A stretch of 64,000 nucleotides of DNA. It comes from Candidatus Xenobia bacterium (lineage in GTDB: Bacteria; Vulcanimicrobiota; Xenobia; Xenobiales; QWHO01). The stretch lies in contig BTUM01000003.1 of NCBI GenBank assembly GCA_045863235.1, positions 1 to 64,000 of the forward strand, read 5' to 3'. Position 1 is the first letter of the stretch. Each line of letters starts with the position of its first letter. This document shows, piece after piece, positions 1-64,000 of the stretch. A program made the position numbers and the translations under genes. The notes under the pieces are model-generated. The model made no database searches, had not been told where the DNA came from, and saw only the letters and a program-made list of their open reading frames with translations.

Positions 1-118
1 CAGATCTTGGGTTAAAAGTTGAGGATCCTGGCCTTTTAGGCTGAGCGGGAATACCACCCGGTGTCGGTGAAGTTTCCCTGTCTCCCGACCAGACTTCCTG
101 ACAGACCGACTGGGACGG

Positions 119-1825
119 TTACCCCTGCTGTGCCTTCAGGTGCTCCATGGTCTCCTGGTAAGCGGTCTGGGTGACCTCGGTAAGCCCGTTCTGACCCGAG
201 AGCTGAGCGCACAGGTCGCCGAACTGGGCCTTGCGGTCCTCGTCGATCTCCTTCATCCAGGGCACCTTGGTGAAGATCTGGGGGTCGACCGAGTGGTACT
301 TCGGACCGCCCGGACCGGCGGCGGTGTCGCGCACCGAGTTGGTATCCAGGCTGATGACGAAGCTCGGCTTGAGGCGCCCGAAGAGGCCGGTCGGAGACAC
401 CAAGAACAGCTCTCTCTCCACGTTCTTCCAGGCCGTGGGCTGGTACTGCGAGCTCAACCCGGTCACGGTGCGAGCGTGCACCACGGCCGGGTCGGCCGAG
501 CCGACCCCCAGCACTTTGGCACGCTTGGTATCCCACTTGGCGCTGTCTGCCTTCTGACCCTTGGCCCGCCAGGTGGTGCCCTGCGCATCGCGCACCTTGG
601 ACTCCACCTCGACCTCCTTCACCTCGCCGTCCTTGATGGTGGAGCGGGCGCGCAGCATGCCATCGCCCTGGAGCAAGTCGTGCTGGGGGGTATCGAAGTA
701 CTCGGTATCCAGGGTGCGTGAGCCAAAGCGCCGGGCCACGAACTCTTGCGGATTTCCCTGGGCGTCCTTGAGGGTGAACCTCTGGCCGTGCAGACTGGCC
801 TTCAGAGCATCGAACTTGGCGGCCGGAACCTCGTAGGTCTTCTGGTCGTCGGTCTTGAGCGAAGCCGGCTCCTCGCCCACCGGGTGGCAGACCACTTCGC
901 AGTCAAACAGCGCGGCCAGATACTTGGCCGCGGCCTTGATCTGGGCGTCGGTCGGGCGATAGGTGCCCGAGTTGTTGTTGATGTGAAGGCGGATGCCCGG
1001 CTTGCCGTCCGGCTTCACGATGCGCTCGCCCCAGCACTCGCCCGACTGCACCACCTCGGCCGAGGCCACGCGGGCCTTCTTGCGGAAGAACATGAAAGCG
1101 TCCAGCTTCTCGTACTTGCCTTTGGCTCCGGGAATCACGGTGAAGACGTTGGGCTTGCCGAAGCCGATGGCCATCTCGTCGTTGCCCGAGAAGAGCTGGC
1201 GAATGTTGATGATGTTGGCCTTGCCGGCCGCTACCTCTTCCAGGCCGTCGGGGTTGCCCGGGCTCTTGAAAGTGTTGACCACCAGCTGGGTGCGCCCGCT
1301 GAACAGGGGATCAGGCCGCAGGAAGGAACCGCAGGCCAGTCCAGACTGAGGGTTGCTCGGCGAAGTGGCCCAGGCGGCCAGCTCGCCGGTGACCATCTCT
1401 TCTCGCAGAGCGCCGGCCAGCACCAGGCCAACCGGGGCGTCGGCGAAGGCCAGGGCCACGGTATCCAGGGTATCGGAGTGCTGATTCTTGACCAGAGCCG
1501 TGGCCTGATCGGCAAGCGTGTCAGCTACCTGGGGCTGCGTGAGGGCTTCTCGGGCGGCTCGGGCCGTGATCGGACCCAGCGACCCCCCCAGCAGGGCACC
1601 GGACAGGAAGAGGGCGGAAGCGGTCTGAGCGGGCGTCAGCCCCTGAGCGGTGAATTTGCTCTGCAGCGCAGCCACGGGAGCCTCGAGCTCGGTCTGGGCG
1701 CTGGCTTCGAAACGCTCGGCCACCCCGGTGGAGAGCGTCTGGGCCACGCGGTCGATGTCGGCGCGGCCCGAGATGCCTTTGAAGAGGTAGCTTCCGTTGA
1801 TGCCGGGGTTGAGTGTGATGTCCAT
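119..1825 (-). CDS. Multidomain hypothetical protein: central SGE...NNSGTYRP domain plus C-terminal CYTH-like domain
   Basis: 568-aa ORF, AGGAGG RBS upstream. DTEYFDTPQHDLLQGDGMLRAR resembles the CYTH signature region. Confidence 0.6.
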   Translation of the reverse strand: MDITLNPGINGSYLFKGISGRADIDRVAQTLSTGVAERFEASAQTELEAPVAALQSKFTAQGLTPAQTASALFLSGALLGGSLGPITARAAREALTQPQVADTLADQATALVKNQHSDTLDTVALAFADAPVGLVLAGALREEMVTGELAAWATSPSNPQSGLACGSFLRPDPLFSGRTQLVVNTFKSPGNPDGLEEVAAGKANIINIRQLFSGNDEMAIGFGKPNVFTVIPGAKGKYEKLDAFMFFRKKARVASAEVVQSGECWGERIVKPDGKPGIRLHINNNSGTYRPTDAQIKAAAKYLAALFDCEVVCHPVGEEPASLKTDDQKTYEVPAAKFDALKASLHGQRFTLKDAQGNPQEFVARRFGSRTLDTEYFDTPQHDLLQGDGMLRARSTIKDGEVKEVEVESKVRDAQGTTWRAKGQKADSAKWDTKRAKVLGVGSADPAVVHARTVTGLSSQYQPTAWKNVERELFLVSPTGLFGRLKPSFVISLDTNSVRDTAAGPGGPKYHSVDPQIFTKVPWMKEIDEDRKAQFGDLCAQLSGQNGLTEVTQTAYQETMEHLKAQQG

Positions 1826-1870
1826 GATACCCTCCTGTCCTTCAGAGTAGGCCAGAGGGCGGAAAATTCT

Positions 1871-3169
1871 CTAAACTTTGAACCAGCGTTTCGCCCTTTC
1901 TCGCACGAACTCGTCGGCCAGCCGGTGGGTCGCCTCGCTCAAGGTGGGATAGGGGTACACCAGCCGCTGCAAGCGATAGAGGCTGATCCGCTCGACCATG
2001 GCCAGGGTGAAGAGCGAGATCATCTCCGAGGCGTTCGGAGCCACCAGGGTGGCCGCTTGCAGGCGTCCCGTCCAGGGCTCCACCTCCAGCTCCAAAAAGC
2101 CCTCGGCCAGATCGTCAGTGTAGCCTCGATCCAGCTCATTGAGCTGGAGGCAGAGCGTGCGCCGGCCCGAAGCGGGACGGGCCAGGCGCACGCTGGCCAA
2201 CTCGGGCTCGCTGAAGACCGCCGAGGGGATGACCCAGGCCGGAGCACCGAAGGGGAGCCAGCCCAGGGCGATCTTTTGCACCACCCGCCGGCCCTGGGCA
2301 TTGGCCGAGTGGGTGAAGCGGCTGGGCGCGGTCACGTCGCCGACGGCATAGATCCCCTTGATGTCGGTGCGGCACCAGTCGTCCACCGCCAGCCCCTCGG
2401 GGCCAGGGACGAGGCCGGCCCGGTCGATATCCAGACCTTCCAGCCGGGGGAGGCGGCCCACCGCCAGCAGCACCGCGTCCACCCCGCTCAGCTCCCCCTC
2501 GGGGCGCAGCTTCAGCAGGCCGTCGGCGTAGAGGAAAGGACGGGTCTTGAAGTTCACCCGGATGCCGCTGCGCTCGAGAGCCCCCAGCATGGCCGGGCTC
2601 ACCCTTGCCGACTCGCGCGAAAGCAAGCGATCCGAGCGAACCAGCAGCGTCACCTGGCTGCCCAGTCGGCGGAAGGCGAAGGCCATCTCCAGGGCGATCA
2701 CTCCTCCGCCCACGATGACCAGGTGCTCGGGCGCGGTCTCCATGGAGAACAGGTTCTCGTTGGTGAAAGTGCGCTCGGGAGGTAGCCCGGGGATCTCCAG
2801 CAGGGCCGGTCGCGAGCCGGTGGCGATCACGATCTCGCGCGACTCGATGCGTTTACCCTGCACGTCCAGCACGTAGGGCTCGACAAAGCGCGCCCAGCCC
2901 CGCACCAGGGTCAGGTTGGGGGTGCCGTGCAGCAGCTCGGTCTCCCGGCTCGACAGCTCGGCCCGCTTGCGGCGCACTTCGGCCAGGGCCTCACCCGCGG
3001 GACGTCCCTGGCGGGCCAGGTGGATCAGGCTCTTGGACGGGATGCAGCCGGTGTTGGTGCAGTCGCCCCCGACCGGGCCTCCTTCGATCAGCGTCACCTT
3101 GCGGCCCAGCCGGGCCAGTCCCAGAGCCACCGTGAGGCCGCCCGAGCCGGCCCCGATCACCACCGTCAC
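1871..3169 (-). CDS. Pyridine nucleotide-disulfide oxidoreductase (mercuric reductase/dihydrolipoamide dehydrogenase family)
   Basis: GAGSGG FAD motif, GGDCTNTGCIPSK redox disulfide, IYAVGD, YPTLSE. GTG start overlaps the amidase stop (GTGA). Confidence 0.9.
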   Translation of the reverse strand: MTVVIGAGSGGLTVALGLARLGRKVTLIEGGPVGGDCTNTGCIPSKSLIHLARQGRPAGEALAEVRRKRAELSSRETELLHGTPNLTLVRGWARFVEPYVLDVQGKRIESREIVIATGSRPALLEIPGLPPERTFTNENLFSMETAPEHLVIVGGGVIALEMAFAFRRLGSQVTLLVRSDRLLSRESARVSPAMLGALERSGIRVNFKTRPFLYADGLLKLRPEGELSGVDAVLLAVGRLPRLEGLDIDRAGLVPGPEGLAVDDWCRTDIKGIYAVGDVTAPSRFTHSANAQGRRVVQKIALGWLPFGAPAWVIPSAVFSEPELASVRLARPASGRRTLCLQLNELDRGYTDDLAEGFLELEVEPWTGRLQAATLVAPNASEMISLFTLAMVERISLYRLQRLVYPYPTLSEATHRLADEFVRERAKRWFKV

Positions 3170-4608
3170 GGGCCGGCTGCGGCCCTCAGGAAGGCCTCGA
3201 TGCCGTCCTTGAGCCCACGAGCAGCCTGGGGGATGTAGTCCTCGCGCCCCATCCTGGCCTCTACCTCGGGGTTGGAGATGAAGTTGGACTCCACCAGCAC
3301 CGCCGGCATGCCGCTCTGACGGGTCACGTGGAACGAGCGCCAGAGGGCCATCCACTCGCTCTCGCCGGTAGCCGCCGCCAGGGGATGGGCCAGAGCCTCG
3401 GCCAGCGCGCGGCTGTGGGGACGATACGAGTAGATGTGCACCCCGTGAGCCTTGCGCCCCTTCTCCACGTCGGCCATGGCGTTGTGATGCAGGCTGACGA
3501 ACAGGTGAGCGCCCCCCTCCTCGGCCAGGCGCACGCGCGCGGCCAGCTCCTCCTCGGCCGGCGCCTCGGGAGCGGCCACGTCGCGGTCGGTGTCGCGGGT
3601 CATGATCACCCGCGCCCCCTCGCGCTCGAGCTCTTGCTTCAGGGCCAGCGCCAGGGCCAGGTTGAGGTCCTTCTCGCGGGTGAGGTTCAAGCCCACCGCC
3701 CCGCTGTCCGAGCCGCCGTGACCGGCGTCCAGGGCGATCACCAGGCCCACCAGCGGACGCCCCGTGCCGGCGCCACCGGGCCGGGGCGGATTGCTCCAGC
3801 CGCGGTGCGGGGGCGGAGTCAGGTCGAGCACCAGGTCGGGTGGCTCCCAGCGCACCTGATAGCCCCAGTTGCCCTCGGGCCCGAGAGTCAAGCGCACCTG
3901 AGCCTCCTCGGGGGTGGAGGCCAGCTGCACGGCCCGCACCCGGCGCGGCTCGGGAGCGTAGGCCACCTCGCCCATGGTCAGCCTGGCTCCGGGCAACCGC
4001 AGGGTCAGCTCGCCCTGCTCGGGCCGGCTGTCCACCTGGCAGGCCACCGGCTCACCCAGGCGCAGGCGCAGCACGGCGCGCCCCTCGGGAGTCTCGCTCA
4101 TGCGGATGCCGATCAGACGGGGCTGAGGGGCAGGAAAGCCGCCCACCTGCACGTCCTTGACAGCCACCCAGCCCGGGCCTGAGCGCAGCCACTCGTGCTG
4201 GCGCCCTTCCAGACTCAGCACCAGGCCCGCCGGCAGCGGGTCGAGCCGGTCGTACTCCTCCCCCGGCCCGCTGCGGTAGATGGCGTTGGGACGCGTGACC
4301 CGGGCGGTGGGCAGGCGCCCCGAGAGCACCCGCACCGGGCCCAGCTTCGCCTGCCGATGGCCCTGCTGGAGCCGATAGGAGCCGTTGCGCCAGCCGTTGA
4401 CCTCGACCGAGAAACGGCCCGGAGGACCCTCGGCCAGGGGGATCACCTGGCCATCCGGGGCCACCAGCCGCATCGGCTCACCGGGCGAGCCGCTGGCCTG
4501 GATCGGCACGACCTCCCCCGGACGCACCCACAGCTCCCCCTCCGGGCCCCTCAGCTCGGCCCGCAGCGGAGCCAGAAGCAGAAGGACCAGCAGCAGCGCC
4601 TTTCTCAC
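3166..4608 (-). CDS. N-acetylmuramoyl-L-alanine amidase (Amidase_3) with SH3-like/AMIN-like N-terminal region
   Basis: Signal peptide; IALDAGHGG, EKDLNL, SLHHNA and PAVLVESNFISN motifs. Confidence 0.9.
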   Translation of the reverse strand: MRKALLLVLLLLAPLRAELRGPEGELWVRPGEVVPIQASGSPGEPMRLVAPDGQVIPLAEGPPGRFSVEVNGWRNGSYRLQQGHRQAKLGPVRVLSGRLPTARVTRPNAIYRSGPGEEYDRLDPLPAGLVLSLEGRQHEWLRSGPGWVAVKDVQVGGFPAPQPRLIGIRMSETPEGRAVLRLRLGEPVACQVDSRPEQGELTLRLPGARLTMGEVAYAPEPRRVRAVQLASTPEEAQVRLTLGPEGNWGYQVRWEPPDLVLDLTPPPHRGWSNPPRPGGAGTGRPLVGLVIALDAGHGGSDSGAVGLNLTREKDLNLALALALKQELEREGARVIMTRDTDRDVAAPEAPAEEELAARVRLAEEGGAHLFVSLHHNAMADVEKGRKAHGVHIYSYRPHSRALAEALAHPLAAATGESEWMALWRSFHVTRQSGMPAVLVESNFISNPEVEARMGREDYIPQAARGLKDGIEAFLRAAAGP

Positions 4609-6623
4609 AGATCCACGTTGACCACGGCGAAAGCCTCCAGGCCGCTCTCGTGCAGCGCCGAGACCACCGCCCCGCCCGGCAACAGCCCCAGCGCCAGGCC
4701 CTCCAGGCCAGGGAAGTTGAAGACGAAGACCTGAAAGTCGTCCTGGCTCGACCAGAAGACCGCGTGGGTCAGATCCTCCGTGCTGCCGTCCGAGAAGACG
4801 CCGGTGGCGGTCAGCTGGACGGTGCCCAGGGGCTCCACCGACGAAGTTTCGGGCTCGATGAAAAGGTCCACCAGCACGGCCGGAGTGACCGTGAGGGTGG
4901 TGGCGTCGCTCAGTCCGGTGAACGGGTCGGTGGCGGTGATGGTGGCCGTGCCCAGACCTTCGGCGAAGACCAGCCCCTCCACCGGGAAGAAGTTGCCTAC
5001 CGAGGCCACCGTCTCATCCGACGAGGTCCAGGTGACCAGCCCGCTGATGTCGCGCACCTGGCCGTCCGAAAAGGTTCCCAGGGCCACGTAAATGCTGCAC
5101 TCGCCCACCGGCAGGGTGTCGGTGGGACCGGGCTCCACGTCGATCTGCTCCAGGGCGGCCTGGATGACCGTGATGCTGCCCTGGGCCTGCACGCCGCCCG
5201 GGATGGTGGCCGTGACGGAGGTGGTGCCGAAAGCCACCGTGCTGACCTCGCCCTGCGCCCCGGGAGCGTTGGAGACCTCGGCCACCGACGGGTCGGCCAC
5301 GCTCCAGGTCACCAGGTCGGTGGCGTCGATCACGGTGCCGTCGGTCAAAGTGGCCAGGGCTGTGAGCTGGCCTCCGAGGCCCAGCGGGAGGTTGAGCTGG
5401 GCCGGCTCGATGGCCAGCGACTCAACCTCGGCCGTGGTGACGGTGAACAGGGCGGTATCGCTCACGCCCTGGAAGCTGGCCGTCAGGGTGACCTGGCCGG
5501 GGGCCAGGGCGCTGGCCCGGCCGAAGTTGCCCGAGGCGTTGCCGACGGTGGCCACGGCCGGGTCGGAAGAGCTCCAGGTGGCTGAGCTGGTCAGCACCTG
5601 GGTGGTGCCGTCATTGTAGAAGCCGATCACGTCGAACTGCTGGCTCAGGCCCACCGGACGCGTCCCCGAGGAGGGCTCGACGACCAGCCGGGTCAGGGTG
5701 GCCGCGGTCACGGTGAGCAGGGTGTTGTCATTGAGCCCGCTGACCGGCTCGGTCGCCGTCAGCGTGGTGATACCGGCGCTCAGGCCGGTCACCAGGCCGG
5801 TGGAGCTGTCGATGCTGGCCACGGCAGGAGCCGAGCTGGCCCAGTTGACCTGGTTGGTGAGATCGTGGTTGCTGCCATCGGAGAAGAAGCCCACCGCCCG
5901 GACCTGGAACTTGCCCGGCCCGATGACGGGGTTGTTGGGCTCGATGAGCAGGAGCTGGAGGGTGGCCCCGGTGACCGTCAGGCTCATCGAGTCGCTCTGA
6001 TCCCCGAGCTGGGCCGTCAGGGTGGTGCTCCCGGGGGTCAGGGTGGTAGCCACCCCGAAGCTGCCCGGCCCGGCGCCCACCTGGGCCACCGACGGATTGG
6101 AGCTGGTCCAGGTCACGGCGCTGGTCACGTCGCGGGTGGTGCCGTCGAAGAACACGGCCGTGGCCTGCAGGTCCACTTCCACGCCGGCCGGCACCCGGGC
6201 GGTGACCGGAGTCACCTCCAGGCGCTCGACGACCTCGCCCACATCCACGAAGTCGGGGTCGACCACCTGCACCGTGCCGTTGGCCGGCACCACCACGGGG
6301 GTCAACCCGATGCCTTTGAGCACGCCATTCTCGAGATACTCGATCTGAAGCTGGGTGGTGCTGGTGGGGATGTTGCTCAGGAGCACCTGGCCGGCCCGGG
6401 GCCGCGTGACGGGTCCAAAGCTGTAACTCCCGGCAGCATCGAGACCCGAGAAGCGGAAGTCAGTGATGCTGGGAGGCACCGCCCGATTCTGGAGCAGGAA
6501 TTGAACCTCGATGTTGCCCACCGGCCCGGCGGGGGCAGGCGCGTTGCCCTGCGTGACGATCGTGTCGCCTCCACAGGCGACGACGAAGAGGGCTAAGAGC
6601 AAGACCAGTGAGCGACGCAGCAT
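4605..6623 (-). CDS. Lipoprotein with tandem bacterial Ig-like (Big_2) repeats
   Basis: Lipobox VVAC, GGAGG RBS, about 6 repeats of ATxxFxDGxxxDxTxxVxWxSSxxxVA. Confidence 0.85.
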   Translation of the reverse strand: MLRRSLVLLLALFVVACGGDTIVTQGNAPAPAGPVGNIEVQFLLQNRAVPPSITDFRFSGLDAAGSYSFGPVTRPRAGQVLLSNIPTSTTQLQIEYLENGVLKGIGLTPVVVPANGTVQVVDPDFVDVGEVVERLEVTPVTARVPAGVEVDLQATAVFFDGTTRDVTSAVTWTSSNPSVAQVGAGPGSFGVATTLTPGSTTLTAQLGDQSDSMSLTVTGATLQLLLIEPNNPVIGPGKFQVRAVGFFSDGSNHDLTNQVNWASSAPAVASIDSSTGLVTGLSAGITTLTATEPVSGLNDNTLLTVTAATLTRLVVEPSSGTRPVGLSQQFDVIGFYNDGTTQVLTSSATWSSSDPAVATVGNASGNFGRASALAPGQVTLTASFQGVSDTALFTVTTAEVESLAIEPAQLNLPLGLGGQLTALATLTDGTVIDATDLVTWSVADPSVAEVSNAPGAQGEVSTVAFGTTSVTATIPGGVQAQGSITVIQAALEQIDVEPGPTDTLPVGECSIYVALGTFSDGQVRDISGLVTWTSSDETVASVGNFFPVEGLVFAEGLGTATITATDPFTGLSDATTLTVTPAVLVDLFIEPETSSVEPLGTVQLTATGVFSDGSTEDLTHAVFWSSQDDFQVFVFNFPGLEGLALGLLPGGAVVSALHESGLEAFAVVNVDL

Positions 6624-6702
6624 TGGTGGAAGAAACCTCCTGTTGGAGGCAGGGCCTTCGCACGCACCGACGCGGGTCCTGCCCCGCAGGCTCGGAATTG
6701 TC

Positions 6703-8391
6703 TCAGTAGCCGGGTGGGGCGCCGGAGCCCTTGCTGCCGTTCTGATAGCCGGGATAGACCCCGCCGTCACTGCTGTCATAGGTCGGCAGGGTTCCGCTTC
6801 GCGCCGAGCCCGAGGAGTAGGAGGGCAGGCTGCTGTCGCGGTTCCCGCTGTAGCTCGGCAAACCGCCCGGATTGGCCGAGCCGCCCGAGACTGTGGGAAG
6901 CTGCGGCTCACGCGGAGTGTATTTCGTGCCCGGCACCGAGTAGTCAGGGTTGTAGGTGGACCGGGGGCGCTTTCTGTCAGGCTTGGGCTGGTCGTAGGGA
7001 CCGGTGGTCACGGGCGCTTTCGGATAGCTCGAGCTGGCGGTGGGATAACTCTTGCGCGTGGTCGTGCGGGCGGGCTCTACGGCCGGCTGACTGAAGTCCT
7101 GCGGGGCATACGTGTAGCGGGCCCGCTTCTGCTCGTTGGCCAGCTCAATCTGGCGGCGCGACTCGTTGAGGGCGGCGCGGGCCTCGCTGTCGGCCGGGTT
7201 GAGGGTGACCGCCTGCTTGAGTGCGGCGGCCGCTTCGCTGTAGCTGCCCTGACGATAGTAACTGCGACCGATCAGCGAGCTGCAGCGGGCTTTGAAGGCT
7301 TTGTCGGCCTGATGCTGCTCGCCCAGCATCAGGGCGCTGCGGGCCGAAGCCACGGCCCGCGCGTAGTCCTTGCCGGTGAAGTAGGCACGCGCTTGCTGCA
7401 GCTCGGCCTGGGCCTTCTGGCGGCCAGCTTTGTGCATCTGGCCTCGCACATTGCTCGCTTCGCTTTTGAAGACCGGATTCTGGGGGTCGGCCTTGAGCAG
7501 CCGGTCGTACTCGCGCAGCGAGGCCTCGTAGTCGCCCGCGCGCGAGCATGCATTGGCGATGAAGTAGCGAGCCTCGTTGAGGGTTGCCCGGTCGGCACCC
7601 TGGCGTTCCCAGACGCTCAGGGCCAGACGCGCTTCCGAGGCGGCTCCGCGGAAGTCGCGCTTCTGGTAGCGGGCCTGAGCGCCTTTGAAGGTGTCTTCCG
7701 GGGTCAAGCCCGGGGGCAGGGCGATGGGCTCGGCCGGCTTGACGGCGGGAGGCGGAGTGGCCGCCTGAGCGGCCAGGGGCTTGACCACTTTGGCCCACAT
7801 GAACCAGAGGCCGGGCAGGAGCAAAAGGGCCAGGACCCACTCCACCAGGCCCGGGTGGCGCCGGGGCGAGGCGTGGGTGCCAGCTTCGGGGGCCCAGCGG
7901 TCCACCAGCGTGGGAGCGGGGGGGAGCACGGGGGCGCGCGGAGCGACAACCTCCAGCTCTGGTCCGAGGTCGGGGGCCTGAGACAGGACGACCGTCGGGG
8001 GGAGCTGAGGGCGCTCAGTGCTCTCTTGGAACTGCCCGGCGTTCGGGGCAGCGGGCTCGAGGGCGGCCTGGGTCTCGACAGTCACCGGCGCGGCCTGGGG
8101 CTCGACGGCCACGGGAGCGACAACCGGGGCGGCCTGGACCACGACCGGGGTGGGCTGAGCCTGGCGAGGCGAGGGAGGGGCGACACTGGGGCCGGTTGCG
8201 GCCCGTCGGTCGACGGGCGGTGGAGGGGGCGCCGGCTCGGACCTGCGAGCGGCGGGAGGGAGCTTGCCGAACTCGACCCGTCCCCCACCCACAGCCGCGG
8301 CGCGGGGAGCCCCTTTCGCGAGCTCCACGTAGCAACTCGGGCAGACGGTCTGCACCGCCGTGTAGGTCTTCCCGCATTGAGGACAGTGCAT
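6703..8391 (-). CDS. Zinc-ribbon / Pro-rich / TM / TPR membrane protein
   Basis: CPQC..CPSC N-terminus, Pro-rich linker, one hydrophobic helix, TPR-like helices. Confidence 0.75.
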   Translation of the reverse strand: MHCPQCGKTYTAVQTVCPSCYVELAKGAPRAAAVGGGRVEFGKLPPAARRSEPAPPPPPVDRRAATGPSVAPPSPRQAQPTPVVVQAAPVVAPVAVEPQAAPVTVETQAALEPAAPNAGQFQESTERPQLPPTVVLSQAPDLGPELEVVAPRAPVLPPAPTLVDRWAPEAGTHASPRRHPGLVEWVLALLLLPGLWFMWAKVVKPLAAQAATPPPAVKPAEPIALPPGLTPEDTFKGAQARYQKRDFRGAASEARLALSVWERQGADRATLNEARYFIANACSRAGDYEASLREYDRLLKADPQNPVFKSEASNVRGQMHKAGRQKAQAELQQARAYFTGKDYARAVASARSALMLGEQHQADKAFKARCSSLIGRSYYRQGSYSEAAAALKQAVTLNPADSEARAALNESRRQIELANEQKRARYTYAPQDFSQPAVEPARTTTRKSYPTASSSYPKAPVTTGPYDQPKPDRKRPRSTYNPDYSVPGTKYTPREPQLPTVSGGSANPGGLPSYSGNRDSSLPSYSSGSARSGTLPTYDSSDGGVYPGYQNGSKGSGAPPGY

Positions 8392-8414
8392 TGCTCGAAT
8401 TTCCCTCCGCGGTT

Positions 8415-8423
8415 ATTATACCA
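8415..8423 (-). promoter_or_regulatory. Extended -10 promoter element (TGGTATAAT) for the 6703-8391 gene
   Basis: Exact TGnTATAAT upstream of a GGAGG RBS and ATG. Confidence 0.55.
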
Positions 8424-8817
8424 CTTCACTGGCCAGAATTTCCTGGCACAGCCCCACGCATTCATCGCAAATAAAGCAGGTGGGCCCAGCGATCAGCTTG
8501 CGAACCTGGTTGCGGGTCTTGCCGCAGAAGGTGCAGCGCAGCACGAATTCGGCCTCCTCGAAGATGATCCCGATCCAGTCCTCGACCCAGGTCGCGTAGC
8601 TGCCTTCGCCCTCTTCCTTGGAGGGCTGATAGGCCTCCACCTTGGTGACGGTGGCCCGTGTGCCCTGAGCGTCCAGGTCGAGCGCCCAGCCGCACTGCTC
8701 CCCTTCTCGGTAGTTGGCCAGGTGCTTGAGGGCGCCGTCGGGATAGAACTCGGCGCAGATGCCCTGCTGTCGGTCACTGACCGTCTCCCCCCTGAGGTAG
8801 CTTCGGTCGATTCGCAT
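8416..8817 (-). CDS. Small protein with C-terminal ClpX C4-type zinc finger
   Basis: [32 protein letters not shown] matches zf-C4_ClpX; no AAA+ domain. Start approximate. Confidence 0.8.
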
Positions 8818-8941
8818 CCAGGATGGTTTCGGTCCCCCAGGCGGGCACCCTGCCGCAAAGCAAGCCAGACTGGCGATCCGAAGACGTCGGCGGGCATCGC
8901 CGATGACGTTCGGCGCCAGGCGCCCCCCGAACAGACGGGCG

Positions 8942-8997
8942 GCCTGCAAGGCTCAAGTCCTGGAGTCCCGAGACTTCAGGACTTGAGCCTTGCAGGC
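8942..8997. repeat. 26-bp inverted repeat (one mismatch, 4-nt loop) in a divergent intergenic region
   Basis: gcctgcaaggctcaagtcctggagtc-ccga-gacttcaggacttgagccttgcaggc. Confidence 0.85.
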
Positions 8998-9124
8998 GTG
9001 GCCACGCCGGTATTTTTCCCCATGACAGCCTCCTTTGTACCACTCGGAGGTCGGGTTCCTCCTGAGGCGGCCCACGGTTCCAGGCTGACCGAGGAGACCC
9101 GTCCCGCACGGGGAAGAGCAGTGA

Positions 9125-10111
9125 ATGCGTCGTCATCCAAATCGCTGGGGCTTCCCCGACATGGGTCTGGGCATGGCGCTGCGCTCCAAGCACTATCCCG
9201 ACATCCTCGAGTCGAACCCTCCGGTGGCCTTCTTCGAAGTGATCGCCGAGAACTACATGGGCAACTTCGGGCGACCCATGTATTTGCTCGAGCAGGTGGC
9301 CGAGCGTTACCCCGTGATGGTGCACGGCGTATCCCTCTCCATCGGCTCCACCGATCCGCTCGACTTCGAGTACCTCGGCCTGCTGCGCAACCTGGCCGAC
9401 CGGCTGAAGGTGCCCTGGGTTTCCGACCACCTGTGCTGGACGGGGGTGCTCGGGCGCAACTCGCATGACCTTTTGCCCGTCCCCCTCACGGAGGAGTCGC
9501 TGCGTCACGTCATTCGGCGCATCCGGGCCGTGCAAGACTTCCTCGAACGTCCTCTGGTCGTGGAGAACCCCTCGAGCTACGTCGAGTTTCTGGCCTCCTC
9601 CATGAGCGAGGCCGAGTTCTTGTGCCGGATGGCCGAGGGGGCCGACTGCGGCCTCTTGCTGGACGTGAACAACGTCTACGTGAGCGCATTCAACCACGGC
9701 TTCGACGCCATGGAGTACCTGCGCGTGCTGCCCGTGGACCGGATCGTGTACCACCACGTGGCCGGCCACACCCACAAGGGCACCCACATTCTGGACACCC
9801 ACTCCGATCACGTGGTGGACCCGGTCTGGGAGCTCTATCGCTTCTGCCACGAGCGCACCGGCGGACGCTCGACGATGGTGGAGTGGGACGAGGACATTCC
9901 CCCATTCGAGGTGGTGTTCGAGGAGGTGCAGAAGGCGGCCGTGCATCGCCGGACAGTGGAGGGCGACGATTTCTCGCTGCCCGAGCGGCCGACCCCCAGC
10001 CTGGCTCCCCGCCGAGAGGACAATCGGGCCCCACACCCGGCCGGACTGGAGTCACCCGAGGCGGGCGATCTCTTCGTGCGCGAGAAGAACGTCGAGTTTG
10101 CCCATGAGTGA
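9125..10111 (+). CDS. DUF692 family multinuclear non-heme iron oxidative enzyme (MNIO)
   Basis: HGVSLSIG, SDHLCWTG, ENPSSY, LLLDVNNVYVS, HVAGH, DTH and EWDEDIP motifs. Confidence 0.93.
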   Translation: MRRHPNRWGFPDMGLGMALRSKHYPDILESNPPVAFFEVIAENYMGNFGRPMYLLEQVAERYPVMVHGVSLSIGSTDPLDFEYLGLLRNLADRLKVPWVSDHLCWTGVLGRNSHDLLPVPLTEESLRHVIRRIRAVQDFLERPLVVENPSSYVEFLASSMSEAEFLCRMAEGADCGLLLDVNNVYVSAFNHGFDAMEYLRVLPVDRIVYHHVAGHTHKGTHILDTHSDHVVDPVWELYRFCHERTGGRSTMVEWDEDIPPFEVVFEEVQKAAVHRRTVEGDDFSLPERPTPSLAPRREDNRAPHPAGLESPEAGDLFVREKNVEFAHE

Positions 10112-10883
10112 GCTGGTCAAGCTCCAACGCCAGATGTTCGCCCACGTGGTGGGCCAGGAAGCGACATTGCGGGCCGAGGAGTTCGTTGCCCCCTCGCCCA
10201 GCATGGACCCCGACGAGCGACTGGACGTCTACCGTCGTATGTACCCCTTGAGAATGCAAGAAGCGATGGGCATGGACTACCCCGCTACCCTCGAGCTCCT
10301 GGGCCGCCGGGCCTTCAATCGGCTGGTGATGGAGTATGTGGCCGTCCATCCCTCCCGCTCATGGACGCTGAACCGGCTGGGCGACCGCTTCGTGGACTAC
10401 CTGTCCACCCGCACCGACCTCAAGCACCATCGCTTCTTGCTCGACCTGGCACGGCTCGAGCAGGCCATCTGCCAGGTGTTCGAAGAGCGCGAGTCGGCCC
10501 CCCTGACCCCGGCCCAGGTGGCCTGTCTGCCCATGGAGGCCTGGGAGAGCACCGGCCTCAAGCCCATCGCCGCCTTCCGATTATTGGCGCTGCGCTATCC
10601 GGCCCACGCCTACCTCAAGTCGGTGTTGGAGGAAGGCTATCCCGCCCCCGCTCTGCGGCGCCAGGACGGCTGGCTGGTCGTCTTTCGCCAGCACTACAGC
10701 GTCTGGCGCATGCCGCTCGAGCGGGCCCAGTACGAGCTCTTGACCAACCTTGCTCAGGGCCTGAGCCTGGCCGAGTCGCTGGGGGACATCGCCGGGCGCT
10801 TCCGTCGGGTAGGAAGCCAGTCGATTTTCCGCTGGTTCCAGAGCTGGGTGACCGAGGGATTCTTTCAGTCGCTGGAGGCTTGA
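10104..10883 (+). CDS. DUF2063 family MNIO partner protein
   Basis: ERLDVYRRMY..R...DYP, HPSRSWTL and DLARLE motifs; overlaps the DUF692 stop. Confidence 0.85.
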   Translation: MSELVKLQRQMFAHVVGQEATLRAEEFVAPSPSMDPDERLDVYRRMYPLRMQEAMGMDYPATLELLGRRAFNRLVMEYVAVHPSRSWTLNRLGDRFVDYLSTRTDLKHHRFLLDLARLEQAICQVFEERESAPLTPAQVACLPMEAWESTGLKPIAAFRLLALRYPAHAYLKSVLEEGYPAPALRRQDGWLVVFRQHYSVWRMPLERAQYELLTNLAQGLSLAESLGDIAGRFRRVGSQSIFRWFQSWVTEGFFQSLEA

Positions 10884-11497
10884 GAGCGCTTCTGCTCGCG
10901 CAGCTTGCGCCAGGTGGCCCGGGGAGCGCGCAGGAAGCTGAGGAACTCCTTGAACCCCAGCCAGAGGCCGAAAAGACCGGTGGAGAAGCCGTAAGCCAGT
11001 ATCAACAAGACCCCGGCGTGGATCACCAGGCATTGCAGGGCGAAGCCGTCCTGGTTGTAGAGGCGACGCACCCCGATCTCCAATCCCAGAGCCATCAGAG
11101 TATCCAGCGCGTAGAGGGCCATCCCGGCCATGTAGAAGACCCGCGAGAGGAGTTGCGGCAGCACCCCCAGGAAGGCGAACCAGCGGTGCACGAAGGAGCT
11201 GAGCCAGGCGAAGCAGCCCAGCGCAAAGATGACTCCCGCGATGATCAAGTTGGCTTTGAAGGCGCGCGGCTCCCAGCCCCCGCCGAAGATCCCCCCGGCG
11301 TGATCCATGGCCCGGGCGCTCCAGTCGAGGATGTAGTTGATGGCCAGCCCGTAGGCCGGCGGCTGGGTACCGCCGGGGCTGGTATGTAGATGTACGGCGT
11401 AGGCGGCCGAGAGCAGGGCGACCAGGATGTAGGCCAGCCCCCCGGTGCGAAAACGTCGTTCCATGCGATCTTGGGCGGTCGGCTGCTCGGTATCCAT
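10865..11497 (-). CDS. Hypothetical integral membrane protein
   Basis: 210 aa with about 4 hydrophobic helices. Confidence 0.6.
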   Translation of the reverse strand: MDTEQPTAQDRMERRFRTGGLAYILVALLSAAYAVHLHTSPGGTQPPAYGLAINYILDWSARAMDHAGGIFGGGWEPRAFKANLIIAGVIFALGCFAWLSSFVHRWFAFLGVLPQLLSRVFYMAGMALYALDTLMALGLEIGVRRLYNQDGFALQCLVIHAGVLLILAYGFSTGLFGLWLGFKEFLSFLRAPRATWRKLREQKRSQASSD

Positions 11498-11635
11498 GGG
11501 AAGCAGTTTCTACCGCCACCCCGCTCCACCCTGCGAATCGGGTTGTTACCTGGGGAAGCATTTTGCTAACATGGGCAACAAGATGTTCATCTCTCCAGAC
11601 GGGTCGGGGCGCCTCTGGTGGGCTACACTCTAGCC

Positions 11636-12487
11636 ATGGACCACTTCTTCAATCCGGCCAACCCGATCGCCGGAATGACCGGCATCTCGACCACTACCAC
11701 GACCACGACGGCCCTGTTTCTGGGCGATCCGGGAACGCTGGGAGCTGCCGCCGGACGCCTGGGGCCGGGAATGCCCGGAATGCCCGGAATGCCCGGAATG
11801 CCCGGAATGCCGATGGGTGGAGTGGACCCCACGATGATGGCCATGATCGCGCAACAGCAGCAGATGACCAATACGCTGCTCTACATGATCGGCATGTTGA
11901 TGGGATTGATGATGGGTCAGCAGGGCGCGGGGGGGAGCAACCCGCTGGCCAGCCTTCTGGGTGGAGGCAGTCCGCTGGGTAGCTCGGGCGGCACAGGGGG
12001 CGGAGCGATCGGTAGCCCGGGCGGAACGGGCGGCGGCAGTAGCAGCGTGGGCGGCGGCGTGGGCCCGGACGTGCCCACCAACGCGCCGACCGAGAAGGTG
12101 GGCCGCTTCATCGACATCGCCAAGGCCCAGCAGGGCGACCCCTACGTCTTCGGGGCCACGGGGCCGGACAAGTTCGACTGCTCGGGACTTGTCTACTACG
12201 CCCTCAAGCAGGCCGGGGTCAACCAGCCACGCATGACAGCCGATGGCTACATGCAGCATTACAAGAATTCGCGGGTGGATCGGGCCAACCTCAAGCCGGG
12301 CGACCTGATCTTCTTCTACTCGCCCAACTCGCGCGGCATCCCCCCCGGGCGCGCCACCCACGTCGAGATCTACCTGGGTAACGGGATGTCCATGGGGACC
12401 GACAACCCCTCCGAGGGGGCTCGCATCGAGCCGGTCAACTGGGATACCTTCATCGGGGGCGCCCGCGTGCCTGAGCTGTACCGTTAA
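11636..12487 (+). CDS. NlpC/P60 (C40) peptidoglycan peptidase with Met/Gly-rich low-complexity N-terminus
   Basis: YVFGATGPDKFDCSGLV, LKPGDLIFF, HVEIYLG. TACACT just upstream of the ATG; start uncertain. Confidence 0.85.
   Translation: MDHFFNPANPIAGMTGISTTTTTTTALFLGDPGTLGAAAGRLGPGMPGMPGMPGMPGMPMGGVDPTMMAMIAQQQQMTNTLLYMIGMLMGLMMGQQGAGGSNPLASLLGGGSPLGSSGGTGGGAIGSPGGTGGGSSSVGGGVGPDVPTNAPTEKVGRFIDIAKAQQGDPYVFGATGPDKFDCSGLVYYALKQAGVNQPRMTADGYMQHYKNSRVDRANLKPGDLIFFYSPNSRGIPPGRATHVEIYLGNGMSMGTDNPSEGARIEPVNWDTFIGGARVPELYR
11768..11812 (+). repeat. Tandem 9-bp repeat (ggaatgccc) x5 encoding (GMP)5
   Basis: Directly visible in sequence. Confidence 0.9.
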
Positions 12488-12543
12488 GCTTTCTTTCATC
12501 GCCCCGGTCTATCGTGCATGAAAACCAGGAAACGAGGGATCCC

Positions 12544-12831
12544 ATGCGCGTCGAGACACTCGCCTTCACTCCCCCAGGCCAGGCCACTTTCCGCAGCGTG
12601 GCCAGCTCTTCTCCCCAGCCCGACCCGCGCGAGGTGGTCAGCCTGAGTGGTCAGTCCGACAAGAAGAAGATCGGCAACGCGATGGCCTGGACCGGTTTCG
12701 GCATCCAGTGCGTGGGGGCGGCCATCACCCTGAAAGCCTCCCTGGCTGGCTCGAGCAGTTGGGTCGGAGTGGGTATCTTCGCTGCCGGCGCGGCACTGCT
12801 GCTGGCCGGCGAGATGATGAAGCGCCGCTGA
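12544..12831 (+). CDS. Small hypothetical protein with two C-terminal TM helices
   Basis: GAGG RBS before ATG; two hydrophobic segments. Confidence 0.55.
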   Translation: MRVETLAFTPPGQATFRSVASSSPQPDPREVVSLSGQSDKKKIGNAMAWTGFGIQCVGAAITLKASLAGSSSWVGVGIFAAGAALLLAGEMMKRR

Positions 12832-12849
12832 ACTCGATCGCACCGTTGC

Positions 12850-13194
12850 TCAAGGATAAAGTATCCTGGTGGCGTGGCGTAGTTCGCTGACGATATCCTT
12901 CATGGTCACCACCTGCCCGATGATCAGCTCCTCGCGCAGGCCGAAGTAATCCAGGCAGGTCTGGCAGACCAGCACCCGCACCCCCAGCCCCTCCAGGAGG
13001 TTGAGGCCAAGCCGCACGGGCGAGCCCTCGCAGGCCAGCTTCACCCCGTCGGTGTAAAGGCAGATGACTTCGGGGCGGAGCTCTTCTGGCTCCATCGTGT
13101 GCAGGAACTTGTCCAGCATCTCGGCGCCAAAGGCACTGTGCTCGGACGCAAGCGATCCGATCCCGGTTTTGGTCAGTACGACAACGGTGCTCAT
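12850..13194 (-). CDS. DsrE/YedF-like sulfurtransferase family protein
   Basis: ICLYTDGVKLACEGS and VCQTCLDYFGL motifs. Confidence 0.8.
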   Translation of the reverse strand: MSTVVVLTKTGIGSLASEHSAFGAEMLDKFLHTMEPEELRPEVICLYTDGVKLACEGSPVRLGLNLLEGLGVRVLVCQTCLDYFGLREELIIGQVVTMKDIVSELRHATRILYP

Positions 13195-13248
13195 CCCTGG
13201 GCATTCCCGGCGGGAGGTCGGTCGCCTGCTCAGGGGGAAGCACACCAG

Positions 13249-14346
13249 ATGCTGACCAGATTCCAGCGAACCAAAGTGGTACAGCTCTTTCGCTTGCTCG
13301 ACCTGACCCGCGACGGACACATCGAGTATGCCGACTTCGTGGTCCACGCCGAGAACGTGCGCCAGCTGGCCGGTTGGTCGGAAGACCACGGACACGCCCA
13401 CCGGCTGCTGACCTCCAGACGGGCTCTCTGGCGCAAGATGCACGATGCGATGGACACCAATCGAGACGGAGAGATCTCGCTGGACGAGTGGCTGGCCTTC
13501 TTCTCTATGCTGAACCTGCAAGCCAAGAGTGGCCCTCTGCCCATGTGGATGGAGGAGATGGCCCGGCTCTTCTTCCACACCCTCGACCTGGATGACGATC
13601 AGCGGATCAGCGAGGACGAGTATGCCTTCTACCTCAAGTCCATCGGAGCCGAGACGGCCCAGGACCTGTTCCGCTCGGCCCTGCGCGAGGGACGCAAGGC
13701 CCTGACGCTGGAGGATTTCCAGCGAGTGGTGGCTTCCTGGCTCCTCAATCAAGATCCCAACGCTCCCGTCAACTATGTCCTGACGGGTCGCTTCCCGTTC
13801 GCACCCTCCGACCTGGTGGAGTATCCGCCGCCCAGCCAGGAGTCCCAGGAGCCTGCCTGGGAAGAGGTCAATCGGCCGATCGCCGTGCCCGTCTCCCCCA
13901 CCTGGGAGAGCGTGGCCGGCTCGATCCGCGAGGCCGCTGCCGAGGTGGAGGCGATGCGATCGGGGAAACGGCCGGCCGTAAAGAGCTCCGGCGAGGAGAG
14001 TGCGGTGGAAGCTTCCGCCGAGACCGGCGCGACGTCCGCCGAGCAGCCGGAGGCTCCCGTGGAAACCGCTGAGAGGTCGAGAGCCCCCGTAGAAGCCTCC
14101 ACCGAGACGTCCGTAGAGCCCTCCGTGGAAGCCTCCACCGAGACCGGGGAAGCCTCCGCCGAGCGCTCCGTGGAAACCTCCGCCGAGACATCCGTGGAAG
14201 CCTCCAAGGAGGGTGCCCCCAAAGCACCCCGCAAGACCGCCACCCGCAAGAGTCCGGCCAAGAAGACCGACTCGAAGACCGACTCCAAGAAGTCCCCTCC
14301 CAAGTCCAGCGAGGGGCCCAAGAAGAAGGGCAAAGGCAAGAGCTAG
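13249..14346 (+). CDS. Calerythrin-like EF-hand calcium-binding protein with acidic repeat and Lys-rich tail
   Basis: DLTRDGHIEYAD, DTNRDGEISLDE and DLDDDQRISEDE EF-hands. Confidence 0.85.
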   Translation: MLTRFQRTKVVQLFRLLDLTRDGHIEYADFVVHAENVRQLAGWSEDHGHAHRLLTSRRALWRKMHDAMDTNRDGEISLDEWLAFFSMLNLQAKSGPLPMWMEEMARLFFHTLDLDDDQRISEDEYAFYLKSIGAETAQDLFRSALREGRKALTLEDFQRVVASWLLNQDPNAPVNYVLTGRFPFAPSDLVEYPPPSQESQEPAWEEVNRPIAVPVSPTWESVAGSIREAAAEVEAMRSGKRPAVKSSGEESAVEASAETGATSAEQPEAPVETAERSRAPVEASTETSVEPSVEASTETGEASAERSVETSAETSVEASKEGAPKAPRKTATRKSPAKKTDSKTDSKKSPPKSSEGPKKKGKGKS

Positions 14347-14354
14347 CTCCCCCT

Positions 14355-15173
14355 ATGCGAGTTCAGATCATGACCGACATGGAGGGGGTCAGCGGCATCG
14401 TCGTGTGGGCCCAGGTAAACGGTGGCGAGGCCATGTACGAGGAAGGCCGCCGACTCTACACCGAGGAGATCAACGCCGCCGTGCAGGGCGCCCTGGAGGG
14501 CGGGGCCACCGAGGTCGTGGTGGTCGACTGCCACGGGGCGGGCGGGCCGTGGATGTTCAACTCGCTCATTCCCGAGATGCTCCACCCCGAGTGCACCTGG
14601 GTGGCCCACCACCCCTGGTCTCGCTACACCGAGATGCTCGAGCAGGGCTGCGACGCCTGCCTGTTGGTGGGCATGCACGCCCGCGCCAACACCTTCGACG
14701 GAGTGATGTGCCACACTGTCTCCACCACCAGTTGGAAAACGCTGCGCTTCAACGACCAGGAGGTGGGCGAGGTGGGCATCAACGCCGCCCTGTGCGGGCA
14801 CTACGGCTGCCCCGTGCTGCTGGTGACGGGGGACGAGGCCACCTGCCGCGAGTCCACCGAGTTGCTCGGGCCTGGCCTGACCACGGTGGCGGTCAAGCGC
14901 GGGCTGACCCGCTACTCGGCCCGCCAGATCCCGCCCCGGCGGGCGCGCTGGATGATCCAGGAGGGGGCCCGCAAAGCCCTGAGCAACCTCAAAGCGGTCG
15001 AGCCTTACGTTCCCGAGAAGCCCACCCGCATCGCCATCGAGCTCGGCTCCATCGACCACGCCCAGCGCTTCATGGGACTGTCCCGCAACGTCACCATCAA
15101 CGGCCTCGAGGTGCTGAGCCAGGGACCCGACTGGATGACCGCCTGGGACCAGGTCTGGAACTGGGTGGTCTAG
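14355..15173 (+). CDS. dppA: M55 family D-aminopeptidase (DppA-like)
   Basis: DMEGVSG, DCHG, GMHA and HT motifs. Confidence 0.9.
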   Translation: MRVQIMTDMEGVSGIVVWAQVNGGEAMYEEGRRLYTEEINAAVQGALEGGATEVVVVDCHGAGGPWMFNSLIPEMLHPECTWVAHHPWSRYTEMLEQGCDACLLVGMHARANTFDGVMCHTVSTTSWKTLRFNDQEVGEVGINAALCGHYGCPVLLVTGDEATCRESTELLGPGLTTVAVKRGLTRYSARQIPPRRARWMIQEGARKALSNLKAVEPYVPEKPTRIAIELGSIDHAQRFMGLSRNVTINGLEVLSQGPDWMTAWDQVWNWVV

Positions 15174-15191
15174 CAGGATATGTTCACTCTG

Positions 15192-15680
15192 CTAGGTGCG
15201 GGGCCGTGAGCCGGGCGACCTGGGCTTCTGGCGCATCTCGCGCCGAGTGATGCGCACCTGGCCCTCGGCCCCGGCCAGCCCCCAGCGACTGGCCAGCGAG
15301 CTCACGCCCAGAGTCAGGGCCAGCCCGGTGATTGCCAGCAAAAGCCAGTTGGTGCCCTGAGGCGGGGGAGGGGCTTTGGGGGCAGCCATGGCCACCGGCT
15401 CGGGGGCGACCTCGCGCCGCCCGATGAACAGGGTGGGGGCCCTGGCCAGGGGATCGAGCTCGGCCCCGGCGGGCGGGATCTGGCGGACGACCGTTCCCTC
15501 CGAGCCCGCGGTGTAGGCCACCGTGGGCGCGGCCAGGCGGGCTTCCTGCAAGCGTAAGAGAGCCTGCTCGAGCTTCAGGCCGGTGACGGCGGGCATCCTG
15601 GGAGGCTCCACCTTCTCGGGCTTGCTGGGCTGGGGCCAGGTTGCCAGCGTCAGCAACAATACCAGTGCCAGAGCCCTCAT
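15192..15680 (-). CDS. PASTA-domain membrane protein
   Basis: MPAVTGLKLEQA...GTVVRQIPPAG; signal peptide and C-terminal TM. Confidence 0.7.
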   Translation of the reverse strand: MRALALVLLLTLATWPQPSKPEKVEPPRMPAVTGLKLEQALLRLQEARLAAPTVAYTAGSEGTVVRQIPPAGAELDPLARAPTLFIGRREVAPEPVAMAAPKAPPPPQGTNWLLLAITGLALTLGVSSLASRWGLAGAEGQVRITRREMRQKPRSPGSRPRT

Positions 15681-16891
15681 AGCTTGCTCACCATGTGCGA
15701 CAGAGGCAGCATGAAGGCGATCACCATACCCCCCACCAGCACTCCCATCACCACCATGATGACGGGCTCGATCAGGCTGGTGGCCGTCTCCAGGGTCAGG
15801 TCCAGCTCTTCGGAGTAGATCCGCTGCACGTAGTCGAGCATGGAGTCGAGCCGCGAGGACTCCTCCCCCACCTCGATCATCTGCCGGAACAAGCCTTTGA
15901 AGTATTCCTCGAACTCCAGCGACTCGGCCAGGGTCTCGCCTTCCTCGAGCCGCTCCCGGGCGGCTTGAATGCTGTCGGCGATGATCCGGTTGCCGACCGA
16001 GGCGCTCAGCAGGCTCATGGCCGCCGAGAGCGGCATGCCCGAGCGCACCACCAGCGACATCGCAAAGGAGAAGCGCGACAGAGCCAGGGCCAGAAAGACG
16101 CGGTTGAGCACGGGAATGCGCAACAGAAGCCGATCGAGCTCCCGCCGCCCGCGGGGGGTCTGAATCCAGAGGAAGGTCGTCACCAGCATGGCCATCAGCA
16201 GCATCAGAATGATCCCCACCGCGGTGCCATTGGAGAGGAGCCGTCCGGCCGACAGCATCAGCTTGACGCCCAGAGGTACCTCCGTGCCCAGGGCCCCCAG
16301 CACCTCGGCCATGCGAGGCAAGAAGACCAGCAGCATGCCCAGCAGCAAGGCCAGCGAGGTGCAGGCCAGAAACGCCGGATAGACCAGCGCCGACTGCACC
16401 CGGCGCAAGCGATCATAATCTTTCTCGAGCAGGGTGGCGGCCCGGTCGAGCACGTCCTGAAACGAGCCTGTTTGCTCGCCCACAGCCACCATCCCCACCA
16501 GGAAGGGGGGAAAGATGGCCGGGTGGCGGCGCAGCATTTCCGAGAACATGTTGCCCTCTTGGAGGCCCTGGTCGATCTCGAAAAGGGCCTTGCGCAGCCG
16601 GGGGACCTGGTTGGATTCGGCCAGCGTGCGCACGGCGCGAGAGAGCTCCATTCCTGAGGTAAACAGCAGGTGGAGCTGTCGGAAGAACTGGGCTCGCTCC
16701 AGCCCGCTGACCGGGAACCAGCGGTCGATATGGGTATTGACGGTGGCGGGCAGATCCACCCGGATGCGCTCGAGCTCGAGGTCGGGGTCGATGCGACGCA
16801 ACCTCTTCAAGGCACGCGCCGCATTGAGGGCCACCACCTCGCCCTCCATGAAGCCGTTGCCAGAAGTCGCCCGGAAACGGTAAACCAGCAT
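15677..16891 (-). CDS. Type II secretion system F / PilC family platform protein
   Basis: FFRQL..L..SG, VGEQTG, ALVYP, VGEES, LIEP; two T2SSF domains. Confidence 0.92.
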   Translation of the reverse strand: MLVYRFRATSGNGFMEGEVVALNAARALKRLRRIDPDLELERIRVDLPATVNTHIDRWFPVSGLERAQFFRQLHLLFTSGMELSRAVRTLAESNQVPRLRKALFEIDQGLQEGNMFSEMLRRHPAIFPPFLVGMVAVGEQTGSFQDVLDRAATLLEKDYDRLRRVQSALVYPAFLACTSLALLLGMLLVFLPRMAEVLGALGTEVPLGVKLMLSAGRLLSNGTAVGIILMLLMAMLVTTFLWIQTPRGRRELDRLLLRIPVLNRVFLALALSRFSFAMSLVVRSGMPLSAAMSLLSASVGNRIIADSIQAARERLEEGETLAESLEFEEYFKGLFRQMIEVGEESSRLDSMLDYVQRIYSEELDLTLETATSLIEPVIMVVMGVLVGGMVIAFMLPLSHMVSKL

Positions 16892-17466
16892 CAGGGCACC
16901 TGCGCGTTGGGCAGGACCAGCTGAAAGCGGCGCGTCCAGTTGCCCGATGTGAAGCGTCCCGCAGTTCCGGTCACCGTGACCTCCAGCAGGGGGGAGGTCA
17001 CCCGAAAGGTCACGGTGCCGCCGGGGCCCAGGTTCCAGATGGCCCGCCGGACATCCGGCGAGCCCACCGCGCGCTCCACCACCCAGACCCCGTCGGCGCG
17101 GGCCTGGGTGGTGATCTCGAGCTTGACCGACTCGTCATAAGCCATCATCTCGTCGGTGCCCAGGCGGTTGAGCTTGCCATAGGGTGTGTTGGCGGTATCG
17201 TTGGCGTAAAACTCGATCCGGGTGGCCTGCACGTCCAGAATCTGGGCCGTCTTGAGGCGCATGTTGAGATGGTGGCGCAAAACCACGCCCCGCTGGAGGT
17301 TGTCCTGCTTTTGATCGAGCCGGGCCGAGCGACCGAGCAGCGGCACCAGCATGTCGAACAGGATGGCCGAGATCAAGAGCAGGAGACTGGCCGCAATCAG
17401 GATCTCGGGCAGGCTCATGCCCCTTCTGGAGGTGCAAACGCGGTACGCCCTCTTAGCGGACAACAT
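16891..17466 (-). CDS. Prepilin-type N-terminal cleavage/methylation protein (pseudopilin)
   Basis: RRGMSLPEILIA class III signal; start may be 17481. Confidence 0.8.
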   Translation of the reverse strand: MLSAKRAYRVCTSRRGMSLPEILIAASLLLLISAILFDMLVPLLGRSARLDQKQDNLQRGVVLRHHLNMRLKTAQILDVQATRIEFYANDTANTPYGKLNRLGTDEMMAYDESVKLEITTQARADGVWVVERAVGSPDVRRAIWNLGPGGTVTFRVTSPLLEVTVTGTAGRFTSGNWTRRFQLVLPNAQVP

Positions 17467-17866
17467 GGAAGACCGTCTCATAGCGCCTGGTGATCTCCTC
17501 GTTCTGAGGAGTTTTGTCCTTGAAGTCGAGCCGCAGGCGCACGCGCTTCATCTCCAGATACCGGGTGGTATCCAGAGGGTTTCGGATGCGACCAAAGTCA
17601 TCCACGTGGTAGACGTAGCTATCGAAGCTCAGGTTGGAGTAACTCACCGGAGCGTCCGGTGGGTTGCTGCTCGGCCAGTCGTCGCGGATGCGAATCTCCC
17701 ATGCGTCGCGCACGGTATCCAGCACGCCCACGGCGTCCTGATTGACGTCCGCCTTGCGCGTGCCGGCCAGAACGGCGGTGTAGATCACCAGCAAGGAGCC
17801 CGCCAGCAAGGCCAGCAGAGCCAGGCTCACCAGCGTCTCGAGCAGGGTCAGGCCGCGCCCTTTCAC
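17453..17866 (-). CDS. Prepilin-type pseudopilin (PilV/GspI-like)
   Basis: GRGLTLLETLVSLAL class III signal. Confidence 0.85.
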   Translation of the reverse strand: MKGRGLTLLETLVSLALLALLAGSLLVIYTAVLAGTRKADVNQDAVGVLDTVRDAWEIRIRDDWPSSNPPDAPVSYSNLSFDSYVYHVDDFGRIRNPLDTTRYLEMKRVRLRLDFKDKTPQNEEITRRYETVFHVVR

Positions 17867-19995
17867 AACCGCTGAAAACTCGACATGACGGGCTGGACGG
17901 GCAGAAACAGCTCCTGGCGGATCTCTTGCTCTTTGAGCGCTTGCCAGGAGTAGTCGTAGTAGGCATTGCCGCTGATGTCATAGGAAGTCTGGATACTGTG
18001 AAAGCTCCCCCGCACGTCGCCCTTGAAGCCTTCCGGCGCACGAACGTGCCGGAAGCCCCAGGGGAAGATGGCTCTACTGTTGACAGGGACCCCCGTCGGA
18101 GGAGCCACGACTCCCAGGTCGTCCCAGGTGGGCATCCCCCCGGCGGGGTAGTCGTCATTGGGACGGTCCACCACCTGACCCAGGCTGTTGAGGCGCCACT
18201 CCTCGCGGTCGCTGTGGGCGGAGACGGCAATGCCATAGAAGTGGGCATAAGGTCCGTCGCTCCAGTAGCTGCTGCTGCCGCTCGAGACCCGAAAATCGCG
18301 CGCGTTGGTAGTACCGGTGTAAAACATACTGTAGCTTTGGTCCAGACCTCTCAGCACGGACTCATAGTCATAGGGAGCATCGGCCAGATCGTGCATCCGG
18401 CCCCGGTGCACGGCCGGCTCGCCTCCGCCGGTGATGGTGCCCCTGCACAAGAGCACCAGGCGATCGTTGGTGAAGGTCACCTGATCCGGATCGGACTTGA
18501 TGGTTCGATCGGCGTAGAGCAAGCCTCCCACCACTCCGGGCGCGCCCCCGCTGGGCAGCTTGTTGCCGGGCGAATCGGCCGGGTCCTCGTGCTGGCCCAG
18601 GATGATCGTGTGCAGCCGATCAGCCTGAGGATCGAGGCTGTTGTCCGTCACGTCGTAAACCACCATGCACTTGCCGTCGACGATCCCGCGCACGAAGACG
18701 GGCGGGCCCTGACGCCGTCCATCGGCCGTGAGGTAATCAGTTCGGCTGGTGGTGAGATAGATCGTGGTCCAGCTGGTATCGCTCAGGGCGTAAGACTGCA
18801 AGGTGGCTCCGCGCTCGATGCGGTAGACGTCCACATAGTCTCCGGTGCCCGGACCAAGGTCGGCAGGATAGGGGCGGTCGGGAAAGGCCGGATCATTCCA
18901 GTCCACCTCGGCATCCAGCATGACCTGAGCGGCCGCTTGCGAGATGCCGTAGTAACGGCAGAAGAGAGAATCGATAAGGGTGGATGCATTCTCGAGGGCG
19001 TGGGCTTTATCGTACACCCGGCCCACCTGGCGGGTGGTGGCCTGACTGACGAACGCCTGGCCGCCCACGAACTCGACCAGCACGCCGCCGGCTTCGCCCG
19101 AGATGTCTACAGGCGCGGGTCCGCTTCCGGCCCGGTAGGTTTTCAAAAGCTGGTCCATGGTAGGAATCTTGGTGGTGAACTTGGCGTTGGCTTCCAGAGC
19201 GCAATCATCGGTCAGCACCACGTTCCCCTCCCATCTTCCCCCTGCGGCCAGAATGACGTGATCTTGATGCTGAAAGCTCTGGGGGGCGTAGCGGCCGTTG
19301 AGCTGGAGCGGTGCCTGGGTGTAGCCGTGATCGCTGGAGTTGCGGATGTAGATGTCGCCGGTCGCCCGGGCCTGGATGTCGAGTCGCAGGTCTCCCCCAT
19401 CGTGCTCATAGCGATGAGTCAGATCGCTCCAGTAATCCTCGTCGTGGCCGAAACTCAGATTGCCGCGGTCGCCCGAGGCCGGGTCGGCATTCACCACGAT
19501 GGGGCCGACCACCGTGCGACTGGACTTCAGTCTGAGGTCTTCAGGCACCAGGAAGAGGTAGTTCAGAAGCGGGTTGGTCATCTTCAGGATCATCTCGGTG
19601 CGGGCCACGTGGTTCCCCACACGGCCAGTGGAAATGATGGTGTAGAAGGTTCCGTTGTTGGGGTAGAGACCGGTGGCCGTGTAGTCGGCGTCGTCTACCT
19701 GCACTTCGAAGCTGCCCCCGATGACGTTGCGGGCGAACTCAGGCCCCAGGTCGACGCTTCGCAGGGGATTGCGAGTTTTGAAATACTGCGGGTCGTGGTC
19801 GCGCAGCAACGAGTAGGCCAGTTGGGCGCCGGTATCGGCCAGGGCGGTGGCGTGCACCGAGGTGACATCCAGACCCGACAAGCGCATGGATTCGGTGGCC
19901 CGGCTGAACAGCGCCCCGGCAAACAGCATGAGAACAGCCGACACCAGCAGGGTGTAAGCCAGGGCAAACGCTTTCCCGCTCTTGCCAGGTCGCAC
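17863..19995 (-). CDS. Large PilX/GspK-like minor pilin
   Basis: GKAFALAYTLL hydrophobic N-terminus, ALADTGAQLA and YTIISTGRVG motifs; 710 aa. Confidence 0.7.
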   Translation of the reverse strand: MRPGKSGKAFALAYTLLVSAVLMLFAGALFSRATESMRLSGLDVTSVHATALADTGAQLAYSLLRDHDPQYFKTRNPLRSVDLGPEFARNVIGGSFEVQVDDADYTATGLYPNNGTFYTIISTGRVGNHVARTEMILKMTNPLLNYLFLVPEDLRLKSSRTVVGPIVVNADPASGDRGNLSFGHDEDYWSDLTHRYEHDGGDLRLDIQARATGDIYIRNSSDHGYTQAPLQLNGRYAPQSFQHQDHVILAAGGRWEGNVVLTDDCALEANAKFTTKIPTMDQLLKTYRAGSGPAPVDISGEAGGVLVEFVGGQAFVSQATTRQVGRVYDKAHALENASTLIDSLFCRYYGISQAAAQVMLDAEVDWNDPAFPDRPYPADLGPGTGDYVDVYRIERGATLQSYALSDTSWTTIYLTTSRTDYLTADGRRQGPPVFVRGIVDGKCMVVYDVTDNSLDPQADRLHTIILGQHEDPADSPGNKLPSGGAPGVVGGLLYADRTIKSDPDQVTFTNDRLVLLCRGTITGGGEPAVHRGRMHDLADAPYDYESVLRGLDQSYSMFYTGTTNARDFRVSSGSSSYWSDGPYAHFYGIAVSAHSDREEWRLNSLGQVVDRPNDDYPAGGMPTWDDLGVVAPPTGVPVNSRAIFPWGFRHVRAPEGFKGDVRGSFHSIQTSYDISGNAYYDYSWQALKEQEIRQELFLPVQPVMSSFQRL

Positions 19996-20046
19996 CAGTA
20001 AATTTGTACCACATCAAGGGGACATTTCCCTCCCCGGGGGCGGCGA

Positions 20047-20787
20047 CTAACGGATCCGCGCCTTGCGCTCCTCGCGCCCGCGGCGGGGCTGGGGGCGCAG
20101 CAGCAACTGCGCCAGCAGGCCCATGGCCAGGATGGGCAGGGCCACCAGCAAGACCAGCAACCAGCGGCGGGAGCCGTCGTGGCGTTCCTTGAGATATTGT
20201 GCGTTCCAGGTGTGCAATCCCAGCCCCAACCAGCGAAACAGGCGCGACCAGAGGGTGCTGATCTTGACCACCGAGCCGTCGCGCGGCGAGCAGTAGAGCA
20301 CCAGGCTTCCAGGACCCTCCAGGGGCACCCGGTAGACGGGCAGCTCATCCTTGCGGTAATGGTCGTCGTAGGTTTTGCGCAGCTCGGGCTTACTGGCCAG
20401 CTTCCAGCGCGATCCCCCCAACTGGCCGGTGAGCTTCTCGGAGAGCTCAGCGGCGGTCAGGACCGGGGAAACGTCGGACCCGGTGCGGGCGTCCATCCCG
20501 ACCACCCGACCGTCGAGATGGCGGATTTCGTACCAGGCCCGGGCTCCGAACTGACGCAGGGTGATCGAGGCAACGGGCTCGCGCAACTCGAGCAACCGAA
20601 CCGGGGGGTCCAGGAAGGCGGCGGGATCGACCGCTACAGGCCCCAGCTTGGGGAAGTCCGGATCGAGCCATCGGGTTGCGATCGGCTCCAAGATCATCGC
20701 CATGCCGCTCACGGCCCAGAGGATCATCAGCCAGCTGGCCAGGCGTCCCAGCGTAATGTGCCAGGCGACCAGCCTCTTGTGCGTCAA
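20047..20787 (-). CDS. PepSY-associated TM helix protein
   Basis: WHITLG...WAVSG, DARTG and GLHTW motifs; TTG start overlaps the MFS stop. Confidence 0.7.
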   Translation of the reverse strand: MTHKRLVAWHITLGRLASWLMILWAVSGMAMILEPIATRWLDPDFPKLGPVAVDPAAFLDPPVRLLELREPVASITLRQFGARAWYEIRHLDGRVVGMDARTGSDVSPVLTAAELSEKLTGQLGGSRWKLASKPELRKTYDDHYRKDELPVYRVPLEGPGSLVLYCSPRDGSVVKISTLWSRLFRWLGLGLHTWNAQYLKERHDGSRRWLLVLLVALPILAMGLLAQLLLRPQPRRGREERKARIR

Positions 20788-21941
20788 CGAGCCCTCAGCA
20801 AGCGGGGCAGAGCCGGCAGGGCCAGCAGCAAGCCCAGCCCCATGCAGGCAAACAAACCCGAGAAGCCCAGGCTGACCACCAGCACGGGGGCGGCCAGATT
20901 GCCCAGGGTCTTGCCCAGACGCACTCCGCTGGCCGTCCAGGCGATTGCCTGACCGCGGCATGCGGGGGCAGCGGCCTCAGCCGAGGCGCTGTACAGACAG
21001 GGCAGGATGCCGCCCCGCAGGGCCCCCAGCAGAAAGCGCACCAGGCCCAGAACCGCCAGGCTGCCAGCCATGAGCTGAGCCAGGGTCAGGCAACCCGCCC
21101 CCACCAGGCTGAACGCCAGCACCCGGGTCGAGCCAAAGCGCTGAGCCAGCAGGCCCCACAGTGGGGTGGCCAGCATGGCGGCCAGACGCGAGCCGGTCAG
21201 GGCCACGCCCACCCAGAGGGCCCAGTTGGCGCCTCCTACCTCCTGCAGATAAACCGGCAGCACCGTGTCCTCCAGCGAGCGCCAGAGCAACACCCAGGCA
21301 GCCAGAGAAGCGGGGCCCAACCAGTTCACCCGGCTGCGAGAGCGAGGGGAAGCCGGAGCGCGGGGGGTCTCACGGGCCAGCCAGCCCACCATGGCAGCCG
21401 ACAGGGCTGCCATGACGGCCCCGGCCAGATAGAGTCCGGACGCGCCCACGGGGGCGAGCAGGAAGCTGCCCAGCAAGGGTCCCACCATGGCACCAGCCGT
21501 CACGCTGGTCTGGACCCAGGAGATGCGCTGGGCCGAGCGACGGCCGTCGGAGACCAGGGCCATGGCAGCCGGGGTCAGGCCCGCCAGGGCGCCGTGCACC
21601 ACCCGCGCCAACACCGCCTCGAGCGGGGTGCGGGCGCAGCTCATGAAGGCCAGCGCCAGAGCCATGCCCAGGTGGGCTCGCACCAGCATCTTCTTGTGCC
21701 CGATACGGTCGCCCAGCCTGCCCCACAGGGGCGTGCACAGGAGCGAGGCCAGGAAGGTGACCAGGTTGGCCAGCGCGGTCCAGCGCAAGATATCCGCGCT
21801 GCCCTGCACGCCCAGATCGGCGAAATAGGCGGGCAGGAAGACGATGCCCATCTCCAGGCCGGCAATACTGAGCAACTGACACAAACACAGGGCGTAGAAG
21901 GCCCTTACCGCCCACAGGCGACGGCGCAGCGGGCGGCTCAT
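20784..21941 (-). CDS. MFS exporter (probable siderophore export)
   Basis: WGRLGDRIGHKKM motif A, about 12 TM, coupled to the NIS synthetase gene. Confidence 0.88.
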   Translation of the reverse strand: MSRPLRRRLWAVRAFYALCLCQLLSIAGLEMGIVFLPAYFADLGVQGSADILRWTALANLVTFLASLLCTPLWGRLGDRIGHKKMLVRAHLGMALALAFMSCARTPLEAVLARVVHGALAGLTPAAMALVSDGRRSAQRISWVQTSVTAGAMVGPLLGSFLLAPVGASGLYLAGAVMAALSAAMVGWLARETPRAPASPRSRSRVNWLGPASLAAWVLLWRSLEDTVLPVYLQEVGGANWALWVGVALTGSRLAAMLATPLWGLLAQRFGSTRVLAFSLVGAGCLTLAQLMAGSLAVLGLVRFLLGALRGGILPCLYSASAEAAAPACRGQAIAWTASGVRLGKTLGNLAAPVLVVSLGFSGLFACMGLGLLLALPALPRLLRAR

Positions 21942-23605
21942 GCCAGAGGATTCTCCACCTGGCAGAAGTCGTACTGGTGCGAGCGCCCTCCCAGGCGCAT
22001 GCGGGTCAGCGCCTTGACCTCGATCCGGGGCGCGAACCAGAGCCGCTCAGCCTCGGGTCCGTAGCACCAGTGCTCGCGGAAGGCTCGGGAGGCGGCCCGC
22101 CAGAGCAGGCGCTCGTGCACCTTGTAGGTCTCGGCCAGGGCCGAGAAGACCGGGGCCAGGTGGCCTTGCAGGTAGGTATGGTGTGACTTGGCCACCAGTT
22201 CCTCGGGGGTTCGGGCGATCACCACCGAAGCCGGGTGCAGGCTGACATCCAGGCCCCTGCGGTGGAGCCAGTCGAACAGGATGCGGATACCACCCAGGTC
22301 GCGCAGTACCAGCTCGACAGGCTGACCCTGGCGCAGGCGTACGAGGCAGTTCTGACCATGAGCCTCGATGGCCACCCCGTACTCGAACAGGGCTGGCAAG
22401 AAAGTGCGGGCGGTCAGCTCGGTGTAGGCGATGGCAAAGGCCACCGGATCGCCGCCGAAAAGCTCCACCGCCTCGGCCACCAGCGCTCGGCCGTCCAGCG
22501 GATTGCGCTCCGAAAGAACGGCCACCGGGACCAACCAGGTGCCCGGCACCGGCTCGGGGGCCTGGCGGAACAACAGTGACAGGTGGCGGGCCCGGTCGAG
22601 ATCCTCGCCTTCCTGCCAGAAGTGGATGCCCCGCTCCTCGGCCTGCAGGGTCACTCCCGGGATCTGGCGCAGCAGGGCCGACAGACGGGGGCCGTTCTGG
22701 GCCGACTGAGGGCTGACCGTCCGCAGCGCGCTGGTCGACTGCACCGCCAGCGGCAGCTTGAGGTGATGGGCTCCGGGCTGATCCAACGGCACCACGGTGC
22801 GAAGCGATGCCAGGGGTGTCGCCGGGAACCGGGTCTTCAGAGCACGCAAAACGCCCCTTCGGAACTCGTCGGCAAACAACTCGGGCAGCTTGTGCTGGTA
22901 TTGCCAGGGATGCACGGCCAGCAGGTGGTAATCTTCCGGGCTCTCCAGCTCGGACTCGAGCACCTGGCGCCAGGCGGGCGGGAGGTCGGCGGGAGCGATG
23001 GCCGTGTCCACCGCGTGGTCGCGCCGCAAGGCCACGAAACGAAGATCGAGCCGGCAGCCCAGCTCCGGCGAGTAGCGCTCGAGCTCCTCAGAGCTGAAAC
23101 CGAAACGCGTCTTACAGCCGGGATGGAGCTCGTGGCCACGGAGGTTCCAGCCCTCCAGAGCCACCTCTCCCGCCGCCAGGGCGTGCTCGTGCCCCTGGGC
23201 GATCAACTCGGCAGCTCGAGCCGGAACAGCTGCCAAGAAGCGATCCAGATTGGTCGCTGACTGCTCGAGCTCAGCCTTGAGCAAGGGCCAGTTCAGCCCT
23301 GGCTCTCCCCACAAGGCGGCCAGCCGCTCGACCGCCTGCGCAGGAGTGCGCAGCTCCTCCAACCGGCCCTCACCGGCCTTGCGCAGCACGTAGGGAGGAG
23401 CGGTGCGCAGCCGGTCCAGGGCACGGCGGTGATCGACGTGAGCGAGCAGCTCGCTCTGGTCGTTCAGCTTGAGGATGGCCCGGCGGCCGTCGGCGGAAAG
23501 ACGGCGACCAGCATTCAACCCCTCTCGCCAGAGGGCGTTGAACAACCGGTCGAGTACCTCGTGGGATCCCTGTGTGATAGGTTTTGTTCGCGTCGATTTA
23601 GGCAT
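21938..23605 (-). CDS. IucA/IucC family NRPS-independent siderophore synthetase
   Basis: GHELHPGCKTR, VHPWQ, SLRTV, KLPLAVQSTSALR, EAHGQN and RDLGG motifs; start approximate. Confidence 0.93.
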   Translation of the reverse strand: MPKSTRTKPITQGSHEVLDRLFNALWREGLNAGRRLSADGRRAILKLNDQSELLAHVDHRRALDRLRTAPPYVLRKAGEGRLEELRTPAQAVERLAALWGEPGLNWPLLKAELEQSATNLDRFLAAVPARAAELIAQGHEHALAAGEVALEGWNLRGHELHPGCKTRFGFSSEELERYSPELGCRLDLRFVALRRDHAVDTAIAPADLPPAWRQVLESELESPEDYHLLAVHPWQYQHKLPELFADEFRRGVLRALKTRFPATPLASLRTVVPLDQPGAHHLKLPLAVQSTSALRTVSPQSAQNGPRLSALLRQIPGVTLQAEERGIHFWQEGEDLDRARHLSLLFRQAPEPVPGTWLVPVAVLSERNPLDGRALVAEAVELFGGDPVAFAIAYTELTARTFLPALFEYGVAIEAHGQNCLVRLRQGQPVELVLRDLGGIRILFDWLHRRGLDVSLHPASVVIARTPEELVAKSHHTYLQGHLAPVFSALAETYKVHERLLWRAASRAFREHWCYGPEAERLWFAPRIEVKALTRMRLGGRSHQYDFCQVENPLA

Positions 23606-23611
23606 ACCTAA
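23598..23611. promoter_or_regulatory. Putative DtxR/IdeR-type metal-responsive operator
   Basis: Palindrome TTAGG-CATA-CCTAA over the start of the siderophore operon. Confidence 0.5.
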
Positions 23612-23712
23612 CAGCCCATGCAAGGCAATGTTGGGAGTCTACATGAGGACGCCTAAACATGCAACCCCCCCGGCAGGTCCAGTCTTGCTCTCAAGCGAAC
23701 CGTGCGAGCGCT

Positions 23713-24240
23713 TTGAAACTGCGCATCGGCATTCTGACCATCTCCGACCGGGCCAGCCAGGGGACCTACCAGGACCGCTCCGGCCCGGCCATCCGCGAGT
23801 GGCTGGAGTGGGCTTTGTCCAACCAGTGGGAAGAGGTCTACCGGCTGATTCCGGACGACCTCGAGGGCATCGAGCAGGCGCTGATCGCTCTGTGCGACCT
23901 GGAGGGCTGCTCGCTGGTGGTCACCACCGGGGGCACCGGGCCGGCTCCCCGGGACGTCACTCCCGAGGCCACCGAGCGAGTCTGCCAGAAGATGATGCCC
24001 GGCTTCGGGGAGCAGATGCGGGCCGTATCCCTGGCCAGCGTTCCCACAGCCATCCTCTCGCGCCAGACAGCAGGCATCCGGGGCCACTGCCTGATCGTCA
24101 ACCTGCCAGGCAAGCCGGCGGCCATCCACGAGTGCCTGCGGGCGGTGTTCCAGGCAGTTCCCTACTGCGTCGATCTGATTGGCGGGGCTCGCATCGAGAC
24201 CCACGCTGACCGGGTACCGGCCTTTCGGCCCAAGCCCTGA
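23713..24240 (+). CDS. mog: Molybdopterin adenylyltransferase
   Basis: TISDRAS..Y.DRSG, TTGGTGPAPRDVTPEAT, ILSRQ, NLPGKP. Confidence 0.92.
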   Translation: MKLRIGILTISDRASQGTYQDRSGPAIREWLEWALSNQWEEVYRLIPDDLEGIEQALIALCDLEGCSLVVTTGGTGPAPRDVTPEATERVCQKMMPGFGEQMRAVSLASVPTAILSRQTAGIRGHCLIVNLPGKPAAIHECLRAVFQAVPYCVDLIGGARIETHADRVPAFRPKP

Positions 24241-24362
24241 GTGGCCAGGGTCCGAGGAATCTTTTCGAGGGGCCTGACGCACCTCCGGGACGATTGAACG
24301 GCGCGGCGCCTCTGGCGCTCGGCCCAGATTCCTGCAAACTTTCATCGCTTCTTCACTTGAAA

Positions 24363-24407
24363 ACCTGTTGCCAACCTGTTGCCAATCGGGCCCCTTCCCC
24401 TTATACT
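24363..24407 (+). promoter_or_regulatory. Sigma70-type promoter TTGCCA-N17-TATACT with tandem 11-bp repeat over the -35
   Basis: acctgttgcca x2 (24363-24384); -35 at 24379-24384, -10 at 24402-24407. Confidence 0.55.
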
Positions 24408-24529
24408 TAGCGGGGGGTGTGTCGTCACCGACCTTGGTCGGCATCCTGCGGTTTGGTTGAGCAGAGCGGGGGGAAGTGCGATGCGCTGCGGCAAGCTGCT
24501 TGAAGATTCTTGGTTGTATGTGAGGCAGG

Positions 24530-24832
24530 ATGGACTGGTTTGAACAAAAGAGTTCTCCACCGTCGCTCCGTCGACGGGGCTTAGAGATCAAGCCTGGCCT
24601 GGTTCTGCGCACCAGCCAGCAGCCCGATGGAAACTGGGCCGCCTGGGTCGAGGAAGAGGGCGCTCCGGTGGTGGCCGACAATGGCAAACCTCGACTGTTC
24701 CTGGGCGCATCCGCTTACGGGGCCCAGTGCGAAGCGATCCGCTGGCTGCGCCAGAGCGGTGCCACCTCGCCCGCTCCAGGCCCTGCTCCAGCCGCCGCCC
24801 CCCGTCGCCGACTCGGCTCGGCCACCGCCTGA
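24530..24832 (+). CDS. Hypothetical protein
   Basis: 100-aa ORF with GAGG RBS downstream of the promoter. Confidence 0.55.
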   Translation: MDWFEQKSSPPSLRRRGLEIKPGLVLRTSQQPDGNWAAWVEEEGAPVVADNGKPRLFLGASAYGAQCEAIRWLRQSGATSPAPGPAPAAAPRRRLGSATA

Positions 24833-24953
24833 GGCTGGACGAACTGTCTCCTTTGAACTAGATTAGGGGGGAAGGAGAACCGCTCCCAGGAACGGAATTC
24901 TTCTCAATACTTGGGAATTTTTCAACTTTCCCGGGTTTCAGGAGGCAAAGCAG

Positions 24954-25787
24954 GTGGGCAGCGGTTTGACAGGCGTTTTCGACTCTGGCCTGGGAGGCCT
25001 GACGGTGGCGGGTCGCATTCTCTCCGAGTTGCCCGAGTTGCCCTTGCTCTACTTTGGCGACACGGCCCACTGCCCATACGGCAACCGCACCGCCGATGAG
25101 GTATGTGCCCTGATCGACAGCATCGTAGCCTACCTGGTGGGCGAAGGGGTGGAGGCCGTGGTGATGGCCTGCAACACCTCCTCCGCGCTGGCTTACGCCC
25201 GGGTCACCAGCTGGTGCCCGGTGCCGGTGATCGGCATCATCGAGCCCGCCGCCCGGGCAGCCGGGGCGCTGACTCGCAACGGCAAGATCGGCCTCATCGC
25301 CAATCCCCTCACTGCCCGCAGCGGCGCCTACGAGCGCGCCCTGGCCCCGGCCGTGGTCGAGCTGCGCCGTCCCGAGCCGCGCGAGTTCGAGCCGCGCATC
25401 TTCCCGGTGGGCTGCCCCAAGCTGGTCCCGCTGGTCGAGGCCGGTCAGGTGAACACCCCCGAAGCCCGCGAGGCCCTCGAGGAGTATCTCGGCCCCTTGC
25501 GAGAGGAGGGCGTGGACACGCTCATCCTGGGCTGCACTCATTACCCGTTCTTCTGCCCGCTGATCCGCGAGCTGATGAGCGACGTGACCATCGTCGACCC
25601 GGCCGAGTACGCCCTGGAAGAGCTTCGCAAGCTCGGCCTGAAAGGCGTGGAATCGCCCGTGCACCGCTTCGAGGTGAGCGGCAATCCGGCCGAGTTCGAA
25701 AAGACCGGCACGCGACTCCTGGGGCGGCGGCTCAGCGGCGTGCGTCAGGTCGAGCTGGTCTCTCGGCGCGCTTCGGCCGCCAGCTGA
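24954..25787 (+). CDS. murI: Glutamate racemase
   Basis: FDSGLGG, PYG, ACNTSS and LGCTHYP motifs. Confidence 0.95.
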   Translation: MGSGLTGVFDSGLGGLTVAGRILSELPELPLLYFGDTAHCPYGNRTADEVCALIDSIVAYLVGEGVEAVVMACNTSSALAYARVTSWCPVPVIGIIEPAARAAGALTRNGKIGLIANPLTARSGAYERALAPAVVELRRPEPREFEPRIFPVGCPKLVPLVEAGQVNTPEAREALEEYLGPLREEGVDTLILGCTHYPFFCPLIRELMSDVTIVDPAEYALEELRKLGLKGVESPVHRFEVSGNPAEFEKTGTRLLGRRLSGVRQVELVSRRASAAS

Positions 25788-25804
25788 ATGAGCGATTTCC
25801 AGCG

Positions 25805-25835
25805 CCCGCCCGGCTCCAGGCTGGAACCGGGCGGG
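25805..25835. terminator. GC-rich hairpin between convergent genes
   Basis: cccgcccggctcca-ggc-tggaaccgggcggg. Confidence 0.55.
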
Positions 25836-25842
25836 TTGAAGC

Positions 25843-26835
25843 TCAAAGACCCACCGGATCCACGCCGCCCAGTTGCAGCTCCTTCTGGAGCGCTTCCTTG
25901 GCGTGGGCCGGGCAGCTCTTCATCAGATAGATGCGGGTCAGAGCCCTGTAAATGTTAGGGTTCTGAGGATCCATCTGGGACATCTCCCGGCACAGGGAGA
26001 GGGCATTGTCCACCCGCAGAAGCTGCGCGCAGACCAGCAGGTAGTCGGTATAGTCGCTGCGCTGCAGTTGGCCGCGATCGCGCTTGTCCTGGAAGGAGTC
26101 GTGCTGCTCAGCGAGCCACTTGTCCTGGGGCAACGTCATGAACAGAAACGGGTAGGGAGGCACGATGGTGGCGCCGTTGCCGGTCACCGACCAGATGTAC
26201 TTGGCCCCTTTGGTGAGAGCGTTGGCCTCATCGGTGGTGTACTTGTACTGGTTCTTGGGAGTCGTCTTGCCGAGCGTGTAGCTCAGACCGGGCGCGCCGG
26301 CCACCTGCAGATTGTAGCTGGTGACGCCGGGAGTCACTGGCCACCAGAAGCCAGGAGGCGCCGAGCTGTTCACCCAGCCGGCCAGGGCCTTCTCCTCGGC
26401 ATCATAGGCGCCGGGCGCATCAGCGTTCTCAAAGTCCTTGCTGACCAGCTTCTTGGTATACACGAACGGGCTCTCCACTCCCCCGGCCCCGAACGGGTTG
26501 CGGGCGGGATCCACCCGAATGGGGCCTCCGCTGAGCAAGCTGAGATTCTCGGGGGTCACGGTAGCCTCGCTGTCGGGCCCCATGACTTCCTGGTGGTTGT
26601 CATTGAAAAAGACGATCAGCAGCTTGGAGCCAGGGCCGGTCGTCTTGACGAAGTCTCCCGGAAAGATGGGCTCGATCCAGCGGGCCGCTTTGTAGTCAGC
26701 ATCCTGGTGCTTGACGGTGACCTGGCCCCAGACCAGGCTGATGACCGCCACCGGAGTGGTGCGGTCCTGAGCCCGGGCGGCGACTGCGAGCAGGAGAGAG
26801 AGCGCGACGACGAGCGCTCCCAGACGTTTGAGCAT
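25843..26835 (-). CDS. Exported hypothetical protein (FecR-like beta N-terminus, TPR-like C-terminus)
   Basis: Signal peptide, GGAGG RBS, GQVTV...GDFVKTTG; C-terminal helical TPR-like segment. Confidence 0.65.
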   Translation of the reverse strand: MLKRLGALVVALSLLLAVAARAQDRTTPVAVISLVWGQVTVKHQDADYKAARWIEPIFPGDFVKTTGPGSKLLIVFFNDNHQEVMGPDSEATVTPENLSLLSGGPIRVDPARNPFGAGGVESPFVYTKKLVSKDFENADAPGAYDAEEKALAGWVNSSAPPGFWWPVTPGVTSYNLQVAGAPGLSYTLGKTTPKNQYKYTTDEANALTKGAKYIWSVTGNGATIVPPYPFLFMTLPQDKWLAEQHDSFQDKRDRGQLQRSDYTDYLLVCAQLLRVDNALSLCREMSQMDPQNPNIYRALTRIYLMKSCPAHAKEALQKELQLGGVDPVGL

Positions 26836-26972
26836 GGGTGATTCCTCCGTATGACTGTGGTCCTCTCGCGACCCCGGCGAGCAGGCTGAGATTGGCGTTT
26901 CTCCAGGGGCCTGCGCGCTTCGAGGAGGATGAAAAATTCCTCCTGCTGATCAGGAATCGGTCCGCCCCGACG

Positions 26973-28175
26973 TCAGGGACCGACCACGCCCAGCTCGGTC
27001 ACCCTGACTCCCGGGGGCACTTCGTTCCACGACAGCACAGCCAGGGCGGGAAGGCTGCGCTCGGTGATGGAGCGAACCAAAGCTCGGACGTGGGGTGAGG
27101 TCATCAGAACCTGGGGAGCGTCAGGCGAGCGGAAGAGCGTCAGGGAATCGCCCAGGCGCTGAACCAGGTGCTCGTACAGGGGGAGATTGGGCAGGGGAAA
27201 CCGGCCCTGGTCGGTGGCCTGGCTCGACTCGAAGACTCGGCTCTCGATGTCGGGGTGCAGGGCCAGCACACTCAGCCGACCCTGCCGGGTCAACCGCCGG
27301 CAGATGCTGCGCGAAAGCTCGCGGCGTGCGTACTCGGTCAAGGTATCCACCCTGTTTCCAAGTCGCAGGTTGCGCAGCAACACCTCCAGGATTCTCCGCA
27401 TATCTCGGATGGGCACAAGCTCGCTCAGAAGGCTTTGCAGAACCTCCTGCAGTGCCGACCAGCTCAGCCTGGCAGGCACGAGTTCGTCCACCACCAGCGG
27501 GTCGGTGCGGCGCACCCGCTCAACCATGCGCTTCACTTGCTCGAGGCTCAGCAGATCGCCGGAACGGCGCAGAAGGACCTGATTGAGCTGGACCAGGATC
27601 GCCACGATCACCAGGTCGACCACCTCACAACCAAGCTCGATGGCTTTCGGCTCTTGCTCGGGCCGAATCCAGAGACCTAGCTGGCTGCGCTCGACCGCCG
27701 AGCTCTCCAACTCGCGCAACGCCTCCTCGCTGCCCCTGGCCAGCAAGAGGTCGGAGCCGGCCTGTCCGCGGGCGGTGACCTCTTCGTGGAGGTCGATGGT
27801 CCAGGCCATTGGAGGCAGACCGGGATCGCACCAAAGGAAGAGGCTCGGTAACTCCAGGCCGAGCTTGAGACGGCTGTGGCGTTGCAGCTCGGGGTACCAC
27901 TCTGGCAGCTCCTTGATCACTCGCGTCAGGCCGCGCCCCAGGCTGAGGCGGAGAGGCTCGATCCCGAAGTCATCCTCGTTGGGCGTAGGCACCGTCTGGG
28001 GCACTCGCTCGAGCATGCCAAGCACGAACTCCGGGTCGAGCGTCACCACCAGGTTGATCGGGTCGTAGACCATGTCGACCCTCTGAAATCGCTCGCGCAG
28101 CTCGTCGAGAAACTCCTGCATGGGTACCGAGTCGGGATGGCGCGGGTCGTCGTCTGGCCAGGCTTCCTCTTTCAT
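26973..28175 (-). CDS. FHIPEP family protein: FlhA/SctV cytoplasmic domain only
   Basis: LRLSLGRGL, LGLELP, VLQSLLSELVPIRDMRRILE, LTEYARRELSR, VLSWNEVP; no TM domain. Confidence 0.8.
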   Translation of the reverse strand: MKEEAWPDDDPRHPDSVPMQEFLDELRERFQRVDMVYDPINLVVTLDPEFVLGMLERVPQTVPTPNEDDFGIEPLRLSLGRGLTRVIKELPEWYPELQRHSRLKLGLELPSLFLWCDPGLPPMAWTIDLHEEVTARGQAGSDLLLARGSEEALRELESSAVERSQLGLWIRPEQEPKAIELGCEVVDLVIVAILVQLNQVLLRRSGDLLSLEQVKRMVERVRRTDPLVVDELVPARLSWSALQEVLQSLLSELVPIRDMRRILEVLLRNLRLGNRVDTLTEYARRELSRSICRRLTRQGRLSVLALHPDIESRVFESSQATDQGRFPLPNLPLYEHLVQRLGDSLTLFRSPDAPQVLMTSPHVRALVRSITERSLPALAVLSWNEVPPGVRVTELGVVGP

Positions 28176-28337
28176 GAGCGAAAGTGGCCTTCCCCGAGGA
28201 TTCGGCCGATTCCTGGAGTTGCGGTGGACATCATCGAGAAGGCCTGCGCCTCGCACTGATGGAGCAGGAAGCCGCCTATCGCCTCCAGGGCGTCGAGACT
28301 CGTACTCGCGAGAGTATCTCCGAGCTCACGCAAATTG

Positions 28338-29354
28338 TCAGGGCTCGAGCTGGAATGTGGTCAGCACGCCCCGGTGGTCGGTGGGATAAGGTTGCACCAC
28401 GATGGTGCCGTTCTCAGGACGCTCGGCCACGATGTCCACCTTCAGGGGCTTGATGCCCTGGTAGAGCACGAAGTCGAGCCGATCGTGATGGTCAGCAGGG
28501 TCATCGGGGCGGGTCATGGGAGTCCAGGTCCATCCGGGCCGGGCCACCTCGTCAGGATTGAGGACCCGGAAGGAATCCTGCCAGCCAGCCTGCTCGGCGG
28601 CCCGGCTGGTGGGCCAATCCACCTTGAGGGGGTGGAGTCCGGCCCGGGCCGCCCTCTCGGTCCAGTCCAGGTGGGAGGGCTCGTTGAAGTCTCCCGTCAG
28701 CACCCGAGGGAGACCCTCCAGGGCGGTCAGGTCTTGCAGGGCACCGCGAATCTCCTGACCTCGGGCCAACTCGGCCTGCTCCTGGGCCTGCGCCTCGGTC
28801 TGGATGAAGGGGTGGTCGCCGTAGGGGATCCTGAGCAGTTGGTAAGGCTGGTAGGGCTGGTGGTTGAGGTGCAGGTTGCCCACTCCCAGGCGCTTGCCCG
28901 AAGGCAGCTCGACCACCACCCCGTGCTTGCCGGGGGTGGCCCTCTCGATGGGGAAGCGGCTCAAAATCGCCGTCGTCTCGCCCTGCTGGAAGTGGTTGAA
29001 CTTCAGCTTCTCGGCCAGCACGGGCGAGTTCTTGCTCGACTCTTGCAGGCCGACGATGTCGGCGCCGGAGGTTCGGATCAGCTCGGCCACCTGGTCCACG
29101 CCCTCCTTGGAGTCGTGCCAGACGTTGAGGGTGAGCACTTTGACCGTGTTCTGGCTGGCCAGCGCCGGAGGCGAAGGGGAGCAGGCGGTGGCCAGCGCCA
29201 GAGCGGTGGCCAGCGTCACCGCCCGCCAGACCTTCCAGCCGGTGGCGGGCAGGCCCGAGAGCTGCACCGACTCGGCAGGCTCGCCGGGATTTTGCCCGGA
29301 CGTGCGCGGGCGTCGCTCTGTCCAACAGCGGAAGTTGCTCAGCGCCGAGATCAT
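28338..29354 (-). CDS. Endonuclease/exonuclease/phosphatase family protein
   Basis: TLNVW, ADIVGLQE, GDFNEPSH, DRLDFV and TDHR motifs. Confidence 0.88.
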   Translation of the reverse strand: MISALSNFRCWTERRPRTSGQNPGEPAESVQLSGLPATGWKVWRAVTLATALALATACSPSPPALASQNTVKVLTLNVWHDSKEGVDQVAELIRTSGADIVGLQESSKNSPVLAEKLKFNHFQQGETTAILSRFPIERATPGKHGVVVELPSGKRLGVGNLHLNHQPYQPYQLLRIPYGDHPFIQTEAQAQEQAELARGQEIRGALQDLTALEGLPRVLTGDFNEPSHLDWTERAARAGLHPLKVDWPTSRAAEQAGWQDSFRVLNPDEVARPGWTWTPMTRPDDPADHHDRLDFVLYQGIKPLKVDIVAERPENGTIVVQPYPTDHRGVLTTFQLEP

Positions 29355-29427
29355 CTCGCCTGTGAGGTTAGCCGTGCGGGCGGAAAAAGCTGTGAAAAGC
29401 GTGGGGTAACTTGTCCATCACGAGGGT

Positions 29428-30699
29428 CTACACAGCCTGACCGGCACGCAGAGCGGCCAGCGCCTCCAGAGCTCGCAGCACCCCAAGCTGGACCTGGGCA
29501 AAACTCACCCCCCCCTGCAGGTAGCAGGCATAGGGCTCGCGCAGGGGCCCATCGGCGCTCAGCTCGATGGACGAGCCCTGAATGAACGTGCCCCCGGCCA
29601 TCAGGATCGGGTCGCGATACCCCGGGTTCATGACCGGCTCGGGGGTGGCCCGATGGTCCACCGCTCCGCCGCCCTGCACGCCCCGACAGAAGGCCTTCTG
29701 CGCTTCGACGCTGCCCAGCCGCACGGCCTGGATGAGGTCGGTGCGCGGGTCATTCCAGCGCGGCCAGGCCTCCAGGCCCTCCTGCTCGAGCATCCAGGCG
29801 GCCCAGACGGCGCCCTCCAGGGCCTGGCCCACGATCAGCGGGGCCAGGAAGAGCCCCTGGGCCAGGGTGCGATTCATGCCCAGCGTGGGGCCCTCCTCGG
29901 GCCCGATTCCAGGAGCGGTCAGGCGCACCATGGCCCGTTCCACCCACTCACTGCCGCCCGCCAGGTAGCCCCCGGTGGGCGCCAGCGAGCCGCCCAGGTT
30001 CTTGATCAGCGAGCCGGCCACCAGGTCTGCGTCCAACTCGATCGGCTCGATGGGCTCCACCAGCTCTCCATAGCAGTTGTCCACCAGCACCACCGCTCGA
30101 GGAGCCACCCGGCGCAGGCGCGAGATGCACGCACCCAGCTCGGCCACCGTCAGCGAGCGCCGCCAGGTGTAGCCGCGCGAGCGCTGCAGGAAGACCATGC
30201 GGGTGCCCGGTCGCATGAAGCCTTCCACCGCCTCCAGGTCGATCGAGCCGTCCGGGAGCAGCGCCAGCTCGCGGTAGTTGACCCCCAGCTCGTGCAGCGA
30301 GCCCGGGCCGGGCCCGATGACAGGCTGAAGCGTGTCATAGGGTGGCCCGGTCAGGCTGACCAGCTCATGGCCAGGGAGCAGGACCCCGAACAGCGCCGCC
30401 GAGATGGCATGGGTCCCTGAGACGATCTGCAGGCGCAGGCGGGCAGCCTCGGCCCGGAAGATCCGGGCCAGAGCCCGGTCAAGCAGTTCGCGACCCGAGT
30501 CGTGGAACCCGTAGCCGGTGGTGCCATAGAAGTGCCCTTCGGAGAGCCCCTCAGCCTGCAAGGCCGCCAGCACTTTGAGCTGGTTGGCGCCGGCGGCGCG
30601 ACGGACCTCGGAGCGGACCGACTCGGTGGCCTCCTCGCCCTGACGGGCCAGGCGGGCCAGTCGCTCGGATACCCCCAGTTCGATCAGGGCCTTGTGCAA
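29428..30699 (-). CDS. Methionine gamma-lyase family / aluminium resistance protein (YnbB-like)
   Basis: TGYG..D.GR, SGTHAI, QRSRGY, DNCYGE, GSLIKNLGG, ELSADGP. Confidence 0.9.
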   Translation of the reverse strand: MHKALIELGVSERLARLARQGEEATESVRSEVRRAAGANQLKVLAALQAEGLSEGHFYGTTGYGFHDSGRELLDRALARIFRAEAARLRLQIVSGTHAISAALFGVLLPGHELVSLTGPPYDTLQPVIGPGPGSLHELGVNYRELALLPDGSIDLEAVEGFMRPGTRMVFLQRSRGYTWRRSLTVAELGACISRLRRVAPRAVVLVDNCYGELVEPIEPIELDADLVAGSLIKNLGGSLAPTGGYLAGGSEWVERAMVRLTAPGIGPEEGPTLGMNRTLAQGLFLAPLIVGQALEGAVWAAWMLEQEGLEAWPRWNDPRTDLIQAVRLGSVEAQKAFCRGVQGGGAVDHRATPEPVMNPGYRDPILMAGGTFIQGSSIELSADGPLREPYACYLQGGVSFAQVQLGVLRALEALAALRAGQAV

Positions 30700-30806
30700 A
30701 GTCTCTCCCGGTGCCCACGCAGAAATTACGCTCGCGGCGTGGCGTGGTCGCTTGCGCTGGGGACGGGAGATTTCCTGCCCGGGTCGACCAGGGCGGGAGT
30801 TGGGCT

Positions 30807-31604
30807 TTACGTTGCCTGGCGTTCGTGGTGGAGCCCCAGCCGGTAGAGCAGGGTCTTCACCTCGAAGGGTTTGAGGTCGGGGTACCGCTCGAGCAGCAGG
30901 GCCACGATGCCGGCCACCCTGGGGGCCGCAAAGCTGGTGCCGATGTAGTAGAAGTGAGAGTCGGTGCCGGCCCGGGGGGCGCGTACCATGTCGCCCTGGG
31001 CGTCCAGCCAGATGCGGGGCTTGGGGCCGTAGAGCACCTTGGAACGCTCGCGCAACCGGAAGGCCATCGGGTCCCTGAAGTAGTCGGAGTTGACCGAGAC
31101 TACCGAGGAGAAGCTGGCCGGCACGATCCAGTCGAAGTTGTTGGAGGCCGCCGCCACCAGCGTGATGTCGCGGTAGTAGGCCTGATCCACCAGCTCGAGA
31201 AAGCGCGAGCGCCAGTAGTCGTTGACGCCCTGGTCCAGGCCCAGGCTGAGGTTGACGACCCGGATATCTTGTTTGATCACGTATTCCAGCGCTCCCTGGA
31301 ACACCTCGGGGTCGCAGGTGCCTTCCTCGGAGAGCACCCGGATGAAGTGGAGCTCGGCCTCGGGGGCGGTGTCGTTGACGATCCAGCTGACCGGGGTGCC
31401 ATGCCCGAAGGGATCGGTGGGCTGCTCGAAAGGCTGGTAGCTGCGAGTCAGAAAGCTGCCGCAGCTCTTGAGGCGAGAGCGCACCCCCTCCATCATGGGG
31501 TGGACCAGGTCCAGCCCCGAGTCCAGAATCGCCACCGAGACGCCCTTTCCGGTCAGGCCGCTGAGGAGCGTCTCGGGCTGAAGGTCGCGCAGCAGGTCGT
31601 TCAT
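30807..31604 (-). CDS. S8 (subtilase) serine peptidase, no signal peptide or obvious prodomain
   Basis: Triad motifs ILDSG, GHGT, GTSFAAP; AAASN oxyanion residue. Confidence 0.92.
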   Translation of the reverse strand: MNDLLRDLQPETLLSGLTGKGVSVAILDSGLDLVHPMMEGVRSRLKSCGSFLTRSYQPFEQPTDPFGHGTPVSWIVNDTAPEAELHFIRVLSEEGTCDPEVFQGALEYVIKQDIRVVNLSLGLDQGVNDYWRSRFLELVDQAYYRDITLVAAASNNFDWIVPASFSSVVSVNSDYFRDPMAFRLRERSKVLYGPKPRIWLDAQGDMVRAPRAGTDSHFYYIGTSFAAPRVAGIVALLLERYPDLKPFEVKTLLYRLGLHHERQAT

Positions 31605-32656
31605 GGTCGGGCCACCTCGGCCAGGTAGCGCTCCAGGGTGGACCTCCAGAAGCCGAGATGGTGCCCCCCCAGGGCCTTGAGGGCCTGCAGGTTGTGCACC
31701 AGATCCATCATCTCCCGCTCGGCCAGATCACTGGAGCGCGCCTGGTGGGTGACCCGCTCGAAGGCGGCGGTCACCTCGGCGGTGGGTTTGCCCCGCCCCT
31801 CCTCCTGGACCGCCAGCACCCGGTTGAGCGCGCGCACCAGCAAGCTGGAAAAGCGCTCTTCGTGGCGGTGGGCGGCCAGCACGGCAGCGGCCAGCCGGCC
31901 CAACTGCACCATCAGGCTGACCTGCTCGGGACGGAAGGTGGGCCTGCCTCCCTCCCTGGCCACCTCCAGAACCCCCAGGCAGCGGCCGTGATTCATCAGG
32001 GGCACGGCCAGAAGCGAGGACTTGCCCCGCTCGAAGGGGGTAAGACCGGTCGGATCCTCATCCCCCGCCAGACCCACGCACTTCTCCAAACGGCTCTTGA
32101 AGGCGTCGTGCACCAGGCCCCTGCTGGCGCGCAGGTCCTCGGGAACCGGCAGGGGGTAACCCACCGCCTCCAGCGCAGTGAGCTGGCCGCCCGAGTCGAC
32201 CCCGAAAAGCCAGCCCCCATCCGCCGAGGCAGCCATGGCGGCGGCATTGACGATCTGGCGTTCCAGCTCACGATAGGCGGGGGCGGCGGTGAGGGCCTCG
32301 GCGTGGTGCAGAAAGCGGGCCACGTCGTGGATGGCCTGGTGGAAAGCATGCACGGAGAGCTGGTGGCGGTGGGCCGCGATCCGATCCAGCAGGGCCGGCC
32401 AGTCGACCGGACGGGCCACAAACTCGGTCAGACCGGCTCGGAGGGCGGGGCCGACCGACTCCTCGCCCACCACCACGAAGCACGGGATCCGCCCCAGGCG
32501 GGGCTTGAGCTGCAGGTAGCGCTCCAGCTCGGCCAGGGATACCACCGCCACGTCCACCTCAGGATGGGGCTCGCTGACGCAGGGGATCTGCTCCGGACCC
32601 GGTCCCTCGGAATCGAGCAGCAGAATCGAGCGGATGCCGACGGAAGTCTCCAGCAT
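31601..32656 (-). CDS. GAF-domain protein with degenerate N-terminal receiver-like domain
   Basis: SLLAVPLMNHGRCLGVLEV...F GAF motif; AGLTEFVARP resembles a receiver C-terminus. Confidence 0.75.
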   Translation of the reverse strand: MLETSVGIRSILLLDSEGPGPEQIPCVSEPHPEVDVAVVSLAELERYLQLKPRLGRIPCFVVVGEESVGPALRAGLTEFVARPVDWPALLDRIAAHRHQLSVHAFHQAIHDVARFLHHAEALTAAPAYRELERQIVNAAAMAASADGGWLFGVDSGGQLTALEAVGYPLPVPEDLRASRGLVHDAFKSRLEKCVGLAGDEDPTGLTPFERGKSSLLAVPLMNHGRCLGVLEVAREGGRPTFRPEQVSLMVQLGRLAAAVLAAHRHEERFSSLLVRALNRVLAVQEEGRGKPTAEVTAAFERVTHQARSSDLAEREMMDLVHNLQALKALGGHHLGFWRSTLERYLAEVARP

Positions 32657-32671
32657 ACTAGTTCCTCGCTT

Positions 32672-34477
32672 TCAGACGTGGACCGCTTCTTGTAGCGAAC
32701 GCAGCTCTTCGCGCATCAACTCGGCCTGGGTTTGCCAGAGCTCGCTGTAAAGGCCATCCTGCGCCACCAGCTCGGCATGGGTTCCCCGCTGTGCGATGCG
32801 CCCCTCCTGGAAGACCAGGATCAGGTCGGCGTGGGGAGTCAGGGCGTAAAGCCGGTGAGTCACCGCCAGCACGGTGCGGTCGGACCGACTCTGAGCCAAC
32901 ATCCGGTAGAAGCGTGACTCGGTCAGAGGGTCGAGATTGGAAGTCGCTTCATCCAGGAGCAAGATGCGTGGCGAAGCCAGCAGGGCCCGGGCCAGCGCTA
33001 CCCGCTGCCCTTCGCCCCCGGACAGGTTCTCGCCGAAACGCCCGATCCTGGTGGCCAGCCCCTCGACGGAGAAACGTCGGTCGCCCCGCATGTCGATCTG
33101 GGCCTGCTCGAGCGCCTCCAGCTGGCGCTGGTCGGAGGGAGGATCGGGGTTGCCCATGGTCAGGTTGTCGCTGAGCGTGCCCTCGAACAGCATGGGCCGC
33201 TGCGAAACGGTGACCAGGCCGCTGCGCAGGTCGCTCAGGGGGATCTCGCCCAGGGGCTTACCGCCCAGCAGCACGCTGCCCCGATCGGGCTGGACGAAGT
33301 TGGGCAGAAGGTCAAAGAAGGTCGACTTACCCGCCCCACTGGTGCCCACCAGAGCCACCAGGCTGCCCTCGGCAAGGGAGACCGAGGCGTCCTGTAACGA
33401 GGGGGCTCCCTCGTGCAGCACGGTCACGTCCACCAGGTCGATGCTCTTGAAGCCGGCCAGGTCCCGGCCGGGAGCGCCCTCGTCGCGCTCCTCGGGCTGG
33501 TCGAGGATCTGGCGCATCTGTTGGAGCTGGGGCAGAGCCTGCCGATAGCTGCGGGCGGCCGACATCAAGCTCATCAGGGGCTGAGCCAGGATGCCCTGGG
33601 CCAGCACGAAGACCAGCACGTGCCCGGTCAGCGACACGCGGTCGTTCTCAGGCAGCATCGGGGCCAGCAGAAACAGCACCACGGCCAGGATGACCAGGGT
33701 TCCTGAGGCATTGAAGATGAGTTGCTGAGCCTGCTGGTCGAGCTCGTTGAGATGGGTCTCCTCCTCCCCCACCTCGTCCATCTGGCCCAGGTAGCCCTGA
33801 GTACGGCCAAGCCAGCGCGAGGCGGCCCGAAAGACCTTGAGCTCGCGAATGCCCAGCAAAGCCTGGCTGAGCACATCAAAGAAGCCCTCCGAGATCTGCT
33901 GGCGCTGACTGGCCATAAGCTCCACCCGGTCCTTGAGCAAGAAGTACGGGAGAGCGTAGGTGAGGAACACCGCCACCAGCACCAGGGTCAGCACCGGCTG
34001 GTAGAGGGCCAGGAAGAAGATGATGGCCAGGGCCGAGATGAGGTCCAGGGGCAGGCCGATGACGGCCATCTCGACCACCTCGGCCAGGCCTGTGGCTGCC
34101 CAGGCCAGGGTGGACATCAGGTTGGGGAACTCGAGCCTGCGGTGGGCGGAGAGCGGCATGGCCAGCACGTGCCGGACCAGTTGCCGGCTGACCTCCAGCG
34201 AAAAACGGCGGGCCAGCCGGCGCCGGTAGATTTGCACCCGGTGGTTGAGAAAGCCGCGCAACAGGTAGAGGGCCATCAGGCCCAGCATCATCGGCAGGGG
34301 GGACTTTCCGGCCAGGAAGGAGCCGGGCTCGAAGATGGCTCCGAAGAGCAGCATCATGGTGACCAGCGCCCCCAGCTCGGCGGCCAGAGCCATCAGCGTC
34401 AAAAGGCCCAGGAAGAGCCAGCTGCGGGTGGCCCCGCCCAGGTGCAGCTGGCGCACCAGCCAGCGGTACTGGCTCAT
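32672..34477 (-). CDS. ABC exporter, fused permease/ATPase
   Basis: N-terminal TM domain, GTSGAGKST, LSGGEGQR, ILLLDEATS; no C39 domain. Confidence 0.92.
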   Translation of the reverse strand: MSQYRWLVRQLHLGGATRSWLFLGLLTLMALAAELGALVTMMLLFGAIFEPGSFLAGKSPLPMMLGLMALYLLRGFLNHRVQIYRRRLARRFSLEVSRQLVRHVLAMPLSAHRRLEFPNLMSTLAWAATGLAEVVEMAVIGLPLDLISALAIIFFLALYQPVLTLVLVAVFLTYALPYFLLKDRVELMASQRQQISEGFFDVLSQALLGIRELKVFRAASRWLGRTQGYLGQMDEVGEEETHLNELDQQAQQLIFNASGTLVILAVVLFLLAPMLPENDRVSLTGHVLVFVLAQGILAQPLMSLMSAARSYRQALPQLQQMRQILDQPEERDEGAPGRDLAGFKSIDLVDVTVLHEGAPSLQDASVSLAEGSLVALVGTSGAGKSTFFDLLPNFVQPDRGSVLLGGKPLGEIPLSDLRSGLVTVSQRPMLFEGTLSDNLTMGNPDPPSDQRQLEALEQAQIDMRGDRRFSVEGLATRIGRFGENLSGGEGQRVALARALLASPRILLLDEATSNLDPLTESRFYRMLAQSRSDRTVLAVTHRLYALTPHADLILVFQEGRIAQRGTHAELVAQDGLYSELWQTQAELMREELRSLQEAVHV

Positions 34478-34484
34478 GACAAGA

Positions 34485-34512
34485 AGGCCACCCCGGTGCC
34501 CCGGAGTGGCCT
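34485..34512 (-). terminator. Stem-loop between the precursor-like gene and the ABC gene
   Basis: Minus strand aggccactccgg-ggca-ccggggtggcct followed by tcttg. Confidence 0.6.
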
Positions 34513-34532
34513 CTGGTCAGAGCCTGTTGGAG

Positions 34533-34937
34533 CTAAATGTGGACCCACACACCCGGGCCGCCACCGCCCCAGTAGTGCGGATGGTAGCCATAGTAAGGGT
34601 GATTGGGGTGCCACTGCCACCACTGGGCCGACACCTGCGGAGAGCCCGCGGGCGCGCCTGCCGGCATCGGCATGGGCATCGGACGGCCCGGCATCGGCAT
34701 GCCGGCCCGGCCCATCAGCTCGGCTAAATTCAGATTGAGCACGATGGATTGGGGCATGGGCATCCCCTGGCCCATCATCATCGGGGGAGGAGCGCCGGGA
34801 TCGCCGGGGCCGCCTTCGGTCATTCCGGCCGAAGCCAGGGTCTCGCGGACCTTGTCGGGCGCCACGACGTATTTCTTCGCGTCGCCATCGGGGATGTTCA
34901 GGAACTCACCAGTCTTCAAATCACGGGCAATCGCCAT
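34533..34937 (-). CDS. Putative peptide precursor (134 aa; Met/Pro-rich linker, W/H/Y-rich C-terminal tail)
   Basis: GGAGG RBS, ATG at 34937; MAIARDLKTGEF...QVSAQWWQWHPNHPYYGYHPHYWGGGGPGVWVHI. Confidence 0.75.
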   Translation of the reverse strand: MAIARDLKTGEFLNIPDGDAKKYVVAPDKVRETLASAGMTEGGPGDPGAPPPMMMGQGMPMPQSIVLNLNLAELMGRAGMPMPGRPMPMPMPAGAPAGSPQVSAQWWQWHPNHPYYGYHPHYWGGGGPGVWVHI

Positions 34938-35148
34938 GAGAAAGGCCTCCTTCGGTTCGAGGTGTCCGGGGATTCGTTCCCCCACCCCGGTATGACCTGC
35001 GTGCCGGGAGCGAAAGTTCCCATTGTTGGTCCTCGCGTCCCGAAACACAGGCAAAACCTTCCTGACAGAACGCGCACAGCTAAGTCCGGTCGCAAACCCC
35101 TGTGGTGGCCGGAAAACCGCGTCAAGGGGTCTTCCGGCGGCGCTCCTC

Positions 35149-35289
35149 CTAGCGCCAGAGCAGTAAGAGGGCGAAGGCCAGGCTCAGCACCACCAGGACC
35201 CTTCCCGGCAGGCCCACCCCCCAGTTCTTCTCGCAGTCCAAACAACGGCCACCCCGGCGGGCTCGTGCGCAACGTCGACAGTAGAGCAT
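35149..35289 (-). CDS. 46-aa zinc-ribbon/TM mini-protein (absent from ORF track)
   Basis: MLYCRRCARARRGGRCLDCEKNWGVGLPGRVLVVLSLAFALLLLWR. Confidence 0.5.
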   Translation of the reverse strand: MLYCRRCARARRGGRCLDCEKNWGVGLPGRVLVVLSLAFALLLLWR

Positions 35290-35461
35290 ACTGATTTGAC
35301 GACGCATCCAGAAAAAAGGTTCAGCCTTGAGCCAGGCTCAAGTTGAAGGAACCGGGACCCCTGCTCGGAGAACATCCTGCGCTCTTTGGAAACAGGCCCA
35401 AGGAGGTTTCTCCACCGGTCGCGGGTAAGAGAATTCAGGGGAAAGGGGGTTCGGGTCTGCC

Positions 35462-36085
35462 TTGGAATGTCCTAAGTGCCGTTACATCAGCCTTCCTGGC
35501 TCGCATTTCTGCGAGAAGTGTGGCTACGACTTGAAGGCTTTCCGAGCCCGCCGCACGGCCGGGCCGGGCCCCGCTCCAGCGCCCCGGGGGCCGGCGCCCA
35601 TGCCTTCCCCGGCTCCCGCTCCGACGCCGGCCGGTCGACCGATGCCGGCCCCGGTCCAATCCCAGCCGCCGGCCCCGGCTGCCCGGGCTCAGGCACCGGT
35701 CATTCCCCCGCTGCCTTCCCCCAGGAAGCCTGAGCCGCCTCCCCCTCCACCTTTTGCACGCCTCGAGTTGCTGGGGGGCGACGGCCAGGTCTACCTGCTC
35801 TGCACCGACACTGTGCGGGTGGGCCGGCTCAGCCCGGCCGACGGCATCCTGCCCGAGATCGACCTGACCGCTCACGACTCAAAGGGAACGGTTTCTCGAC
35901 GCCACGCCATGATTACCCGAGAAGGGGAGCAAGTTTACCTCGAAGACTCCGGCAGCATCAACGGCACGCATGTCAACGGCACGCGGCTGGCTTCCGGAGT
36001 CCAGCGCCCACTCCAGGAAGGCGATCAAGTCTGCTTTGGAGAGGTGGCGTTTCGCTACCATCACGTGAAACAAGGAGCACCATAA
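35462..36085 (+). CDS. Zinc-ribbon / Pro-rich / FHA domain protein
   Basis: CPKC..CEKC; FHA motifs GR, VSRRHA, DSGSINGT. Confidence 0.88.
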   Translation: MECPKCRYISLPGSHFCEKCGYDLKAFRARRTAGPGPAPAPRGPAPMPSPAPAPTPAGRPMPAPVQSQPPAPAARAQAPVIPPLPSPRKPEPPPPPPFARLELLGGDGQVYLLCTDTVRVGRLSPADGILPEIDLTAHDSKGTVSRRHAMITREGEQVYLEDSGSINGTHVNGTRLASGVQRPLQEGDQVCFGEVAFRYHHVKQGAP

Positions 36086-36087
36086 CA

Positions 36088-37968
36088 ATGTCCGTGACTT
36101 CAGAATATGCCGCGCCCAATGCCCTGCTCGACTGGGCGGCCAAGGCCGAGATCAAGACCCTGCCCGAGCTGTTCCGTCGCACGGTCAAGAAGTGTGGGCC
36201 GCGCAACTACCTGGGCTGGAAGGACAAGGGAACCTACCGCTACCTGACCTATAACCAGATCAATGAGCGCGTGCTGCAATTTGGCAGCGCCCTGATCGAG
36301 GTGGGCTTCCAACAGGGCGACCGGGCCGCTCAGATCGCTAACAACCGCCCCGAGTGGGTCATCACCGACTACGGCACCTACCACGCCGGGGGCATTCACG
36401 CGCCTCTCTACCCCACTCTGAACGAAGAGGGCATCGCCTACATTCTCAACGATTGCGGCGCCAAAGTGGTGCTGGTGGCCGACGCGGCTCAGCTGGCCAA
36501 GGTCATCAGCGTGGAGAACGGCTACAGCGAAGGTCGCATCCCCGTTCCGGCTCTGGACAAGCTCGAGCACATCGTCTGCATGTTCGGCACGCCCACGGCG
36601 ACCTCAACCAAGAAGCTGTGGAGCTGGGACGACTTCCTCAAGCTGGGAGCCGACAACCTCAGCAAGAACCAGGCTGAGATCGACAGGCGTCTGGGCGAGA
36701 TCAAGGCCGAGGACGTGGCCAGCCTGGTCTACACCTCGGGCACCACGGGCGAGCCCAAGGGAGCCATGCTGATGCACGGCAACTTCTGCTCCAACGCCAC
36801 CACCATCTTGCCGATGGTGGGCATCGACTCGGAGGACCTCGAGCTCTCCTTCCTGCCCCTCTCGCACGTCTTCGAGCGCATCATGTTCTACAGCATGACC
36901 TATGCAGGCGGCACGATCGCCTATGCCGAGAGCATCGACACGGTGGCTGCCAACATGCTGGAGATTCAGCCGACGGTGGTGCCCAGCGTGCCCCGACTGT
37001 TCGAGAAGATCATGGGCCGCGTGCTCGATCAGGTGGCCGCCAGCCCGCCGCTGCGCCAGAAAATCTTCCACTGGGCGCTGGGGGTAGGCAAGCAGTATTT
37101 CGACGCCCGCGTCAAGGGCGAAGTGCCGCTCCCGCTCAAGCTCAAGCACGCGCTGGCTCACAAGCTGGTGTTCAAAAAGATCCACGGCCGCACCGGCGGG
37201 CGCATCAAGTTCTTCGTCTCGGGCGGCGCCCCGCTTCGCAAGGACGTGGGCGAGTTCTTCCTCAACGCTGGCTTCACCATCCTCGAAGGCTACGGCCTGA
37301 CCGAGACCAGCCCGGTGATCACCATGAACCTGCCCCACTACCCCAAGATCGGCACGGTGGGCAAGGTCATCCCGCACGTCGAGTGCGTGATCGCCGAGAA
37401 TGGCGAAATCATCACCCGCGGTCCCCACATCATGCGCGGTTACTTCAACAAAGCCGAGGAGACGGCCAAGTCGATCGACCAGGACGGCTGGTTCCACACC
37501 GGCGACGTGGGGATGTTCGACGAGGACAAGTGCCTGCGCATCACCGACCGCCTCAAGGAGATCCTGGTGATGTCCAATGGCAAGAACGTGGCTCCCCAGC
37601 CCATCGAGAACCTGCTCAAAGGCAGCCCGCTGATCGAGCAGGCCGTCCTGATCGGCGACAACCGCAACTTCATCTCGGCCCTGGTCTACCCCAACTACGA
37701 GCAGGTCGAGATCTGGGCCAAGACTCAGGGGATCACGGGCGACCGTGCCTCCATGGCAGCCAACGCCAAGGTGATCGAGTTCCTCACCGCAGAGGTGACC
37801 AAGCTGTGCACGGATCTGTCCAACTACGAGCGGGTCAAGAAGATCGCCCTGCTCGAGAACGAGCTGACTCAGGACAGCGGCGAGCTCACCCCCACCATGA
37901 AGGTGAAGCGTCGGATCGTCAACGAGAAGTTCAAGGACAAGATCGAAGGGATGTACGCCGAGGGATAA
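36088..37968 (+). CDS. fadD: Long-chain fatty acid--CoA ligase (AMP-dependent synthetase)
   Basis: YTSGTTGEPKG, GYGLTET, GWFHTGD, TPTMKVKR. Confidence 0.92.
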   Translation: MSVTSEYAAPNALLDWAAKAEIKTLPELFRRTVKKCGPRNYLGWKDKGTYRYLTYNQINERVLQFGSALIEVGFQQGDRAAQIANNRPEWVITDYGTYHAGGIHAPLYPTLNEEGIAYILNDCGAKVVLVADAAQLAKVISVENGYSEGRIPVPALDKLEHIVCMFGTPTATSTKKLWSWDDFLKLGADNLSKNQAEIDRRLGEIKAEDVASLVYTSGTTGEPKGAMLMHGNFCSNATTILPMVGIDSEDLELSFLPLSHVFERIMFYSMTYAGGTIAYAESIDTVAANMLEIQPTVVPSVPRLFEKIMGRVLDQVAASPPLRQKIFHWALGVGKQYFDARVKGEVPLPLKLKHALAHKLVFKKIHGRTGGRIKFFVSGGAPLRKDVGEFFLNAGFTILEGYGLTETSPVITMNLPHYPKIGTVGKVIPHVECVIAENGEIITRGPHIMRGYFNKAEETAKSIDQDGWFHTGDVGMFDEDKCLRITDRLKEILVMSNGKNVAPQPIENLLKGSPLIEQAVLIGDNRNFISALVYPNYEQVEIWAKTQGITGDRASMAANAKVIEFLTAEVTKLCTDLSNYERVKKIALLENELTQDSGELTPTMKVKRRIVNEKFKDKIEGMYAEG

Positions 37969-37984
37969 CCTCGGCGTCCGCGGG

Positions 37985-38797
37985 GTGGAAAACTGGGATG
38001 AAGAGCTGGAGGAAGCCCTCGTCGAGGAGCTTCACGCTCTGCCGTGGATCGACTTCGTCTACCTGTTCGGCTCCACCGTGAGGGGCGACGCGCGACCTGA
38101 CAGTGACGTGGACATCGCTGTCCGCATCGGTCAGGGCGCGCCCCCCTCGCCACTGTTCAGCCTGCTGTCCACCTGCAATCGGGCCGTGGGACCCGGCAAG
38201 CTGCACCTGGTGCTGTTCGATCAGGCGCCCGTGCTTTTGCGCCAGCGCATCTTCGAAGAGGGTCGGGTGCTGCTGCAGAACAACCCGGTCTCGCGCATGC
38301 AGGCCCAGGCGCAGACCATCCGCGACTTCTTCGAGCTCAAGCCCGAGGAGAAGGCCGAGCAAGAGTACCACACCCTCCTGCAAACCGACCCCGAGGGCAA
38401 CTCGCGCAAGCTGGCCATCTTGATGCAGTATCGGCGCGACCTCGAGCCATTCGCCCAGCAAACCGAGGCCGAGTTCCTGGCTCGGCCCGAGCGGCACCAC
38501 CTGGCAGCCCGCTACCTCCACATGCTGTGCGAAGGAATGCTGGACCTGACCCTGTTCGTCATCCTCGACCACGGCTGGCGCTGGCCCCAGTCACCCGTGG
38601 ACGCCCTCAACGTGGTTCGCGAGCGCAACGTCATCGACTTTGGCCTGGCCAACCGGCTGCAAGCCTGGCTGGGCCTGCGCCAGATGCTCTCCCACAAGTA
38701 CGCCGCCCCCGATCACCGGCTCAACTTTCTCTTCCTGCGCGACCGCACCCTCGACCTGGACGAGTTCTTCGAGTGGGTCGGGAAGTTCTTGACCTGA
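37985..38797 (+). CDS. Fused MNT nucleotidyltransferase + HEPN (DUF86/HepT-like) protein
   Basis: LFGSTVRG...SDVDIAV and RQMLSHKY (Rx4HxY) in one ORF. Confidence 0.8.
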   Translation: MENWDEELEEALVEELHALPWIDFVYLFGSTVRGDARPDSDVDIAVRIGQGAPPSPLFSLLSTCNRAVGPGKLHLVLFDQAPVLLRQRIFEEGRVLLQNNPVSRMQAQAQTIRDFFELKPEEKAEQEYHTLLQTDPEGNSRKLAILMQYRRDLEPFAQQTEAEFLARPERHHLAARYLHMLCEGMLDLTLFVILDHGWRWPQSPVDALNVVRERNVIDFGLANRLQAWLGLRQMLSHKYAAPDHRLNFLFLRDRTLDLDEFFEWVGKFLT

Positions 38798-38799
38798 AG

Positions 38800-38915
38800 C
38801 TCCCCGGAGCAGGACTTCAAGCACGGGTCTGGCGTGATCACCAGACCGATTTCGAGCGCCGTGGAGATGATGAGGCGATCAGCCGGGTCCCTGGATGCGG
38901 ACTGGTCCACAAGCA
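38800..38915 (-). pseudogene. Possible remnant of a PIN/VapC gene
   Basis: RDPADRLIISTALEIGLVITPD resembles a PIN C-terminus; no intact N-terminus. Boundaries approximate. Confidence 0.45.
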
Positions 38916-39033
38916 CCGCGCAAGGACCAGCTTGTTGGATATGGAGCCTCCCTGCTCGAGATCGACCGTCTTCAGTCGGGATGAGGCCGCTCGCCGGATA
39001 TCGCGGTGCCCGCGGCGAAATAGCCCTCAACCA

Positions 39034-39585
39034 ATGTTGCGACAACCAGAGGGAGAGACCTGGACGTATGAGGATTACCTCGGGCTACCCGAGGATGGCA
39101 ACCGCTATGAGATCATTTCCGGGGAGCTTCACGTGACGCCAGCGCCCAGGCCTCGCCATCAAAAGGTTTCGGGCCGCATCTTCCATGCTCTCTTTCCCCT
39201 GGAGCTGTCCGGGCGAGGAGAGGTCTTTCTGGCTCCTGTGGAGGTCAGGATGCCCGGTTGCGACCCGGTGCAGCCTGACCTGTGCTTCGTGTCAACCAGT
39301 GGAGCCGCCGTGGTGCAGGAAAAGTGCATCCAGGGCTCTCCCCATCTCATCGTGGAGGTGTTGTCACCCCGAACGGCGGCCCGAGATCGCACCGTGAAGC
39401 TGAACATCTACGCGAGGGCGGGGGTCGAGAACTACTGGCTGGCGGACCCGACCGAGAAAACCCTCGTACTCTTTGTTCTCGATAGCGGGACCTACCGGGT
39501 CGAGGCAGCTCTGGGCCCTGGCGATACCTATCGACCGGTGGCCTTCCCGGAGATCGAGCTGGACATGGCTTTCCTGTTTCCCTGA
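39034..39585 (+). CDS. Uma2/DUF820 family endonuclease-like protein
   Basis: WTYEDY..LPEDG.RYEII.G, QPD, PHLIVEVLSP, K..Y...GV..YW. Confidence 0.92.
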   Translation: MLRQPEGETWTYEDYLGLPEDGNRYEIISGELHVTPAPRPRHQKVSGRIFHALFPLELSGRGEVFLAPVEVRMPGCDPVQPDLCFVSTSGAAVVQEKCIQGSPHLIVEVLSPRTAARDRTVKLNIYARAGVENYWLADPTEKTLVLFVLDSGTYRVEAALGPGDTYRPVAFPEIELDMAFLFP

Positions 39586-39625
39586 TTCAGACCCTTTTCA
39601 GACAGTCGGGTTAGCATGGCATACC

Positions 39626-40777
39626 ATGCACCTGACTGCCCTGACGCCAAGCTACCCCACCCGGGCCTCCGCGCCCGTGGCTCCGCCCCCGGCTGCCGAG
39701 CCGGAGTACGGCAGCGACATTCCCGGCTACACCGGTCCCAAGGACGGGCGCTCGCATCCGAAGTATGGCACCGTCCTCCGACCCATCGTGAAAGCGCTGG
39801 CTTCAGGCCGCTACCGGGTGCAGATCGAAGGCAAAGAGAACCTGCCCGGCAAGTTCGAGGGCCCCTACGTCTACTCGCCCACGCACCCGAGCGCGTTTGA
39901 CCCCATCGTCTTCTGCGCCGCCATGGACCGCCCGCTGCGGCTGATGGGAAACCAGTACCTGTTCCGCGGCCCGGCCGGGCCACTCTTGACATGGATGGGC
40001 CTTTTTCCGGTCGATCGCGAGGGTGCCAATCCCGTCACTCTCAAGCACTGCAACGAAGTGCTCAAGGAAGGCCACAACCTGGTCATCTTCCCGGAGGGAG
40101 GGCTGGTGGGCGCCGAGCACCGCGACACGGTGGCTCCCATCAAGAAAGGGGCAGCCGCTTCGGCCATCGTGGGTGGGGCCAAAGCCATTATCCCGATCGC
40201 CATCCACTACGAGGAAGACCGGCAGAAACGTCCGGGAGAAGCCATTCTGGGAGCCCTGACCGCAGCCGGCGTCACCACCGCCGGCCTGCTCTCCAGCCAG
40301 GCCGGCCCCCTCTTGCAGGGCCTGGGCGGGGTGCTGGTGGGCGGGGCCACCGGAGCCTATTTGCTCGGCAAGGTGGCCGAGAGGCTCGCCCCCGACTCTC
40401 CCGAAACCCACCAGGGCCCGCGCTATCTGGCCTCGATCGCTGGAGGCGCGGTGGGCCTGCTGGTGGGTGGCGTGGCAGGCTTTCTGTTTCCTCAGGCCAA
40501 CGCGGTGCTCTCGGTGACGGCCGGCCTGGCCACCTTGATGGCGGCCAACGCTTTGCGCCGGCGTCCCCTGGCCCGCATCGCCGTCCAGCCCCAGCTCGAC
40601 GCCAACCCCTACCGGGCCCGCAGCGATCAAAAGCAGGCCATCGTGGACCTGACCGTGGAGCTGCACCGGTCGCTGGGCAAAGGCAAGCAGGCTCTTACGG
40701 GCCACGTTTACGACGACAGCGCGCCCAAATTCAAGCCGAAGATCGTAGAAACCTACAAGGGCGGCATCAGCTGGTAG
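39626..40777 (+). CDS. Lysophospholipid acyltransferase (PlsC-like) with Gly-rich TM insertion
   Basis: HPSAFD (Hx4D) and FPEG motifs. Confidence 0.8.
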   Translation: MHLTALTPSYPTRASAPVAPPPAAEPEYGSDIPGYTGPKDGRSHPKYGTVLRPIVKALASGRYRVQIEGKENLPGKFEGPYVYSPTHPSAFDPIVFCAAMDRPLRLMGNQYLFRGPAGPLLTWMGLFPVDREGANPVTLKHCNEVLKEGHNLVIFPEGGLVGAEHRDTVAPIKKGAAASAIVGGAKAIIPIAIHYEEDRQKRPGEAILGALTAAGVTTAGLLSSQAGPLLQGLGGVLVGGATGAYLLGKVAERLAPDSPETHQGPRYLASIAGGAVGLLVGGVAGFLFPQANAVLSVTAGLATLMAANALRRRPLARIAVQPQLDANPYRARSDQKQAIVDLTVELHRSLGKGKQALTGHVYDDSAPKFKPKIVETYKGGISW

Positions 40778-40822
40778 ACCACCCCGGCTCAGCTCCAGGA
40801 AGCTAAGCGTTTCGCTTGCGCC

Positions 40823-42100
40823 CTAGAACCAGACCGTCTCCCCGCCCGGCCAGCCGGCCAGGTGCACGCTGGGGGGCGCCGAGGAAGGTAGCAGTGGCGC
40901 CAGGTTCCGATACAGCGCCTCGGCCATGTGGGGGACGAAGGGGGCGTGCAGCCGGGCCAGCTCCAGCAGCTCGGCGGCCGTGAGGTCGCCGCTCAGTCCC
41001 TGCTCCAGGCTGGACACGGCCAGGTCGAGCTGGTACTGCTCCAGAGCGACCGTGACCTGGCCCACCAGGTCCTCGAGCGCGTTGGAAGGCAATAGGGTTC
41101 CAGGAGTGACGCGCTTTCGCCGCATGAAGTCTTCTTGCAGCTTCCACCAACGGTCCAGATGCTCCAGCGAGCCCCCGCAGAACAGCCAGCGGGCATTGTC
41201 CGCCTGACCGGGGATCTCGTAGGCGCTGGGCCGAGGGCCCTCGGGGCGCAAAATTCCCAGGGCGTCCTCGAGCTCGAAGGGCCCTGCCGCCGGCTCGGCC
41301 AGACGCACCCGGAAGCCGGCCATCAGCCAGCTGCGGATCAGCACGTCGTCGTGCACCCGAGCCTGCATCGAGTCGGCGTCACGAAAGCGCGCCGGCGGTG
41401 CCAGGGCATAGAATTTCTCGCCCCGTAATCCACCCTCCCAGAGCCGCGCGAAGACCCGATTCTGCCTCCAGGAGCGCTGCACGCGCTCGGGAGCGTTGGC
41501 GCCCCGGTCGCGACGTCCCGGGGGACGCAGGCGCACGCGAAAGGGCCGAGCCAGCTTGAAGATCGACCTTCTGGGCGGGGGCGGGGGAGGGATCGGCGCT
41601 GCTTGAGCTGGAGGAGGCGGGAGCGCGGCGGCCCGGGCCGGGGTCATCTTGACCGCCCGAGTGGGATAACCACAGCCGTCGCAGATCGGGTGGGTGCCCT
41701 CGAAGAACTCCGGAAAACTCTGTCGTAGCAGGTGATCGCAACGCGGACAGGCCTGGCGGGTGAGCCGTCCGGCGGCCAGCTCGGGCGAAGGACGCAGTTG
41801 CGCCCGGTGAATGGAGAACGGGCAGGAAGGGCAGCTCACGAACTCTTCCTCCAGCCCGGCCGAGCGGGCGGACAGGGGCATGGGGGTGGAGCAATCCGGG
41901 CAGACCGGACCCTCGGGCCCCACCACCAGATAGGGCGGGGGGCGCCGAGTGATAGCCGCCCCGCTCTCGCGTCCGCACTGAGCGCACACCCAGGCCGGAG
42001 AGGGCTCGCTCCAGCCATAACCGGGCTGACCGGGCGAGGGTCCGGTCAGGTCGCTGGAGACGAACTCCTCCGAGCCGCAGTGAATGCATGGATCGGGCAT
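40823..42100 (-). CDS. Multi-zinc-ribbon protein with degenerate class Ia tRNA synthetase-like C-terminal region
   Basis: Six CxxC motifs; APFVPHMAEALY...SVHLAGWP anticodon-domain signature. Start may be 42160. Confidence 0.65.
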   Translation of the reverse strand: MPDPCIHCGSEEFVSSDLTGPSPGQPGYGWSEPSPAWVCAQCGRESGAAITRRPPPYLVVGPEGPVCPDCSTPMPLSARSAGLEEEFVSCPSCPFSIHRAQLRPSPELAAGRLTRQACPRCDHLLRQSFPEFFEGTHPICDGCGYPTRAVKMTPARAAALPPPPAQAAPIPPPPPPRRSIFKLARPFRVRLRPPGRRDRGANAPERVQRSWRQNRVFARLWEGGLRGEKFYALAPPARFRDADSMQARVHDDVLIRSWLMAGFRVRLAEPAAGPFELEDALGILRPEGPRPSAYEIPGQADNARWLFCGGSLEHLDRWWKLQEDFMRRKRVTPGTLLPSNALEDLVGQVTVALEQYQLDLAVSSLEQGLSGDLTAAELLELARLHAPFVPHMAEALYRNLAPLLPSSAPPSVHLAGWPGGETVWF

Positions 42101-42180
42101 GGGGCTTTTTTCGACATCGAGGGAGGCTCCCATTGTCCTTCGTGGAAAGCTCTGAGCCATATCCTCCTGGAAGGTGACGC

Positions 42181-42546
42181 ATGCAAGCGCAGCAAGCAGA
42201 AATCGTGAAGTGCCTGTTCAAAATGGCCTGGGCCGATGGCGAGGCTTCGGACGAGGAAGTGGAAGTGCTCTCGCGCATGATGAGCCGACTGGGAATCCCC
42301 CTCTCCGAGCGCATCATCGCCATGGATGGTGGACTGAGCGAGCCCGAGCAGGGCCCGGACCGCATCGAGGAGTTGCTCCCCGATCGCGAGAGCCGCTTGC
42401 AGGCCATGGAGATGCTGCTGGCGGTGTGCTTCTCTGACCAGCAACTGGCCCCCCAGGAGGTCAGCTACATCGAAGACCTGTCCCGCCGCCTGGGCATCAG
42501 CGCCCCCGAGCTGGAAGCCCTGCGCAAGCGGGCGATGGGGGCCTGA
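42181..42546 (+). CDS. TerB family protein
   Basis: MAWADG...EE and SD...QE repeats; GAAGG RBS. Confidence 0.75.
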   Translation: MQAQQAEIVKCLFKMAWADGEASDEEVEVLSRMMSRLGIPLSERIIAMDGGLSEPEQGPDRIEELLPDRESRLQAMEMLLAVCFSDQQLAPQEVSYIEDLSRRLGISAPELEALRKRAMGA

Positions 42547-43622
42547 TGCTGAGTTTTCTGAACGCCATCGTCGAGCTGGTCGACCTGCACGAGGGCAAGC
42601 TGGTCTTCCGCTCCAACCGCCGCTACCAGGAAGGCAAGGAGGTCGAGGTGCGCCTGGCCCTGCCCCCGGGCTCGGGCAAAGTCGCCAACATGCGCATCAA
42701 GGTGGAGAGCTGCCGCAAGCTCGAGTCGGGCGGCCTGCTCTACTCGGCGAAGGTCCTGGGAGAAGTTCCCGGCGAGAGTCACAAGGGCACCGTGCACGAC
42801 CCCTCCATGCGCAAAGCCGCGCGCCACAACGTGGGCGTGCGCGTCATGTCCAAGGACCTCCCCGGCTACCGGGCCCTCACCATCGATCTCTCCCAGACCG
42901 GGATGCAGCTCGAGATTGACGAGAAGATCGGCACCGGGCACACGATCCGCCTCAACCTCGAGTTCGACCGGGTGGATCTGGCCACCATGGACGTCGAGGC
43001 CAAGGTCGTCTGGTGTCGTCCCCACCCCACCCGCGACGACCGCTTCCGCTGCGGGGTCCACTTCATCCCCACTCCGGAAGCCAAAAAGCAACTCACGGCC
43101 GTGGCCGACTTCTTCGAAAAGCGCTCGCAGGCCGATCTGCAGAGCCTGCTCGAGCAGGCCAAGCTGCTGAGCCAGAACCCTGGCCCACTCCCGCAGGACG
43201 CCAGGAAGGAGCTGAAGCTCCCTCCCCGCGACGAGACCGTGTCGGCGCCGGCCGCCAAGCCGGCCGCTCGCAAGCTGGCCACCGGCAAGGCTCGTCGCAC
43301 GGGCTTTATGATCCCCCTGGAGGCCACCGTGCGCGGTCACCGTTGGGAGCTGGCCGGCCGCGAGCTGCTCTTGCTCTTGCGCAGCCCCGATGGCGCAGAC
43401 CACTTCCTGGCCTTCCCGGAATGCCAGACGATGCGCGACTACGGCTGTTGCCTGGGCCTGACCACGACGGGCATGCACGCGAGCTCGCAGTCGCCTTTGA
43501 TCGACGAGGTGGTCGAGCGCAGCGGAGGCAGCTCGTGGAAGCACTACAAGCTGCTCGGGCCCAAAGAGCAGGTGCTGCTCGAGGTGGTCTCCGGCCCGGT
43601 TCGGCTTCCCTCTGACGACTGA
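42546..43622 (+). CDS. PilZ domain protein
   Basis: RKAAR (RxxxR) and DLSQTG (DxSxxG) motifs. Confidence 0.8.
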   Translation: MLSFLNAIVELVDLHEGKLVFRSNRRYQEGKEVEVRLALPPGSGKVANMRIKVESCRKLESGGLLYSAKVLGEVPGESHKGTVHDPSMRKAARHNVGVRVMSKDLPGYRALTIDLSQTGMQLEIDEKIGTGHTIRLNLEFDRVDLATMDVEAKVVWCRPHPTRDDRFRCGVHFIPTPEAKKQLTAVADFFEKRSQADLQSLLEQAKLLSQNPGPLPQDARKELKLPPRDETVSAPAAKPAARKLATGKARRTGFMIPLEATVRGHRWELAGRELLLLLRSPDGADHFLAFPECQTMRDYGCCLGLTTTGMHASSQSPLIDEVVERSGGSSWKHYKLLGPKEQVLLEVVSGPVRLPSDD

Positions 43623-43625
43623 CCC

Positions 43626-45530
43626 GTGAAGCGCGACAAGCTGGTGACCGCGGCCCGGGCCGTGGAGCTGATCCTCGATGGCGACGCAGTGGCCACCGGG
43701 GGCTTCGTGGGCATCGGCTTTCCGGAAGCGCTGGCGGTGGCTCTGGAAGAGCGCTTCCTCAAGACCGGCCGTCCCCGCGACCTGACCCTGGTCTACGCCG
43801 CCGGCCAGGGCGACGGCAAGAAGCGCGGGCTCAACCACCTGGCCCATGAAGGCCTGGTGAAGCGGGTCATCGGGGGCCACTGGGGCCTGGTGCCGGCCCT
43901 GGGGAAGCTGGCCCTGGACGAAAAGATCGAGGCCTACAACCTGCCCCAGGGCGTCATCTCGCACCTGTTCCGCGACATCGCCGCCCATAAGCCGGGCTTG
44001 CTGACCCGGGTGGGCCTGGGCACCTTCGTCGACCCCCGCCTGGAGGGGGGCAAGCTCAACTCTCGCACCACCGAGGACCTGGTCGAGCTACGTGACGAGC
44101 TGCTCTTTTATCGCGCCTATCCCCTCTCGGTGGCCCTGCTGCGGGGCACGACCGCCGACCCCGAAGGCAACATCTCGATGGAGCGCGAGGCCCTGACCCT
44201 GGAGGCTCTGGCGATCGCCCAGGCGGTGCACAACTCGGGCGGGCTGGTGATCGTGCAGGTGGAGCGGCTCACCGCCGAGCACCGGGTGCACCCCCAGATG
44301 GTCCAGGTGCCGGGGGTGCTGGTGGACTGCGTGGTGGTGGCCGAAGATCCGGCCCTGCACCAGCAGACCTTCGCCGAGCCCTACAACCCGGCTTACACCG
44401 GGGAGGTCAAAGCCTCGCCCGGCATGGCCCGCATGGCCATGGACGAGCGCAAGGTGCTGGCCCGCCGCGCCAGCTTGTTCCTCAAGCCCAACGCCGTGGT
44501 GAACCTGGGCATCGGCATGCCCGAGGGGGTGGCCGCGGTGGCAGACGAGGAGCGCATCCTGGACTGGATCACGCTCACGGTCGAGCCGGGTGCGCTGGGC
44601 GGCGTCCCGGCCGGAGGCCTCTCCTTCGGAGCCGTCACCAATCCGGGCGCCATCATCAACCAGCCCTCCCAGTTCGACTTCTACGACGGCGGAGGCCTCG
44701 ACCAGGCCTTCCTGGGCCTGGCCGAAGTGGACCGGGACGGCAACGTCAACGTCAGCCGCTTCTCAGGCCGTCTGGCGGGAGCGGGCGGGTTCATCAATAT
44801 CAGCCAGAACGCCGCCTTCGTCTGCTTCATGGGCACCATGACCGCGGGCGCAAAGCTGCAGGTGAGCCCCCAGGGCCTGAAGGTGGAGCGCGAGGGCACG
44901 CACCGCAAGTTCGTGGAGCGGGTGGGCCAGGTGACCTTCAGCGGCCAGTACGCCCGTGAGCGCGGCCAGACCGTCTACTACCTCACCGAGCGAGCCCTCT
45001 TCCGGCTCGGGGCGGCAGGGCTGGAGCTGCTGGAGATCGCCCCCGGCCTGGACCTGGAACAGGACGTGCTCTCCCAGATGGAGTTTCACCCCCGCCTGGC
45101 CGAGCCGGTCGGCCGCATGGATCTGCGCCTCTTCGGCCCCGAGCCGATGGGCCTTGCCTCCGCGCCGGGCCGCAGCATGGCGGAGCGACTGGAGTATCAC
45201 CCCGAGGAGAGCCTGGTCTTCGTGAACTTCGAGGGGCTGCGCCTGGATACGAGCGAGCAGGTAGCCGAGCTGTCCTCCTGGCTCGACGACTACTTCGGCC
45301 GGTTGGGCCAGCGGGTCCACGTGGTGGTGAACTACGACCACTTCCAGGTGGCCCCGGCGGCCGAGGAGGCCTACTACGAGATGGTGCGCTCCAACACCGA
45401 GCGGTTCTTTCTCTCGTCGGTGCGCTACTCCAACCACGCCTTCACCCGCCGCCGACTGGCCGCCGGCATGGCCAGCGCCGGAGCGGGGCTGTTTGGCAGC
45501 TTCCAGGAGGCCATGGGTCAACTGGGGTAG
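43626..45530 (+). CDS. Acyl-CoA:acetate/propionate CoA-transferase (YdiF/Pct-like) with C-terminal extension
   Basis: [40 protein letters not shown]. Confidence 0.92.
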
Positions 45531-45546
45531 CCCTGACCTCGCCGGG
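45434..45546 (+). repeat. Left copy of 113-bp direct repeat (3' end of CoA-transferase)
   Basis: Matches 57659-57771 with 10 mismatches by manual alignment. Confidence 0.9.
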
Positions 45547-45557
45547 CAAAGGTGCGA

Positions 45558-45621
45558 GTGACCTTCAGCGGCCAGACGGTCTACTACCTCACCGAGCGAG
45601 CCCTCTTCCGGATCGGGGCGG
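45558..45621 (+). repeat. Partial copy of 44931-45015 with a 21-bp internal deletion
   Basis: gtgaccttcagcggccag joined to acggtctactacctcaccgagcgagccctcttccgg. Confidence 0.85.
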
Positions 45622-45701
45622 AAGTCCGAGCCTGCTTGTTACTTGACACACACTGCCTTATGTTCGACGCTGAACCAAGAGTTTGTGCGGAGGCCTGTGC
45701 G

Positions 45702-45899
45702 ATGGCGACCAACATTGAGATCGACCCTGCGCTGGTCGAGGAGGCCAGAACCCTTGGTGGTCATAAGACAAAACGGGAAACCTTCGAGGCAGCCTTACGC
45801 GAATACGTGAGGTTGCGAAAGTCCCGGGGAATCCTGGCATATTTCGGCAAGGTCGAGTTCGACGAGGACTATGACTACAAAAGCGCGAGAAGCCGTTGA
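45702..45899 (+). CDS. vapB: VapB family antitoxin (DUF2191-like)
   Basis: MATNIEID..LVEEA..LGGHKTKRE...AL.EY. Confidence 0.88.
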   Translation: MATNIEIDPALVEEARTLGGHKTKRETFEAALREYVRLRKSRGILAYFGKVEFDEDYDYKSARSR

Positions 45900-46288
45900 G
45901 AGTCCTGGTAGATACTTCGGTGTGGTGGGTGGCGCTCCGGCCTGGGCGATGTCACCCTGAGGCCGATAGACTCCGGCATATGATCGTGACCGGTGACCAG
46001 GTTTGTGTCCTGGGCATCATCATCCAAGAAGTGTTACAGGGAATCGCAAACGCGGAGCTGGCAGAGAGCATCCAGGTTGAGCTGGAGCCCTTTGACCTTT
46101 TTGACCTGACCCGAGAGGACTATGTGGCGGCAGCTACCCTGCATCGTACCTGTCGATCTGGCGGAATCGCAGCAGGGAGCATCGATTGTCTGATCGCGGC
46201 AGCGGCGGAGCGGCACGATTGCTACTTGCTCACTCTGGACAATGATTTTGACAGGCTCGCATCGTTCTGCCAGCTCAGGCTCCTCTAG
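45896..46288 (+). CDS. vapC: VapC PIN-domain toxin
   Basis: LVDTSVW, QEVLQG, IDCLIA, LLTLDNDF. Confidence 0.9.
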   Translation: MRVLVDTSVWWVALRPGRCHPEADRLRHMIVTGDQVCVLGIIIQEVLQGIANAELAESIQVELEPFDLFDLTREDYVAAATLHRTCRSGGIAAGSIDCLIAAAAERHDCYLLTLDNDFDRLASFCQLRLL

Positions 46289-46401
46289 AGGGTCTGTTGA
46301 CATTCAGATCCCTCTCCGCCTCGGAGAACGCTCGGTCGATCTCAGGGGGGGCTGACGACGAAGATTCAGGAAGGACTCGGAAACCTGAGTGGCTGGAAGT
46401 C

Positions 46402-47571
46402 TCAGAGCAGCATCTCTTCCAACCACTCCTGCTGGTCCAGCCCGATGAGCACCTGGCAGGCGGCCAGGCGCACCTCCGGATTCTGATGCTCCAGCGCCAG
46501 CCTCCGCGCCCCCTCCAGGGCCGCTTCCCCGGCGGCGATGCAAAGCTGGGTAGCGGCCGCGCGGATCTGCCACTCGGGCGCCTCCAGGCACGACATCACG
46601 CAGGGCAGCGCCTGGCTCGGGCAATGCCGGGCAAAGGCCACCAACAGCTCCCGCCGCAAGTCAACCTCGGACGTCTCGGAGAGCAACCTCTCCCAGTCGA
46701 GGTCGCGCAACCCGGCCCGCACCACGGCGCAGCGCAAGTCGAGCCGCTCGTGCGCCCACAATTCCCGCAGGCGAGCCTGGTGAGCTTCCTGCTCCAAAGG
46801 CAGCCGCGCCAGCTGGCGCAACGCCTCCAGAATCAATGAATCGTTTGAAGACGACAGGGTCTGGCGCAGCATGCCCGCCACCTGCGGCAAGAATTTCCGG
46901 CCTCCCCACTCCAGCAAGGTCAGGCGCTGCCGGTCGTCGAGCTTGTCCCAGCGCATCCCGATGCGGGTGAAAGTCGGCAGGCCCTGCAGCTCCAGGTATT
47001 CCCAGGCGTGCGCGGCCAGGGGGCCACGCAGCTGCTCGAGCCACAATTCGGCGGAGTCGTCCTCGAACAACGGTGGTTCGGGTCGACCCAGGTCTGACAA
47101 CAGCGCCATGCGCAGCCGCAAGGGGAGATCCGGCTCCCAGTCGGGCCACCACGCCAGCACGCCCGCGGCCGTGCGCGCGTGGGCCGACAGCACGTCGCGC
47201 TGCAACATCTCGACCAGCAGGCAACGCACCGCTTCGGTCTGCTCCTCACCCAACCGCACGATGATGGCCCTGACCGACTCGGTGTCCTGGTTGGTCGGCA
47301 GATCGCGCATGAGGAACTCGACGGCCCGGGCCTGGCGAAAGTTGGCCAGGGCCAGAATGTGGGCGTGGCGCAGTTGCCCGGACGGCATGTCGCGCAGCTG
47401 CTCGATCAGCATGTCGAGCACGTCCTTGCCCTCGTGCCGGCCGTACGCCAGCGCCTTCTCGGGATGCCGGCCGATCTGCTGCAAGACGCCGATCCTCACC
47501 ATGACGTCCGGGCTGCCGACTGCCGAAGCCAGGTCGGCAGCGTTCCGAATGTGCAGTTTCGAGGAGGTCAA
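46402..47571 (-). CDS. HEAT-repeat protein
   Basis: Helical repeats EWQIRAAA, PEVRLAA, DVMVRIG; TTG start overlaps the upstream stop. Confidence 0.75.
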   Translation of the reverse strand: MTSSKLHIRNAADLASAVGSPDVMVRIGVLQQIGRHPEKALAYGRHEGKDVLDMLIEQLRDMPSGQLRHAHILALANFRQARAVEFLMRDLPTNQDTESVRAIIVRLGEEQTEAVRCLLVEMLQRDVLSAHARTAAGVLAWWPDWEPDLPLRLRMALLSDLGRPEPPLFEDDSAELWLEQLRGPLAAHAWEYLELQGLPTFTRIGMRWDKLDDRQRLTLLEWGGRKFLPQVAGMLRQTLSSSNDSLILEALRQLARLPLEQEAHQARLRELWAHERLDLRCAVVRAGLRDLDWERLLSETSEVDLRRELLVAFARHCPSQALPCVMSCLEAPEWQIRAAATQLCIAAGEAALEGARRLALEHQNPEVRLAACQVLIGLDQQEWLEEMLL

Positions 47572-48752
47572 CTCCAGGCCAGGTCGGGCTCTTCGAAGAC
47601 GACTTCGACCGGCCGGGGCCCTCTGCCAGCGATGTCATTGCTGAAGGTGAAGGAGTTGTTGGTCAGGTCGCCTCGAACGCCCCCCTGGACACTGGTGTCG
47701 ATCCCAAGCAGCTCGAGCAGACCAAAGGTGAATTGCGGCTGGATCGAGAGCACCATGAAGATGGTGATCCTGGCATAGACCCCGACGGTCAGGTCGATTC
47801 CCCAGCTCCACTTGTAGCGGAGCCCGACCGTGGCCGGGCGGTAACTGTTGAAAAAGATCTGGCCAGGCGGCACGCCGTCGATCAGGTTGTTCTGGCTGCT
47901 GACGTAAGTGATCAGGCCTGTGTCGTCGGTTGTCTGCTCGCTCACGCTGTAGACGGCTTCGTCCAGGACCACGCCCTCGACCTGAATGTGAATGGGAAAA
48001 CCGAAGCCGAAGGTGGGTCCAAACTGCACCTCGCTTCCCACCACGCTGAGAGCCTCGTTGAAGGCTCGAACCGGGGAAATGAACTGCGAGAGATCGAGCT
48101 TCAGGGTCATCCTGGGGATCAGTTCCCTGGTATTGCCCGAAGGGGCGGCCGGGATGAGCGATGTGCTCGAGTCGGTCATGCCCCAGCCGGCGTGCGCAAC
48201 GGCCGTCGAAGGCTTGAGCTTCTTGGAGATGTCGGCCAGCGCGCCACCCTCGCCCCTGCGAGCCAGGACTTCGATGGCGGTGAGTAGCAGCGCGATGAAA
48301 TCGATGGTGGCCTGCTGGTTGACGTCGACGATGGTGGCCCAGACGTTTTCGAAATACCCGTCCCAGCCGCCCACCCAGCGCACGCCCGCCCAACCGGTGA
48401 TCCTTACCCTGATTTCGAATTTCAGCTGGGCGCCGATGAGGAATCCGGCTTCGGAGGTGGGGGTGCGACCTGCCAGGGTGAGCGTGGTATCGCCGAAGTG
48501 TCCGACCACCAGCTCGGGGTTGAACATGCCCGTGGCCCAACCGGGCCCGGCAAATCCAAGCAGGAACGAGCCTTTCACGGCCAGCACAAAGTTCCAGGCC
48601 AGGGCGGTGAAAGATTCGTCGAGGATGATGAAGGGATACTCTTGGAATACGCCTGGCGTGGGACCGCCCGAATAATAGAACCCGTTGACGAGGCTGACCA
48701 CGTCCTGGTCGCCGCTGGTCAAACGGTGGGTGGTGTGGAGGTTCTTGCTCAT
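47568..48752 (-). CDS. Hypothetical beta-rich protein
   Basis: 394-aa ORF, no recognised motif, coupled to the HEAT gene. Confidence 0.7.
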   Translation of the reverse strand: MSKNLHTTHRLTSGDQDVVSLVNGFYYSGGPTPGVFQEYPFIILDESFTALAWNFVLAVKGSFLLGFAGPGWATGMFNPELVVGHFGDTTLTLAGRTPTSEAGFLIGAQLKFEIRVRITGWAGVRWVGGWDGYFENVWATIVDVNQQATIDFIALLLTAIEVLARRGEGGALADISKKLKPSTAVAHAGWGMTDSSTSLIPAAPSGNTRELIPRMTLKLDLSQFISPVRAFNEALSVVGSEVQFGPTFGFGFPIHIQVEGVVLDEAVYSVSEQTTDDTGLITYVSSQNNLIDGVPPGQIFFNSYRPATVGLRYKWSWGIDLTVGVYARITIFMVLSIQPQFTFGLLELLGIDTSVQGGVRGDLTNNSFTFSNDIAGRGPRPVEVVFEEPDLAWS

Positions 48753-48770
48753 GCTTTCTGCTACCCTTCT

Positions 48771-50180
48771 CTAGACCGGCGTGCCGATGACGATGCCGCT
48801 GGTGCCATCGACGAAGTCGACGATCATGCCCAGCCGGTCATCGAGGTCGGCGTGGTTCTGCATCAGGCCGAAGATGATGCTGTTGACTTCCTGGCCGTCG
48901 ACCCTGTCGCCTCGGGCGAGAATCGTGCGCGCTGCCGCCCCGTCGAAGAGCACGAGCTCGGCGACGTCCACGCAAATGAGCACGTAGTAGATGCGGTCCC
49001 CTCCCCCACGGCAGGGGGGAGCGATGCTCTGGATGGTGTTGCCCAGGGGAGAGAGCCCGTCGGTCTGAGCGATCAGGTTGTTGCCGTAATACAGGCCCAG
49101 GTGGCTGGGGTCGAGATGCAGTACGGACACCGGAATGCCGTTGGTCGTGATGCGAGGACCGTAGATCGAGGTGCCGTCCGGCAGGTCCGGGCTGATGAGG
49201 CGCGGATTGACCGAGCTGGACCTGCGGGCGGAAACCAGCTTGCGAGACTGAGGATCGCCGATCTTACCCTGAACGATCACACAGTCGGGCAGCTTGCCCT
49301 GGCCCTTCTGGGTGATGTCGCCGTCGCCGTCGAAGCCTCCGCTCAAGGTGGCCTGGGCCACGAAGTGCCCGTTGCCCGAAAGCGCGATGTGGCCTATGCC
49401 TGCGGTGGTGCTGGCGCCGTGGGGAACCAGATCCTGAGTGGAAAAAAGGATTTCTGAATTGGTGTGATGGTGGTTGCGCTCGGTCACGTGGGCGACACCG
49501 TCAGCATGCAGCGCGGTTCCATCGTTTACGAAGCTGGAAACGTAAGCGATGTTGCCGTGGTCGTCCAGGCACGGGCAGCTGAAGTCTCCACCCAGATATC
49601 CTCCTCCGCCAGCCCTGGCTCCCCCCATCGTGGCAAACGGAGCCACGTCCCCGTCATCCTCGAGGATGAAGACGGCGGGCGTATTGTCCGGCCGGGTCAG
49701 GGTGGTGACGTAGGTGCCCTCTTTATTGCCCTGTCCCAGCCCGATACCCGACACCGTGGTGCCGTCCGGCAGGGTATCGCCGACCCCGACCACCCGCACC
49801 AGCTCGACCAGCGCGGGGATGCCGGCGATGAAGGTGAGCCCGCCCCGGAAGAGGGCCACATGGTCTTCCTGGTCGACGGCCTGGAAGAAGATGTGCCCGC
49901 CGTTGGTTATCTGCACTCCGCCGGTAAAGGCCTTGAAGGGAGCATTCCTGGCGGAGATAGGCGCGTTCGCCGAGCCTCGCATCTGGCCGCGATTGGTCGT
50001 CGGCAGGCTGATCTCAGAGCTGTGCAAGACGGTGTGAAACCGGAACCCGTTGGGCCCCGGGTTGAGCGTGAGCAGGTCGCCCGGGGGGGGCGAACTGTCT
50101 CCCCCGCAACCCGAGAAGATGATGCCGCTCCCCACGGAAGCGGCCAACATGGCCAGAAAGTCACGTCTTGAAGTCTTCAT
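48771..50180 (-). CDS. Tat-exported putative lipoprotein, beta-propeller-like
   Basis: SRRDFL twin-arginine motif, FSGC lipobox, GAGGAG RBS. Confidence 0.7.
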   Translation of the reverse strand: MKTSRRDFLAMLAASVGSGIIFSGCGGDSSPPPGDLLTLNPGPNGFRFHTVLHSSEISLPTTNRGQMRGSANAPISARNAPFKAFTGGVQITNGGHIFFQAVDQEDHVALFRGGLTFIAGIPALVELVRVVGVGDTLPDGTTVSGIGLGQGNKEGTYVTTLTRPDNTPAVFILEDDGDVAPFATMGGARAGGGGYLGGDFSCPCLDDHGNIAYVSSFVNDGTALHADGVAHVTERNHHHTNSEILFSTQDLVPHGASTTAGIGHIALSGNGHFVAQATLSGGFDGDGDITQKGQGKLPDCVIVQGKIGDPQSRKLVSARRSSSVNPRLISPDLPDGTSIYGPRITTNGIPVSVLHLDPSHLGLYYGNNLIAQTDGLSPLGNTIQSIAPPCRGGGDRIYYVLICVDVAELVLFDGAAARTILARGDRVDGQEVNSIIFGLMQNHADLDDRLGMIVDFVDGTSGIVIGTPV

Positions 50181-50261
50181 GTGTACTCCTCAGCTGGCGG
50201 CTTACCTGGATGACCGTCCAATCAACCCCTCCAGGTTCCCCTCCGTTCCCGGTTACTCGGG

Positions 50262-50372
50262 CTGTCCTGCGCGTTCGGTTTTCGGCCCACGAGCTCCATG
50301 GTCTCCACCGGCAGTCGCTCCCAGCTTTCGCCGATGATAGCGCCCGAATCACGACAAATGAGGCGCCGAAGC
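50262..50372 (-). pseudogene. Diverged, frameshifted copy of the methyltransferase 3' end
   Basis: SWERLPVETMELVGRKP versus SWERLPVEAVEVLGQKP at 50482-50590. Confidence 0.7.
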
Positions 50373-50469
50373 CTGGCGGGACAGGAAGGTCGAGGTGACG
50401 AGCTCGGCCAGCGTGTCACGCTTTGAGGTCTTGCCGGCCAGCTCATGGACTGCGGCGTTGGCTTCGTGT

Positions 50470-52029
50470 TCATCGAGAATGGTCCTGCGACAACGGCTTT
50501 TGTCCCAACACTTCCACGGCCTCCACCGGCAGTCGCTCCCAGCTACGGCGATGGTAGCGCCCGAAGCGCGACAGGCGCGGCGTGGCAGTCTGGGAGGTAA
50601 AGAAGCCTGTGGAGACGGAGCTCGGTTGGGGAGCGACCATGGCCTGGTGGAAATGGTCCATACTTGCACCTGGCAGCGACCCGCTCCGCTTCGGCTCGAA
50701 CCCTGCCTCCCCGATGGCCGCCAGGACCTCGGCCAGCGTGCGCGTGCGGGTGCAGTAGGTGTAGTCGTAGTCGTCCAGGGCCCGGGCCTCCTCCGGAGAC
50801 AAAACCGCATCCTCGCGCACGAAGTCTTTCACGTAGAGAATACCCCCCGGACGCAAGACTCGAAACAGCTCGGCGAACAGCGCGCCCGGAGCGTGCGAAT
50901 ACGAGGCCGATTCCAGCAAGATTGCGGCGTCGAACGAGTCGTCCGCCATCGGCAGAGCATGAAAGTCACCCTCGTGAACCCGCACCCGATCCCCCAGGCC
51001 GCTGGCCGCGATGTGCTCACGCGCGGTGGTGGTCTGAGCCGGGCACAGGGTGACGCCGTCAACGGTCACGTCCAGGCCGCGGGCGATGTCGAGGGCGGGG
51101 CCGCAGACCCCGCAACCGGCATCCAGCACGCGCATGCCGGCGCTCAGCCCGGCCCGCCTGGCGAGCTCGAGGTTCGAGCCCTCCGCGGTTTCTGCCACCA
51201 GCGCGGCCTGGAAGGTCGGGCCCAGGCACGCGAGATAATCTTCGTGCGCTCGCTCGTAGTAAGCACGCACAACCTCCAGGCTGCTGGTGGAGGACTCCTG
51301 CCGGGGCAGGCTGGTCCAGGGGTAGTAGGCCGTCCAGTGAACCTCGCTATTGGCTGGCCGACATTTGAGGTAGCGCGGAGGGCGCGGGCTCAGCGTGTCC
51401 AGCCAGCCTCCTAGCGGCTCCAAATGGGTCGGGTCCTCCACATCGATGGCGAGGCTGGAGGGGTCAGCGAGATCAACCGTGAGGAAGACCAGGGGCCGAC
51501 CACCTGACCGCTCGGTGAGCTCGAGCAGTGTGGCCGCCTTTTCGGCTGATACCAACCGATTCAGAACTGCGGCCAGGCAAGCGCGCGGGAGCTTGCAGAA
51601 AGCGGCCGCCAGGCCCGGCTTGAGCGCGATCCCCCAGCGGCTGTCGGGCGACTCGAGGGCAGGTTGCAGCACCCGCTCGAGGCAAGGCGAAGCCCCACGC
51701 CCGAAGCGTCGCGCGAAGACCCGCAGGGTCGCGATGGGGTAGCGGGAAGCCTGGTCGAGCAGAAAATACTGGGAGGCCTCCGCCACCTGGCCACTGCGGA
51801 AACCGACTTTGGCCCAGACTCCGGGGTTCAAGTGGAATTTCGCCCGCACCAGCTCGTCGGACGCAAGCAGCGGCTTCGGGTCGAGACCCATCCTGGAGAG
51901 GAAGCTCTTCAGCTCTCCCCGATCTGCCAGACGCGTCTGCAACCCCAGACGGGTCGGGTCGTGGCGAGAGAAACTGAGCTCGGCCTCTCGCAACCATGCT
52001 CGGGGAAGCTCTGCCAGTCGGTCGAGCAT
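50470..52029 (-). CDS. Unknown N-terminal domain + class I SAM methyltransferase (sterol/tocopherol MT-like)
   Basis: VLDAGCGVCGP, GVTL, GDFHALP, RVLRPGG. Confidence 0.8.
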   Translation of the reverse strand: MLDRLAELPRAWLREAELSFSRHDPTRLGLQTRLADRGELKSFLSRMGLDPKPLLASDELVRAKFHLNPGVWAKVGFRSGQVAEASQYFLLDQASRYPIATLRVFARRFGRGASPCLERVLQPALESPDSRWGIALKPGLAAAFCKLPRACLAAVLNRLVSAEKAATLLELTERSGGRPLVFLTVDLADPSSLAIDVEDPTHLEPLGGWLDTLSPRPPRYLKCRPANSEVHWTAYYPWTSLPRQESSTSSLEVVRAYYERAHEDYLACLGPTFQAALVAETAEGSNLELARRAGLSAGMRVLDAGCGVCGPALDIARGLDVTVDGVTLCPAQTTTAREHIAASGLGDRVRVHEGDFHALPMADDSFDAAILLESASYSHAPGALFAELFRVLRPGGILYVKDFVREDAVLSPEEARALDDYDYTYCTRTRTLAEVLAAIGEAGFEPKRSGSLPGASMDHFHQAMVAPQPSSVSTGFFTSQTATPRLSRFGRYHRRSWERLPVEAVEVLGQKPLSQDHSR

Positions 52030-54587
52030 CACTCGACGCGCCGATAGCACTTGACCCAGTCGACCAACATGTCCGCGGAACCGTCCGTGGGTGGCTGCCA
52101 GTGGCCGTCCCTGATCTCCTTCACCTGGTTGTCCCAGGCTCCGCCAACGGCGACATTGAGGACGAATGCCTGGGCCGACCATTCACGGTTGATGGTTTGC
52201 CAGTCCGGCACTTTGATTTTGCCCTCATTCTTCTGAGCGACGATGGCTTTGAGGGAGTAGGAGTGGATTCTCGTGGCCGGCGTCACCCCGTCAGCCAGGC
52301 TGACCAGGGTTCCCTCGGAATTGACCTCGGCATCGAGATAGATGTCGTAGCGGACGTCGGTCACGGTCTGGCCGTCTCGGACCTCGTACCAGTCCACCGC
52401 GAAGGTATGCGGCTCGGCCCATTGGGCCGGGGTCAGCCTGGTCTTGATCTCCTCGCTGTCGTCAGGTGGCAGGCTGGCATACCAGGGGTTGTTGCGATAG
52501 TCCAGGTAATTGGGGAAGTCTGGTTGCGCGGTCCGGACCATGATTCTCGAGGTAAAATCAGGCCGCACCTCGATCGGGAGAACGGTCTCCATGACGTCGA
52601 TCTCCCCGGTCTTGGGCCAGGGGTTGGCACCGTCCACCACCCCTGCGGTCCAGAGCGCCGGCCAAAGATGCTGTCCGCGTGGAAGCTTGGCTCGATAGAC
52701 GAAGAGCCCGTACTTCTGCCGGAAGTTGGACCTCACTCGTCCGCTTTGAGCGTACCAGGACTTCTTACTGTTGGAGTACCGAGTGCCGGCCACCTTGATG
52801 CGCAAACCCCCGCCCGGAGGGAATACCACGTTTTCCTTGATGTACTCGACGGGCGAGCTGGCGGGGTCCTGGAAGGTTTCCACCACCCAGGCGGACGTGT
52901 CCGTGAAGGTGCTTTCGTAAACACTCTCATACCGGGTCGAGGGAGGGGCGACCGGTGCGGCCAACGCCACCGGCAGGGCCAGTGGCGGGTACAGCCGCCT
53001 CACCGCTTTGGGGATTTTCGCCGGCTTGTCGCCCGGACCTGAGATATTCTCTCCACGCTCTTTCAGAGGTTCTTGCTCCCACCAGAACCCCGAGGGCGTG
53101 CGGGGGGACGGATGGACGTTTCGCCCCATGAAGACGGCGTCAATGTGCTCGGTGTCGCGTACCCCGACGACGCCGAATCCGAACCAGGGATAGGGCTTGA
53201 CATCTTTGAGATCGGTCGGATCGGGCTGCGAGCCTCCGCTTCCGCACACGAGTTGGGAAACTGTCCCCCCCCCAGGCGGCTGCTTGGTGGACATCAGGTG
53301 AGCGTGCGCAGAGAAATAGCCGCGCACCTTGGTGTTGGGACCCGCATTCAGAATCTGAAAGAAAGTCTGCGCCTGCGCGGGGTTGATCCCGAATTCCGAG
53401 TAAATCGCCTGGATGGGCCGGTGACCAAAAACGAAAATATGCCGGACGGTCTCATCCTGCTGGGCCCGCGCCAACTCTCTCCGAACCCACCCCAAAGGGA
53501 TGAAGCCCACATTCTGGGCGCCCTCCCCGACATAGGTATCGGTGTTCAACACCATGAAGAAATATTCGCCAAAGTCTGATATCTGGCCGTCAGCGGAGGC
53601 CCGGAAGGTATAGGAGAGCCTGCTTTCGTCGCGCTGAATGTTGTCCTCGCCCTTCCGCGGTCCGTTCCCTCCCACGATATAGGAAGCCATCTGGGATACG
53701 AAGACCGCGCCGCTGCCTTGATTGGGCAATTCCTGCTTGTTGGACCTGGTCCGATAGCACATCTCGTGATTTCCCGGCAGGACGACCACCGTGATGTCCG
53801 GAGGGAAAAGAGAGCCCTCCGGCGGGGGCGTCACGTTGGCCTGCTGTCCATCCCGGGCGATGATCACGGGACCGTTGGCGCGAATCTTCTTCCAATGCCT
53901 CAGTTCGAAGTCGAGGATGCCCGGAGCGTCATTTTTTACATCAGTCTTGGGTTTCTCAACCACGTCGCCGAGCAAGAAGATGAACTTGGGCCTCGGGTTG
54001 AGCGATCTGATGTCCTGGAAGTGCTGCCTGAGCTGGGCCACATTGGCCGTTGAATTTTTCTCGGCCGCGTTGAGCTGGTCTCGGAATTCAGGCCTGTCGT
54101 CGAACGTGCCCGCCTCCGAGGCACGATTGCAGCCAAAGAAGGCGAAGGAGAATTTGATATCGGGTCCCACGACGGGATTGTCTCTGGCTTGCGCCGCGGC
54201 CTTCGGGAGCAGGACCAGGGACGGGTTCTGGATACCGTTCCGAAAATCGTCCTCCTGCAAATTCTTGGCCGACTCGACAAAGGATGCGATGACCTGGCCG
54301 GTGTCATCGAGATACTCCAGCGCGAGCGTGCTGACGTCGGGCGCGACCTGGACCGTCACCGTGTGGCTGGCAGGCAGCGTCGTCGACGAGACGTGCTCAC
54401 CTTCGACATCCGCCGCGGTCACGCGCAGTTGGGTGGCGCCCTCCGGAACGTCGCCCCGGATCTCGACGGGATAGGACCCGTCCACGACGACCGGAGCCGC
54501 GCCCGTCGCCCCCCCCTGGGCGCCGCAGCCGAACAGACTGAGCGCCAGGCACAGGAGGAGCACGGCTCGTTTGTACAGGTTGATCAC
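52029..54587 (-). CDS. Lipoprotein: calcineurin-like metallophosphoesterase + GH16 glucanase
   Basis: LFGC lipobox; GD, GNHE, GH and HAH motifs; WPALW and EIDVME GH16 motif. Confidence 0.8.
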   Translation of the reverse strand: MINLYKRAVLLLCLALSLFGCGAQGGATGAAPVVVDGSYPVEIRGDVPEGATQLRVTAADVEGEHVSSTTLPASHTVTVQVAPDVSTLALEYLDDTGQVIASFVESAKNLQEDDFRNGIQNPSLVLLPKAAAQARDNPVVGPDIKFSFAFFGCNRASEAGTFDDRPEFRDQLNAAEKNSTANVAQLRQHFQDIRSLNPRPKFIFLLGDVVEKPKTDVKNDAPGILDFELRHWKKIRANGPVIIARDGQQANVTPPPEGSLFPPDITVVVLPGNHEMCYRTRSNKQELPNQGSGAVFVSQMASYIVGGNGPRKGEDNIQRDESRLSYTFRASADGQISDFGEYFFMVLNTDTYVGEGAQNVGFIPLGWVRRELARAQQDETVRHIFVFGHRPIQAIYSEFGINPAQAQTFFQILNAGPNTKVRGYFSAHAHLMSTKQPPGGGTVSQLVCGSGGSQPDPTDLKDVKPYPWFGFGVVGVRDTEHIDAVFMGRNVHPSPRTPSGFWWEQEPLKERGENISGPGDKPAKIPKAVRRLYPPLALPVALAAPVAPPSTRYESVYESTFTDTSAWVVETFQDPASSPVEYIKENVVFPPGGGLRIKVAGTRYSNSKKSWYAQSGRVRSNFRQKYGLFVYRAKLPRGQHLWPALWTAGVVDGANPWPKTGEIDVMETVLPIEVRPDFTSRIMVRTAQPDFPNYLDYRNNPWYASLPPDDSEEIKTRLTPAQWAEPHTFAVDWYEVRDGQTVTDVRYDIYLDAEVNSEGTLVSLADGVTPATRIHSYSLKAIVAQKNEGKIKVPDWQTINREWSAQAFVLNVAVGGAWDNQVKEIRDGHWQPPTDGSADMLVDWVKCYRRVE

Positions 54588-54629
54588 GCGAGACCGACTT
54601 TCAGGAGACCGGGTTCCCCCCCCGTCATT

Positions 54630-57440
54630 TTACGGACTGAATGGCAATTGTAGCACAGAACCCGAGCCCAGTTCTACGACCGTGGGGTCGGCACCCAGCG
54701 CGGACCAGAGCTCGAGCCGAACTTTGCCGTTCTGGAAGTCGGCCCAGGAGCCATTGGCGTAAGCCAGGCCCTGGGTATCGCGATAGGTCTCCCAACCGAC
54801 GCGATCGTCGTTGGGGAAATAGCGCCACATCTCCACCCGGTCCCAGGTCCCGTCGCCGATGAAGTCATAGGAAATGCGTGCCTGGACGGCGGTAGCGATC
54901 TTCTGACCGGCGTCCACCCGAAGTTGGAAGTGTGTCGTCTGCCCATTGTATCGACCCGAAAGAGACTCGCTGAGAATCACCGCTTGCTGGTAAGGCTGGC
55001 CGTCCCGGTTCTGGCCTGCGGCCGGCAAGCTCAAGACCGACTGAGCGGGAGCCGTGGCCTGCAAGCCCTGGCCCACGAACAGATTGAAGGTCGAGGACGG
55101 AGTCGGGGTGGGGGTTGGGGTTGGGGTTGGGGTTGGCGTTGGGGTTGGGGTTGGCGCTGTGTCGGAGGACGTTTTGAAAGCGACCGAGCCGGCTGCGGCC
55201 ACCAGACTGACCCCGTCGGTGAAGTGGACCGTGATGGGTTGCGCGCCAGCGTTGTAAGCCATATAGCTCCGCTGCGTGCCCTTGACCAGAACGGCATAAC
55301 AGGGAGTGTCAGCCAGGACTCGTGGGTCCTGACCTCCCCAGGACGCCAGGTTGGCCAGCCAGTGGTAGGTGTGGGCAGCCGTCTCGCCCCCTTCGGGAGC
55401 AGGATTTGCGGCCAGATAGCGGTCCAGGCTCTTCTGTCCGTCGGCGAAAACCAGCGCCGACCAGAGGATATCCTGCCACACCGTCGCTGGCCCCTTGTTC
55501 TGCTGCACCATGTGGTCGTAGTTTCTCTTCATCACGCCCGGACGGCGGCCAAGATACAGCGAGCCACCGTTGAGAGGAAGGAAGTTGATGCCGTGAATCT
55601 CCTCCGGGTTGCCCGTCCACCAGGTGGCGTAGGCTCCTCCGGAGCCCCAGAGGATTCCCAAAACCGGGTGGGGGAAGTCGTCCGGAAAGACCTCCTGGTC
55701 GGCGTCAAACCAGTACTGCGCGATGGCTTCCGCCTCGGTGGTATAGAGGTAGATTCCGAGATCCCGCAGGGTCGGACGATTCATTTCGTTGCCCCAGAGG
55801 ATGACGGAAGTTGCAAACTGCATGGCTTCCGAGGACGATTCCTGATTGTTACCGGCCGCAAAGACCTGGGCCCCGGAGGCCCAACTGTGTCCGGCGTAAG
55901 GGTCGAAGTTTCGCAGGAAAGGGTAGCGGAGATTGGCTCGGTCCCCATTCCCGGCGGCGCTGATCAGCTCTTCCACATTCTCCTGATTGCGCGTGGCCCA
56001 GGCTTTGTCGTAGCGAGCCAGGGTAGCGGCCGCCATGATGTAGTAGCCAAAATGAAAGTGGTGGTCGTTGAGCTGCGTATCCGAGCCAAAACCCGGCGGT
56101 TGAGCCAGCAACGTGGTCCACTGGGAGTTGTAGAAGAACGCATTGGGGAGACGTCCGTCAAAGAAGTCGTCGAGTCGCTCGCGAATGCGCTGAAGGAACA
56201 GATCGCGAGCGGCGGGATGCTGCACCTGATCGGCAATGGGAACCAGCGCCGCCAGACGCGTCAGGTCTTTCCCGGCAAAATAGACGTCCTTATTGGGTAA
56301 CGGACCGCGCAGTTGCTCCTGGTATATGCGCTCCACCAGCGCGCGCAGCCTCGGGCCGTCAACCTTTCCCGTATCGGGCAGGTTGGGCAAGACCCCCGTG
56401 TACGGCATGTTGGTCGCAAACGAGCGAGCACATACCACCCTCATCTCCCCGCGGGGAGACTGATAGGTGTCGCCGGTGAAAGGACCCGGGCTGCGCCGCC
56501 ACTGATGCCGATAGAGGGCCATGATCGGCTTGCCGGCGGGTCCTTCCTTGACCTGGGTGTCGAGGGTGAAGGTGGTCCGGACCCTGTTGCCGGTCACGGT
56601 CCAGGCAACTCGGCTGCCGGTGACAAACGTAAAGGCGCTCAGACGGAAGCGCTCCAAGGTGGCCACACTGCTGTCAGGCAACAGGGCCACTGACAGGTAT
56701 TGCTTCCCGCTCAGGTTATTGGTGTAGACATTGCTGCCAAGTGTCCATCGTGTCCCGCTGGGAGCAAACAAGCCGTAGGAGTGGCCGTTCACCGTCAGGC
56801 CCAGGGTCCCGTTCTGGTCATAGAATACCTGGGTAGCGCCCGTGGTGTGGACCCGAGCGGTCGCTCCGGAGAGCTTGAAGTAAGCGAAAGGCAAGCCGTG
56901 GCCAATCGTGGCCTGCAGCGTCGGTCCCCAATCGGCGGTGACGGTCCAGTCCGAGTGGCCCGCCACCTTGACGTTCGGGGCTGTCAGGCCGAGCGAGCCC
57001 ACCCGCAGCTCTTCGCGGAACGGATGGAAGTAGTTCACTCCATCGGAGGTGACCTGCGCCTGCGAAGGGTAACTGAGTGCCAGTCCGTCAGAGAAGGCTT
57101 TGAAAGCCAGGGGATGGGCGTAGAGGTATTCTCCGAACTGGTTGCCCGGATAATAGGGCCACAGCAGCGAGGTCCACCAATCATTGGTGGGGATCGGTCC
57201 CTGAAAACCGGGGGTGACCCTCGGGGCCACCGGGTTGCCATTGAAGTCGACGGGACCAGTCGTGTTGGGTGGCGCATCGACGAACCTCGCCATCAAGTCG
57301 TTCTTGGCGCCAGGTTGGGGAGCTCCCCCCGGATTGACATCGGCGGTGGCGGGGTTGCCATCAGGCTCTGCGCCCTGGAAATCCTGTCCGGCGCACCCCA
57401 TCAGAAATAACAGCCCAACGAGTACTAGTAGCTTCATCAA
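54630..57440 (-). CDS. GH81 endo-1,3-beta-glucanase lipoprotein with PT linker and C-terminal domain
   Basis: PTNDWW, LNDHHFHFGY, GHSWASG, NQESSSEA; LMGC lipobox. Confidence 0.9.
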   Translation of the reverse strand: MMKLLVLVGLLFLMGCAGQDFQGAEPDGNPATADVNPGGAPQPGAKNDLMARFVDAPPNTTGPVDFNGNPVAPRVTPGFQGPIPTNDWWTSLLWPYYPGNQFGEYLYAHPLAFKAFSDGLALSYPSQAQVTSDGVNYFHPFREELRVGSLGLTAPNVKVAGHSDWTVTADWGPTLQATIGHGLPFAYFKLSGATARVHTTGATQVFYDQNGTLGLTVNGHSYGLFAPSGTRWTLGSNVYTNNLSGKQYLSVALLPDSSVATLERFRLSAFTFVTGSRVAWTVTGNRVRTTFTLDTQVKEGPAGKPIMALYRHQWRRSPGPFTGDTYQSPRGEMRVVCARSFATNMPYTGVLPNLPDTGKVDGPRLRALVERIYQEQLRGPLPNKDVYFAGKDLTRLAALVPIADQVQHPAARDLFLQRIRERLDDFFDGRLPNAFFYNSQWTTLLAQPPGFGSDTQLNDHHFHFGYYIMAAATLARYDKAWATRNQENVEELISAAGNGDRANLRYPFLRNFDPYAGHSWASGAQVFAAGNNQESSSEAMQFATSVILWGNEMNRPTLRDLGIYLYTTEAEAIAQYWFDADQEVFPDDFPHPVLGILWGSGGAYATWWTGNPEEIHGINFLPLNGGSLYLGRRPGVMKRNYDHMVQQNKGPATVWQDILWSALVFADGQKSLDRYLAANPAPEGGETAAHTYHWLANLASWGGQDPRVLADTPCYAVLVKGTQRSYMAYNAGAQPITVHFTDGVSLVAAAGSVAFKTSSDTAPTPTPTPTPTPTPTPTPTPSSTFNLFVGQGLQATAPAQSVLSLPAAGQNRDGQPYQQAVILSESLSGRYNGQTTHFQLRVDAGQKIATAVQARISYDFIGDGTWDRVEMWRYFPNDDRVGWETYRDTQGLAYANGSWADFQNGKVRLELWSALGADPTVVELGSGSVLQLPFSP
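55098..55155 (-). repeat. (Pro-Thr)n linker repeat
   Basis: ggggtt tandem units. Confidence 0.85.
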
Positions 57441-57624
57441 AGGCTCGTCCTCTTCTCTCTGTATTCAGAGGACAGGAACCCGCTCGATTCTCCTGACCAT
57501 GTTGGCGAGACTGGACTCGAGGCAGAATTGGTTCCGTGGACCTGGAAAAATTGCTGTCACACGAATCTAACTAGCCACGGCTGGTTTTCAACCCGACCGG
57601 CTCCAAGTCCTGTGGAAAGAAGCT

Positions 57625-57659
57625 GCAAAACCTCGCGCGCGCTGGGCCAGATCGACGCC
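57625..57659 (+). repeat. 35-bp exact copy of 59050-59084
   Basis: gcaaaacctcgcgcgcgctgggccagatcgacgcc present twice. Confidence 0.9.
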
Positions 57660-57771
57660 CACGCATTCGCCCGCCGCCGACTGGCCGCCGGCATGGCCAG
57701 CGCCGGAGCGAGGCTGTTTGGCAGCTTCCAGGAGGCCCTGGGTCAGTTGAGGTAAACCTGACCTCGTCGGG
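57659..57771 (+). repeat. Right copy of the 113-bp direct repeat
   Basis: Matches 45434-45546. Confidence 0.9.
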
Positions 57772-57804
57772 AACGAGCCCGGCACGAATCAACGCTCGGG
57801 AAGC

Positions 57805-58060
57805 TTAACGCTGGAGAAGCGTCCAGTAGTTCTTTGTGCGGGTGCTCAACACGCTGAGATCCGGCATTCCATCCTCGTTGAGAATCCTCGAAAGCGATAG
57901 GGCCGACCGGAAACTCGGCCGTGTAGAGGTGTTGGCCGGCTGTGAAAGCGCCCGTGCCATCACCTCGGAGCACGGTGATCCCGTGATCCCGTACTGGCCC
58001 AACAACAAGAGGTCCTCTTTACCGTCGTGGTTGACGTCAGCCTGTGACGAGTCCAGGACC
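57805..58060 (-). pseudogene. Frameshifted FG-GAP/VCBS repeat gene fragment
   Basis: ADVNHDGKEDLL, RGDGTGAF and LNEDGMPDL lie in different frames. Confidence 0.65.
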
Positions 58061-58205
58061 AGACTCTCATCACATGGGAAGCTTTCAGGTGCGTTGCCTG
58101 GTGACTACTCCCGACGGACGCAAAGCCGAGCGAGAGCAGAACTATCCGCCCACGCAAGAGCTCTGAGCCGCAGGTCGACCGGCAGCCCAACCCGAAACAA
58201 ACCGG

Positions 58206-59471
58206 GTGATCCAACCCGATCGACGACATCTCGACGAGATGGCCCGAGTCTTCCCGCACGGCCTGCCATCGCCCGACCGGGCGGTCACTCCCGACGGAGC
58301 GCACACCGCCCACGTCGACGGTCCGAGGGTCTTCCTGGACGGGACCGAGATTTATGACGGCACGCGCGACGTTGATCCGGAGCGCGGCTTCTTCCCCTGC
58401 CCTAAAGTGGTGCCGGCCGTGGCCATCGCCAGCTCGGGCAAGGCGGTGTTGTTCCAGATACCCACTCCCATGGTGGTCGGGGGGGTGCCCATCAGCCTGG
58501 TGATGCGGGCCGAGTTGCAGCGGGGCTGGTTCGGCGGGCAGAAGGTCGAGGTATCGCCCATGGTCGAGCTCCCGGCCCAGGCTCAGGCGATGCAACTGCG
58601 CTCGGACGGCACCTTTGCTTATGCCCAGGGCGGCCAGATCTTCGAGAACCCTTCGGGCCAGGCCAGCGACTGGCAGGAGCGGGCCAGTTTTGGTCAGGAA
58701 GCGGTGCTGGGGTTCGACTACCTCCACGACGGCTCGCTGGCGGTCTGCACGGCAGCCGAGAACCGCGAGCTGCCGCGCTACTGGTTCGTTCCCGATGGGC
58801 AGACCCGGGGAGTGGAGGTGCCCCTGGAGCAGTTCGCCCCTCAGGGTCGTGAGCATTTCGACTGGCTGCGGCTGCGCTGGACCGGGATCGCTTTCGAGCA
58901 GATGGGGCAGTTCAAGCAACAAAATCCGGCTCTGTTCGATTCCGAAGGGATCCTTCGCCCCCACGCCGCCACCATCTCCCCCTCCGGCCGTCAGGCCCTG
59001 ATGGTCACCCTGGGCCAGGCGGGCCAGGCGCTCTTGTACGATGGCGCCAGCAAAACCTCGCGCGCGCTGGGCCAGATCGACGCCAATAAACTGGACCGGG
59101 CCTTCTGGGATGTCGACCGGCACCGGGCAGCCGTGCTGGTGGGAGAGGACCTGCACGTCTTCGATCTGGCCGGCCAGGACAGCATCGTGTTGCCCGGGCT
59201 GAGAGACGTCGGTTACGACAAGCGCGACGGTTCTTTGACCTTCCTGGCCCCGGGCCAGAGCGAGCCCATTCGGGTGGGAATTCACCAGGCCCACACGCAG
59301 CGCGAGGCGTCCTGGTGGAAGCCGGCCCACGACCAGTACCGCGAGCGACTGCAGGCGCACGTGCTGGGAGCGCAGCCCGAGAAAGCCGCCACCGGAATTC
59401 AAGAACAGGCGAGCAGCGTCTCTTTCGGGGGCACTCGCCTCAAACGGCGCGCCGCCTCCCCGGCAGGGTAG
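58206..59471 (+). CDS. Hypothetical protein (possible beta-propeller)
   Basis: 421-aa ORF; TPDG/SPSG/SDG-type repeats; start uncertain. Confidence 0.65.
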   Translation: MIQPDRRHLDEMARVFPHGLPSPDRAVTPDGAHTAHVDGPRVFLDGTEIYDGTRDVDPERGFFPCPKVVPAVAIASSGKAVLFQIPTPMVVGGVPISLVMRAELQRGWFGGQKVEVSPMVELPAQAQAMQLRSDGTFAYAQGGQIFENPSGQASDWQERASFGQEAVLGFDYLHDGSLAVCTAAENRELPRYWFVPDGQTRGVEVPLEQFAPQGREHFDWLRLRWTGIAFEQMGQFKQQNPALFDSEGILRPHAATISPSGRQALMVTLGQAGQALLYDGASKTSRALGQIDANKLDRAFWDVDRHRAAVLVGEDLHVFDLAGQDSIVLPGLRDVGYDKRDGSLTFLAPGQSEPIRVGIHQAHTQREASWWKPAHDQYRERLQAHVLGAQPEKAATGIQEQASSVSFGGTRLKRRAASPAG

Positions 59472-59527
59472 GACCAGAGGCCCGCTCCCCGAAGGGGCCC
59501 AGACAACTCTCGAGGAGGACCTGGCCC

Positions 59528-60136
59528 ATGAAGCTCTACACGAACCCCCGCTCGCGCGGCGTGCGCGTCCACTGGACCCTGGAGGAGCTGGGCGTGCCCT
59601 ACGAGCTGAAGGTCGTGGACATGGCCAGCGGCGAGCACAAGGGAGAGGCCTACCTGAAGATCCACCCCCTGGGCCAGGTGCCCGCTTTCGAGGAGGATGA
59701 CGGCCGCACCATGATCGAGTCGGGCGCCATCTGCGTCTACCTGGCCGACAAGTATCCCGAGAAGGGCCTTGGTCCAGGCAACCAGCCGGCCGAGTATTTC
59801 CAGTGGTGCTTCTACTGCTTTGGCTCGCTGGAGCCGCCCCTCATGGAGACGCTCATGCACACCCAGTGGCTGCCCGAGGACCAGCGCTCGGCTCCGGCGG
59901 CCGAGCGCTCGCAGGCCGCCCTCAAGAAGGTGCTGACCCACCTCGACACCCACCTGCACGGGCGCGAGTTCATGCTCGGCCAGCGCTTCAGCGTGGCCGA
60001 CATCCTGATCGGAGGCACCCTGCAGTGGGCCTCGCAGATGCTGCCGATGGGCGACTATCCGCACCTGCTCGCCTATATCAAGCGGCTCAACGGACGACCG
60101 GCGGTGCAGGCCGTCCACGCGGCCGCGGCCGTCTGA
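59528..60136 (+). CDS. Glutathione S-transferase family protein
   Basis: HPLGQVP, ESGAI.YL, FSVADI; GAGGAGG RBS. Confidence 0.93.
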   Translation: MKLYTNPRSRGVRVHWTLEELGVPYELKVVDMASGEHKGEAYLKIHPLGQVPAFEEDDGRTMIESGAICVYLADKYPEKGLGPGNQPAEYFQWCFYCFGSLEPPLMETLMHTQWLPEDQRSAPAAERSQAALKKVLTHLDTHLHGREFMLGQRFSVADILIGGTLQWASQMLPMGDYPHLLAYIKRLNGRPAVQAVHAAAAV

Positions 60137-60142
60137 CCTCTG

Positions 60143-60901
60143 GTGGGGGTTCTGTCGGAGGATACCAGCCCCGCGGCCGAGCAAGTTCTCATCCGGCTGT
60201 TGAGAGGCCGCACGGCCTGCGAGCGATTGCATCAGCTCCAGCAGAGCATCCGAGCCGGTCGTCAGCTGCAACAGATGGGCCTCAGGATGCGCCACCCTGA
60301 ATGGTCTCAGGAGCGCATCGAAGCGGAATCGGGAGGCAAGGACTGGATGCAAGCTGACCCTGTCCGTTTGCTGGTTCAGGTAGCCGACATCCTCGCCCGG
60401 TCAGGCATCGACTACTTTGCGACCGGCTCCATCGGCTCTACCCTGTATGGCGAGCCCCGCTATACTCAGGACATCGACCTGGTGGTCTCGCTGAAGCCAG
60501 AGCAGGCGGAAGCTCTCTTCCACCTGGTCGAAAAGGAGTTCTACGCCGACCTGGGCGCCATGCAAGAAGCGATCGCCCACGCGAGCAGCTTCAACTGGAT
60601 CCATCTGGCCACCAACTTCAAGGTCGACCTGCACGTGTCCCGAGGAGACGAGTTCGACCGCTCGCGGTTCGCTCGCTCGCGCGAAGCGGAGGGTTTCCTG
60701 GTAGCCTCGCCCGAGGACGTGCTGCTGGCCAAGCTGCGGTGGTACCGGCTGGGCGGTGAGGTCTCCGACCGCCAGTGGCGCGACATTCTGGGCATCATCC
60801 TGGTCCAGGCCGAGCGCCTCGATCCGGCTTACCTCGAGCACTGGGCCGCCAAGCTGGGGGTGTTGGACCTGCTCGAGCGGGCCCGGCAGCAAGCTGCCTG
60901 A
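60143..60901 (+). CDS. Nucleotidyltransferase-like protein with in-frame small helical N-terminal module
   Basis: TGSIGS..YGEPRYTQDID, SPEDVLLAKL, RQWRD; internal GGAGG + ATG at 60347. Confidence 0.7.
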   Translation: MGVLSEDTSPAAEQVLIRLLRGRTACERLHQLQQSIRAGRQLQQMGLRMRHPEWSQERIEAESGGKDWMQADPVRLLVQVADILARSGIDYFATGSIGSTLYGEPRYTQDIDLVVSLKPEQAEALFHLVEKEFYADLGAMQEAIAHASSFNWIHLATNFKVDLHVSRGDEFDRSRFARSREAEGFLVASPEDVLLAKLRWYRLGGEVSDRQWRDILGIILVQAERLDPAYLEHWAAKLGVLDLLERARQQAA

Positions 60902-60904
60902 GCG

Positions 60905-61564
60905 TCAGGGCCGAGGGTGCAGGATCAACAGCTCATCGGGCAACTCGTTGACATCGCCTTCCTGGTAGGGCAGGCGCTCTGACAGGAGCTCCGCGGCAGC
61001 TTCGATGGGGGCGATCAGCGCCTGCAGCCGCTGACCCTGGCGCAGCTGTTCCAGGGCCAGATCGCGCAGGCTCTTGAGCTCGTCCTCGGTCAGGGCGGCC
61101 CCCCCGTCGGCCAGCACCACCACCCGGCGCTCGAAGAGACTCAGGTAGATCAGCACCCCGCCGCCTTTGCGCGTGGAGCCGAGCCGGCGCTCAGCGAAGA
61201 CGTGCGAGGCGGCCCGGGCTGTCTCTTCGAGCATCTCGCGCGGGCCAACCAGGGGGGCGCGCAACCCCGGCACATACGTGCCCAGCAGGTTGCCAAGGAG
61301 GTAGCCCAGCACCACCCCGGCTCCCTGGTAGGCCAGCGGCACCGCCACCGGCTCCCAGGAGTCGCTTTGAAAGAAGAGTTGCAGCAAGCTCAGGGCCAAA
61401 AGAGAGCCGGCCAGGCCCAGGATGCCTTCGGCGCGGTCGTAGCGCCCAGACTCGCTGGCCACGGCGCAGACGATCTCGGCCGAGGTGCGCTTTTCGGCGG
61501 CGGCGATGGCCTGGCTGACCTGTCCGGTCTGAGCCGGGTCGAGGAAGGTGCGCGCGTTCACCAA
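60905..61564 (-). CDS. TPM domain membrane protein
   Basis: AIAAAEKRTSAEI, GVLIYLSLFERRVVVLAD, DVNELPD. Confidence 0.85.
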   Translation of the reverse strand: MVNARTFLDPAQTGQVSQAIAAAEKRTSAEIVCAVASESGRYDRAEGILGLAGSLLALSLLQLFFQSDSWEPVAVPLAYQGAGVVLGYLLGNLLGTYVPGLRAPLVGPREMLEETARAASHVFAERRLGSTRKGGGVLIYLSLFERRVVVLADGGAALTEDELKSLRDLALEQLRQGQRLQALIAPIEAAAELLSERLPYQEGDVNELPDELLILHPRP

Positions 61565-62418
61565 CTGCCGGTCGCTCCTCCGCCGCCACCGCTACTTCCC
61601 CACGAGCTGCCGCCCCAGGAGCTGCCGCCCGAGGAGGACGACAGGGTGATCCCGCGACTCCAATAGGGTCTCCTGCGGTTCTGCGGGGTCAGGAACGCAA
61701 ACACGATGACCAGGGCGACATACAAGACGACCGTGCAGAGCGCCACCACGATCACGAAGACTCCCAGCGCGCTGAACAGCAGACGCGTGCTGGCAGACTG
61801 AGAGAAGACGAAGCCTCCCGCCATCAGGGCAACACCCAACCCTACCAGCAAGATGGCATAAGGTCGAGGGATGTCGCTCATCGAGAAGATGGAGTTGGTT
61901 CGCTCGGTCAGCTCCTCCTGCCAGGGTCTTCCGGGGGGCGAGGCTCCCGGGCCTGCCTGCTGCATCTCGACCAACCGGTCAGTGCCCTGCCAGATTCCCT
62001 GGTCATAGGCGGAAGCTTTGAAGCTGGGCACGATGTCGTTCTCCATCACCCGCCGGCAGTGGCCGTCCCAGCGCTTGGGCCAGTTGCTGCCCAGTTGGAT
62101 GCGGCACTTGCGGTCGCCCACCGCCACCAGGAAGAGCACGTCCTGCGAGGCCAGATGCCAGCGCCGAAACCAGTCGGCGGCCAGGCTTTCCACGCTGCTG
62201 CTGCCGTAGGGCGCCATGCTGGCGATGGTGACGACCACCACCTCGCGATTCGTCTCCTGGTAGAGCTTCTGCAGCTTCGAATTGAGCTCTTTCTGGCGCG
62301 CGTCATCAAGCAGATTGGCGTAGTCGAAGACGGACACGTTGGGGGCCCGTAGCGGGAACTCGGCCAGAGCCCAGACGCCCACGCAGAGCGCCAGGGCCAA
62401 CAGCAGGCGCCGACTCAT
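61558..62418 (-). CDS. TPM domain protein (YgcG-like)
   Basis: VFDYANLL, VVVTI, VLFLVAVGDR; Gly-rich GGGGATGSW tail. Confidence 0.88.
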   Translation of the reverse strand: MSRRLLLALALCVGVWALAEFPLRAPNVSVFDYANLLDDARQKELNSKLQKLYQETNREVVVVTIASMAPYGSSSVESLAADWFRRWHLASQDVLFLVAVGDRKCRIQLGSNWPKRWDGHCRRVMENDIVPSFKASAYDQGIWQGTDRLVEMQQAGPGASPPGRPWQEELTERTNSIFSMSDIPRPYAILLVGLGVALMAGGFVFSQSASTRLLFSALGVFVIVVALCTVVLYVALVIVFAFLTPQNRRRPYWSRGITLSSSSGGSSWGGSSWGSSGGGGGATGSW

Positions 62419-63476
62419 GCGCCGCGCTTCTTGATGCGCACGCCGCCCACGTTGAGCTGCCCGCCTTGCTCCTGGATTCCGGCGCTCTGGGCAGCCGATG
62501 GCTGGACGCGAACGATCTCTTCGTTGGCCGGGCGTTCATAGCGCTCGAGGGTCTCGGCGCCGGGCTGGCCACCCTGCAACTCGTCGGGTCTGAGCAGCAG
62601 GGGGATCTCCTCTCGCCCGCCGAGTCGGTCGCGGGCGTGCTCGCTCACGGAGTTGGGATCAAGCTCGGGCACTTGAGAGCGGTCCACGTGCAAGACGCCG
62701 TTCTCGTCAAGCCGGGCCGGCACGCGCACGTGTTCGAGCGTGCCCCGGGGCCAGGACTGACCCTTCTTGATGGGCGGGCGGTTCATGCGAAACTCGAACC
62801 CGAAGGCCTGGCCGTCCGGGGTGATCACGTAGGTATTGGCCACGTAGGCAAAGGGAAGCAGCGACTTCATGGCCTTGAGCTCGTCGGGAAGCACTCTCTC
62901 GTCGCTGCCGTTGAGGGAGGCACCGTGGCTCTTATCCACCAGAAAGATGGTTCCGTTGGGAGCGATTTCCTGGACCACCCCGGCCGAGGACCACTGGCTC
63001 AGAACCAGGCTGGAGTCCGCGTTGTAGGGGAGACGCTCGATGTGGGTCTCCTCGTAGCGCCGCGACGACCCGTCCGGCCTTTGAATCTCCAGGGCGCGCT
63101 CGGTCGAATGCTCCACCACCGATACGCCCGAGGTCAGGTCCACCCTCTGCTCGAGTTGCTCGTGCTTGGGCCGCAGGGCCTTCTCCACGACTTTGGCCTG
63201 CTCCTCGACGGTAAAGTTCTGGGGACCCTGAACCTCGGCAAAGAGGGCCTCGGGACCGGTCAGCGCGGTGGTGCGATGGGTGGACTCGGTGCCGTAGAAC
63301 AGCCCGGTCTCATGGACCTGACGGTGGTGCCGATCAACCACCGTGCGCTGGTCGCTGGTGGAGCGCAGTTCCTCGGAGGCCTGGTGAATCTGCTCGCGGC
63401 GCGCCTCCTCCTGCTCGAGCTTGCGCCGCTCCTCGAAGGTCAATTGGCGTGTCGGTCGCGGCCCCCGGATATTCAT
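62415..63476 (-). CDS. Hypothetical protein
   Basis: About 353-aa ORF coupled to the TPM gene; start uncertain. Confidence 0.6.
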   Translation of the reverse strand: MNIRGPRPTRQLTFEERRKLEQEEARREQIHQASEELRSTSDQRTVVDRHHRQVHETGLFYGTESTHRTTALTGPEALFAEVQGPQNFTVEEQAKVVEKALRPKHEQLEQRVDLTSGVSVVEHSTERALEIQRPDGSSRRYEETHIERLPYNADSSLVLSQWSSAGVVQEIAPNGTIFLVDKSHGASLNGSDERVLPDELKAMKSLLPFAYVANTYVITPDGQAFGFEFRMNRPPIKKGQSWPRGTLEHVRVPARLDENGVLHVDRSQVPELDPNSVSEHARDRLGGREEIPLLLRPDELQGGQPGAETLERYERPANEEIVRVQPSAAQSAGIQEQGGQLNVGGVRIKKRGA

Positions 63477-63568
63477 CGCTAAATGATTCCACGCCGGAGA
63501 GCCGCCAGCCTGCTCAGATCCCCCATCTGTCCTATTGCTCCGCCCCACCAGGTTGAAGTACATTCCGC

Positions 63569-63586
63569 TGAGTGAACGTTCAGTCA
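63569..63586. promoter_or_regulatory. Probable TetR autoregulatory operator
   Basis: TGAGTGAACGTTCAGTCA near-palindrome over the GTG start; TTGCTC-N18-TACATT upstream. Confidence 0.55.
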
Positions 63587-64000
63587 ACCAGAGCCGAGCG
63601 AGCCGAAGAACGCAAGGTCCAGCTGATCCAGCTGGCCATGACCCTGTTTGCCGAGGAGGGCTGGGCGGGCACGAGCATGCGCAAGCTGGCCCAGAGGGCC
63701 AGGGTGTCGCAGGGGCTGATCTACCACTACTTCAGCTCCAAGGAGGAGCTGCTCTTGCAGGTGGCCGACCACTACAGCCTGGCCCCCGTCCTGGGCAGCA
63801 TCGTTCAGGCTCAGGAGGGCAGACCGGTCCGCGAGGGCCTGTTGACCATCTGCCGCGAGCTCTACGCCCACCTTTGCGAGCGGCGCGACATCTACTGGAT
63901 CTTGTTCCGCGAAACCAACAACCATCCCGAGCTGTGCGCCCGGCTCGAAGGCACGCGCTGTGATTTCATCGAGCACCTGAAGGCTTACTTGCAGACCGGG
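63572..64000 (+). CDS. TetR/AcrR family regulator (runs off the window)
   Basis: AMTLFAEEGWAGTSMRKLAQRARVSQGLIYHYFSSKEELL HTH. Confidence 0.9.
   Translation, partial: MNVQSTRAERAEERKVQLIQLAMTLFAEEGWAGTSMRKLAQRARVSQGLIYHYFSSKEELLLQVADHYSLAPVLGSIVQAQEGRPVREGLLTICRELYAHLCERRDIYWILFRETNNHPELCARLEGTRCDFIEHLKAYLQTG

Follow-up and report, generated by a model that had tools for sequence, protein, structure and literature searches.

Probable Peptide Maturation by a Cytoplasmic S8 Protease

Class II (unmodified) bacteriocins are characterized by double-glycine leaders and PCATs, and triceptides by an aromatic-x-x cyclophane motif, e.g., (W/Y)-x-N, together with a dedicated rSAM/SPASM enzyme. In the QhpE/QhpF system the protease QhpE cuts off the leader before ABC export (PMC7876137). 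ElxP, the cytoplasmic S8 protease of the epilancin 15x system, recognizes the site (D/E)-(L/V)-X2-Q (PMC10885120). The locus presented here, from a Candidatus Xenobia bacterium, is located in a window of 64,000 nt (the whole stretch of contig BTUM01000003.1 that was analysed), and apparently constitutes an undescribed variant of the QhpE/QhpF- or ElxP-type processing.

Structure and Occurrence of the Cassette

The cassette occupies positions 30807-34937 of the window and comprises four minus-strand ORFs (Table 1) in the order precursor, hairpin, ABC exporter without a C39 domain, pseudo-receiver/GAF protein, and signal-less S8 protease. The close spacing of the genes reported in a preliminary description of this DNA was confirmed: 15 nt separate the ABC gene from the GAF gene, which in turn overlaps the S8 gene by 4 nt. 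The co-occurrence of the precursor with the ABC, GAF and S8 genes, which that description proposed to check, recurs in three more loci, all from Vulcanimicrobiota, L006, G004 (L007), and G109 (L014), with identical gene order and different flanks. Three cassette loci carry all four ORFs in intact form; in the G109 assembly the ABC gene is broken into two frames. For four further precursor/GAF pairs linkage is probable, judging from the same longest-contig size (74709, 17904, 11855, and 34128). The cassette-type precursor was found in 3 of 401 genomes, and G000 yielded no paralogue of the precursor. Neither a membrane-fusion or outer-membrane partner nor an immunity-like gene is encoded in the cassette. 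The RNA data consist of contigs only, whose depth cannot rank genes and whose uncovered parts prove nothing; in one RNA set, X2, intergenic DNA is evenly covered, and some DNA may be present.

Table 1. Features of the cassette and of the region preceding it (window coordinates).
Feature	Position	Strand	Remarks
Short S8 protease, 265 aa	30807..31604	-	D28, H68, N155, S224; without signal or propeptide
Degenerate receiver + GAF + helical C-terminus, 351 aa	31601..32656	-	No enzymatic output domain
ABC exporter half-transporter (TMD + NBD), 601 aa	32672..34477	-	ABC_membrane from residue 27, ABC_tran
11-bp hairpin core, then TTCTTGTC + ABC start codon	34486..34511	-	z -6.46
Precursor gene, 134 aa	34533..34937	-	No Pfam or NCBIfam family
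Predicted core peptide, 29 aa	34536..34622	-	W/H/P/Y/G-rich, without K/R/D/E/C
Junction V102-S-A-Q105	34623..34634	-	Family-wide junction motif; ElxP motif likeness
N-terminal leader domain, residues 1-38	34824..34937	-	Conserved; leader-only profile matches 110 proteins
Shine-Dalgarno AAGGAGG	34946..34952	-	8 nt before precursor ATG; invariant in aligned loci
-10-like box GTCATA, possible ECF-sigma promoter	34991..34996	-	GTCAT invariant, 3/3 aligned loci
-35-like box GGAACTT, same possible promoter	35014..35020	-	Kept in window, L006, L007

The strong ribosome-binding site of the precursor was recovered, and two promoter-like boxes lie farther upstream, assigned by comparison with the ECF-sigma consensus; both are shared by the window, L006, and L007, although the 17-nt spacer between them varies. 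Genome-wide counts of ECF-like motifs were flat across spacings, with no enrichment at 17 nt, and a sigma-70 scan gave no promoter-like sites. The stem-loop noted earlier behind the precursor has a folding energy of -43.1 kcal/mol, matched by none of 200 shuffles. L006 has the identical hairpin, and that of G109 is preserved apart from one C-G to T-A change; G004 has a different hairpin. The terminator scan did not list the window hairpin, and Rfam gave no matches for positions 30000-36000; the hairpin is likely an attenuator or mRNA stabiliser. Placed ahead of an ABC start codon without an evident Shine-Dalgarno sequence, it would yield much precursor and little machinery.

The patchy presence of the cassette, the split ABC gene of G109, the degenerate receiver and the absent tailoring gene would all suit a formerly larger RiPP cluster that is now in decay and without a useful product. 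Such decay is nevertheless very improbable: in three loci no reading frame of the four genes is broken, identity among the S8 orthologues amounts to 65-94% and their triad does not vary, a compensatory change is kept in the hairpin between families, and the cores are W/H/P-rich in eight sequences.

The Precursor and Its Leader Family

The leader is predicted to form a beta-hairpin and two helices (pLDDT 71-87 for residues 1-40). Foldseek gave no match of the precursor model in the PDB at E <= 0.001, and the precursor search of the ESM Atlas returned no more than a 0.80 feature match, within chance. The leader-only profile revealed 110 proteins sharing the first ~38 residues. P0040, an insect fibronectin-like protein, was dropped as a false match. 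Neither plasmids nor viral contigs yielded relatives of the leader. The window precursor and its close relatives have no match in Pfam or NCBIfam, the NHLP and Nif11 leader profiles included, and nine distant members of the leader family give sub-threshold matches only.

The junction V-x-[APG]-[YQH] is present in 93 of the 110 members. Shuffling gave 24.5 on average and 35 at most, a control that is partly circular since the motif was derived from the same sequences. Position P5 is D or E in 50 of these 93, and a double-glycine-type junction occurs in 7 of the 17 members devoid of the motif. The tails behind the junction are variable and aromatic, mostly with (W/Y)-x-N repeats: at least two [WYF]-x-N motifs occur in 75 of these 93 tails. 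A Cys-rich core follows the leader in three genomes, and in two of them, G054 and G066, it adjoins rSAM/SPASM and YcaO genes. A conserved leader with a variable tail, the pattern looked for in the preliminary description, is thus seen across the wider family; among the cassette-bearing relatives only the first half of it holds, the tail being fairly conserved. Judging from these sequences, the leader is part of a wider RiPP-like precursor family, recognizable by its 110 members, junction motif, and variable cores as precursors with leader and core. The other mark of a RiPP, a tailoring enzyme acting on the core, is encoded in none of the four cassette loci read, so that its absence reported for the window extends to all of them.

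The window precursor has the 29-aa tail with five W, five H, and four Y behind QVSAQ, as described earlier. Cleavage by the S8 protease would most likely take place after Q105 (VSAQ), releasing a core with an unmodified monoisotopic mass of 3569.6 Da and no Cys, Ser or Thr. The eight cores of the window's clade (P0009, which ends without a core, was left out) all remain W/H/P-rich. None of them contains K or R, which makes antimicrobial action as a cationic peptide unlikely; [WYF]-x-N is likewise absent from all eight, and a single H-x-N is present in six. Since the clade lacks both W/Y/F-x-N and a tailoring gene, the probable export product of the cassette is an uncharged W/H/P/Y/G peptide without modification. 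The cassette is likely a stripped branch of the RiPP precursor family which lacks the (W/Y)-x-N repeats and the modifying enzyme, a reading that rests on the cores and the f13 loci.

The predicted-folded leader is kept even though the cassette has no leader-binding enzyme, and this conservation without a known leader reader could mean that an enzyme encoded elsewhere (radical SAM, MNIO or P450) reads the leader and modifies the core, the product then being a true RiPP. The rSAM/YcaO clusters use the same leader, G000 has nine SPASM matches, and 20 kb from the cassette there is an MNIO-DUF2063 pair for which no precursor is evident. However, this MNIO (9125-10111) was not found in the cassette-bearing G004 (97% complete) and was found in G007 and G013, both without the cassette, while two rSAMs are present in 5/5 genomes regardless of the cassette; this co-distribution concerns three candidates, the MNIO and the two rSAMs. 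Moreover, two rSAM loci have their own adjoining small ORFs, and the cores contain neither Cys nor [WYF]-x-N. Modification in trans is therefore considered unlikely.

The S8 Protease, the GAF Protein, and the ABC Exporter

The 265-aa protease was correctly described as having an intact triad and no signal peptide: D28, H68, N155, and S224 are invariant in 13 aligned S8s, and the S8 domain begins at residue 19, too close to the N-terminus for a signal peptide or propeptide to precede it. The enzyme falls into a clade of short proteases, in which an output-less GAF gene adjoins 11 of 15 relatives; one of three plasmid S8 relatives, that of Gemmatirosa, has no GAF neighbour, and some members are fused to a MerR HTH. 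The examined flanks of seven of the 11 GAF-S8 loci showed no evident precursor; a peptide gene at the locus is thus not a constant companion of the pair. In G001, of the same genus, the order precursor-ABC-GAF-S8 is associated with an unrelated leader ending E-V-E-A-Q. A plasmid of Streptomyces sp. NBC_00184 carries an S8 of the same clade with an adjacent stand-alone GAF gene in an aroma-sacti (StsA-related, NF045560) cluster; its precursor has the junction E-V-Q-A-H and a leader different from that of the window, and the cluster encodes an rSAM, an iron redox enzyme, and an adenylate/guanylate cyclase, with an MFS transporter in place of the ABC exporter.

The protein with a receiver-like part and a GAF domain (residues 129-260) has no output domain, as stated before; the receiver is undetected in the window protein and exceeds the Pfam cut-off in two orthologues. 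Its probable role is to regulate or activate the propeptide-less S8. The predicted complex of S8 with GAF residues 98-351 scored 0.01, which is evidence neither way. Searches for literature on GAF with S8 and peptides yielded nothing relevant; passages of PMC12186529 proved unrelated. The ABC exporter, whose orthologues are 47-93% identical, gave no C39 match in the domain search, in accordance with the earlier reading.

The loci without an adjacent precursor, the MerR fusions, and the presence of the pair in G048, G057, and G062, which have no leader-profile match, raise the question of whether GAF-S8 acts on other substrates as a protease of general signalling, the precursor being exported uncut or matured by another protease. 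This is held to be quite unlikely: V-x-A-[QH] ends three unrelated leaders beside the S8 clade (window, G001, and Streptomyces), and the four-gene block with its GAF/S8 overlap stays intact across differing flanks.

Relation to Known Systems

The best NCBIfam match of the S8 is QhpE (NF049966), at 96 bits against a cut-off of 165. By analogy with QhpE/QhpF, a short cytoplasmic subtilisin-like protease is predicted to remove the leader before export by an operon-encoded ABC transporter; unlike there, the protease is accompanied by a GAF partner, and what it would cut is no enzyme subunit. None of the qhpA/B/C/D/G genes is in the cassette, and QhpA/B/C/D are absent among the 48 other window ORFs scanned. 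When compared with the ElxP site, the window's Q-V-S-A-Q fits at P4 (V) and P1 (Q), but P5 is Q and not D/E; in contrast to ElxP/LanP systems, the cassette has no LanB/C/M, its core no Cys, and its leader is unrelated. The cyanobactin proteases PatA/PatG are remote (TIGR03895, 19.9 bits vs 421), and the cyanobactin sites G(L/V)E(A/P)S and AYDG are absent from the precursor. Uncharacterised triceptide-like (W/Y)-x-N precursors have the leader, linker layout, and junction motif in common with the window precursor, which differs from triceptides in the lack of both an rSAM in the cassette and [WYF]-x-N in the cores. An ABC exporter and a core predicted to be unmodified are features of class II bacteriocins, from which the cassette is set apart by the absence of C39 and of a GG site and by its uncharged core. 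The statement that the locus fits no class has to be qualified accordingly: it does not hold for the processing logic, which matches QhpE/QhpF and ElxP, or for the leader, which is part of the wider RiPP-like precursor family.

Proposed Mechanism and Significance

A precursor-protease-exporter system, as first suggested, is supported by the conservation of the leader, by the junction shared across the family, and by the linkage that recurs between loci. The cassette would make the 134-residue precursor, the signal-less S8 would cut it in the cytoplasm, most likely after V-S-A-Q, and the ABC transporter would export the unmodified 29-residue Trp/His/Tyr/Pro-rich tail; this scheme as a whole is regarded as reasonably probable. 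The GAF protein, with its receiver degenerate here, would probably regulate or activate the propeptide-less S8. Given the rest, the released peptide might act in bulk outside the inner membrane, binding metal through His and aromatic residues or self-associating, a role that is put forward tentatively.

The unnamed leader, shared by at least 110 proteins, all unannotated, provides a means of mining triceptide-like, Cys-rich, and unmodified peptides in uncultured phyla, and neither it nor the protease-sensor (S8-GAF) gene pair has been described in the family libraries and literature searched. The cleavage site named here is testable, and the small S8 could serve as a sequence-specific tool. 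A bolder view, which we consider doubtful, is that of a widespread module in which a propeptide-less cytoplasmic subtilase, switched on or fed by a stand-alone GAF protein, acts at a portable [DEQ]-V-x-[APG]-[YQH] site in unrelated precursor families, represented here by a new leader, an enzyme-free branch, and an uncharged Trp/His metal-binding or self-assembling envelope product. If the GAF protein does control the S8, this would be a ligand-gated maturation step, of which no description was found in the literature searched.

Conservation of the Cassette

The four minus-strand ORFs of the cassette were found, on re-reading of the sequence, where the preliminary description had placed them. 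The order precursor–hairpin–ABC–GAF–S8 is found again in three further loci, a metagenome contig (L006), L007 of genome G004, and L014 of genome G109, the last from another family. Their neighbours differ and no fifth gene is common to all, so the suggested co-occurrence of the precursor with S8, GAF, and ABC genes is borne out in different flanks. In the G109 assembly the ABC gene falls into two reading frames. Four further precursor/GAF pairs appear to be linked, as the two members of each pair have longest contigs of identical length. That the cassette is a decaying remnant is considered highly improbable. A profile of close precursors matched six of the 401 genomes of the phylum, three of them with the cassette, and the other three (G054, G066, and G063) with the leader family outside it. 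G001, from the same genus, was not matched by the leader profile. It carries a second cassette, in the same gene order and also with a hairpin; the 75-aa precursor there has an unrelated leader, and its E-V-E-A-Q junction is followed by a tail containing two pairs of Cys.

Coordinates of the cassette genes and of other features observed
Location	Coordinates	Strand	Feature
Window	34533-34937	-	Precursor ORF, 134 aa; Shine-Dalgarno AAGGAGG 8 nt before start
Window	32672-34477	-	ABC exporter
Window	31601-32656	-	GAF protein
Window	30807-31604	-	S8 protease
Window	9125-10883	+	MNIO (PF05114) and DUF2063 pair, 20 kb from cassette
Window	21941-23623	-	IucA/IucC-type siderophore synthetase with MFS gene
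Window	37985-38797	+	Fused nucleotidyltransferase-HepT protein
Window	45552-46288	+	VapBC pair
G001, L053	6011-9863	-	Second cassette
G109, L014	5022-6401	-	Second, longer S8 of another clade, immediately downstream of cassette
G054, L016	7524-14791		Leader-family locus with rSAM/SPASM enzyme and YcaO
G066, L015			Leader-family locus with rSAM/SPASM enzyme and YcaO
G000:C60, L058	882-2861	+	Repeat ORF, TIGR04103-like rSAM, 95-aa ORF
G000:C42	26498-27687	+	43-aa ORF and rSAM

Precursor and Leader Family

The strong ribosome-binding site and the aromatic, His-rich tail described earlier are both present: the precursor ends in Q-V-S-A-Q followed by the core WWQWHPNHPYYGYHPHYWGGGGPGVWVHI, 29 aa with 5 W, 5 H, and 4 Y, devoid of K, R, D, E, and C, and with a computed monoisotopic mass of 3569.6 Da. 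In the AlphaFold2 model residues 1–40 form a beta-hairpin and two helices (pLDDT 71–87), and the remainder is disordered. None of the eight cores of the window's clade contains [WYF]-x-N, Cys, or a charged residue, and a single H-x-N is kept in six. Judged by composition, metal binding or self-association in bulk, through His and aromatic residues, is tentatively favoured over a cationic antimicrobial role.

Searched by alignment, the cluster representatives yielded 23 matches, one a false insect protein; a leader-only profile built from 21 sequences and applied to 7991 candidates gathered 110 proteins of 71–218 aa, all of them free of Pfam domains. Named sources are few: Verrucomicrobia, Syntrophobacteraceae, and an Armatimonadetes-labelled bin. 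Common to them are the leader, a G/P linker, and the junction; a short hydrophobic strand is usually present as well. The junction V-x-[APG]-[YQH] occurs in 93 of the 110, against a mean of 24.5 (maximum 35) over 200 shuffles, a partly circular control, as the motif was drawn from the same sequences; 72 of the 93 have E, D, or Q at P5, and 75 of the 93 tails carry at least two [WYF]-x-N motifs, as anticipated for a conserved leader with a variable aromatic tail. Seven of the 17 proteins lacking this junction have a double-glycine-type one, and most others are near-variants or apparently truncated or frameshifted. In G054 and G066 the same leader precedes, after D-V-R-G-Y, a Cys/Ser/Gly-rich core and adjoins an rSAM/SPASM enzyme and YcaO, whereas the G063 contig stops within the precursor. 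The G054 and G066 loci also encode two TPR proteins, one with a CxxCxxCC motif and the other a membrane protein, and an unassigned protein of 338 aa. In its anatomy the set corresponds to a family of RiPP leaders in which cores and junctions can be swapped.

Exporter, GAF Protein, and S8 Protease

The machinery agrees with the preliminary description. The ABC protein has both TMD and NBD, and the domain search gave no C39 match in it. The 351-aa protein described as receiver-like, with no output domain, has a GAF domain at residues 129–260 flanked, in its model, by long helices with no apparent enzymatic domain. Its receiver domain exceeds the Pfam cut-off in two orthologues; canonical receivers have a phospho-acceptor position and a conserved Lys, occupied in the window's protein by Ser and Arg, one helix being lost as well, and this domain is likely a pseudo-receiver. 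Stand-alone GAF clusters of similar type were found in several phyla by Atlas search. In the signal-less S8 enzyme the domain starts at residue 19, and D28, H68, N155, and S224 are invariant in 13 aligned sequences; its best NCBIfam match is QhpE, at 96 bits against a cut-off of 165.

A search of the phylum with the S8 sequence matched 15 places in 11 of the 401 genomes, and an output-less GAF gene (called by Pfam, two assigned by near-identity) adjoins 11 of these, two others lying near contig ends and two being without one. In the fetched flanks of seven of the 11 GAF-S8 loci no precursor is evident, which counts against a simple S8-GAF-precursor picture; action of the pair on other substrates, the alternative favoured by these loci, is nevertheless judged quite unlikely. 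The S8-GAF pair is present in two of three plasmid relatives opened: in Streptomyces NBC_00184 with an rSAM, an iron redox enzyme, and an aroma-sacti precursor with an E-V-Q-A-H end and a short core, and in Miltoncostaea with a small NHLP-clan-like ORF (under cut-off) without the junction. No GAF neighbour is found at the Gemmatirosa locus. In a tree of 28 S8s, 15 short enzymes split from the 13 others at 100/100, partly by construction, as members were chosen by similarity. Four S8s of the same clade (L042, L047, L048, and L049) have a C-terminal extension, a MerR HTH by Pfam in L042, and two are encoded directly upstream of an ABC exporter of ~870 aa.

Hairpin and Upstream Element

The stem-loop reported behind the precursor gene is unusually stable (-43.1 kcal/mol, z -6.46; 0 of 200 shuffles fold as well). 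Eight nucleotides separate its 3' arm from the start codon of the ABC gene, which has no evident SD. L006 has the same hairpin core, and in G109 this core is conserved save one C-G to T-A change; the G004 hairpin differs. Upstream of the precursor, GGAACTT-N17-GTCAT, which resembles an ECF-sigma promoter, is kept in three loci with an altered spacer, and by genome-wide counts in G000, the window's own genome, it is not enriched. Several GGAAC-N17-GTCT matches in G000 precede genes with lipoprotein-like N-termini, which suggests a putative ECF-sigma regulon.

The stretch is present in sludge, wastewater, and bioreactor runs. Single contigs of two RNA libraries cover 34522–34970 (X11; 449 nt, zero differences) and bridge 34258–35003 (X16); as assembled contigs may include DNA, they indicate presence rather than transcription.

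Possible Tailoring in Trans

Modification of the core by an enzyme encoded elsewhere would draw on the nine SPASM matches in G000 and on the MNIO-DUF2063 pair, beside which no precursor ORF of at least 35 aa is evident. In profile searches MNIO was detected in G007 and G013, both without the cassette, and in G109, but not in cassette-bearing G004 nor in G001; two rSAMs are present in all five genomes tested, regardless of the cassette. The three enzymes profiled give no support for a partner in trans, and such modification is held to be unlikely.

Two rSAM loci with small ORFs next to them were observed in G000. In L058 a 150-aa ORF, in which V-Q-A-L-Y-G-V-A is repeated five times, precedes the TIGR04103-like rSAM (705 bits against 725); the repeat resembles the V-x-A-x junction, and the locus looks like a splicease-type RiPP cluster. 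On C42 a 43-aa ORF with an aromatic motif at its end lies immediately ahead of a DynA/cyclophane-like rSAM.

Proposed Processing and Relation to Known Systems

The most likely reading, considered reasonably probable, is that more precursor than machinery would be made, the S8 would cleave this precursor after Q105 in the cytoplasm, and the ABC transporter would carry the unmodified 29-mer over the inner membrane, while the GAF protein would probably partner and regulate the protease. The cassette fails membership of the QhpE, lanthipeptide, cyanobactin, triceptide, and PCAT bacteriocin groups; the claim that it fits no known class holds only in part, its processing being reminiscent of two known systems. 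For QhpE/QhpF, cytoplasmic cleavage of the leader is described as the step that precedes export by the ABC transporter (PMC7876137), the order proposed here, and ElxP is described as a cytoplasmic S8 with the site (D/E)-(L/V)-X2-Q (PMC10885120), to which the predicted cytoplasmic S8 and V-S-A-Q may be compared. The term 'GAF' is absent from the main text of the ElxP review (PMC10885120). Neither the leader family nor any S8 peptidase paired with a GAF protein in a peptide cluster is the subject of a paper in the literature searched, mostly open-access main texts; supplementary genome-mining tables could list such clusters. Real and conserved, the cassette follows a known processing logic in a variant that apparently has not been described before, with a new leader family and a putative GAF-S8 pairing.
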